Source: the human T2T-CHM13v2.0 reference genome, Homo sapiens. From it: a DNA stretch of 64,000 nucleotides. Every line of letters begins with the position of its first letter. The stretch's first letter is position 1. The notes under the pieces were generated by a model, which worked only from the letters and a program-made list of their open reading frames with translations, was not told the DNA's origin and did not search any database. Location of the stretch: the NCBI RefSeq assembly GCF_009914755.1, contig NC_060937.1. One strand, written 5' to 3'. A program made the translations under genes and the position numbers. This document shows, piece after piece, positions 1 through 64,000 of the stretch.

Positions 1-45
1 GCTGGAAAAAACAAACAAACAAACAAACAAAACACCAAGAAGAAG

Positions 46-250
46 CCTAGCTACCACAGTAAGACCCTATCTCTAAAAAAAACCTAAAAAATTAGCCGGG
101 CATGGTGGTGTGCACCTGTGATCCTAGCTCACGTGGGAGGCTGAGATGGGAGGATCACTTGAACCCAGGAGGTCAAACTACAGTGAGTTGAGATCAGCCA
201 CTGTGCTGGTTTCGAGACCCTGTCTCAAAAGAACAAAACAAAACAAACCA
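46..250 (+). mobile_element. Alu (AluJ-like), partial
   Basis: Linker AAAAAATTAGCCGGGCATGGTGG, right arm GGAGGCTGAGATGGGAGGATCACTTGAACCCAGGAGG, A-rich tail. Confidence 0.8.
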
Positions 251-799
251 AATCCAAGAAGGTTTGGATGAAAGCAGCTCTTTCTACAGGCTGCTGGCTG
301 GGCCAAGCTTTTGAGGCCCTTTAGTCTCCACTCTCTAAAGCTCTTCCCAGCGTGCTCCCTGAGACCCGGCCCCTGGAATCCCTGAGGCCACTCCCACTTT
401 TCTCCCGAGGCCCCTCCCCCTCAACTTCCTGAAGCCCCTCCTCTTTGGTTCCCTGACTCCCAACCCACTCAAGGTGTCCTCCCATCTCTAAGGGTGGTCA
501 GAGAGGTGCAGTGCCCCCACCTCACTCTCCAGGGAGCCCTGCTGCCTGTACCCTGTCCCAAGTGAAATGTTCTAGAATTCTGCCCAGCATCAATATCACA
601 TGGACTGGGCTGTAATTTGCGACGTCTGCTTTTTCTTCTCCTTTTATCTAAATTAGGAAAAGGTTCTTCTGTTTCCAGACTGGAGTATGGTCCCGCTTCT
701 TCTCTATGCTTTAGCTGTTTGTATAATGCTTTGTGCTGCAAAGTGCTTTCGTGGGCCCTGTTTAATGGATTCATCATTGCAGCCTTATGCGGTAAACAC

Positions 800-912
800 T
801 ATCATCTCCATCTTATAGATGACAGCACTAAGGTTCAGAGAAATCAAATAACTCCACCAAGGTCAGGCAAGTCCTAAGTGGCCAGACTAAGATCTGGACC
901 TAGGTCTGCTCT
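800..912 (-). mobile_element. MIR fragment
   Basis: Reverse complement of the MIR core (ATCTCCATCTTATAGATGA...AAGGTTCAGAGAAATCAAATAACT...CAAGGTCA). Confidence 0.6.
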
Positions 913-1811
913 TGCTGAGGGCAATGTTCTTTCCCCAGTGCCAAATGTCATGTGTGTTTTGGAGGAGAGCCCTCCTCAGGGAACCTTCTTAGGGGTCTCC
1001 CCCTGCACACTGGCTTTAGCTCTCTCACAGCCTCTTTCACAAGCTCTGGTTAAACAATAATTCTCCGTGATAAAGAAAGTAAAGAGGGGGAGAAGAGGAG
1101 GAGGGAGAAGTTGGGTTTCTGTCATTTGCTGAGCACTTACTATGTGCCTAGAACAGAAAAAGGTATTTTCCTTTTCTTTTCCTTTTTCCTTTAAAGATTG
1201 AACACAATCTGGCAAAGTATAATTATCCTATTAACCAACTAAGAACCAGGGCAGTGAGCTGGTCTGAGGCCATAGCTATGTAGTGCCATATTTGATATTC
1301 AATGTCTGTCTCATTCCAAAGTCTAAATACCACGAAAGAGGAGATAAGCGACATATGTCTTCTTTCCAATCTTTATAACTCAAGTTCTTAGGGATTCCTT
1401 CAAATATTTAAAAGCTTTCATGAAAATTATTTAAAAGAACGAAGAAATAATATTTAGAGTTCCTACTTGCTAAAATGAAATTCACTGAGATGAAAAGACA
1501 TCCGCAGTTACAAGTTGACTGCACTAATTTTCAAGTCAGATAAAGAACCTTTCAATTAACCTCTCTTAAATAGTCACAATTATCAGCAACAAAGCAGAAT
1601 TATTGATAATTGTTATAACAGATGTCATATTTAATTTCAGATCTCAGAAGAATGGTATTTTTGGGGTGTGTGAAAAATACCTTTCTACCCACTAACTGTG
1701 CTGAGATGCCAGGGTTTCAGCAATTATGAGCCATGTTTAGGCTGCCTCGCGGGGTGGTGGGCAGCTGGTGGCAAGAGAAATTGCACTGTCTTCTTGGCTG
1801 AGATCCCAAAA

Positions 1812-1812
<1 letters not shown>

Positions 1813-1852
<40 letters not shown>
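1813..1852. repeat. (TG)(TA)n microsatellite abutting an Alu poly(T) tail
   Basis: Directly visible TA run followed by a T run. Confidence 0.95.
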
Positions 1853-1870
<18 letters not shown>

Positions 1871-2162
1871 TTTTTTTTGGAGACAGAGTCTCACTTTGTC
1901 ACCCAGGCCAGAGTGCAGTGGTGTAATCTCGGCTCACTGCAACCTCTGACTCCCAGGTTCAAGCGATTCTCCTGCTTCAGCCTCCCAAGTAGCTGGGACT
2001 ACAGGTGCCCATCACCATGCGTGTCTAATTTTTGTATTTTTAGTAGAGACGGGGTTTCACCATATTGGCCAGCCTGGTCTCGAGCTCCTGACCTCAGGTG
2101 ATCCGTCCACCTCAGCCTCCAAAAGTGCTGGTATTACAGGCGTGAGCCACTGCACCTCGCCT
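1853..2162 (-). mobile_element. AluS-type element
   Basis: Poly(T), GAGACAGAGTCTCACT...CCTGACCTCAGGTGATCC...GCGTGAGCCACTG; full dimer. Confidence 0.95.
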
Positions 2163-2274
2163 AAAAAGTATATGATTCTGAACATGTTTGCTGCTTCTGC
2201 CACATATCTCCAGGCAATTAATAGATTGACCTAGAAGATCCGTAGGTTCCTTTCTACCCTGTGTTTCTGAGACT

Positions 2275-2606
2275 AACTATCCCTTGTTCAAAATCCTTGC
2301 GGCCAGTTGTGCTGTGGAATTTAGATATATCAATTACATTGTAGATAAAAAAACAACCCCAGAGGGCTCTGGGGAAGCACGCTGTGGTGAGTCTTAGTAT
2401 TTCTGCAGCAAACATGTAAACTTTTACAATAAGTGGGATAAAGAAAAGCTTTTAGTCCCACTTCCATTTAGGTTGGATTTTACTCCCAATGGAGTTCTGG
2501 AAGGTCAGGTTTTGTGGAAAAATGAGTGTCACAAACTTATCAGGAGGACTCAGTTCTCAGAACTTTTTGTATTTCAGAGCTTGCAGATAAGAGACTTTAA
2601 CCCTGC
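2275..2606 (+). mobile_element. MER46C-like Tigger MITE
   Basis: Degenerate TIRs (ATCCCTTGTTCAAAATCC ... TTGCAGATAAGAGACT) and internal CCCCAGAGGGCTCTGGGGAAGCAC resembling recalled MER46C. Confidence 0.55.
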
Positions 2607-3164
2607 AAGAACATTTCTTTGGAAGCCCTACTGGTGGTATCATCTAGAATTTATTGAATGCCCTGTTCATAATGAGAAATGCAATGCATTGAAAATGCTG
2701 TTTCTGTAGGAAAATAAAATCCACTTCATGGAGGTCTATTTTGACATGGCTGTTTCTAGGATCACGGAGTGGCTAACAGGGAGGACAATAAGAATTACTT
2801 GAAATCATGACTGTGTAATCTTCAAGACATGGGACAATGGAGCCCAGTCAGGCTCCTGGCTGAGTACTTACAATGTCAGGGGGTAAACTGAGTCCAAGCC
2901 AAGAGAGTTTTCAACAATAACAGCTGAAGGAAAAATGTTTTCTGGTTAGTTATCCAGGAAGTTGGGCAGAGAAAAACATATTTCTTAGTAATGCTGGAAA
3001 ATAGATTTTTTTCTTTACTAACATTGGATGAATTTAGTTTTGTGGTATGTTTCTTCCTTAAAGTTCCTTGGTCAGTAGCTTTCATTGAATGTCCAACAGC
3101 AAATCAAACCAAAGCAGCCCTTGCTTACGGTGTGCCTCTTCTGCCAACCCCACCGCCACCCCTG

Positions 3165-4205
3165 AATGGCATCACCAATCTGTGCGCCAAGGCTCCCTGG
3201 GCACTGCAGAGAACTCACAGGGACGCCACAGTATAGTTTAAATTTTTGAGGGAAACAGTGATACTTGACATCTGTTGGACATCGACTAACTTTAGATTAT
3301 GCTACATTCCTTTCAATTATGGCATATTTTGCAAAGCTGGGCATGTGGCAGTTGTTGAGATAAAAATCAAGCACCACCCCAAAATTAGTATGGAACAGGA
3401 AATGAGGGTGGCCACGTCCCATTGATTCCAAGATTTGGGAAGTTGTGCAATGCCCAATGGGTACACACGATTCATTAGTAAGTCATTGTGGGGAGGAAAT
3501 AAAAATATTTTCCTCCAAAATACTGAGAATTGTTAAGTTAAAGGCACTGAAAATGCAGGGGAACACTCGGCCTCAGCCTCTGTTTGCTTGATGGCAGCAC
3601 AAAAATCCTGCCTTATTGGAGATGGCATTTGCTTATTGGCCCAGAGAAGGCAGCAGCAGACACCAGAGGAATCTGGGAACAGATTTTACTCTGTTCCCAC
3701 ACACTTTCCTGCTTTTTAATAGACTGGAACTGCTCTTTTCTTTGTCTTGTCACTACATGGTATTTATGGCTCTTTGTTAAAATACTATTTAATCAAGATC
3801 CCTAAGCCACTGCCTTGAGAGAGAAATACTTTTGAACTGAGTCCTCTCCTGTATGATGGGTACAGCAAGCATTCATACATTTTTGCATGTTTTTTGTTAA
3901 TCTGACTTTTGTTTTCAGGAGAGTGTCTCCACTAAGAACCTAAAAAGGGAAAGAAAATAAATTACGCTTTCTCCCCTGCAGTGGCTATTTAAGAAGGAAA
4001 TAAAAGCATTATTTTTTCCTTCAATTTCTGTGTATTAAATTGTGACATAAATATGTGACACAAGGATGAGATATTCATTAAGTTATTCGGATGTAACGAT
4101 TCAATACATGAAACCTTTAGGGATTTCTTTTGGCCTGTGGGCACCGTGAAAAATTCACTGAGACGTTGAGGGTGCCCTGAACGGAGAAAGTTTGGGAACC
4201 TCTGG
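3165..4205 (+). mobile_element. hAT-Charlie DNA transposon relic (MER119-like), interrupted by an LTR
   Basis: CTGTGCGCCAAGGCTCCCTGGGCACTGCAGAGAACTCACAGGG start; AAAGTTTGGGAACCTCTG terminus. Confidence 0.6.
3487..3980 (+). mobile_element. ERV1 solo LTR (MER34/MER39-group-like)
   Basis: TG...CA termini (TGTGGGGAGG ... TTTCTCCCCTGCA), CACCAGAGGAATCTGGGAACAGA motif; splits the hAT element. Confidence 0.55.
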
Positions 4206-4236
4206 TATAATTCCCTGAGTGCTCAGATGAAGAAGC

Positions 4237-4945
4237 TTGGAGTCACCCATGATTCCTCTTTTTCATCCTCCCAAACCCACGAATCAATCCGTAAGTCCTC
4301 TTGCACCACCTCCCACAAAATGTCCTGAATCCGTTCTTCCTGCTACCACCACTGCCATCACCATCGTCAAATCCAGCATTTTCTATGGCAGTCTTTCTGC
4401 TTTGGCTCTTGCTTTCCAATAATCCATTCTTCAGAGGTGGCTTTTAAAAACATAAAATAGACCACATTGCTCCACTGCTTCTATGTTGCTCCCAGCCATC
4501 CTCCAGTGGCTTCCACTTCCCTTTGAAAGCCCTCCTGGGCCGACCCAAGTTGGCCCCACATCCTCTCCTGCCCTTCTGGAAATCCTCCTTCCCTTGCTGC
4601 AGCCTGTTCTCACCTCAGGATGCTTCCACTTGCCCTTCCCACTGTCTGAAAAGTTCTTCATCCATTTGAAGATCTTCCAACACCTGGCTCATTCTCAAGT
4701 TTCTCCTCCAATGTCATCTCTCCAGCAAGGCTTTCTAAAACTGCCACCCCTGACCCTCACCTCCAATCACTACATGTATTATCATGTTGTTTTAGTTTCC
4801 TCATAATATTTGTTACTCCTGAACATACCATGTTCTTTGGTCTGTAGATTTGAGAGTAGGAACTTTGCTTTCTTGTTCACCATTGTATTCCCACCAGCTA
4901 GAATAGTGCCTGGCATTTGATAGGAGCTCGACAAATAATTGACAA
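4237..4945 (+). mobile_element. L2 3' end
   Basis: Ends with L2 terminus TAGAATAGTGCCTGGCATTTGATAGGAGCTCGACAAATAATTG. Confidence 0.7.
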
Positions 4946-5073
4946 AATTAGTAACTGAGTGATTATCTCATATGGTTGTGTGTTTGGATTGTTCACTGAT
5001 AGCTCCTGAGAAGATCCAGAAGTGAATTGGGAGAAAGGGAGCCAGTGAGTTCATTTTGACTGACATTTTTATG

Positions 5074-6141
5074 TAATCATACATCACTTAATGATGGGGA
5101 TACGCTCTGAGAAACTGCATCATTAGGCAATTTTGCCATTGTGTTGAAACCACCTTTGCAAAAATTATAACAGTGAGAAAATCATGGGAGTGAAGGAGAT
5201 CTGATCTGGCCAACCTTCGTCTTGCCTTTGGCCTTCAAGATGCTCATAAAAATTCCTGGGCTTAGGCCAACTAACTTTAGGAGACATTTAATTTATAGTT
5301 GAAATGATAATAGCCCTTCCCCAAACTCAACCACCTTTGTAAAGCTAATGAGAGACCACCAGGCCAGGAGGAGAGAGGAGGCTGAATTCTGCTAAGGCGT
5401 AGACATAAATGATTGCCAGCCATTATTCTGGAGGTCACAAGATATGCAACTTCAATCACTCCTGCAGACAACATCACTATTGTAGAACCTAAGATTGGCC
5501 TTTTGAGATGTCTTTTTCAGGTTTTTTTCATGTCTGACACCTATGGCTCCACCTGGACCCGCCAACTACTCCTGTGGCCCACTCAAAAGAATTAAGTAAC
5601 TCAACAAGCAGGAGAACCATTTCTTATACCCCTATGATTGCACCCCTAACCAATCAGCAGCAATAACCCCTTGCCTAGCCACCCCCAACCCTTTTCCCCA
5701 AACTATCTTTGAAAATCCCTAACTTCCAAATGCTCAGGGAGATTGATTTGAGTAATAACTCCATCTCCTGCATGGTGTGGCCAGCCTCACGTCAATTAGA
5801 CTCTTTCTTACTGCAGTGCCATGGTCTCTGTGAATTGATTTTGTTTGTGCAGCAGTCAGGAAGAACCTGTCAGGTGGTTACAATGTGAACATCACAGCGT
5901 GTGCTCACACAAACCTACATGGTGCAGTCTATTGCTATATGGTGTAGCCTATTGCTTCTATGCTACAAGCTGGACAGCATGTTACTGTACTGAATGCTGT
6001 AGGCAATTGTAACAATGGTAAGAATTTGTGCATCTAAACATATCTAAACATAGAAAAGGAAGAGTGAAAATATGGTATTATAATCTTATGGGACTACTGT
6101 TGTATACACGGTCTGTCAAGTGAAATGTTATGTGGCAGGAC

Positions 6142-6143
<2 letters not shown>
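5074..6143 (+). mobile_element. Tigger3a/MER7 DNA transposon, split by LTR8
   Basis: CATCACTTAATGATGGGGATACGCTCTGAGAAA start; continues after the LTR with CATGTTACTGTACTGAATGCTGTAGGCAATTGTAAC. Confidence 0.8.
5145..5882 (+). mobile_element. LTR8-family solo LTR (ERV1)
   Basis: Starts TGAAACCACCTTTGCAAAAATTATAAC, ends GGTGGTTACA; 4-bp TSD GTGT/ATGT. Confidence 0.85.
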
Positions 6144-6176
<33 letters not shown>

Positions 6177-6190
6177 TTATATATAATATA
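6142..6190. repeat. (TG)n(TA)n microsatellite
   Basis: Directly visible. Confidence 0.9.
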
Positions 6191-7544
6191 CATTTATATG
6201 CAAAAGATATTTTACAGACTAGGTCTAATCAAGGACAGGGGTTTCCTATATGCTTGGGAAGAGACAACAAATAGTTACTTTATATGAACCCCATTTTTCT
6301 TGGCAATACTGATGTTTTACCATAAGTAATCATGTTGAGTTGGATAGTTAATGAAGCAATTTCATCATATCATTTGTTACTCTTCACAACAGGCAAGTGT
6401 CCCCTACCCCTAACTTTTCTTTCCTTTTCTTTAACTAATTAAGAAACTGAGGTAATACTTATAAAGCAACTTTACTATAGCTATAGCATCCAACCGAATG
6501 CTAGAATCCCATTGTCCAGCCCGATCAAGCCAATGCATTTTCCTTAACAATAAATCCAGGAAGAGTGCACAGTAAAGCGGCAGTAGGAACAGGTGTCGAA
6601 TTATTTGACATCTCTGGCAAACAGCAGTGGGGATTAAACAGAGCTTTCTTTAATAAGATTAATTCTCAAATACCGAGTGATTTGGCATATCCCCAAAGAT
6701 ACAAGGCATTTGTATCTATATAAGATTAAAGAAGCTTTCACACAAAGCAATTTTGTTTTTCAACATCAAAGAGATGCTTCAGTGGCATTGCAAGAGGGAA
6801 GCACAGTGCAACTAATGCAAAGAGTGCAAAACCTTTATAGAAAAGACAGTTTCCTCAGTCAGGAATTGCATCTAGAGCTTTCACTACCCATGACAAACAG
6901 GGCATTGTTCTTAGAGTCATAGGATTAGGGGAAAGGGGAGGCCAGGGGTTAGGAATCAGCTTGACAAACACCCCACACAGGTGGGGTGACCCCAGACACA
7001 GGTGGCTCCCCAGTGATGACCTTGGCTTTCCAAGGATGGGAGCTCAGTGCCTCGTGAGACTGACTATTGGGCAGATCTAATAAATAATAAATAATGACCA
7101 TGACACTGTAATAATAAGGATAACAAAAATCACAGCCACCATTTCCATGTGCCAGGCACTATACTTAGCATGAATCGAATGGCACACACTTCTGCTGCTA
7201 AATCTTCTCTTGGGTTTCCAGCAAGCCTTCTGAGGTCTGTTCCCTGAAGCTACATAGTCCAACTTGCTTCACAGTGAGCTGCAAATATTTGAAGGTAGCT
7301 TTTATGTTCTTTATCTGTTTTTTCTTCTGTGCTAAACTTCTACTTATTTTTTGAACCAGATACAGGTATTTACATGGATTGATGTTACATTTCATCTTGC
7401 AGGTTTTGCCTTACCCCTCTAGGCTGCCCAAATATTGGTGAGTCCTGATATTATCATTTAGTGTATTCACCAGACCTTATCCAATGTGCTTCTGAAAATG
7501 ATAAGCTTCCAAGTCTCCCTCCTCTCCTTTTTCTCTTTCTTCTT

Positions 7545-7750
7545 TCCCTCTTTCCTTCCATAAACATTTATTGAGGACTTCTTTAATGTCCCAGACACTG
7601 TGTCAGGCACTGGGGCCACAAGGTTGCATAAGGCATACCTATAGATAGTCTTCAAGAAAGCTTCTTGCTTAAGCAGAAAGACAGGAAAATAAACTAAAAT
7701 ACAACATAGTATGATTATGTAATGAATGAGAAAAGAGGAGAGTTTTAACA
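7545..7750 (-). mobile_element. L2 3' fragment
   Basis: CATAAACATTTATTGAG...CCAGACACTGTGTCAGGCACTGGGG is the reverse complement of the L2 terminus. Confidence 0.6.
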
Positions 7751-10700
7751 GGAGTTGGAAAAGAAATCATCTGTAAGGGGAGATGATGGGGAGCTAGCAG
7801 ATGCCAGCACTACCTCTGGCCCCTGGGGTATGGGGCCCATGAGAGAATTGGGCAGTCCCCACTTAATTAAAAGCTAGCCAGAGGATGTTCCAGGGGAGCT
7901 TATTTATGGAAGGAGCCTATGCTGTTAATGCCCCATGTGACAGCCTTTTCTCCTCCCTCCTACCTGCCTAGCCAGCAGGGCTCTTCCTCCCGCTGCTGAC
8001 CTCCCTAAAGAATCAAGGGCAGCTGCCTTGGCTAGAGGGTCTGTGTTTTCACATGACAGACTACAGAAGCAGCAAGCATTCTAGATTTCAATGGGGGATC
8101 AGGGAGGCATAGAATCAGAGAGGAAGGGCATCTTTTATGACCTGAAATCGCCCCACTTAGTCACTGGGAAGGCTGGTAAGACCAGGAGCAAAGGGACTTT
8201 CGGGTTTTGACTGCTCAGGGATTTCTTCCAAGCATAATTTCCCAGGTCACGTAGAGGCCATCCTCAATGTGAAGACTGGACTCTTCAGACACCCAGGCAA
8301 AAGAGCTCATTTGCACATACCACAGAGTCCAGGATGGTGTCAGGAGTTTGCAAGTTTCCAGGAGTTAGGAATTTTGCAGGATAGAGAATGGTTGACCTTG
8401 GTAGACATGTTATCCTATGTTGGACCTATGTACCTATGTCCTTGTTCAAAGAGCGGGGTACCCTTGTGGCAGTGAGCCCCTCCTAATGAAAAAAATATCC
8501 ACAGCCAAAAGGCTACAGAGTTCTGGGAACTGGTGGGTTGTGGACCAGCTTCCTAATAGTACCTGGGAACTGTACCTGAATCTCTCCTTGGTGCCTCCAT
8601 AAACCTCGGAGACCCTGTAGAAAAGCTGGTTGTACAGACTGGTTTGATTAGGGCTGCAAGCTCCAGCTTTTGTCAGGGGTTCAGAAAATTAGGCCTGGGT
8701 GAGGAATATTGACAGTGTTTATTTTGTTGATTGTGTCCATGAACATGATCAGGTGTAGCTCCCAGGGCACTCAGCCGATGGTCACGGCTAAGTGCAGAAT
8801 ATAGTCATGCTCACACACATATAGTCATGCTCCAAAAGCATTACTTGAAGCGGTGAACTAACATAAAGCTGAAGTTTATCACAACCACCAGTCAAAACTG
8901 GACTGGGGATCTTCTATGGATATAGAGCTGAGAGGCAGGCTTGGGACTTGGGGTGTGCTGCCTAACCAACCCCTTTCTTCTAGAAAGCATCAGTCTGAGA
9001 GGGCACAGATGCCTGGTTCCACATTTGGAGTTTGGAGGGATTAAATATGAAACACAGAATAAGCTGTGTTATTAAACTCACACTTGCTTTTTTTAGTGGG
9101 ATAGCAAGAACATAGGCAAATGTTTCTATACAAAGACTTTTTTAGTTATACAACACAAGTGAAGAGGCCGGTAAACCACTAAGGTCTAGGAGGAGACCAA
9201 TCGGTGTTGGGCTGGGGGACTCATGGATACAGATTCTTGGCTGAGGTCTGGAAGGGCTGAGGAATTTGCTGCCAGGGTCTGTCTTAGCAGGATACATCAG
9301 CCCCATCTCCAACAGGAGAAATGGGAGGACAGGGCTTCACCCTGTCTGCTGGTGCAAGAGAAGCCTTGAGCTTCGGTAGACAGTTGTATGTGTCCCTTCC
9401 AACCAGAGACCTCAATATATTAACGGGCCCTCTTTTTTCTCTGCAGGATCCAGTACATATTTCTGACGGCTCCTCCAGAGTGGGATTTTATCTGGAGTCC
9501 CACCCTTTCTTTTGAATTTCCTTATCACTTTATAGCAAGTTTATTCACTCATTAAAACCCAACCCAAAGTCACCTCGTCTGGGAAGACACACAAGCTCTT
9601 CCAGAAAGAGTCTCTCTTTTCCTGACTGCTCTCTCACTGCCTTTCTCCTATTGCACTTCTCCCTGGTTTGTGTGTCTGCCTCACCCATGAGACTGTAGCC
9701 CGGCACCATGTCAGGCACGTAGCAGGATTTCAACAGAAGGATGTGGATCGAATGGATGATCCAACGGAAGGAGAGGCACACAGGAGGCTGACCACAAATG
9801 AAATTTCTGGTTTGGACTTTTCAGCCCCCATCACTTCACTTTCCCTCCTGCTATGGGGGAAACTCAAGAGATGAGTTATGGGTGGGCTAAGACAGCAAGC
9901 TGGGAGCTGGTGAAGAAGATGGAGTGGGTGACCCTTGGCTTTCACTGGGCTTCTCCCAGCCGATGCTTGGAAACCCTAGATGGATCAAGGTGAGAAGCCT
10001 CATTTCTGTAAAGGACTCCAAGGATTCCATGGTGCTCTGCAAACGTAATGTGTTCTTGTTGCTGTTATCATCTACCATAGCTGTTTATAACCTTGTTCAT
10101 TAACTTGTGTGATTCTTGGCTGAAGTCTGCTGCTCTCCCCCATGAGGGGAACAACTGATGACCTACTTCCGTGAATTCCATGGTGCCAGGCCTGGGCTGA
10201 TCTGGATCTACATTAAAACATGCCAGGGGGCAAACATGAAATCAAAATGTTCTGGCAACCCCCTTAGACCAATCAGTGCAGTGTTTAGCACTATAGACAC
10301 CCAGTGCACTCATTACAACATCATTTCCTAGGACCTTTTTTATAAATAGAATTTCGAATATATTCAGGTTTGAACTTTCAAGGAGGGTGACTTTGAGCCA
10401 TCACTTGGAACAGAACACTTGTAAAAACACTGACCTTGGTCACTGCTCACATCTCCCTGGAAGGCCAGTTAGGACTGCTGTTTACCCCCCACATTAGAGA
10501 GGTAGGGGAAGGAAACAGGGGAAGCTGAGTGACTTGCCTTTGGGCCACAGGAGTCGCTTCGTGGGCAAGGCTGGAGTTTTCGATCTGGGGAATTTGTTCC
10601 TGGTTGGGGGACTGGTCTATATTCAGGCTGTCAAGGAAGAAGTCATAGTATCCACACTCGCACTTCCCCCCAGAGCTAGGGGCTCTCTGGAGAGAAAGTG

Positions 10701-10849
10701 ACCCCTTATCCTTTATTTGTAGAAATATCATGACCCAACAACGGCCTTCACAATGGGAAGAAGCTGGGTCGAAGCAGATGTCAGAAAGGCCAAGGGAATA
10801 GAGAGGCCGAGAAAGGGCGAGAGAAACAAAGAAGTCTATGTACTTGGCG

Positions 10850-11310
10850 CTTCTTTGTTGCCCAGATCCTCCACTCTGCTCCCTGCTTTCTCCCTCAGAG
10901 AAGGAGGGGGAAGAGGAGGAGGAGAGTGGGTGGAGAGGGAGGCGGAGGAGAAAGAGGAGGAGGAGCGCATTGCTAACGTGCGCAGCCCTTACCCAAGCCA
11001 GGCTCCCGCGCGTGCATCCACCGCGATCTCAGGCCCCGGCGTTTGTGGCAGCTCTCGGTTACCATGGGAACCGCACTCCGCAGCCTCCCTGGGCCCCATC
11101 TAATCTGCGTGTGTGCGTGGCGGAGAATTCTAAGCCTCTGCACCTGCCCTTGCCTTCCCTTTCCCAGCCTCTCTCCTGGCGGGGAACTGTTTGGACCAGT
11201 CGTCAGCGGCGGCCAGAAAGTTTTCCTGCTGTCTGCCTGAAGGTCGCCTGTGTCAGGGGGAAGTTGCAGCCGTGGGGATTGTGTTTCCCTGAATGGAGAC
11301 AGTACACGTC
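10850..11310. promoter_or_regulatory. CpG-rich promoter/enhancer-like element
   Basis: Only non-repeat CpG-dense stretch in the window; GGA-rich purine tract ~10898-10965; CGCGCGTGCA and TGCGCA motifs; X-box. Confidence 0.7.
11058..11071. promoter_or_regulatory. RFX X-box
   Basis: GTTACCATGGGAAC matches GTTNCCATGGNAAC; extends to the near-palindrome CGGTTACCATGGGAACCG (11056-11073). Confidence 0.8.
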
Positions 11311-11669
11311 AGACCTCCAGGCTGGGACTTTCTAGAATCCTGGGGTCCAGTGCTAAGCTTGTGGTGGCTGCGTAGATGAAGAGATGGGACATGTGGCTCT
11401 CAAGGCCCTGAATGGGCTCACTGGAGCTGGTCCCCAGGAAAGGAACTGCCCTGAAAGGGATAGAGAGACCCACAAGGGGTTGATCTGGGGCCAAGGGTTG
11501 GAGAAAGCTAAGTTCCCATGCCCTGGCCACTGTGAGTGGACTTGCAGGAGTGGCAGAATGGTCAGGTGGGGTGGGAGGCTGGGTTGCAAACCACTTCTAT
11601 GTAGGCATTCCTGGTCAGTTGTCACAGAGGTTTCAGAAGGACCTCAGTCTTTGAAGTGCTTGCAATTTG

Positions 11670-14600
11670 CCCTTCCTTTTCTTTCCTTTTCTTTTTCTTC
11701 TCATTATACTTTAAGTTCTGGGATACATGTGCAGAACGTGCAGGTTTGTTACATAGGTATACACGTGCCATGGTGTTTTGCTGTACCCATCAGCTCGTCA
11801 TCTACATTACGTATTTCTCCTAATGTAATCTCTCCCCTTGCCCCCCCGCCCCCGATAGGCCCCAGTGTGTGATGTTCCCCTCCCTGTGCCCATATGATCT
11901 CATTGTTCAACTCCCACTTATGAGTGAGAACATGTGGTGTTTGGTTCTCTGTTCCTGTGTTAGTTTGCTGAGAATGATGGTTTCCAGCTTCATCCATGTC
12001 CCTGCAAAGGACATGAACTCATTCTTTTTTATGGCTGCATAGTATTCCGTGGTGTATATGTGCCACATTTTCTTTATCCAGTCTATCATTGATGGGCATT
12101 TGGGTTGGTTCAAGTGTTTGCTGTTGTGAATAGTGCTGCAATAAACATACGTGTGCATGTGTCTTTACAGCAGCATGATTTATAATCCTTTGAGTATATG
12201 CGCAGTAATGGGATTGCTGGGTCAAATGGTATTTCTGGTTCTAGATCCTTTAGGAATTGCCACACCGTCTTCCACAATGGTTGAACTAATTTACACTCTC
12301 ACCAACAGTGTAAAAGCATTCCTATTGCTCCACATCCTCTCCAACATCCATTGATTCCTGACTTTTTAATGATTGCCATTCTAACTGGCATGAGATGGTA
12401 TCTCATTGTGGTTTTGATTTGCATTTCTCTAAAGAGCAGTGATGATGAGTTTTTTTTTATACGTTTCTTGGCCGCATAAATGTCTTCTTTTGAAAAGTAT
12501 CTGTTCATATCCTTCACCCACTTTTTGATGGGGTTGTTTGTTTCTTGTAAATTTGTTTAAGTTCCTTGTAGATTCTGGATATTAGCCCTTGTCGGATGGA
12601 TAGATTGCAAAAATTTTCTGCCATTCTGTATGTTGCCTATTCACTCTGATGACAGTTTCTTTTGCTGTGCAGAAGCTCTTTAGTTTAATTAGATCCCATT
12701 TGTCAATTTTCGCTTTTGTTGCCATTGCTTTTGGTGGTGTAGCCATGGAGTCTTTGCCTATGCCTATGTCCTGAATGGTATTGCCTAGGTTTTCTTCTAG
12801 GGTTTTTATGGTTTAGGTCTTACTTTAAATCTTTAATCCATCTTGAGTCAATTTTGTATAAGGTGTAAGGAAGGAGTCCAGTTTCAGTTTTCTGCATATG
12901 GCTAGCTAGTTTTCCCAAAACCATTTATTAAATAGGGAATCCTTTCCTCATTGCTTGTTTTTGTCAGGTTTGTCAGAGATCAAATGGTTGTAGATACGTG
13001 GTGTTATTTCTGAGGCCTCTGTTCTGTTGCATTGGTCTATATCTCTGCTTTGGTACCAGTGCCATGCTTTTTGGTTAGTGTAGCCTTGTAGTATAATTTG
13101 AAGTCAGGTAGCATGATGCCTCCAGCTTTGTTCTTTTTGCTTAGGATTGTCTTGGCTATACGGGCTCTTTTTTGGTTATATGAAATTTAAAGTAGCTTTT
13201 TTCTAATTCTGTGAAGAAAATCAATGGTAGCTTGATGGGAATAGCATTGACTCTATAAATTACTTTGGGCAGTATGGCCATTTTCATGATATTTGTTCTG
13301 CCTATCCATGAGCATGGAATGTTTCTCCATTTGTTTGTGTCCTCTCTTATTTCTTTGAGTAGTGGTTTGTAGTTCTCCATGAAGGGGTCCTTCACATCCC
13401 TTGTAAGTTGTATTCCTAGGTATTTTATTCTCTCCATAGCAATTGTGAGTGAGAGTTCTCTCATGATTTGGCTCTCTGTTTGTCTGTTATTGGTGTATAG
13501 GAATGTTTGTGATTTTTGCACGTTGATTTTGTATCCTAAGACTTTGGTGAAGTTGCCTATGAGATTAAGGAGTTTGGGGCTGAGGCAATGGGGTTTTCTA
13601 GATCTACAATCGTGTTATCTGCAAACAGAGACAATTTGACTTCCTCTCTTCCTATTTGAATACCCTTTATTTCTTTCTCTTGCCTGATTTCCCTGGCCAG
13701 AACTTCCAATACTATGTTGAATAGAAGTGGTGAGAGAGGGCATACTTGTCTTGTGCTGGTTTTGAAAGGGAATGCTTCCAGCTTTTGCCCATTCAGTATG
13801 ATATTGGCTGTGGATTTGTCACAAATAGCTCTTATTATTTTGAGATACGTTCCATCAATACCTAGTTTATTGTTTTTAGCATCAAGGGTGTTGAATTTTA
13901 TCGAAGGCCTTTTCTGCATCTATTGAGATAATCATTTGTTTTTTTTCATTGGTTCTGTTTATGTGATGGATTACGTTTATTGACTTGCATAGGTTGAACC
14001 AGCCTTGCATCCGAGGGATGAAGCTGACTTGATTGTAGTAGATAAGCTTTTTAATGTGCTGCTGGATTTGGTTTGCCAGTATTTTATTGAGGATTTTCAC
14101 ATTGATGTTCATCAGGGATATTGGGCTGAAATTGTCTTTTTTTGTTGTATCTCTGGCAGGTTTTGGTATCAGGATGATGCTGGCCTCATAAAATGTGTTA
14201 GGGAGGAGGCTTTTCTTTTCTATTGTTTGGAATAGTTTCAGAAGGAATGGTACCAGCTCATCTTTGTACCTTTGGTAGAATTCGGCTGTGAATCCATGTG
14301 GTCCTGGGCTTTTTCTGGTTGGTAGGCTATTAATTACTGCCTCAATTTCAGAACCTGTTGTTGGTCTATTCCAGCGTTCGACTTCTTCCTGATTTAGTCT
14401 TGGGAGGGTGTATGTGTCCAGGAATTTATCCATTTCTTCTAGATTTTCTAGTTTATTTGTGTAGAGGTGTTTATAGTATTCTCTGATGGTAGTTTGTATT
14501 TCTGTGGGATCAGTGGTGATCTCCCATTTATTGTGTCTGTTTGATTCTTCTTTCTTTTCTTCTTTACTGGTCTGGATAGTGGTCTATCTATTTTGTTAAT

Positions 14601-17600
14601 CTTTTCAAAAAATCAGCTCCTGGATTCACTGATTTTTTTTGAAGGGTTTTTCGTATCTCTATCTCCTTCAGTTCTGCTCTGATCTTAGTTATTTCTTGTC
14701 TTCTGCTAGCTTTTGTATTTGTTTGCTCTTGCTTCTCTAATTCTTTTAATTTTGATGTTAGGGTGTCGATGTTAGATCTTTCCTGCTTTCTCCTGTGGGC
14801 ATTTAGTGCTCTAAATTTTATCTCAAAACACTGCTTTAGCTATGTCCCAGAGATTTTGGTATGTTGTGTCTTTGTTCTCATTGGTTTCAAAGAACTTATT
14901 TATTTTTGCCCTTATTTTGTCATTTATCCAGTAGTTATTCAGGAGCAGGTTGTTCACTTTCCATGCAGTTGTGCGGTTTTGAGTGAGTTTCTTCATCCTC
15001 AGTTCTAGTTTGATTGCACTGTGGTCTGAGAGACTGTTTGTTATGATTTCCGTTCTTTTGCATTTGCTGCAGAGTGTTTTGCTTCCAATTATGTGGTTGA
15101 TTTTAGAGTAAATGCTATGTAGTGCTGAGAGGAATGCATATTCTGTTGATTTGGAGTGGAGAGTTCTGTAGATGTCTATTAGGTCTGCTTGGTCCAGACC
15201 TGAGTTTAAGTCCTAAATGTCTCTGTTAATTTTCTGTCTGGTTGATCTAATATTGACAGTTGTGTGTTAATGTCTCCCACTATTATTGTGTGGGAGTCTA
15301 AGTCTCTTTGTAGGTCTCTAAGAACTTGCTTTGTGAATCTGGGTGCTCCTGTATTTGGTGCATATATATTTAAGATAGTTAGCTCTTCTTGTTGCATTGA
15401 TCCCTTTACCATTATGTAATGAATGCCCTTCTTTGTCTTTTTTGATCTTTGTTGGTTTAAAATCTGTTTTATCACAGACTAGGACTGCAACCCTTGTTTT
15501 TTTTTTTTTTTTTTTTGCTGTCCATTTGCTTGGTAAATCTTCCTCCATCGCTTTATTTTGAGCCTATGTGTGTTCTTTGAATGTGAGATGGGTCTCCTGA
15601 ATACAGCACACCAATGGGTCTTGACTCTTCATCCGATTTGCCAGTCTGGGCCTTTAAATTGGAGGATTTAGCCCATTTACATTTAAGGTTAATATTGTTA
15701 TGTGTGAATCTGATCCTGTCATTGTGATGCTAGCTGGTTATTTTGCCCATTTTTTGATGCATTTTCTTCATAGTGTTGATAGTCTTTACATTTTGGTATG
15801 TTTGTGCAGTGGCTGGTACCAGTTTTTGTTTTCCATATTTAGTGCTTCCTTCAGGAGCTCTTGTAAGGGAGGCTTGGTGGTGACAAAATCCCTCAGCATT
15901 TGCTTGTCTGTGAAGGATCTTATTTTTCCTTCACTTATGAAGCTTAGTTTGGCTGGATATGAAATTCTGGGTTGAAAATTATTTTCTTTAAGAATGTTGA
16001 ATATTGGCCCCCACTCTCTTCTGGCTTGTAGGGTTTCTGCAGAGAGATCAGCTGTTAGTCTGATGGGCTTCCCTTTGTAGGTAACCTGACCTTTCTCTCT
16101 GGCTGTCCTTAACATTTTTTCCTTCATTTCAACTTTGGTGAATCTGATGATTAGGTGTCTTGGGGTTGCTCTTCTCGAGGAGTATCTTTGTGGTTTCCTG
16201 AATTTGAATGTTGGCTTGTCTTTCTAGGTTGGGGAAGTTCTCCTAGATAATATCCTAAGGTGTGTTTTCCAACTTGGTTCCAATCTCCCCATCGTTTTCA
16301 GGGACACCAATCAAACGTAGGTTTGGACTTTTCACATAATCCCATATTTCTTGGAAGCTTTGTTTGTTCCTTTTCATTCTTTTTTCTCTAAACTTGTCTT
16401 CATGCTTTATTTCATTAAGTTGATCTTCAATCTCTGATATAATTTATTCTGCTTGATTGATTTGCCTGTTGATACTTGTGTATGCTTCACGAAGTTCTCA
16501 TGGTGTGTTTTTCAGCTCCATCAGATCATTTATGTTCTTCTTTAAACTGGTTATTCTAGTTAGCAATTCCTCTAACTTTTATCAAGGTTCTTAGCTTCCT
16601 TGCATTGGGTTAGAACATGCTTCTTTAGCTCGGAGGAGTTTGTTATTACCTACCTTCTGAAGCCTACCTCTGTCAATTTGTCAAACTCATTCTCTGTCCA
16701 GTTTTGTTCCCTGGCTGGCAAGGAGTTGTGATTCTTGGATCACAACTTGGATGAGAAGAAGCATTCTAATTTCTGGAATTTTCAGCATTTTTGCCCTGGT
16801 TTTTCCTCATCTTTGTGGATTTATCTACCTTTGGTCTTCTCTGTTGGTGACTTTCGGATTGAGTTTTTGTGTGGATGTCCTTTTTGTTGATGTTGATGCT
16901 ATTGCTTTCTGTTTGTTAGTTTTGCTTCTAACAGTCAGGCCCCTCCTCTGCAGGTCTGCTGGAGTTTGCTGGAGGTCCAGTCTGGGCTCTGTTTGTCTGG
17001 GTATTATCAGTGGAGGCTGCAGAACAGCAAAGGTTGCTGCTTGCTCCTATCTCTGGAAGCTTCGTCCCAGAGAGGCACCTGCCAGATGGCAGCTGGAGCT
17101 CTCCTGTGTGAGGTGTCTGTCAACCTCTGCTGGGAGGTGTCTCCCTGTCAGGAGGCATGGGGGTCAGGGACCCACTTGAGGAGGGAGTCTGTCCCTTTGC
17201 AGAGCTCGAGTGCTGTGCTGCAAGATCCGCTGCTCTTTTCAGAGCCGGCAGGCAGGAACGTTTAAGTTTGCTGCAGCTGCGCCCACAGCCGCCCCTTCCT
17301 CCAGGTGCTCTCTCCCAGGAAGACAAGAGTTTTGTCTATAAGCCCCTGACTGGGGCTGCCGCCTTTCTTTCAGAGATGCCCTGCCCAGAGAGGAGGAATC
17401 TAGAGAGGAAGTTTGGCTACAGCAGCTTTGTGGTGCTGTGGTGGGCTCCTCCCAGTCTGAACTTCAAGGTGGCTTTGTTTACATTCTGAGGGGAAAACCT
17501 GCCTACTCAAGCCTCAGTAATAGTGGATGCCCCTCCCCCGACCAAGCTCCAGCATCCCAGGTTGACTTCAGACTGCTGTGCTGGCAGCGAGGATTTCAAG

Positions 17601-18148
17601 CCAATGGATCTTAGCTTGCTGAGCTCCATGGGGGTGGGATCCTCTGAGCTAGACCACTTGGCTCCCTGGCTTCAGCCCCCTTTCCAGGGCAGTGAATGGT
17701 TCTCTCTTGCTGGCATTCCAGGTGCCACTGGGTTATGAAAAAAACCTCCTGCAGCTAGCTTGGTGTCTTTCCAAACGGCAGCCCAGTTTTGTGCTTGAAA
17801 CCCAGGGTCCTGGTGGTGTAGGCACCTGAGGGAATTTTCTGATCTGTGGATTGTGAAGACCGTGGGAAAAGCATAGTATCTGGGCCAGAATGCACTGTTC
17901 CTCACGGCACAGTCCCTCAGGGCTTCCCTTGGCTAGGGGAGGGAGTTCCCTGACCCCTTGTGCTTCCCAGTTGAGGTGATGCCACACCCTGCTTCGGCTT
18001 GCCCTCCGTGGGCTGCATCCACTGTATAACCAATGAGATGAACCAGGTATCTCAGTTGGAAATGCAGAAATCACCCACCTTCTGCGTTGGTCTTGATGGG
18101 AGCTGCAGACCAGAGCTGTTCCTATTTGGCCTACTTGCTTGGGAATCC
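11670..18148 (-). mobile_element. Full-length degraded LINE-1 (L1PA7-like, L1PA6-8 range)
   Basis: 3' UTR at left (TTATACTTTAAGTTCTGGGATACATGTGCAGAACG), fragmented ORF2/ORF1 on the minus strand, 5' UTR to ~18148. Confidence 0.95.
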
Positions 18149-20002
18149 CTGCAGTTTCTTTTCCCATTCTAAATAAATATTCACTTTTGCAACTAAATTC
18201 ATACTTATGATTTTATATTATTTTTCTTGAAGAGGGTCCATCAAATTGTATAAGCTCCAGGTGTTCACAAAACCTGAAGAATCATGAGTACCCTGCACCT
18301 ACCAGGTATATGTTAGTGGGTTTTTAAACATTGTTTCTTGGTGACCTGTGCCAGGATCTTGGGAGGGGGGTGGGAATGCTTCCAAAAAAGGGAAGTTCAG
18401 TGGAAGAGATGTGGGACACAGAGAACCCAAGGCTGCTCTGCTTGGTGATCCCATAGGAGCTAAGCAAGTGGAAGGTGACCAGATGATGATCTCTGACTTT
18501 CCCCCTCCTCCTCCTGATGTGGAGAAAGTTGGAGAAAACAGAAGAGAGGCCAAGTCCATACCAGTATCAGAGGGTATGGGGAGGAATGTAGGAGGAACAG
18601 GAAGACAGAGGTCCTATGAAGTGTCCAAAGAACTCTTTAGACCACACCCCAAGGATCTCTTGAGCACAAAGGAAGAATTTGAGGCTGGGTTATGACAACA
18701 AGCTTTGCTGGTGATGGGGATGAGAAACTTGTCAAAGACTACTTTTGAAAGCTACACCTCTCAATTATACTCGGGGCAATGCCAAGGGCTGGCTTGGGGA
18801 AACTTCTATAGCCCCCTATAATCTTTATCGACCTCACCTGAATCTAAAAAGTGTATTTGTTGTGCAAACACAGCTTCAGGACAACTTTCCTAGCCCATCA
18901 CTTCCAACAGTCCATTGGACCTAAATCCCTGTCACACAGACACTTCCATGTCCACTCGCTGGTGACTGGAGTCTTGGTTGTTGTCATGATAAGGCCTTCC
19001 ACAAGATGGTGCTCTTAAGTTTTGTTTTTAAATTTTTTTTTTGTTGATAGATTGATTACTATGTCGATATTTTATTGAACACCTACTTTGTGGTAGCATT
19101 GTTCTAGGAGGTGTTATAGATACAAGCTAAGCAAAACAGACTAAATTTCTGTTTTCAAAAAATTTTAAAAAGTTGTGATTTTTATGCTCTCAAGGTGAAA
19201 CTGAACAGTGATGTAAGTGTCCCCATTTATGTTGCTGATATTATGCTACATTTCCGACAGTTGCACATTTTTCTTTCTCTAGACTGATGTGGCCTGGAGG
19301 AACTATAGATTCTTTTATTATTTGGCTGGGGAAAGAATTACCTTTTATCTGTCTGTGTAAGCTACCTTTTGAGATCCATCCTTTCGCCAGGGAAACACCA
19401 AATCTTAATTTGAATAATTCCAAATTGTTGCTAAACACCAGCTGATCATTCTAGGGTCTCAGCTTTGGGTTTGCCTGACATCTGAGTAAATTCATGGCTC
19501 CTTTTAAAGAAAAATTCTGATAGGTCTTTCAGGTATCCCAGTGACCTGCCTTCAAGTAAGGGTGAGATGGACTTTGATCTGGGTGAGAATTTATCAGACT
19601 CTTTTGCTTTCATAAAAAAAAAGTTGGTCCTGCTATTTGACCATCTACCCCAGAGAACGCATACAAAGAGTTCATCCTTGCCAAAGGCAAATTTGAAATC
19701 ACAATTGCAAGAGACAGGCCTGAGGTCCATGTGAACTGCCCATTCCTTCAGGTTCAGTAAGCTCTACGCTTGTTCCAAGTTAGATTCCCGAAGGCAACAT
19801 CTTTCAGGACATTTACTATACTAGCTTGGCTGCTTCCAGAAATGCCTTTACTTAGCTATGATTGAAGAGTATGCCCTTGATTTTTATTGCAGGCTAATAT
19901 AAAAATGGTCTTAAAACAAATGTTTCTATACTTTCGGCAAAAAGATCTGTTAAAGCCATCCACCTTACAATTCCATGTTTTTAGTGTAAGGATTCACAAG
20001 AA

Positions 20003-20970
20003 CCCCAGATTTATATCTAACCACCTGCTCGACTTGACATTTCTACTTGGATGTCCTGTAGGCATATCACATCTAATGGGGCCCAAACTGAACTCCTGAT
20101 CTTCCCCCAATGATCTGCTTCTCCTTCAGTCTTTGTTATTCAGTAAACAGCAGCTCCACTGCTCAGACCAAGCAACCCACAACCATCTCGAGTCCTCTTT
20201 CTCTCTCTCCGCACGTGCAACCTATTATCAAGCCCTGTCGCCTCGAGCACAGTCCAGAATCGAATGGTTTCTCATTACCTTCTCTGGACTGGGACCTGTC
20301 ACAAGTTTCCTAACTGACCCCTCTGCTTCTGCCCTTTGTTCCCCTACATCCATGCTCAACATAGCAGCCAGAACCATCCTTTAAAATGCGTCTGGTGCTA
20401 ACACTTCTCCACTCAAAATCTTCCCGTGACTTTCCATCTTCTTGGGAGGAAAATCCCCAAGGTCTCCACTTCCCGTCCTTCCCTGCCCCACCCCTGACTT
20501 GATGTCCTCATCATCTGTTCCTGATTCATGTTGCCAAGCCACACTGGTCTCCTGTGCCCCCATCTCTGGGCCTGGGCACTTGCTTTTCCTTCTGTCTGGA
20601 AGACTCTTCCCTAGATATCCACACAACTGCTGCCTCTTCCCCTCTGCGACTCTCCTCAAATGTCACCTTCTCAATGGGGGGTTTCCTAAACCCCATGTAT
20701 TGAAACTGTATATAGGAGGCTGTATGAAAACTGCAGCCCCTCTCTGAGCTCTCTCTTTTCTCCCATCCAGCTTTACTTTTTTTCTACAGCACTTATCACT
20801 CTCTGACCCATGATGTATTCTATTTATTGTCTGTCTTGTCCGACTGGAACGTGAGCTCCCTGGAGGTAGGGATTTTTATCTGTTCTGTTTTGTTCACTTC
20901 TGTATTCCAAAACCTACTTAGAACAGTGCCTGAGACATAGTAGGTTCTCAATACATATTTATCGAATGTA
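20003..20970 (+). mobile_element. L2a 3' portion
   Basis: CTTGGATGTC...CCAAACTGAACTCCTGATCTTCCCC; ends TAGAACAGTGCCTGAGACATAGTAGGTTCTCAATACATATTTATCGAATG. Confidence 0.85.
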
Positions 20971-21185
20971 TAATTAAATTCTCATGGAATTTAGTGTCAG
21001 GAGAAAAAAGATATTTCATGTTAAAGCTGCATGTCCTCAGGAAATATAATTGATGTGATACATTTTGTAATTTATTTTTGGTTTTACTACTAGGAAGCTC
21101 AAAGTCAAATATAGGAGGAATTAGAATTATGGTTTTGTCCATGGTCTCTAGCTTAGTCATCTTCTTCCTTTATATGGTGGATGGG

Positions 21186-21352
21186 TTTTTCTTTGGCGAT
21201 GGAGTTTCACTGTGTCATCCACGCTGGAGTGTGGTGGCTATTCACAGGTGTGATCATAGTGCACCACAGCCCTGAACTGCTGGGCTCAAGTGATCCTCCA
21301 GCCTCAACCTCCCAAGTAGCTGGGACTACAAGTACATGCCACTGCACCCAGC
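21186..21352 (-). mobile_element. FAM (fossil Alu monomer)
   Basis: Single monomer retaining the 7SL-derived segment GGCTATTCACAGGTGTGATCATAGTGCAC. Confidence 0.8.
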
Positions 21353-21817
21353 TCTCTGTGGTTTTTATTACCCTCCCTTTCCTTTTAACTTTCATTTGAA
21401 CAGCTTCGTGCATAGGTATATCCTCAGGTAGTATTCATGGACCTTTTAGGTTTCCTATAAATATTTGTCAAGTGAATGCATTGCAAGCCATTTTAATTTC
21501 TTCTGGATATAAGTGGGAGATATATATATATTTATATATATAAATAATACGTTATTAATGATCTATGATATAACTAAAAAAAAGCAATGGGCTAGAAAGG
21601 AGTAGAAGGTTATTAGGGGAGGGGAGGTCGATGGGAAAGAAGCTTTCCTTGTGATTTACGGCTGGGGTGAGTATAAGATTTGTCATCCAGCCTGGGACCC
21701 TTATGGCAGTGAAGATATGAATAATTTTGCTCAGACAATAGGCATGAACTGGGACCATTCCCAGTGGGAATGTGATAACTAGGCAAACATCTGTCAAACT
21801 AGGACAAATGGCAAAAG

Positions 21818-21912
21818 TTTCCAATAGGAGTTTAATAACGTTTTAGCAGTTCCAAAGGTTTCCAATAGGAGTTTAATAACCTTTAACAAAGGTTATGGTT
21901 TACCAATAACAG
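21818..21912. repeat. ~41-bp-period short tandem duplication
   Basis: TTTCCAATAGGAGTTTAATAAC at 21818 and 21859; degenerate third unit near 21898. Confidence 0.85.
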
Positions 21913-24900
21913 TACAAATGTATTCTCACTTTTTAATCTTAGTCAAGAGTTTATTTAACCTTTCTTATTACCAAACCTTACTCAAGACTCATTTACAACT
22001 CAGAATAGAATTTTTAAAACATTCATTAGTTAGGCTGAAGTTCAGAAAAGTAAGACTAAGTAAAACGGTTTTCATTGCCAGGACGAAACAAAAGCCACCG
22101 TGAGGTGCCACCAGCACTGAATAGAGATATGTTCCTCTACATTAGAAAAGAGTTTCAAAAGCAGATTAACTTTTGTTGTTGTTTCTTTTCTCAGCATTGA
22201 CTTTGGCAGAGCATTTTTAAAACCTGGTAAAGAGGAAGCAGTGAAAAGCAATAGAATCAAAGGGGACAAACAGAAGGATACCAAATAGAGTTACTCCCTG
22301 GAGCTCAGAGAAATTCTGCTGATTTCCACAGGCAGCACTCCCACCCTGAGTTCCTGGGTGCACTTTGAGCTAGGTCTGGTGTTTGCCTACCCCTGAATCA
22401 AGGGGGAAGTGAGCTGACCTCACTTCTCTTCCTGCCTTCTGTTGCTCCTTCATTTCCAAAGCCAGGCTTTCTCTCCTCTTCAGCCACTGGCCTCGAAATG
22501 ACTCATTCAAAGGCCAATTCCTTAGGTTGCTGGTAGTAATAAGAGACCCCAGAGCCTAACTGAAGTTTCCAGAGATAACATCTATTGCTTTCTAGCATCT
22601 GCCTGTTACACTGTGGAGCCAAATGAGGTTAGGCTGATAGCAATTTATTTTTCACAAAACCAAGCTGATGGCTTCTCTTTACCTCATATTGTTCCAATGA
22701 CTGCAAACAGACTTGGGGAAAATCCATTTTAACATTGGTCCAGATATTACAGTTTGGTAGAATACTCTAAAGTTGCCAGGGGCACCTTTTTTCTTTACAA
22801 AGCAGGGTACTACCTTTATCTTCTTTTAGAGCCCAGGCACGGGGATGGGACAGGGGGCTTGCTTTAACCCTTATCAGGGTCTTACTCGTACTAGGTTCTG
22901 TGCATCATGTCCTGCTTAGTGGTAAGGCTTCTCAATTCTTAGTCTCATTTGGATTTCCATCTTCTCATTTTAAGAATGAATGGCTCTGACAATAGAAACT
23001 CAGATAACTTTTTTCTAAAGAACAACAGGGGCAAACTAGGTTTTGAAAATCCTGTCTTTTCATATATTGATAGTCAGTGTTTCCTCCCCCAGGGCAGTGC
23101 TTCCTTTGGTCCTTCTGTAATTGAAGAATGAAAGAACACCCTCCAGGATGAATAGTTCCCTTATGTGTCTTCAAGCTCTTTGCCTCATCCAGCCATAAGA
23201 AGTTGTACCCCAGGGTAACCGAGGCTAGGGATTATCTACAGGCCCAGAAATATAAGAAGAACAAACAGATCAGCACATTGCTATCTTGGCTTTACTGTAC
23301 AGAGCCCTTAACCACATTTGAGAGTGTCATAAGAAAAAAATAATCCCTGAATAGTTAAAAAGAAAAACAAAGAGAAAGAAATCAAACACCATGTGGATCT
23401 CTCTCTTTGGTTGTACAGCAGATCTAATTCTGCTGTACGTGGTGGCTCATATAGAAGTTTTTTTTTCCTTCTTGTGTTATATCCTGCCTAGAAAATTTAA
23501 ATCTCTTAATAAGCTAAAGGGTAAAGAGGTGTGCTTCAAGTTCCTTTACCTTATTTTTAGCAGGGTGATCAGCTTGCATTTGTGACACTCACAAGCTGTA
23601 TGTGCCTTTGTAGGGAGCCAAGCACAATATGTTCCTTGTGGATTGGAGGGACTGAGCTTCAGTCAAGCACCCTACTGTGGGGGTCACTGACTGAGTCCCT
23701 TGAACAAGGCAGATAAATGCCAACCACAACAACACTGCTTCTCTGGAAGCAAACTCGGGGGATGTCTGGTCTGAAGCAAGCTCAGCGGTTGTCCCAGCCC
23801 AAGAGCCCTCTGCTACCACCCTGGATGGACCAAGCCCCTTCTTAGACATAGATGACCCCATAGCTTCCAAGGAAAATCCTGAGCTGCCCCAATGCTGGTG
23901 GCAATTGGTAGCAAGCCTTCTTTACAGTTCTTCCTGGATCCCGTTGGAGAATCTCCCTGGAAACTGATGGAAGGAACCTCTTATGGTGCACTTATTTGCC
24001 GCAGGGTTTCTTGTTCTCTGCTCGTATAGTGATTTGGGGTAGAGGTAAACTTTGTATCATCAGCATTTAAGGATGATCAGATTTAACTGTATCCAGGGAT
24101 TGAAAGAATTTTTCAAAGCTTTTCTCCCCTGGCCACACTGAGCAAAGAGAACATTGTCTTTTAGGAATCAAGAAACATTTTGCATCTCAAGGCAAAGCTT
24201 TGCTGTAATAAAAAGATGATATGAGCTGCCAGTTAGCTCAGGCTGCTTTTGGATGTAAGGTCTGTGAGGCATAAGCAGAGTGCTTCTAAATTGAGGGCAG
24301 GTTCATTGCAGGGTGTGAGCATGGATCTGAGGGCAGTGTTCTCAAGGCAGGGATAAACGGAAGGCTCCGTGGAATCTGGCCGCTCCATTTGTCTACACTC
24401 TCACTTGGTTCAGCCAGGCGGATGATGAGCCACAGTGTAAAATAAAGAGACTTTGAATTATTATCGCAAAATGTGAACAGTTTTTATAACCTGTTCTAGG
24501 GGATGATGAACTCATCAAGGGAAGAAAGTTGCCTGGCTCCAAGAGAGCAGAACTGTGATTGGATGCCTGCGTTCCAGTGATTATAGTTCCTTTTGATGCA
24601 GTTAGGATTGGGAGCGAAGGTCAGAGTGGGTATTTCAGTAGATATATGAGAGTGGATTTTGGATATAAATTATGCAACACTGGAAGTTCAACACAGATAC
24701 AAACTGAGCAGCTCCTTCTTGGTGTTTGGGGATTTATGACTGATTTGTGGTCTGCTTATGAATGGGAATAGGTCGCCCTTCAGTTATGAAAGTATTTTTC
24801 ACGTTAGGATGCTCATAATTAATTAGGGGTTCATGTGGTGGGGTCAGGATGGGAATGCTTCGTGTTTTGACCCCCTAAAGCTGTGTTCCTGCCAACAAAG

Positions 24901-26281
24901 CCTCAGTGATAGATTTCTTTCATAGTTCACAAAGGAATTATTAGCTCTTGTCTCTGAGTACCGCAGGAAGCACTTTTATGGCTCCATTTAAGTCAGAGCT
25001 TGTTCAGGTTATGGTTGGGAAGCTGATTTTTCCTAAGACAAATCATACAGTATATTTTGTTTCAATCCGAGATTTAACATTGAGACTCCTGGGTAATGCT
25101 TTTATTTTCTAAACATTTGGGATATAATTGATTTAACTTTTCCAATAGGAGTTTAATAAGAATTCTAAACAACTCAGCCTTTACCTGGCTGAGCTAATTA
25201 AATGAAGGGAAACTAGAAGCTATGTACCAGCCAGGAATTATTACCACTTGGTTTACTAATCTGTGTCCCTTTCAGATGACAGCCTGGTGGCTAAAGCTGT
25301 GACTTGAGTTCTTTCTGAAGCAGCAGAAGCCCCAGGAGCCAAGGTCATTATTTTTGCATGAGGTATTTATTGCTAAACATAAATAGTGAGAGGGCTGGGT
25401 TCTTGGACAAGTCAAGACTTTATTTTGAGCCCCAGAGGGTGGCTCCCCATATCTCATTGGAAAGATGACAACTTAAGTCAATGAAAGACTGGTTGAAACC
25501 AGTACAGAGGACTATCTATGAAGACCTGTTTTCTGTTCCAAGCCTGTTAAGATCCGAGGCAATCTCATCTTAGAGAACTTTTATTTCTGGAACTCTGAGT
25601 GGCAATGCCCACTGGTTATGTTCATTTGTTCCTGAAACAGTGTGAGAATTTTGTACTTAAGTGTCCCAGAGTGCACACCAAGACACAACTACCCAGCAAT
25701 ACGGTAGGCTTTTGGAGTCTGCTATTATGGTTTGCAGGTTCAGTATGCAAAATTCTATCTTCCATGTCATTATCCACATTGTTTGCCGTGCTGCAGGATT
25801 TTTTTTTCTCCTCTGCACCAGAGGGGTACATTTCTCTATTTCTTCTTTGTAGCACACCCCTCACTTTGCTCGTTTCATTTCTTTTCCCTTTGCTCTCATT
25901 CACTAGCTTCATGATTCTTTGAACAGTTTATCTTCCCTCTTTTACACAGTAGAAACAGACAAGGTGGCGGAGGGGTGGAACGAGGATGCAGAGAGAATAA
26001 TAGATCCTATTGACTAGGTACTTTTAGGTGTATGGCCCTGTTCTTAGTACTTTACATGTGTTTTGTCACTCAAATTTGAAGAGCAGAAGCAGCCACCAGC
26101 CTTGGATTCAACAAGGAACTTTGAAGCATTTGAGGGCAACACATTGGAGAGTGAATTGGTTCAAGCACGACCAAGAACTGTGTTGGCATCCTCTGGTGTG
26201 TCAGCCTGGGGAACCCAGCCAGACCATGCCACAGTAGCCCCTAGGGCAGGCGAGAATATTATGAGAATTAGGAAAGGAATG

Positions 26282-26475
26282 CAGATTTACTGAGGGCCTC
26301 CTCTGCGCCTGGCCCTGAGTGGTTTCTCTTATGTGATCTCATTTAATCTTCACAGCACATTCAAGTAGGGAATATCTTTTTAGTGTGACCGATGAGAAAT
26401 CGGAAGCAAAGGTTAAGTAAATTGCCCATGGCTAAGCTGTGACCACGTTCGAATGGAGGGCTCTGAGGCCATCAT
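26282..26475 (-). mobile_element. MIR
   Basis: ATCTCATTTAATCTTCACAGC...GATGAGAAATCGGAAGCAAAGGTTAAGTAAATTGCCC. Confidence 0.65.
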
Positions 26476-27079
26476 CTAAGCCATGCTGGCCAGTCCTCAT
26501 TCTGGATGAATTCCCTGAGAAGTTGAAATGCTCTTTTTGCTGGTCTTATGTGAATTTCTACTCAGCGGTGGAGGGGAGGGGAATGCAGTGTGTTTGTACC
26601 AAAACCATTCCGAAGTTTCAGCTTCTAATCCTCTTGTGTCATATCTTCTGTTCCTATCCCACATCAGTTCCCATAGGCAGACACATGTTCTTATGATGTG
26701 AACTGCTGAGCTGCTTCTCATGGTGTGAGATAATGGTTCCAATGGTGGGAAGAAATGGAATGGTATGCGTACCCTGACCATTTCTTTATATTCTACTTAG
26801 ATATCTTTCATCTTTTATAATCAACATACAAGAAAAAAGCTGAGGCCTTTCTGGGAAGGTGGTGACTGGAATGCATCCCACCTTCCTTCCATTTCCAACT
26901 CCAGCTCCTCTACTCCTTCTGATGAGGCAGATCTGACTCTACGTGTGAGTGAGGCCTCAGCTGGGGATTGCGGAGCTTCCTAGCCCACTTCTGGCTGGGG
27001 CAGTGGCTTGATGCATACCATTAAATGACCAGAAATGAATATGAGTCCTAGGACTGACTGTTGTATGAATCTGTTGAAA

Positions 27080-27527
27080 TATTCTGAACAGATTTTTTTT
27101 AAAAATGATGGCATCAACATCTGAAGAATGGATGTTAGTAGCTTGGATGAAAATCCTGGAAAGAATAATGGAGCATTCTTTCAGGAACTCTCTCGATGGT
27201 AGAGAAGATGATATTTTGTGGGAAAACAAATTGTCACAACTGAGTTAATGACCAGTTTAGGATTCTATGGGAAGACGCTTTAGGAGTGCCTTACCCAATT
27301 TATTGGGTCAAATTCTCGTTTTTATTAATGCACAAGAGTAAAACATAATAAAAATATGTATCTGTCTAAGCCTGAAAGAGCTCCTTCAATAACTATAAAA
27401 TAAATCTCCAAGTTATAAGAAAGCATTATGTTCTAATTGAATCAAAAGTGTTTTTTCTTTCTTAGTGGTACATAAAATAATGGTTCATTTTACAATAGAT
27501 GAAATCTTGGATCCAAAGAAATATGCT
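27080..27527 (+). mobile_element. TcMar-Tc2 (Kanga/MER104-like) DNA transposon relic
   Basis: Terminus TTACAATAGATGAAATCTTGGATCCAAAGAAATATG resembles the Kanga/MER104 end. Confidence 0.5.
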
Positions 27528-28047
27528 ACATACTTTAGGTGGAAGAAAATATATTTGTAAGTATGTAAGTATGCAATGATTTAAGGAATGTATAATCCAC
27601 ATCTGAAGAGAATATTTGAAAGAAAAAGAAACATAAATAAAAAATTAGAATAGCAAGATGGAATATAATGAAGAAAGAAAAAAATGGTTAGCAGTGAACC
27701 TTCCAGTATGTAGTTAAGGAACGTTACCCATGGAGACAGATCAGCACTGGATGCTCAGAGGCTTATCACAATGGAGGCTCACTTCTCACTCATGTGAGAA
27801 CATTGTGGAGGTTGTGGGGGAGGCCCTCCACTCCTATCAGGGCCACAGCTGTGAAGGCTCTGCTGTGTTCAATTCATCCCTCCCAAGCTTGCCCATGGTG
27901 TCTAGCCAGGAGAGAGAGAGAGAGAGAGAGAATATGAGAATCCAGAAATCGGAGACTGTGCAAAGTTGCAAAGGTCATCTGCTTCTAGACTTTTTGATAA
28001 ATCGAGAAATATTGTGAACGACTAGTCCCCATTAAGATTAAATTTTA

Positions 28048-28358
<311 letters not shown>

Positions 28359-28837
28359 TTAAATTTAGTACCATGGAAAATATCATATTAATGGGATGGC
28401 ATTTTCACCAACTATTTCAAGGAATTTGAGAGAGGCATGGAGGCCAAGGGCCATGGATAATAAGAACAAGTTATTCATCCAGAGAATAAAATCACGGCCT
28501 CAGCGAGCAACATCCCCAACCTCAGGCTGGGCCTTCATTGTTCCTGCCAAGCAAGCCTTCACAATCTTTGTGGACTCATAACTACTGTGACTCTTCCAAT
28601 TCTTTCTGCTTCCAAAAGGGAGTTTTTACCGGGGTTATTCTATCTCTGCTTGGGACATTCCAGATTGGGTCTGTGTGGCGTACATGTGTGGTGGGGTGGT
28701 AAACTTGTCTTTTTATTTCTTAGGTCACTGCTGCTCAGGGCTATAGCTTCTCCTGATGGAGAAGACTTTACATCACTGGAAAGTTTCTGGATTTTGAGCT
28801 GGATGTGGTGACGAGGTGATTTTGGGTTGCATTTCTT

Positions 28838-29133
28838 TTCTTTTCCTTTTTGAGTTGAGGAGGTCTTGCTTTGTTGCCCAGGCTGGAGTGCAGTGGTGCA
28901 GTCATAGCTCACTGCAGCCTTGACTTCTGGGCTCAAGGGATTCTCTCACCTCAGCCTCCCGAGTAGCTGGGACTGTAGGCATGCACAATCACACCCAGCT
29001 AAATTAATTTTTTTGGAGAGATGGGGTCTTACTATGTTGTCCAGGCTGGTCTCAAGCTCCTGGCCTCAAGTGTTCCTCCCACCTCACCCTCCCAAAGTGC
29101 TGGAATTACAGGCATAAGCCATTGTGCCTGGAC
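28838..29133 (-). mobile_element. AluJ-type element
   Basis: Full dimer; 15-bp TSD TGGGTTGCATTTCTT at 28823-28837 and 29134-29148. Confidence 0.92.
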
Positions 29134-29189
29134 TGGGTTGCATTTCTTGAGTGAGGTTGAGTAGTTCTTCATCAACTGGATATTTAATG

Positions 29190-29570
29190 ACTAGAATTTA
29201 TGGGCCAAATATATTTCCACTTCGTCCTGGGGGCATAGCAAAGCTATACTTCTCCAACTTCTTTGCAGTTTGGTGTAGCCACGGGACTGAGATCTGGCTG
29301 GTGGAATGCAGGTGGAAGGGCTGTAAGCTTCCCTCAGGCTGGCCTGTGCTGTCCCTTTCTCTCCCTGCCAGTCAGATGCTGACACTTAGGGTGAAGCCAG
29401 GAGTTGGAAAGACAAAGTCTTTCAACCTAGATTTCTGAGTGACTGCACAGAGCAGGGTTTCCTCCCTCAGATTTGACTTTACAGAAATGTGAAAGAATCT
29501 GACATTGTCTCAGGCCTCTTTGATTTCAAGATTTACCTGTTACAGCAGTTGGTGTTACATTAGCTATTGC
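29190..29570 (+). mobile_element. MLT1-type MaLR LTR (degraded)
   Basis: TTGCAGTTTGGTGTAGCCACGGGACTGAGATCTGGCTGGTGGAATG and TGTTACAGCAG 3' motif. Confidence 0.55.
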
Positions 29571-29592
29571 TATGGTGAAACATTACTGGAGA

Positions 29593-29765
29593 GCTGGGTA
29601 CAGTGGCTCACACCTGTAATTTCAGTGCTTTGGGAGGCAGAGGTGGAAGGATCCCTTGAGCCCAGGAGTTCGAGGCTGCTATGATTGCGCCACTGCACTC
29701 CAGCCTAGGTGGCAGAGTGAGACTTTGTCTCTAAAAAATAAATAAATAAATAAATAAATAATAAA
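29593..29765 (+). mobile_element. Alu monomer/internally deleted AluJ with (TAAA)n tail
   Basis: GCTGGGTACAGTGGCTCACACC...GAGCCCAGGAGTTCGAGGCTG...CACTGCACTCCAGCCT. Confidence 0.8.
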
Positions 29766-30466
29766 ATGATTGGAAAATGTCAGATTGGAAGTGTGTAATA
29801 TGAATATTAAATGAGTAGTCTTGAAATACAAGGGACAAAGAAAGTTTTAATAATATTCTGGAAAACAAAGTGCTAAACTATCTTACATAAACATAGAAAT
29901 TGAGATGGGGAGAAAGAAGGGATAGTAAAGGCATTCCAAAATATCTGCATAGAACGCTCAGTCCTATGACATTTATAATAAACATGTGTTAGTTGATAAA
30001 AGTCAAACAAAATTATAGGCAAAGAGACAGAAGGCAAAGGCAAAGAAAGAAAGAAATGGCAACACTAGGCAAAGTAGAATTTAAGGTTAAAACATTCAAC
30101 AAGATAAACAGAAACATGTTGCAGTGATTGAAGTTTCAATTTATGAAGAATATATGCTAAACATAACCTTATGCATAAATATAGTAGCAACATAGTGCAA
30201 TCTACTAGAAATTCAGGAAAAGCAATTAGAGCAGGAAATTTTTTTACATTCCTTTTAAATTTGACCAGACATAAATAGTAGATAAACAAGAGGAAGGACA
30301 TAGAGGAATTAAATAATACAATCAACATTAATTGTTTTAATAGATTTGTCTAGAATAGTATATCCTTTAAGAAGCAAACGTACTTTTTGTTTGTTCAAAA
30401 AACAAAATAATTCATAATGTATTTTGTTATAAGGAATCCCCCACAAATCGAAGAAAATAGAAATTT

Positions 30467-33400
30467 ATTTTTTATTTCTATTTCTTATTATACTTTAAGT
30501 TCTGGGGTACATGTGCAGAATGTGCAGGTTTGTTACATAGGTATACATGTGCCATGGTGGTTTGCTGCACCCATCAACCTATCATCTACATTAGGTATTT
30601 CTCCTAATGTTATCCCTCCCCTTTTACCTCACTCCCTGACAGGCCCCTTTGTGTAATGCTCCCCACCGTGCCCATATGTTCTCATTGTTCAACTCCCACT
30701 TATGAGTGAGAAAATGCAGTGTTTGGTTTTCTGTTCCTGTGTTAGTTTGCTGAGAATGATGGTTTCTAGCTTCATCCATGTCCTTGCAAAGGACATGAAC
30801 TCATTCTTTTTTATGGCTGCATAGTATTCCATGGTATATATGTGCCACATTTTCTTAATCCAGTCTATCATTGATGGGCATTTGGGTTGGTTCCAAGTCT
30901 TTGCTATTATGAACAGTGCTGCAATAAACATATGTATGCATGTGTCTTTGTAGCAGAATGATTTATAATCCTTTGGTATATACCCAGTAATGGGATTGCT
31001 GGGTCAAATGGTATTTCTGGTTCTAGATCCTTGAGGAATCGCCACAGTGTCTTCCACAATGGTTGAACTAATTTACACTCCCACCAACAGTGTAAAAGCA
31101 TTCCTATTTCTCCACATCCTCTCCAGAATCTGTTGTTTCCCAACTTTTTAGTAATTGCCATTCTAACTGGTGTGAGATGGTATCTCATTGTGGTTTTCAT
31201 TTGCATTTCTCTAATGACCAGTGATGATGAGCTTTTTTTCATATGTTTGTTGGCCGCATAAATGTCTTCTTTTGAAAAGTGTCTGTTCATATCCTTTGCT
31301 GACTTTTTGATGGGATTGTTTTTTTCTTGTAAATTTAAGTTCCTTGTAGATTCTGGATATTAGGCCTTTGTCAGATGGATAGATTGCAAAAATTTTCTCC
31401 CATTCTGTGGGTTGCCTCTTCACTCTGATGATAGTTTCTTTGGCTGTGCAGAAGCTCTTTAGTTTAATTAGATCCCATTTGTCAATTTTCGCTTTTGTTG
31501 CCATTGCTTTTGGTGTTGTAATCATGAAGGTATTGCCCATGCCTATGTCCTGAATGGTATTGCCTAGGTTTTCTTCTAGGGTTTTTATGGTTTTAGGTCT
31601 TACGTTTAAGTCTTTAACCCATCTTGGTTAATTTTTGTATAAGGTGTAAGGAAGGGGTCCAGTTTCAGTTTTCTGCCTATGGCTAGCCAGTTTTCCCAGC
31701 ACCATTTATTAAATAGAGAATCCCTTCCCCATTGCTTGTTTTTGTCAGGTTTGTCAAAGATCAGATGGTTGTAGATGTGTGGTGGTATTTCTGAGGCCTC
31801 TGTTCTGTTCCATTGATCCAATAATAGACAATATATCTGTTTTGGTACCAGTACCATGCTGTTTTGGTTAGTGTGTCCTTGTAGTATAGTTTGAAGTCAG
31901 GTAGCATGATGCCTCAAGCTTTGTTCTTTTTGCTTAGGATTGTCTTGGCTACACGGGTTCTTTTTTGGTTTCATATGAAATTTAAAGTAGCTTTTTCTAA
32001 TTCTGTGAAGAAAGTCAATGGTAGCTTGATGGGAATAGCATTTAATGTATAAATTACTTTGGGCAGTATGGCCATTTTCATGATACCAATTCTTCCTATC
32101 CATGAGCATGGAATGTTTTTTCATTTGTTTGTGTTCTTTCTTATTTTCTTGAGCAGTGGTTTGTAGTTCTCCTTGAAGAGGTCCTTCACATCCCTTGTAA
32201 GTTGTATTCCTAGGTATTTTATTCTCTCTGCAGCAATTGTGAGTGAGAGTTCTCTCATGATTTGGCTCTCTCTTTGTCTATTATTGGTGTATAGGAATGC
32301 CTTTGATTTTTGCACATTAATTTTGTATCCTGAGACTTTGCTGAAATTGCTTATCAGCTTAAGGAGCTTTTGGGCTGAGGCAGTGGGGTTTTCTAAATAT
32401 ACAATCGTGTCATCTGCAAACAGAGACAATTTGACTTCCTCTCTTCCTATTTGAATACGCTTTATTTCTTTCTCTTGCCTGCTTGCCCTGGCCAGAACTT
32501 CCAATACTATGTTGAATGGAGTGGTAAGAGAGGGCATCGTTGTCTTGTGCCAGTTTTCAAAGGGAATGCTTCCAGCTTTTGCCCATTCAATATGATATTG
32601 GCTGTGGGTTTATCATAAATAGCTCTTATTATTTTGAGATATGTTCCATCAATACCTAGTTTATTGCGTGTTTTTAGCATGAAAGGCTGTTGAATTTTAT
32701 TGAAGGCCTTTTCTGCATCTATTGAGATAATCATGTGGTTTTTGTCATTGGTTCTGTTTATGTGATGGATTATGTTTATTGACTTGTGTATGTTGATCCA
32801 GCCTTGCATCCCAGGGATGAAGCCAACTTGATTATGGTGGATAAGCTTTTTAATGTGCTGCTTGATTCAGTTTGCTAGTATTTTATTGAGGGTTTTCACA
32901 TTGATGTTCCTCAGGGATGTTGGCCTGACATTTCCTTTTTTTGTCGTGTCTCTGCTGGATTTTGGTATCAGGACGATGCTGGCCTCATAAAATGAGTTAG
33001 GGAGGAGTTCCTCTTTTTCTATTGTTTGGAATAGTTTCAGAAGGAATGGTACCAGCTCCTCTTTATACCTCTGGTAGAATTTGGCTGTGAATCCGTCTGA
33101 TCCTGGGCTTTTTTTGGTTGGTAGGCTATTAATTATTGCCTCAATTTCAGAACTTGTTATTGGTCTATTCAGGGATTCGACTTCTTCCTGGTTTAGTCTT
33201 GGGAGGGTGTTTGTGTCCAGGAATTTACCCATTTCTTCTAGATTTTCTAGTTTATTTGTGTAGAGGTGTTTATAGTATTCTCTGATGGTAGTTTGTATTT
33301 CTGTGGGATCAGTGGTGATCTCCCCTTTATCAGTTTTTATTGTGTCTGTTTGATTCTTCTCTCTTTTCTTCTTTATTAGTCTGGCTAGCTGTCTATCTAT

Positions 33401-36400
33401 TTATTTAATTTTTATAAAAAACCAGCTCCTGGATTCATTGATTTTTTTGAAGGGTTTTTCGTGTCTCTATCTCATTCAGTTCTGCTCTGATCTTAGCTAT
33501 TTCTTGTCTTCTGCTAGCTTTTGAATTCGTTTGCTCTTGTTTCTCTAATTCTTTTAATTGTGATGTGAGGGTATCGATGTTAGATCTTTCCTGCTTTCTC
33601 CTGTGGACATTTAGTGCTGTAAATTTCCTTCTAAACACTGCTTTAGCTGTGTCCAAGAGATTCTGGTACATTGTGTCTTTGTTCTCATTGGTTTCAAATA
33701 ACTTATTTATTTCTGCCTTAATTTTGTTATTTACCCAGTAGTCATTCAGGGGCAGGTTGTTGAATTTCCATTTAGTTGTGCGGTTTTGAGTGAGTTTCTT
33801 AATCCTGAATTCTAATTTGATTGCACTGTGTCTGGGAGACTGTTATGATTTCAGTGCTTTTGCATTTGCTGAGGAGTGTTTTACTTCCAATTATGTGGTC
33901 GATTTTAGAATAAGTGCTATATGGTGCTGAGGAGAATGTATATTCTGTTGATTTGGGGTGGAGAGTTCTGTAGATGTCTATTAGGTCTGCTTGGTCAAGA
34001 GCTGAGTTTAAGTCCTGAATATCCTTGTTAATTTTCTGTCTCGTTGATCTGTCTAACATTGACAGTTGTATGTTAATGTCTCCCACTATTATTGTGTGGG
34101 AGTCTAAGTCTCTTTGTGAGTCTCTAAGAACTTGCTTTATAAATCTGGGTGCTCCTGTATTGGGTGCATATATATTTAGAATAGTTAGCTCTTCTTGTTG
34201 CATTGATCCCTTTACCATTATGTAATGCCCTTATCTGTTTTTCTTTTATCTTTGTTGGTTTAAAGTCTGTTTTATTAGAGACTAGGATTGCAACCCGTGT
34301 GTGTTTTTTTTTTTTTTTTTTGCTTTCCATTTGGTTGATAAATCTTCCTCCATCCCTTTATTTTGAGCCTATGTGCATCTTTGAACATGAGATGGGTCTC
34401 CTGAATACAGCACACTGATGGGTCTTGACTCTATCCAATTTGCCAGCCTGTGTCCTTTAATTAGGGCATTTAGCCCATTTACACTTAAAGTTAATAGAGT
34501 TATGTGTGAATCTGATCCTGTCATTATGATCCTAGCTGGTTATTTTGCCCATTAGTTGATGCAGTTTCTTCATAGTGTCAATAGTCTTTACATTTTGGTG
34601 TGTTTTTGCAGTAGCTGGTACCGGTTTTTCTTTTCCATATTTAGTGCTTCCTTCAGGAGCTCTTGTAAGGGAGGCCTGGTGGTGACAAAATCCCTGAGCA
34701 TTTGCTTGTCTGTAAAGGATTTTATTTCTCCTTCAGTTATGAAGCTTAGTTTGGTTGCATATGAAATTATGGGTTGAAAATTCTTTTCTTTAAGAATGTT
34801 GAACATCGGCCCCCGCTCTCTTCTGGCCTGTACAGTTTCTGCAGAGAGGTCTGCTGTTAATCTGATGGGCTTGCCTTTGTGGGTAACTCAACCTTTATCT
34901 CTGGCTGTCCTTAACATTTTTTCCTTCATTTCAACTTTGGTGAATCTGATGATTATGTGTCTTGGGGTTGCTCTTCTCCAGGAGTATCTTTGTAGTGTTC
35001 TCGTATTTCCTGAATTTGAATGTTGGCCTGTCTTGCTAGGTTGGAGTTTTCCTGGATAATATCCTGAAGTGTGTTTTTCCACTTGATTCCATTCTCCCCG
35101 TCACTTTCAGGTACACCAATCAAACGTAGATTTGGTGTTTTCACATAGTCCCATATTTCTTGGAGGCTTTGTTCATTCCTTTTCTTTCTTTTTTCTCTAA
35201 TCTTGTCTTCATGCTTTATTTCATTAAGTTGATCTTCAATCTCTGATATCCTTTCTTCTTCTTGTTTGATTCAGCTATTGATATTGTGTATGCTTCATGA
35301 AGTTTTCATGCTGTGTTTTTCTGCTCCCTCAGGTCATTTATATTCTTCTCTAAAGTGGATATTCTAGTTAGCAGTTCCTGTAACCTTTTATCAAGGTTCT
35401 TAGCTTCCTTGCATTGGGTTAGAACATGCTCCTTTAGCTCGGAGGAGTTTGTTATTGCCCACCTTCTGAAGCCTACTTCTGTCAATTCATCAAATTTATT
35501 CTCCGTCCAGTTTTGTTCCCTTGCTGGTGAGGAGTTGTGATCCTTTGGAGAAGAGGCTTTCTAATTTTTGGAATTTTCAGCCTTTGTGCACTGGTTTTTC
35601 CTCATCTTCGTGGATTTATCTACCTTTGATCTTTGCTGTTGCTGACCTAAGGATGGAGTTTTTGCATGGGTGTACTTTTTGTTGATGTTGATGCTATTGC
35701 TTTCTGTTTGTTAGTTTTCCTTCTAACAGTCAAGCCCCTCTTCTGCAGGTCTGCTGGAGTTTGTTGGAGTTCCACTCCAGACCCTGTTTGTCTGGGTATC
35801 ACCAGTGGAGGCTGCAGAACAGCAAATATTGCGGCCTGCTCCTTCCTCTGGAAGCTTTGTCCCAGAAGGGCACCTGCCAGATGGCAGCTGGAGCTCTCCT
35901 GTATGAGGTGTCTGTCGACCCCTGCTTGGAGGTGTCTCCCTGTCAGGAGGCATGGGGGTCAGGGACCCACTTGAGGAGGCAGTCTGTCCCTTAGCAGAGC
36001 TCGAGCACAGTTCTGGGAGATCTGCTACACTCTTTAGAACCGGCATGTGGGAATGTTTAAGTCTGTGGAAGCTGTACCCACAGCCATCCCTTCCCCTAGG
36101 TGCTTTATCCCAGGGAGATGGAGGTTTTATGTATAAGCCCCTGACTGGGGCTGCTGCCTTTCTTTCAGAGATGCCCTGCCCAGAGAAGAGGAATCTTCAG
36201 AGGTAGTCTGGCTACAGCAGCTTTGCCATGCTGCGGTGGGTTTGGCACCCAGTTCGAACTTCCCGGTGGCTTTGTGTACACTATGAGGGGAAAACCGCCT
36301 ACTCAAGCCTCAGTAATGGCAGACGCCCCTCTCCCCATGAAGCTTGAGCATCCCAGGTCAACTTTAGACTGTTGTGCTGGCAGTGAGAATTTCAAGCCCG

Positions 36401-36944
36401 TTGGTCTTAGCTTGTTGGGCTCCATGGGGGTGGGATTTGTTGAGCAAGACCATTTGGCTCCCTGGCTTCAGCCCCCTTTTTAGGGGAGTGAACAGTTGTG
36501 TTGCGGTGTTCCAGGCGCACTGTGGTATGAAAAAAACCTCCTGCAGCTAGCTCGGTGTCTGCCCAAATGGCCACCCAGTTTTGTGCTTAAAATCCAGGGT
36601 CCTGGTTGTATAGGCACCCAAGGGAATCTCCTGGTCTGTGGGTTGTGAAGATAGTGGAAAAACGTAGTATGTGGGCTGGAGAGCACCATCCCTAATGCCA
36701 CAGTCCCTCATGACTTCCTTTGTTTAGGAGGGGTAATGCCCTGACCCCTTGCACTTCCCGGGTGAGGTGATGCCTCATCCTGCTTCTGCTTGTCCTCCAT
36801 GGGCTGCACCCACTGTCTAACCATTCCCAGTGAGATGAACTGGGTACCTCAGTTGAAAATGCAGAAATCACCCATCATCTGTTTAGGTCTTGCTGGGAGC
36901 TGCACATTGGAGCTGTTCCTATTTGGCCATCTTGGCCTGGAATT
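30467..36944 (-). mobile_element. Full-length degraded LINE-1 (L1PA7-like)
   Basis: 3' UTR at left, ORF2/ORF1 fragments, 5' UTR; TSD GAAAATAGA(A/G)ATTT at 30453-30466 and 36945-36958. Confidence 0.95.
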
Positions 36945-37070
36945 GAAAATAGAGATTTCAAAGTCACCTTCTCTGGTAACAATCAAATAACAGTAAAATA
37001 ATAAGAAAACGATTCTTCTTACTGCTGCTCTCACCTCTCTCAAAATTTGACTATTTGAAAATCAAGACTT

Positions 37071-39381
37071 GGCTACTCTGTCTATTGAGTAGCCATTCTT
37101 TTATTCCTTTACTTTCCTAATAAATTTGCTTTCACTTTGTGGACTCACCCTGAATTCTTTCTTGTGTGAGATCTGAGAACCCTCTCTTGGGGTTCTCAGG
37201 GCCCAGAACAGAAAGGGATCAGGACCCCTTTCCTGTAACATCTTTCTGGTGACCACTGAAGAGACTATAGTATGGAAACCCCTAGCTTTTGGTAAGTGGT
37301 GAGGTCCAGTAACATGTTTCTTCTGGTGAAACATGGAAGGGACGATACTGAGGAGACTCCAATCCAAAGGAAATAGACTGCAGAACTGATCGGGGCTGAC
37401 TTTTTCTAGGTAAGACCTAGCACACGTGAAGTTAGATGCTGGAAAGAATCAGACCTTATCTGCACTTCTGTCTGCTGTCCTAGGCTCTACACCTAGCACA
37501 TAATTAAAATCCCAAACTTATTAAGGTTTTCACCAAAAGTAAAAGTCACTAAGAGTCAACACTGTAATATGAAATTGAGACTACTTAAGAAACAGTTTTA
37601 TATGTGAGTCAAGAAAACTTTTCTTTTGAGCTATTTACAGCTTTTAACAATTGAGTAACGTATACTCCTGTGAACAAAATTTGGACCATATTTGTTTCTC
37701 TCTACCTGATTTCTCCAAAATTTGAAAACTATTTGTGAGTATTCTTAACATATGGCAACATAGTTATTTGCATAAGTGCAATAAGAATCTGTTTTCTTTT
37801 GTAACAGGACACAATTGGAAAAACTGGTTATTTTACCAAGACTTTGACTGGAATGCTATGCTGTGCTTTAAGGAATCAAACTTGACTTTTAAAGCCAATA
37901 AAAGCCCCTTGGGGAACTGGCCTCATACTTTACCTATGCAGTCCCTGTAGAGGGTTTATGACCTGTGATAAGTAAAGAATGTCACTTTCTCACAGACCCA
38001 GGAGCCCCAAGTTATCTTGGGACCCCAAGAGGAGAGGAATTCACTCAACTCATAGGTATTTGAGGGTACAAACCCATGGTAGGCTTGGCTTAAAAAAAAG
38101 TCTTATCTGAGATTTCTTCTATGGAACAGAGTTCCATCAAAGCCAATTTAAAAAGAATCTATGTGAAAAATAATTATTCTTCCTGCACTTTATACAAATA
38201 ATCAGGCCAAGCATAATAATGCAAATCAGTCTTACCATGATTTGTCTTTAGTAAAAATGGGAAACAAGAGAGAAATATGTTACAAGAACTATGGTACACT
38301 TGTTACTAAATTTTAGTCTCATAAGTTATTTTTAAGTTTGTTTCTGCAATTTAGGCTAACCCTACTTATTCCTGTGAACCAACCACTGATCTCTTGACTG
38401 CTGCTCAGAAGAAACAAGAGGGATTGGGTAATGTAAAAATCTGGATCAATATTCTAATTTTGGGTACATTGGAATCAGCTAGCGACCCCATATCAGCTTG
38501 GTTCCACAGTTGCCCAGTTCATAGAACTGGAATTAGTTCTATGTAAATTAGTTTACTTGGAATAATTTTACTTATTGTGTTTTACTGTTGTTGTGGAATA
38601 AGTTGCTGCTGTGCTCTTTGTGTAGGAAGGCAGGACAAGCTTACTGAATATTTTCTTAAATTCAACATGTATTAATCTTCCAGGTATCACCTTTTGTTGG
38701 AACTGAAGAGTTATGAATGGCCCTTACCATACTGATGCTTTCTGACTGAGCTCCTCTCTACCCCAAATACAAGAGACACTCACAGTTAGGCAGGAATATC
38801 ATTATCCCTATTTAGCCTGAAGAAGTTACAGAAGATGGATCTTTATCCCTCTGCAACCCTTAGGATTAAGGGTTCTCTTATGAAAGGGAGGGGGGAAATG
38901 TCAGAGACGTTTGAACCAGAGCAACTTCATCTTGAATAGGAGCTGGGTAAAATGAGGCTAACACCTACTGGGCTATATTCCCAGATGGTTAAGGCATTCT
39001 AAGTCACAGGATGAGATAGGAGGTCAGTACAAGATACAGGTCACAAAGACCTTGCTGATAAAACAGATTGCAGTAAAGAAGATGGCCAAAACCCACAAAA
39101 ACCAAGATGGCGACAAGCGTGAACTCTGGTCGTCCTCACTGCTACACTCCCACCAGCACCGTGACAGTTTACAAATGCCATGACAATGTCCAGAAGTTAA
39201 CCTATATGGTCTAAAAAAGGGATGCATGAATAATCCACCCCTTGTTTAGCATATCATCAAGAAATAAACATAAAAATGGGGAACCAGCAACCCTTGGGGT
39301 TGCTCTGTCTATGGAGTAGCCATTCTTTTATTCCTTCACTTTCCTAATAAACTTGCTTTCACTTGAAAAAAAAAAAAAAGA
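37071..39381 (+). mobile_element. MER41A-type ERV1 processed retrocopy (R-U5, internal, U3-R, polyA)
   Basis: R-U5 37071-37240 ending TGTAACA; PBS-like TGGTGACCAC; polypurine tract 38882-38898; U3-R from 38899 (TGTCAGAGACGTTTGAACCAGAGCAAC); A14 at 39366-39379; 14-bp TSD. Confidence 0.88.
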
Positions 39382-40192
39382 GAAAATCAAGACTTTTCTA
39401 GATAACTTTTGAATTGAAGAGGAAATTGAAATTACAAATGATCCAGAAGACAGAAAATGAAAACACATTGTACCTTTATTATTAAAGAAGACAGATAAAA
39501 CAAGGATTTTAGCTTCATCTTAAGAAATTAGAAAAAAAAGTAACAAAGCAACTTACAGAGAGCTGAAATTAATAAAATGGAACTCTCTCCAAATGTGGAA
39601 GTTAAATGAGATGATTTCTTTAAAAAATCAATAAAAGAGAGAATAAATTCCTTGCAAGAAAGCCTGATTAATGTTGGTGGTGAGAGAAAAGAGGGTGAGA
39701 GAATGAGAATGAGAGAGAGAGAGACTGAGAATATATATTAGATTATGATACAAATGTGAGGGCACAACTACTGGCCCATGAGAAATCATAATTTAAGTCA
39801 CTAAAATTGACTAAAGAAGTTGAAAACTCGACTAGACCAATTAATTACCATGAAATAAGTTCAAAAAGGTATGAGGACCAGATGAATTTACTGTTGAATT
39901 CTGTCTAATTCTTACAGACCAGATAATTCCAATATTATATAAATGATCCTAGATCAAAGGAAATGAGGGAGGTATTCTCACTTCATTTTGTGAACTCAGT
40001 ATGATTTTAACATTAAAAATTGATAATGATATAGAGAAAACTATAGACTAATTTTATTTATTATGTATGCAAAAATTCCTAAAAAATTATTAATACATGT
40101 AATCCAGTAATTAAAAAACAACTAATAACTATGAGCAACTAGGGTTTAGTCAAAGTGTGCAAGCATAATAAAATATAAGGAATTATATTTTA

Positions 40193-40335
<143 letters not shown>

Positions 40336-40570
40336 GGGGGAGGAGCCAAGATGGCCGAATAGGAACAGCTCTGGTCTACAGCTCCCAGCGTGACCGACGC
40401 AGAAGACCGGTGATGTCTGCATTTCCATCTGAGGTACCGGGTTCATCTCACTAGGGAGTGTCAGACAGTGGGCGCAGGCCAGTGGGTGCGCGCACGGTGC
40501 GCGAGCCAAAGCAGGGCGAGGCATTGCCTCACCTGGGAAGCACAAGGGGTCAGGGAGTTCCCTTTCCGAG

Positions 40571-40786
40571 TCAAAGAAAGGGGTGACGGACGCACCTGGA
40601 AAATCGGGTCACTCCCACCCGAATATTGCACTTTTCAGACCGGCTTAAAAAACGGCGCACCACGAGACTATATCCCACACCTGGCTCTGAGGGTCCTACG
40701 CCCACGGAATCTCGCCGATTGCTAGCACAGCAGTCTGTGATCAAACTGCAAGGCGGCAGCGAGGCTGGGGGAGGGGCGCCCGCCAT
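40571..40786 (-). CDS. ORF0: LINE-1 ORF0 (antisense, 71 aa), open
   Basis: MAGAPPPASLPPCSLITDCCASNRRDSVGVGPSEPGVGYSLVVRRFLSRSEKCNIRVGVTRFSRCVRHPFL matches the recalled primate ORF0 peptide. Confidence 0.85.
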   Translation of the reverse strand: MAGAPPPASLPPCSLITDCCASNRRDSVGVGPSEPGVGYSLVVRRFLSRSEKCNIRVGVTRFSRCVRHPFL

Positions 40787-41241
40787 TGCCCAGGCTTGCT
40801 TAGGTAAACAAAGCAGCCAGGAAGCTCGAACTGGGTGGAGCCCACCACAGCTCAAGGAGGCCTGCCTGCCTCCGTAGGCTCCACCTCTGGGGGCAGGGCA
40901 CAGACAAACAAAAAGACAGCAGTAACCTCTGCAGACTTAAATGTCCCTGTCTGACAGCTTTGAAGGGAGCAGTGGTTCTCCCAGCACGCAGCTGGAGATC
41001 TGAGAACCGGCAGACTGCCTCTTCAAGTGGGTCCCTGACCCCTGACCCCCGAGCAGCCTAACTGGGAGGCACCCCCCAGCAGGGGCACACTGACACCTCA
41101 CACGGCAGGGTATTCCAACAGACCTGCAGCTGAGGGTCCTGTCTGTTAGAAGGAAAACTAACAAACAGAAAGGACATCCACACCAAAAACCCATCTGTAC
41201 ATCACCATCATCAAAGACCAAAAGTAGATAAAACCACAAAG

Positions 41242-42258
41242 ATGGGGAAAAAACAGAACAGAAAAACTGGAAGCTCTAAAAATCAGAGCGCCTCTCCTCC
41301 TCCAAAGGAACGCAGCTCCTCACCAGCAACAGAACAAAGCTGGATGGAGAATGACTTTGACGAGCTGAGAGAAGAAGGCTTCAGACGATCAAATTACTCT
41401 GAGCTATGGGAGGACATTCAAACCAAAGGCAAAGAAGTTGAAAACTTTGAAAAAAATTTAGAAGAATGTATAACTAGAATAACCAATACAGAGAAGTGCT
41501 TAAAGGAGCTGATGGAGCTGAAAACCAAGGCTCGAGAACTATGTGAAGAATGCAGAAGCCTCAGGAGCCGATGCGATCAACTGGAAGAAAGGGTGTCAGC
41601 AATGGAAGATGAAATGAATGAAATGAAGCGAGAAGGGAAGTTTAGAGAAAAAAGAATAAAAAGAAATGAGCAAAGCCTCCAAGAAATATAGGACTATGTG
41701 AAAGGACCAAATCTACGTCTGATTGGTGTACCTGAAAGTGATGGGGAGAATGGAACCAAGTTGGAAAACACTCTGCAGGATATTATCCAGGAGAACTTCC
41801 CCAATCTAGCAAGGCAGGCCAACATTCAGATTCAGGAAATACAGAGAACGCCACAAAGATACGCCTCGAGAAGAGCAACTCCAAGACACATAATTGTCAG
41901 ATTCACCAAAGTTGAAATGAAGGAAAAAATGTTAAGGGCAGCCAGAGAGAAAGGTCGGGTTACCCTCAAAGGGAAGCCCATCAGACTAACAGCAGATCTC
42001 TCGGCAGAAACCCTACAAGCCAGAAGAGAGTGGGGGCCAATATTCAACATTCTTAAAGAAAAGAATTTTCAACCCAGAATTTCATATCCAGCCAAGCTAA
42101 GCTTCATAAGTGAAGGAGAAATAAAATACTTTACAGACAAGCAAATGCTGAGAGATTTTGTCACCACCAGACCTGCCCTAAAAGAGCTCCTGAAGGAAGC
42201 ACTAAACATGGAAAGGAACAACCGGTACCAGCCGCTGCAAAATCATGCCAAAATGTAA
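41242..42258 (+). pseudogene. L1 ORF1p with premature stop
   Basis: MGKKQNRKTG...NHAKM interrupted by TAG (Trp codon) at 41689-41691. Confidence 0.93.
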
Positions 42259-42294
42259 AGACCATGGAGACTAGGAAGAAACTGCATCAACTAA

Positions 42295-46150
<3,856 letters not shown>

Positions 46151-46529
46151 ACAATGAGATCACATGGATACAGGAAGGGGAATATCACACTCTGGGGACT
46201 GTGGTGGGGTGGGGGGAGGGGGGAGGGATAGCATCGGGAGATATACCTAATGCTAGATGACGAGTTAGTGGGTGCAGCGCACCAGCATGGCACATGTATA
46301 CATATGTAACTAACCTGCACAATGTGCACATGTACCCTAAAACTTAAAGTATAATAAAAAAAAAAGAAAAAAAAATTACAAAAGAAAAAAAAGAAAATCT
46401 ATCAACATAATTCATCACACCAATGAAGGAGAAATTATCATATCAATGTTGAAACATCTTTTGATAGAATTAGCAGCCCATTCTAGATTTTAGTGAAGTA
46501 TAATTGGTTTAGAGTGTCTGGCACATACT

Positions 46530-46952
46530 ATGATTGGTTAACCGTAACCCATTTCCAACCTCCTTTTCCCTTGACTGCTTTAATTATTGAGGTTAAATAT
46601 GTTCAGTAACTGCTTTCTTGAAGTGAGAGTTTGCCATGTGACTCATGCTCTCTGAAATCTGCTGAGGTTTTCCAATAAAACTTTTGCTAATCTGATAAAA
46701 AGAGATCAGTAGTTGGTGGCATCCCTCTCTCCCTTCTTTTTGCCTTGAATGTGACTGTGATGCCTGGAGCTGGTACAGCCATTCTGCAGCCATGAGGCAA
46801 CAAACATGAGGGATAGGCCAACCTAGTCACAAATGTATTTCTGACTTTCCTGAGCTGCTACATCAACACCAGTAGTTGTCAATCTCTAAATTTCTTGTTT
46901 AAATTACAATCAGGTTTTCTATTACATTCACCCAAACACACTCCTGACTTAA
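46530..46952 (+). mobile_element. MLT1 (J/K-like) MaLR LTR
   Basis: TGCCTTGAATGTGACTGTGATGCCTGGAGCTGGTACAGCCATTCTGCAGCCATGAGG. Confidence 0.6.
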
Positions 46953-48029
46953 TCAGAAAGAAGCAACTTAAAACCAAATACTAAAATCCCTAACAGTTAC
47001 CAAAAACCAATAGCAAATATTATTCTAAGTAATAAAATACAGACACTAATTCAATTCAAATCAAGCAAGAGATACACCAAGATGCCTTCTTCTGCCATTC
47101 TTATTCAACAATTTTCTTGAAGGTTCTAGGGAATAAAATAAGATCACTTCAAAACACACATGCACACACACACACACACCCCAGACACACCAAAGCAAAA
47201 GAAGACAAAACTAGTAAAACCCTACCATAATGCCATAAATGAATCTTCTAAAATTCAACTGTAAAGAATGTGGAGTTGTATTTTTGTGAGTTAATAAAAT
47301 GATATCAGTTGTGTAGCTAGCTGGGAATTCTGGAGTTGGGGTGTATTGTCTAAATCAATTCTGGGACTACTGATAGAACATGCGTGCTCCAGTTTAAATA
47401 TCAGTTGATTGGACTCTTCAGGACATTGGCAGTAAATCTGGGAATTTCCCACTTCTTTGGTTCCTGTTTGTTGGGGAGATTGGTCTAAGAAAATAATGGG
47501 GCTACAGGAATTCATCATCTACCTCCTCTATACATGTTTCCCACCCCTGCTCCCAGATAAAAAGTTATCTTGTTCTCATTTGAACTCAATTGCTGATTGT
47601 TTTAGAGTGGAATTTGCATTGTCGTAGAGGGCATTTTTTTCATCAATATAAGCAATGAGAAAAAGATAAAACCCTTTTTTGCTTACCATGTGATGGTTTT
47701 CTCAGAAAATCAAAGAGTCTTTAGTAAAAATCTACTAGAATTAATGCAGAATTTGCTGAAGTGTTCGGATACCAGCTAAATACAGAAAAACAATGTCTTT
47801 CACTATTTTATCAATACCCAAGTAAAGGTTAAAAATTTCATTAACTGTAATTGTAAAAACTATAACATACCTATGAAAAAACTTAACAGAATGTACAGCA
47901 CCTATAAGAAAATAAACCATTACTTGAACAAATGAACAATCATACTATATTCATGGATGGGAAGACATGCTATCATAAAAATATCTCCCCCCAATTAATA
48001 TAAATTTAAAGCAATTTCAGTTAGAGCTC

Positions 48030-48584
48030 TGCATTAGTCAGAGGGTAGGAAAAAAATATATACATATGAGTTTATTGGAAAGAATTGGCTCGAACGATTA
48101 CAAGGCAAAGTCCCATAATAGGCCATCTGTAAGCTGGGAAGACAGAAGCCGGTAGTAGCTCAGTCCAAGTCTGAAAGCCTCAAACCAGGGAAGCCAACAG
48201 TGCAGTCTTCAGTCTGTGGCCCAAGGCCCAAGAGCCCCTGCCATGCCACTCGTGCAAGTCCCAAAGTGCAAAGGCCAAAGAACCTGAAGTCTAATGTCCA
48301 AGGGCAGGAGGAGTTGGAGGAAGCATGCAGCATGGGAGAAAGAAGGCAGCCCGAAGACTCAGCAAGCCAGCTTCTTTCCACCTTCTTCCGCCTGCTTTTG
48401 TTCTAGCTGAGGTGACAGCCAACGGGATGGTGCCCACCCACCTTGAAGGTGGGTCTTCCTTTCCCAATTCACTGACTTAAATATCAATCTCCTGTGGCAA
48501 CACCCCCCTAGACACACCCAGAAACAATACTTTACCAGACATCTAGACATCCTTCAATCAAATTGACATCTAATATTAACCATC
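48030..48584 (-). mobile_element. MLT2 (ERVL) solo LTR
   Basis: GAAGCCGGTAGTAGCTCAGTCCAAGTCTGAAAGCCTCAAA; ends TTGACATCTAATATTAACCATCA. Confidence 0.8.
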
Positions 48585-49134
48585 AAAACGCCAACAGTGT
48601 TGCATTTGTTTGTTTGCTGGTTGGAATTGGGTAATGTGATGTTCAAGATTATTCAAAAGGATAACTGTATCTGAGATTGCTAAAAAATATTAAAAACAAT
48701 AGTGAGAGAGTCTTTCCATTACCATATTTCAGGACATATTCTAAAGTCACTGTAATAAAACCAACCTGATATAAGCAGGATAAAAAAGAATATGGAGCAA
48801 AGTAGAGAATTAGAAATGGATTCCTCTCAGTAGGAAGAGCTTGATTTATTTAATCAAAGACGTTGGCTCAACTGGTTCTCCATCTTGAGGAAAATCAAAT
48901 TAGTTCCTAATTTATATCATAGTCTAGAATGAAAAAAGTTAATACAAAAAGAGAACAATAAAAATTATAAAAGAAATTTGGAAAGCTGAAAGTACTACCC
49001 AGGATTTGAGGAAAATTTTATTAAGATGGAAATCCCAGAATTTATAAAAAGAAAGCTTAACTTATTATATTAACTTAACTTATTATATTATATATAATAT
49101 AGAAGAAATACAGATTACAAATGCATTTGACAGA

Positions 49135-51681
49135 TGTATTAGGCTGTTTTTGCATTGCTATACAGAAATACCCAAGGCTGAGTAATTTATAAAGCCAAAA
49201 GGTTTAATTGGTTCATCATTCTTCAAGTTGTAGAATCATGGCATCAACATTTGGTTGGTTTCTGGTGAGCACCTTGGGAAGCTTACAGTCATGGTGGAAA
49301 GCAAAGTGGGAGCAGGCACATCACATGGCAAGAGCAGGAGCAAGCGAGCGAGGTTGGAGAGATTCGAGACTTTTAAACAACAAGATCTCACATGAACAAG
49401 CTGAGTGAGAACTCACTTATCACCAGGGAGATGGTGCTAAACCATTTATGAGGGATCTGCCCCCATGATCCATTCACTTCCCACCCGGCCCCACCTCCAA
49501 GATTGGGAGTTGTGTTTCAACACGAGATTGGAAGGGGACAAATATTCAAACCATATCATTCTGCTCCTGGTTCCCCAAATCTCATGTTCCTCTCACATCT
49601 CAAAATACAATCATGCCTTCACAATAGTTCTCTAAAGTCTTAACTTGTTGCAGTAATAACTCAAAAGTTATTGAGTTGAGACTCAATCACTTTAGTTACT
49701 GACTAAAGTCCCAAGTTCCAAGTCCCAATTCTCATCTTGAGATGAGTTCCTTCCTCCTATGAGCCTGTGACATCAAAAACAAATTATTTACTCCCAAGAT
49801 ACAATGATGGTACAGGCATTGGGTATATATTTCCATTCCAAAAGGGAGAAGTTGGTCAAAAGAAAGAGGCTACAGACCTCGCACAAGTCTGAAACCCAGT
49901 AGGGCAGACATTAAATCTTGAAGCTCCAAAATAATCTCCTTTGACTTCATGTCCTGCATCCAGGGCACGATGGTTCAAGGGGTGGGCTCCCAAGGACTTG
50001 GGCAGCCCTGCTCCTGTGACTTTGCAGGGTTCAGCCCCCATGACTTCTCTCAGGGGTTGTAGTTGTGTGCCTGCAGCTTTTCCACGTTAAGGATGTGAGC
50101 TGTCAGTGGATCTACCAGTCTGGGATCTGGAGGGCAGCAGCCTCCTTCCCACAGCTGCACTAGGCAGTCCTCTGGTGGGGACTCTGTGTGGGGCCTCCAA
50201 TCTCACATTTTCCCTCTGCACTGCCCTAGTAGAGGTTCTCTGTGAAGGCTCTGTTCCTGTGACAGGCTTCTGCCTGGGCCCCAGGCTTTCTCATACATGC
50301 TCTGAAATCTAGGTGGAGGATGCCAAGCCTTCTTCACTCTTACATTCAATGCACCTGCAGGCTTAATACCATGTGGAAGCTACCAAGGCTTATGGTGGCT
50401 TGTGCTCTCCCAAGGGGAGGCCTGAGCCGTATCTGGGGCCCTTTGGGCCAAGGCTGAAGCCGCAGCAGCTGGGATATGGGGAGCAGTGTCCTGAGGCTGC
50501 ACAGGGCAGTGGGGCCCTCGCTGTGGCCCACAACTAGGGCCTCCTAGGCCTCTGGACCTGTGATGGGAGGATCTGCCTCAGAGATTTCTGAAATGTATTT
50601 GAAGCCTTTTTCCCTTTGTCTTTGATAGTAGCACTTGGCTCCCTTTTAGTCATACTAATCTCTCTAGCAAGTGACTGCTCCACAGCCAGCTTGTATTTCT
50701 CTCCTGAAAATGCCTTTTCCTTTTCTACCAAATGGCCAAGTTGTGAATTTTCCAATTTTTTTTAATGCTCTGCTTCCCTTTTAAATATAAGTTCCAACTT
50801 TAAGTAATTTATTTGCTGCCATATCTAATTGTAGGCTGTTTGAAGCAGACGGCCACTTCTTGAATGCTTTGCTGTTTAGAAGTTTCTTCCACCAGATACC
50901 CTGTCTTCACTCTTAAGTTCTAACTTCCACAGATCCCTAGGGCATGAACACAATGCAGCCAAGTTCTTTGCTAAGGCATAACACAAATGACCTTCACTCC
51001 ATTTCCCAATAACTTCCTTATTTCCATCAGAGACGTCCTTAGCCTGACCTTCACTGTTCATATTTCTGTGAGCATTTTGGTTACAACCATTTAACCAGTC
51101 TCTAAGAAGTTCCAAACTTTTCCTCATCTTCCTGTCTTCTTCTGAGGCCTTCAAACTCATCCAACCTCTACCCATTACCCAGTTCCAAAGCTGCTTCCAC
51201 ATTTTCAAGTATCCTTATAACAATGTCCCACTCCTTGGTATCAATTTTCTGTATTAGGCTGTTTCTGTGTTGCTATAAGGAAATACTTGAGACTGTGTAA
51301 CTTATAAAGAAAAGAGATTTAACTGGCGTACCATTCTACAGGCTGCACAGGAAGCATGAAAGCAACATCTGCTCGGCTTCTGCTGAGGGCCTCAGGAAGC
51401 TTACAATCATGGTGGAAGGCAAAGTGGAAGCAGGCATGTCACATGGTTAGAGTGAAAGCAAGAGGGCAGAGGGTGAGGTGAGATGTCTCAGACTTTTAAA
51501 CAACCAGATCTCATGTGAACTAATGGAGTGAGAACTCACTTATCACCAAATAAATGATTCTAAACCATTCATGAGGGATCCATCCCCGTGATCCTATCAC
51601 CTCACACCAGGCCCCGCCTCCAATAATGGGAATTACATTTCAACATGAGATTTGAAGGGGACAAACATCCAAACTACATCA
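49135..51681 (-). mobile_element. Complete MST-type MaLR provirus (LTR-int-LTR)
   Basis: LTRs 49135-49558 and 51250-51681 (TGTATTAG...ATCA); internal ORF remnant 50876-51208; 5-bp TSD ACAGA/ATAGA. Confidence 0.9.
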
Positions 51682-52474
51682 ATAGACAATGTGTTAAAAT
51701 CTATATATATAATGATCTCTTACAAGTTTGACAAAAACATAAAGAAAAGGATACAAAAAAACCCCAAAATAGGCAAAAAGATATGAGTAAGTACTATGGA
51801 AGAGCAGATACTAGGGGCCAGAAACATAGAAAAAGGTGGTCAGATTTAGTAATAGGGAAATGATTTACTACTACTTTAGATCCTGCATTAATATGACTTT
51901 AGACTGACAAAAAGGAAAAACAATGGTAACACCTATTACTGACAGGTATGCAAGAAAATCTAAATTGCTACTAAAAATATGAATTGTTATTGCCATTTTA
52001 AAAAGTGTTCTGAATTTTTATCTATCGCAATTCATTATGATAAAGATGCACTTACCTTTCAAACCAGCCCTCTTCAAAATGCAGTCTCGTAGGAATGTAC
52101 TTTGTAGAAATAAAAGGTTTAAGTCAAGGATGCTTATTGATGCATTGTTTGTAGTGCAAAAATTGAGAAGCAAAATGAATGCACATCAGTAAAGGAATGG
52201 TTGAATTGTATCAGTGTATCAGTCAGGATTTAATGCAGGAAATAGAAAGCACTCCATGTGTTTTCTGTAGAAAGAGATGTACTACAAGGAATTATAGGGT
52301 TACTCAATCATTGGAAGGGCTGTGACTCCTAAAACATCACAGAACTGACCCATTGAGGAGGTCACCACTAAGCATGTATGATATGATCATATATAGGTAA
52401 AATGGTGTGTGTGAGATTTTATGAACATGGAGGAAAGTATGGAGTGCTTTACACTAGGTAGTAGACACACGTTA

Positions 52475-52509
<35 letters not shown>

Positions 52510-52724
52510 TGAGGCTGATATGAGGGAGGAGAGCAAGGAGGAGGAGGCAAGCAGAGAGGCAAAAAATGCTGTCCTAAACTCAAGCATATATATGATCCCA
52601 TTCATGCAAAATTATATTATTGTGCACATATATGACTATGATTGGAGAAATTAGAATAAAAACTAGGATTAAATCTATATCCAGTGATGATACCTATGTT
52701 TGCTGACCTTGAGGGTGGAATAGT

Positions 52725-53345
52725 CTGTTGTAGTAATAGCCTCCAATGAAGCCATATGCTTGTGCAGTCTCCTCTTCCTCTGGCCCTGGACCTGGCCATG
52801 TGACTTGCTCTGGCCAATGGGACAAACATGTTGCAAGCAGAAGCTTCTATCTGTGCACTTGGCTTGCCCCCTTGGAATGCTACCACCATGTGAAGACATC
52901 TGCTGGACACATATTGCCAAGCTGATAGCACCAACTACCAACATGTGAGTGAAGCCATTTGGACTATTCAGCTGCTAAATGACTGTTTTCACATGAATTA
53001 CCCCAGGGGAGAACAGCAGAAGAACTGTCCAGCTGAGCCTTGCTCCAATTGCTAACCTTCAGAATCATAAGGAAATAAATGACTGCTATTTTAAGCTGGA
53101 GGTTAGCAAACTTTTTCTTCAAAGACCAGAGAGTACATATTTTAGGCTTGTGGGCCGCATGGGCTTTATCACAACTGCTTACCTCTGTGTTGTAGGGCAA
53201 AGCCAGCCATAGACAATAAAAAAATGAATGGTGTATCTGTGCTCCAATAAAAGTTTTATTTACAAAGACAGATGGCTGGTTCACAGCCTGTAGTTCGGCA
53301 ACCCCATATTAAATTAGTCAGTTATGCTGCAATCACTAACTGATA
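52725..53345 (+). mobile_element. MLT1F-like LTR interrupted by MER58A
   Basis: GGCCATGTGACTTGCTCTGGCCAATGG; CAGCTGAGCC...AGAATCATAAGGAAATAAATG. Confidence 0.65.
53096..53306 (+). mobile_element. MER58A hAT MITE
   Basis: GGTTAGCAAACTTTTTC...ATATTTTAGGCTTGTGGGCC...GTAGTTCGGCAACCCC. Confidence 0.75.
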
Positions 53346-54721
53346 AAGAGAAATGTCCATCATATTGTCAAGTGGAGAAAGTCAGGTTGTAGAATGCTGT
53401 ATAGAGTGTGATTTTATATTGTCAAAAAAAAACCCTTAAAAAACCCAGAAAACCTCTTGTATATGTGCACGTCTGCATGAATACATATAAATAAGTGAGG
53501 ATAAAGTTCCAGAAGAATATATACCAGCCTTTTGACTCTGGATGCAAAGTAGTGGAGAATTGGGTGTAAGCATGGTGGAGGTATACTGAAATGAATAGTT
53601 TTATGTTGTTTCATGTTTTACAATGAGCATATTAATTCTGAACTTTGAAAAAAGATAAATATAGAAAAATATACGTAAGTGCCTTGAAATTTTCATTCAG
53701 CGTGGTTGAAGATCGCATAAAGCTAATGATGCTGTCCATGGAAGGCATAAAAAATGTTCTCTAGCTCCATCTTCCATCATCACTAGAGGATGCAAGGACT
53801 TTGCCATGGGGCAGGAGTGGGTGGCTGGTGGTAACAGGAAGGATGTACCTGCTGAGGATGAGCAGTAATTTTCTGTTTGAGTCTGTTTTCCTAGGCTTGG
53901 ATTTTCCGAAGGTAGAACAGAGGTCTGAAAGTCACGGTCATTGCTTAATGGCCTGGCCACCTAATAATTCATGAAGGTCATCCATCTTGCTTTCTCTGAC
54001 TAGATCTTTTTGGATTGAGTCTCTGCTTTTGGCCAACTGCTGCCTTGCCACAAGAATACCTCACCAAAACAGCAGGGCCTTCTGGCAAGCTCTTGCCATC
54101 ATTAGCGTGGGCTGTGGGAGTCTGTGTTATAATTTGTGAAAACGTGTCCTCACTGGAATGTAAAATTTCTTCTTTTCTCTGCAGAAAACCTCTCTTGATT
54201 GATCATTTCAGTTGTTGTGAGAAGGAAATCATTTATAAGAAGAATCATTGAATAGCATAGCAAGTTTTAAAAAAGCATTTAATAGCCTCTGGCAGAAATT
54301 CCCTATTGAGTCAGTGAGTGTGGGCAGAGAATGTGAGATGAGCCCTCATACAGTGGAATTTTACAGTGAATCCTTTGGCCCTCTGACACTTAGCCATCCC
54401 CTCACAGAAAGGCCAGTTGAGTCAATCAGGAAGAATTGCTCTCAGGCCCAGATGACTGACAATTTAAACATATTTGGAAACTATGACTAATACACATGGG
54501 TGGAGAAATTTTTTGAAGGGGGCTGTTTAAGAAAAACTATTTGAACTAATAGTACTTCATTTAAACACACATATTAGGCATAAGTATGCATATGTATCTC
54601 ATATACACATATATATGCATGTATGTATCATATACATCTCTCTCTCACACACACACCCCTTATCCTGCACAATGTTTTAGCAGTTTGATATCTATTATCG
54701 CATTTAAATAAGCATATAGAC

Positions 54722-54933
54722 TTTTTTGGAGACAGGGTCTCACTCTACTGCCCAGGCAGGAGAACACTGGCACAATCATGGCTCACTGCAGTCTTGACCT
54801 CCTGGGCTCAAGCAATCCTCCCACCTCAGCCTCTCAAATAGCTAAGACCACGGGCAGGCACCATAATGCCTGGCTAATTTATTTATTTTAAATGTTTTTG
54901 TAGAGATGAGGTCTCCCTATGTTGTCCAGGCTA
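54722..54933 (-). mobile_element. AluJ-type, partial
   Basis: GAGACAGGGTCTCACTCT...CCTGGGCTCAAGCAATCCTCCCACCTCAGCC. Confidence 0.85.
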
Positions 54934-55732
54934 GAATAGACTTACTGATAATGATTTAAGTCAATGTTTGGTTTAGTCTTAATTTACCTGTACAAGAAAA
55001 GAATTTCATCAACTGATGATATTATGCTGATGTGACAATAAATTTTGAAGTTATTTTAGCTTCACAGTGAACCTGATTCCTATAGATTTCTCGGTGGCAG
55101 GGCAAGAAGGAACAGAGCAGGCACATGCAATGAAGGTGCTAGTTTTTCAAATGCTAGCATGGCCCACAGTGGTGGGGGAGGAGGGCATAAACCACCCTTT
55201 TTTTGTCCTCTGTGAACCGAAGGTAAGAATCAGGAATAAAATACACAAAGGGAGTTAGAACTACCAAACCCAGCCATACTTTAAGGACATGGAACAGAAT
55301 CCCTTTGAGAATATATTGATTTTTTGTGTTTATTTTTAAAGAAAAAAAAGATAATACCACCATAACCAAATAGGATTTGACACAGTGAAATGAAATTGCA
55401 GGAATTGATTTGGGAAAAGGTCTCCCACCATGTGAAAAAGGTTTGGAATAAATGGCCTTGAGGACCCTCCCAGGCTAATTTCCTTGATTGTATATTTACA
55501 TGACTACTAGGACACAGGATATCTGGTGTCAATCAAGCACCACAATCCCTTGGGCAGGATGGCTTCAGTATTGCATCTCAGCTGAGCTGCATCTAGGCTT
55601 TAAGACTGGTTTATAGGTTAAAAAAAATTAACAGTTGGATACAATGTTCACTATTGGGGTGATAGGTACACTAGAAGACCTAATCTCATAATTATGCAAT
55701 TATCCATGTAACAAATCTGCATATGTACTCCC

Positions 55733-56107
55733 TGTGTTAATCTGTTCTCACACTGCTATAAAGAAATACCTGAGACTGGGTAATTTATAAAGAAAAGAGA
55801 TTTAATTGACTCACAGTTCCACAGGCTGTACAGAAATCTTGGCTGAGGAGGCCTCAGGAAACTTACAGTCATGGCAGAAGCAAGCACATATTCACATGGT
55901 GACAGGAAAGAGAGAGAGAGAGCAAAGGGGGAAGGGCTACATGCTTTTAACCATCAGATACTGTGAAAACTCACTCACTATCACGAGGACAGCAAGGGGG
56001 AAATCCACCCCCATGATCCAATCACCTTCCACCAGGTCCCTCCCCCAACACTGGGAGTTACAATTCAACATGAGATTTTGGTGGGGACATAGAGCCAAAC
56101 CATACTA
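55733..56107 (-). mobile_element. MSTA-like solo LTR, inserted in an L1M 3' UTR fragment
   Basis: CACTGCTATAAAGAAATACCTGAGACTGGGTAATTTATAAAG...GGGGACATAGAGCCAAACCATA. Confidence 0.85.
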
Positions 56108-56317
56108 CCTTCTGAGTTTAAAATTTAAAAAAAGATACAGAAAAGAGATACTGGTTTATGCACTCTCTTGATAATTCAAGAACTTTAGTTCTGGAAATTT
56201 GGAGACAGAGGGACTCTAGAATTTAACCTGTCCCAGCTGCAGAGGAGTGCAACCCCTTTCTCAATGCTTTGCTAGGATGAATGACAAAAACAGTGGCTAA
56301 AGTTGGGAGAAACACAG

Positions 56318-56665
56318 TGCATTAGTTCATTTTCACACTGCTATAAAAATGTTACCTGAGACTGGGTAATTTATAAACAAAAGAGATTTAGTTGACTCAT
56401 AGTTCTGCATGGCTGGAGAGACCTCAGGAAACTTACAATCATGGCGGAAGGCGAAGGGGAAGCAAGGCACCTCTTACATGGAGGCAGGACAGAGAGAGAG
56501 CTCAGGAGAAACTGCCACTTTTAAACCATCAGATCTCATGAGAACTCGCTCAATATCATGAGAACAGCATGGGGGAAACCACCCCCGTGATCCAGTCACC
56601 TCTCACTAGGTCGCCCCCTCGACATGTAGGGATTACAATTCCAGATGAGATTCTATCTGGGACAA
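56318..56665 (-). mobile_element. MSTA-like solo LTR
   Basis: CCTGAGACTGGGTAATTTATAAAC...CTCAGGAAACTTACAATCATGGCGGAAGG. Confidence 0.85.
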
Positions 56666-56884
56666 GAAGATGGGTTTTTGAGGGCATTGGCTTGTCCTTT
56701 GTCTTTCATGCCCCTTTGCCAGCATTTGATGGGGAAGGGCCTGACAGAGAACAGAAAGGAGATTTTAATGGGCGCACGAAGCTTCTGATTGCCTGTCTCT
56801 CCAACCTAGATGTGGCTGGCTGCCTTGATGTTGGCTTCAGGGAGGCAGTTCTGTGAGGGGAGGCCTTTGCTCACATGCAGGAGC

Positions 56885-57125
56885 AACACAGTGTAGAAGT
56901 TAAGCACATGGAGTCTGGAATCAGACTCTTACCAGCTGCATGACTTTGGGCAAATAACATACCATGTTTCAGTTTCTTCACCTATTCAGATGAACATAAT
57001 GATATCCTTATAGGTTACTTGTGCTGATTAAATTATGTTTCCATATGAAAATACACTATTATAGGCATGTAATAATCCAAGTACTGGGCACAAAAAAACC
57101 ATAATTTAAGTACTTAATAAATCAT
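56885..57125 (+). mobile_element. MIR
   Basis: GTTAAGCACATGGAGTCTGGAATCAGAC...TGACTTTGGGCAAATAAC...CAGTTTCTTCACCT. Confidence 0.65.
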
Positions 57126-58065
57126 TCCATACATTTATTGTTTCTCACAAAGCATTTATTGATATTCTTGTGGGCAGATAGAGTCAGATCAACACTAACT
57201 CCTATGCCAAAGCGTTCATAGACCCTGATCTCGGTATTTTTCTTGGAATATGTGGGAGGGCATTCATTGGAGGTGTGCTCCAAATTTAAGTGATTGGCTG
57301 AATTGAAATAAGCCTGATTATGTGGAAGAAGGAGGTGGCAGTCCATGAGGACAGGCTAGGGAACAGAAACAACTAAAAGCAGCATTTTGTTAGCTGAATG
57401 CTGTGCTTGAGGGGCCTTCAACCAAGTTCTGTCAGTGAGACTTGTATTCCCTGCACAAAGGTGCTGCTCATCAATAACATTTATTCCATTATTATCCAAT
57501 CATAGAGCCTGATGACAGTCCTTCATTATCCACTTGAGAGGACTTTTCTTTGACTCTAACTGCATAGCAGAGAACAGGAACCAGCTGCTGACTGGGGAGG
57601 GCAGACACATAATCACTCAGCTTGTATTAATGCAGCGCAGGGAAAGTGACAAGTCTGCAGTTCATGTTCTTACAAAGATGATGAGCTGTCTCAAACCAGC
57701 AATTTGGCTAAAAAAGAGTCTGCAAGACTCCAAGTAAATTTGTCATTTTATGTTCTCCTCCTCTTTCCTAAGTGTTAATGCAAGTTTGCAGTTGAATTTC
57801 AGATATTCTGAAATCTCATTTCCTGGCATTCATTGATGCTACACTGGAAGCAGGATGCTAAGTTGCTAAGGACAGTATATTTTTCTTTTGCACCCAGTGA
57901 ATCTCAGAACAACATATACGTATACGTATACTTTTTCTATTATTCTTTTTGCTGTGACTTTATAATCTTCTGACCTAGAAGCTATCTCATTTCATTTAGT
58001 TCTTGAAATTTTTGGTGAGCCATTGTTTACAATACCAACATTACTCCATGAGTGCCCAGATTTTT

Positions 58066-58736
58066 TTAATTTATACTTTAAGTTCTGGGGTACATGTGCA
58101 GAATGTGCAGGCTTATTACATAGGTATACATGTGCCATGGTGATTTGCTGCACCCATCAACCCATCATCTACATTAGGTATTTCTCATAATGCTACCTCT
58201 CCCCTAGCCCCCCATCCCCTGACAGGCCCTGGTGTGTGATGTTCCCCTCCCTGTGTCCATGTGTTCTCATTGTTCACTTCCCACTTATGAGTGAGAACAT
58301 GCAGTGTTTGGTTTTCTGTTCTTGTATTAGTTTGTTGAGAATGATGGTTTCCAGCTTCATCCATGTCTCTGCAAAGGACATGAACTCATCCTTTTTTATG
58401 GCTGCATAGTATTCCATGGTGTATATGTGCCACATTTTCTTTACCCAGTCTGTCACCGATGGGCATCTGGGTTGGTTCCAAGTCTTTGCTATTGTGAACA
58501 GTGCTGCAATAAACATACATGTGCATGTGTCTTTATAGTAGAATGATTTATAATCCTTTGAGTATATACCCAGTAATGAGATTGCTGGGTCAAATGGTAT
58601 TTCTAGTTCTAGATCCTTGAGGAATTGTCACAGTGTCTTCCACAATGGTTGAACTAATTTATACTCCCACCAACAGTGTAAAAGCGTTCCTATTTCTCCA
58701 CATCCTCTTCAGCATCTGTTGTTTCCTGACTTTTTA
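58066..58736 (-). mobile_element. 5'-truncated LINE-1 (L1PA7-like), ~0.67 kb
   Basis: 3' UTR plus ORF2 C-terminus; 18-bp TSD ATGAGTGCCCAGATTTTT at 58048-58065 and 58737-58754. Confidence 0.92.
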
Positions 58737-58772
58737 ATGAGTGCCCAGATTTTTAACATAGCAGACAGAATG

Positions 58773-59264
<492 letters not shown>

Positions 59265-59584
59265 AAAATGTACTTTCTCTGGAGTCAAGTGAATGATGTT
59301 TGATTTTACAATTGGTCCTGGCTTTTTTTTTTTTTTTTTTTTTTACAGTTTTATTTTTATTTATTTTTAAAAAATTATTATTATACTTTAAGTTTTAGGG
59401 TACATGTGCACAATGTGCAGGTTAGTTACATATGTATACATGTGCCATGCTGGTGTGCTGCACCCATTAACTCGTCATTTAGCATTAGGTATATCTCCTA
59501 ATGCTATCCCTCCCCCCTCCCCCCACCCCACAACAGTCCCCAGAGTGTGATGTTCCCCTTCCTGTGTCCATGTGTTCTCATTGT

Positions 59585-63412
<3,828 letters not shown>

Positions 63413-63475
63413 TATGATGTTAGCTGGGTATTTTGCTCGTTAGTTGATGCAGTTTCTTCCTAGCCTCGATGGTCT

Positions 63476-64000
63476 TTACAATTTGGCATGATTTTGCAGT
63501 GGCTGGTACCGGTTGTTCCTTTCCATGTTTAGCGCTTCCTTCAGGAACTCTTTTAGGGCAGGCCTGGTGGTGTGACAAAATCTCTCAGCATTTGCTTGTC
63601 TGTAAAGTATTTTATTTCTCCTTCACTTAGGAAGCTTATTTTGGCTGGATACGAAATTCTGGGTTGAAAATTCTTTTCTTTAAGAATGTTGAATATTGGC
63701 CCCCATTGTCTTCTGGCTTGTAGAATTTCTGCTGAGAGATCCGCTGATAGTCTGATGGGCTTCCCTTTATGGGTAACCCGACCTTTCTCTCTCGCTGCCC
63801 TTAACATTTTTCCCTTCATTTCAGCTTTGGTGAATCTGACAATTATGTGTCTTGGAGTTGCTCTTCTTGAGGAGTATCTTTGTGGTGTTCTCTGTATTTC
63901 CTGAATCTGAATGTTGGCCTGCCTTGCTAGATTGGGGAAGTTCTCCTGGATAATATCCTGCAGAGTGTTTTCCAACTTGGGTTCATTCTCCCCGTCACTT
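63476..64000 (-). pseudogene. L1 ORF1p C-terminal part (truncated by the window, frameshifted)
   Basis: ENTLQDIIQENFPNLARQANIQIQEIQRTP...LRDFVT, then frame change near 63570. Confidence 0.85.

What the first reader, a model, noticed from the sequence alone, without database searches (positions are those of the whole stretch)
37057..39395. Endogenous retrovirus RNA (MER41A) retrotransposed by LINE-1 machinery
Seen: the structure is that of a viral RNA, not a provirus. It begins at R (GGCTACTCTGTCTATTGAGTAGCC, no 5' U3), then U5 to 37240, a PBS-like site, ~1.66 kb non-coding internal sequence, a polypurine tract, and U3-R from 38899. It stops 14 nt after AATAAA (39346-39351) in A14, with no 3' U5. 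It is flanked by a perfect 14-bp TSD GAAAATCAAGACTT (37057-37070, 39382-39395) at a TT/GAAAA site. Known: integrase gives 4-6-bp TSDs and two full LTRs, whereas long TSDs, poly(A) and TT/AAAA-like sites mark L1 ORF2p TPRT; such processed copies are well described for HERV-W. Inference: MER41 transcripts were also L1 substrates, an alternative dispersal route for this regulatory LTR family. GTAAG donor-like motifs (~37292, ~37410) are retained, so the short interior looks deleted rather than spliced there.
Basis: partly seen in the sequence, partly recalled or inferred. Interest (0 to 1): 0.8.

Follow-up and report, generated by a model that had tools for sequence, protein, structure and literature searches.

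The report
Retrocopy of a doubly spliced MER41 RNA
This is a dead DNA copy of a twice-spliced, polyadenylated RNA from an ancient MER41-type endogenous retrovirus, pasted into the genome by LINE-1 machinery; many more such copies of this family exist in the genome.

Summary
The element starts at R (37071) with no 5' U3. It runs through U5, a PBS-like site, 1.66 kb of interior, a polypurine tract and U3-R. It ends 14 nt after AATAAA in A14, and a perfect 14-bp duplication flanks it.

LINE-1 retrotransposition of a retroviral RNA is well supported. One sub-inference is wrong: the short interior is spliced, not deleted. Compared with other genomic copies, two segments are missing. All four breakpoints lie at conserved GT/AG splice sites. 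The template was therefore a doubly spliced RNA of 335 + 199 + 1,761 nt.

The route is recurrent. A 30-nt "R end + A9" pattern hits 148 places against 0 for the reversed control. The two R-into-U5 patterns hit 1,496 and 194 places. Of 40 sampled hits, 22 are R-only copies of about 70 bp. Exact flanking repeats of 9 nt or more occur in 10 of 20 tested (including the window) against 3.4% of mismatched pairs.

L1 retrocopies are in print for HERV-W, HERV-H and HERV-K(HML-2), including a spliced one. I found none for MER41. The MER41A label could not be tested because no Dfam library was available.

The parts
37057..37070 (+). 5' target-site duplication GAAAATCAAGACTT
   Evidence: only 2 copies in the window, 0 expected by chance.
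37071..37138 (+). 5' R, starting at the transcription start (GGCTACTC...). The first 24 nt form an 8-bp hairpin.
   Evidence: Independent retrocopies start at the same G-run (L023; L063, L064). Hairpin pairing is 96% over 33 R copies.
37139..37240 (+). U5, ending in TGTAACA. It carries a private insertion of about 20 nt (37194-37215) that makes inverted repeat I1.
   Evidence: U5 of related LTRs; I1.
37247..37265 (+). Primer-binding-site-like sequence TGGTGACCACTGAAGAGAC
   Evidence: conserved in L021, L023, L054. The tRNA-Arg assignment is recalled and taken from papers on the related ERV-W; it was not tested here.
37241..37405 (+). Leader, the 3' part of exon 1. It holds two tandem copies of a unit of about 85 nt, each ending in a GGTAAGTGG-type donor; the first (37292) was not used.
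37405..37406 (+). Splice junction 1 (exon 1 | exon 2). A segment of 1.5-3.2 kb present in unspliced copies is absent here.
   Evidence: Donor GACTTTGG|GTAAGT: GT present in 14 of 16 and in 3 of 3. Acceptor ...TTTACAG|CTAGG: AG present in 12 of 13.
37406..37604 (+). Exon 2 (199 nt)
   Evidence: genomic matches stop sharply at both ends..
37604..37607 (+). Splice junction 2 (exon 2 | exon 3). A segment of 0.89-1.30 kb present in unspliced copies is absent here.
   Evidence: Donor ..AG|GTGTGTAA: a GT within 8 nt in 30 of 30, the fuller motif in 20 of 30. Acceptor TTTTTCAGAG|TCAAG: 24 of 33.
37606..38898 (+). Interior part of exon 3, with no recognisable coding domain
   Evidence: 84-87% identity to 19 or more copies; no Pfam match.
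38883..38898 (+). Polypurine tract AAAGGGAGGGGGGAAA
38899..39297 (+). U3, with a TATA-like ATAAAAAT at 39270-39277 and no TTCNNNGAA motif
   Evidence: The L054 5' LTR aligns from 38899.
39298..39365 (+). 3' R, with AATAAA at 39346-39351 and the cleavage site at 39364/39365
39366..39381 (+). Poly(A) tail A14, followed by GA
39382..39395 (+). 3' target-site duplication GAAAATCAAGACTT

Best explanation
A provirus of the MER41 family was transcribed from the start of R in its 5' LTR. The RNA was spliced twice: leader donor to a 199-nt middle exon, then to a 3' exon holding the last 1.3 kb of the interior plus U3-R. It was cleaved and polyadenylated 14 nt after the AATAAA in the 3' R. LINE-1 ORF2p then nicked the genome at ...ATTT|GAAAATC, primed on the poly(A) tail and copied the whole 2.3-kb RNA. 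The result is R-U5-PBS-leader / exon 2 / exon 3-PPT-U3-R-A14 between 14-bp target duplications. Shown here: the anatomy, the missing segments, the splice consensus at the breakpoints, and other copies with the same RNA ends. Inferred: that L1 was the enzyme, and that the introns were removed at the RNA level. The copy has no promoter at its 5' end and no coding capacity. It is most likely an inert relic about as old as the family.
For: Anatomy and TSD.

RNA ends are reproducible. The same start (GG[C/T]T[G/A]CTC) abuts flanking DNA in L023 (16-bp TSD), in L063 (14-bp TSD) and in many copies. The same cleavage site followed by A-runs occurs in 148 places against 0 for the reversed control.

Splicing. 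Other copies carry 0.89-1.30 kb between window 37604 and 37606 and 1.5-3.2 kb between 37405 and 37406. Site counts: acceptor 1 AG 12 of 13; donor 2 GT 30 of 30; acceptor 2 CAGAG 24 of 33; donor 1 GT 14 of 16 and 3 of 3. Reading donor ...GAG|GT and acceptor ...CAGAG|TC reproduces junction 2 with no indel.

TSDs across the family. Exact flanking words of 9 nt or more occur in 10 of 20 copies (including the window) against 3.4% of 380 mismatched flank pairs. Most TSDs begin with an A-rich stretch.

Age. Mean identity to 19 copies is 85.5%, within their own range of 82.6-85.9%.
Against: Junction 1 is not letter-perfect. Exon 1 ends in ...GACTTTTT where 14 of 16 unspliced copies have GACTTTGG before the GT. 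L073 shows a related T-run variant, but the source copy was not found.

Junction 2 requires use of the second AG of CAGAG.

The leader is only 73-81% identical to any other copy, so the parent lineage is poorly sampled.

The target is TT|GAAAA, not the textbook TT|AAAA, and GA lies between A14 and the TSD.

Only the 40 best-scoring candidates were scored per genome search, so a parental provirus with the same deletions could have been missed.

No primate outgroup was available for an empty-site test.
Confidence: 0.85

Rival explanations
1. L1 retrocopy of an unspliced RNA from a parental provirus that already lacked both segments. That parent could itself have formed from a packaged spliced RNA or by DNA deletion.
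For: The end product would look identical. A retrovirus-style reintegration of a spliced HML-2 RNA is reported (PMC3590776, passage). Junction 1 is 2 nt off the common donor sequence.
Against: None of the other 39 places scored for a query spanning both junctions crosses either junction. Five start a few bases before the second junction (query 355-365) but do not continue into exon 2. All 16 leaders examined run on into the intron. Only 40 of 2,230 candidates were scored.
Confidence: 0.08
2. A full-length processed copy that lost the two segments by deletion after insertion.
For: Old insertions do accumulate deletions. L054 has an unrelated internal deletion.
Against: All four breakpoints fall at, or within 2 nt of, conserved GT/AG sites. 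Random deletions would not do this twice.
Confidence: 0.03
3. An ordinary integrase-made provirus whose outer LTR parts were later trimmed, with a chance repeat and an A-run.
For: None beyond the presence of LTR-derived sequence at both ends.
Against: The trims would have to fall exactly at the U3/R and R/U5 borders used by dozens of independent copies. The 14-bp repeat has 0 chance expectation. Integrase makes short duplications (established knowledge).
Confidence: 0.01

Closest known systems
HERV-W processed pseudogenes (Pavlicek 2002, not seen; Grandi 2016 PMC5016936 and Grandi & Tramontano 2017 PMC5537654, passages)
   Same: The same architecture: 5' R-U5 ... U3-R 3', a poly(A) tail, a TT/AAAA-type site and long TSDs. 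The families are related: MER41 is placed in the HERVW9 supergroup (PMC4724089). A minority of HERV-W copies lack a 'pre-gag' intron (PMC6995185).
   Different: A different ERV family. Here two introns are removed. The family also shows a large class of R-only copies. The reviews call HERV-W the 'sole' L1-mobilised HERV group; the data here do not fit that.
HERV-K(HML-2) 2q32.1 locus, a rec-like spliced mRNA retrotransposed by L1 (Schmitt 2013, PMC3590776, passages)
   Same: A multiply spliced retroviral mRNA copied by L1 machinery, with a poly(A) stretch and a 13-nt TSD.
   Different: It is a betaretrovirus-like family and a single reported locus, and it retains an ORF. The MER41 copy has no detectable coding capacity and belongs to a family with at least 148 poly(A)-ended copies.
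Cellular processed pseudogenes (L1-mediated retrocopies)
   Same: Intronless, with cap-to-poly(A) colinearity, a poly(A) tail, a TSD and frequent 5' truncation (L021, L022, L059-L062, L083, L090).
   Different: The template is a retroviral transcript with a terminal R repeat.

Membership tests
L1-mediated processed retrocopy | Colinear with a mature RNA, from transcription start to poly(A) site | tested here: met
   It starts at the R start shared by independent copies and ends at the shared cleavage site.
L1-mediated processed retrocopy | Introns removed | tested here: met
   Two segments bounded by conserved GT/AG sites are absent. Junction 1 is 2 nt off the common donor sequence.
L1-mediated processed retrocopy | 3' poly(A) tail | tested here: met
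   A14 at 39366-39379.
L1-mediated processed retrocopy | Target-site duplication of about 7-20 bp | tested here: met
   A perfect 14 bp.
L1-mediated processed retrocopy | TT/AAAA-like endonuclease site | tested here: inconclusive
   The site reads TTT|GAAAAT, one base off the consensus. The consensus itself is recalled and also quoted in PMC5016936.
Integrase-made provirus or solo LTR | Complete U3-R-U5 LTRs and a short (4-6 bp) duplication | tested here: not met
   No 5' U3, no 3' U5, and a 14-bp TSD.
MER41A LTR / MER41-int (Dfam/Repbase) | Best match to those consensus models | not testable with these tools
   No repeat library was available. Indirect support: thousands of related LTR copies (6,744 first-look candidates); no STAT1-type TTCNNNGAA motif, as a review states for MER41A (PMC9963469).
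MER41 / HERVW9-type gammaretrovirus-like ERV | PBS complementary to tRNA-Arg | not tested
   A PBS-like site is present and conserved. It was not compared with a tRNA sequence. tRNA-Arg use is stated for ERV-W in PMC6995185 and in bioRxiv 10.1101/2024.12.11.627920.

The most novel reading that the evidence does not exclude
MER41-family RNAs were frequent LINE-1 substrates, on a scale like HERV-W. At least 148 copies end in poly(A) at the R cleavage site. They come from genomic, 5'-truncated, doubly spliced and, most often, R-only RNAs of about 70 nt that run from the LTR start site to the LTR's own poly(A) site. This would overturn the statement that HERV-W is the only L1-mobilised HERV group. 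It would also give a DNA record of the family's start site, poly(A) site and splice sites, and would add a promoter-less 'solo-R' class of LTR fragments to genome annotation.
Probability: 0.6. Interest if true: 0.6.

Novelty: new member of a known kind. Interest (0 to 1): 0.5.

Why it matters
It documents a second large HERV family whose RNAs were copied by LINE-1. Recent reviews say this is unique to HERV-W. The retrocopies act as fossils of the RNA. They fix the transcription start, the poly(A) site and two intron pairs of an extinct virus family for which little is published. Copies longer than about 470 nt carry a whole U3, so this route spread MER41 regulatory sequence without integrase. 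R-only and U5-less fragments are probably annotated as truncated LTRs, which would distort counts and age estimates for a family widely used in studies of immune enhancers. The locus itself shows no sign of function.

Tried and rejected
- Coding remnants: 23 ORFs from L023 and the window gave no Pfam match above the curated cut-offs. My impression that the region near 38380-38675 looks like an envelope transmembrane remnant therefore stays unsupported.
- Rfam: no family at the gathering threshold in 36900-39550.
- Paralogous empty site: the upstream flank 36700-36943 is a high-copy repeat, but 36944-37070 and the downstream flank are unique, so no such test was possible.
- Subfamily test by the 43-bp MER41A/B difference: the only other LTR at hand (in L061) belongs to a more distant subtype, and the alignment was uninformative.
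- Parental provirus with the same junctions: none among the 40 scored places.
- Covariation in the R hairpin: the pairs are almost invariant, so it says little.
- Pavlicek 2002 could not be read. Whether it mentions other families is unknown to me.
- Not used: structure prediction, protein searches, complex prediction.

Full report
**1. Observation**

- GAAAATCAAGACTT occurs twice in the 64-kb window, at 37057-37070 and 39382-39395. None is expected in 100 dinucleotide-preserving shuffles (repeat D3).
- Directly inside the left copy the element begins with GGCTACTCTG.... This 67-68-nt stretch recurs at 39298-39365 (93%; 62 of 68).
- The left copy continues into U5 and ends with TGTAACA at 37240. 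Of 19 related copies, 15 end their 3' LTR this way, 3 end in poly(A), and 1 is interrupted there.
- A PBS-like TGGTGACCAC... follows at 37247.
- The right copy of R is preceded by a polypurine tract (38883-38898) and a U3 that starts with TGTCAG at 38899.
- The element stops 14 nt after AATAAA (39346-39351). A14 follows, then GA, then the right TSD.
- There is no U3 on the left and no U5 on the right.

**2. The interior is spliced, not deleted**

A search of the window's own assembly with the element gave many copies at 84-87% identity. All of them matched only from window 37606 onward. A local BLAST showed that in those copies the sequence matching 37436-37604 lies 0.89-1.30 kb upstream of the sequence matching 37606.

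Junction 2:
- At the left edge the unspliced copies read ...ACATGCAAG|GTGTGTAAAG.
- At the right edge they read ...TTTGTTTTGTTTTTCAGAG|TCAAGG.
- A GT lies within 8 nt of the edge in 30 of 30 copies, and the fuller GGT[GA]T[GA]T motif in 20 of 30.
- CAGAG is present in 24 of 33.
- The closest relative of exon 2 (L025/L040) has ...ATGCGAG|GT. The window has ...ATGTGAG followed directly by TCAAG.
- This is the exact product of that donor joined to the second AG of the acceptor.

Junction 1:
- A second search showed that 37406-37604 is a discrete 199-nt block with sharp ends in about 20 other copies.
- Upstream of it those copies read ...CTTGCCTGCTTTACAG|CTAGGTAAGG. An AG sits right at the boundary in 12 of 13.
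- The leader (37241-37405) matches other copies only up to 37403.
- There they continue with GG|GTAAGTGG. GT is present in 14 of 16 and in 3 of 3 larger loci.
- In full-length relatives, 1.5 kb (L054) to about 3.1 kb (L021, L023) separate this donor from exon 2.

The window element therefore consists of three exons:
- exon 1, 37071-37405 (R, U5, PBS, leader);
- exon 2, 37406-37604;
- exon 3, about 37605-39365 (interior, PPT, U3, R).

Weak points:
- Exon 1 ends in ...GACTTTTT where most copies have GACTTTGG. L073 shows a related T-run variant (GACTTTTG|GT), and the window's own first leader unit has TTTTGG.
- The true parent was not found.
- The leader is only 73-81% identical to any other copy.

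The motif at 37292 belongs to an upstream duplicate of the leader unit. The motif at 37410 lies 4 nt inside exon 2 in unspliced copies as well.

None of the other 39 scored places crosses either junction. Five start a few bases before the second junction (query 355-365) but do not continue into exon 2.

**3. The route is recurrent**

Of the 19 other interior-bearing copies, three end in an A-rich tail at the same CACTTTG site.
- L023 is a full-length unspliced copy. It starts at the same R start and is flanked by a 16-bp TSD, ATAAAACTGAATGCCT.
- L022 is 5'-truncated inside the first intron. It has a 13-bp TSD at AATT|AAAAGT.
- L021 is truncated at the end of U5 and has only a weak A/T-rich repeat.

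Genome-wide pattern counts, each with up to 3 mismatches and each with 0 hits for the reversed control:

| Pattern (30 nt) | Hits |
|---|---|
| last 21 nt of R + A9 | 148 |
| R running into U5, variant 1 | 1,496 |
| R running into U5, variant 2 | 194 |

So roughly 8% of R ends at this stringency are polyadenylated.

I examined 40 of the 148 hits.
- They were taken in list order, except L059 and L060, which I chose because one search had shown that they carry interior sequence.
- 22 are R-only: they begin within a few bases of the R start and end at the cleavage site, about 65-70 bp plus tail.
- 1 starts 12 nt upstream of R.
- 3 start inside R; 2 of these abut an Alu.
- 7 are truncated in U3 or the interior.
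- 2 begin at the U3 start.
- 5 run into U3 beyond the stretch I had fetched.

TSD control:
- Exact flanking words of 9 nt or more occur in 10 of 20 copies tested (19 hits plus the window).
- The same test gives 3.4% of 380 mismatched upstream/downstream pairs.
- In the last batch, such words were found in L096, L097, L104, L105, L108 and L112. The L112 word is low-complexity.
- No TSD was found in L059, L060, L061, L064, L082, L084, L090, L092 or L093, nor in several copies of the last batch.

**4. Mechanism**

The combination matches L1 target-primed reverse transcription: cap-to-poly(A) colinearity, intron loss, an A-tail, 13-16-bp TSDs that start A-rich, and frequent 5' truncation. It matches the published definition of HERV-W processed pseudogenes (PMC5016936, passage). 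L1 as the enzyme is inferred, not shown.

Mean identity of the window's 3' part to 19 copies is 85.5%, within their own range of 82.6-85.9%. The three other processed copies are similar. The event therefore dates to about the family's main period.

**5. Family**

MER41-int with MER41A/B/D/E/F/G LTRs is listed in the HERVW9 group together with HERV-W and HERV9 (PMC5753468; PMC4724089).
- In its favour: U3-R has no TTCNNNGAA motif, and a review states that the MER41A consensus lacks the STAT1 motif through a 43-bp deletion (PMC9963469).
- No Pfam domain was found in 23 ORFs of L023 and the window.
- No Rfam family matched.

**6. Literature**

- Grandi & Tramontano 2017 (abstract and introduction passages) call HERV-W the 'sole HERV group' mobilised by L1.
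- Grandi 2020 (passages) infer splicing of a pre-gag intron in a few HERV-W processed pseudogenes.
- Schmitt 2013 (passages) describe one rec-like spliced HML-2 mRNA retrotransposed by L1. They cite earlier HERV-H and HERV-W cases.
- Searches pairing MER41 with processed pseudogene, retrocopy, L1-mediated, or the U3-R/R-U5 hallmarks found no paper describing such copies for MER41.
- The library lacks most subscription journals, and Pavlicek 2002 was not readable.

**7. Verdict**

The splicing sub-inference is reversed. The kind is known; the family, the double splicing and the abundant R-only class appear undescribed. The locus lies in unique intergenic DNA (hub table) and shows no sign of function.

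Noticed in passing
L063, L064, L081, L082, L085-L088, L092-L096, L099, L102, L104-L109, L112 (other chromosomes of the same assembly): There are R-only retrocopies of about 65-70 bp running from the LTR start site to the LTR's own poly(A) site, followed by an A-tail. Many have 9-15-bp TSDs. They make up 22 of the 40 sampled poly(A)-ended hits. They could come from short LTR-initiated, LTR-terminated RNAs, or from reverse transcriptase switching between the two R repeats of a longer RNA.
   Followed up: partly
window 37149-37223 (insertion 37194-37215): The U5 of this copy carries a private insertion of about 20 nt. It is a partial inverted copy of the U5 sequence just upstream, and it creates a 34-nt, 74%-complementary inverted repeat (I1). 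It is absent from every related U5 shown.
   Followed up: partly
window 37071-37094 and 39298-39321: R begins with an 8-bp stem and 8-nt loop hairpin (GGCTACTC...GAGTAGCC). Pairing is 96% over 33 R copies against 17-43% for shifted registers. The pairs hardly vary, so there is no real covariation test.
   Followed up: partly
window 37234-37405; L054 5600-5870: The leader holds tandem copies of a unit of about 85 nt (PBS-like site plus a GGTAAGTGG donor-like end). The window has two units and L054 appears to have three.
   Followed up: no
L005, L015, L016, L018, L020 versus the other copies: The second intron comes in two size classes, about 0.89-0.98 kb and about 1.29-1.30 kb. The longer class is seen in five independent copies. 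It may be a subfamily difference or a shared insertion.
   Followed up: no
L094 (C1:202.86 Mb): An R-only retrocopy inserted, in the opposite orientation, into the R region of another LTR of the same family.
   Followed up: no
L007 3177-3424: A 3' LTR followed directly by a PBS and leader, suggesting tandem proviruses that share an LTR.
   Followed up: no
L084, L089: Two poly(A)-ended copies begin exactly at the U3 start. L089 has 38 nt of Alu-like sequence in front. They may be retrocopies of read-through RNAs that entered a solo LTR from the flank. Their TSDs are unclear.
   Followed up: no
window 36700-36943: A high-copy repeat (4,456 first-look candidates, 83-86% identity) ends at about 36943, 114 bp upstream of the insertion site. 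I did not identify the family.
   Followed up: no
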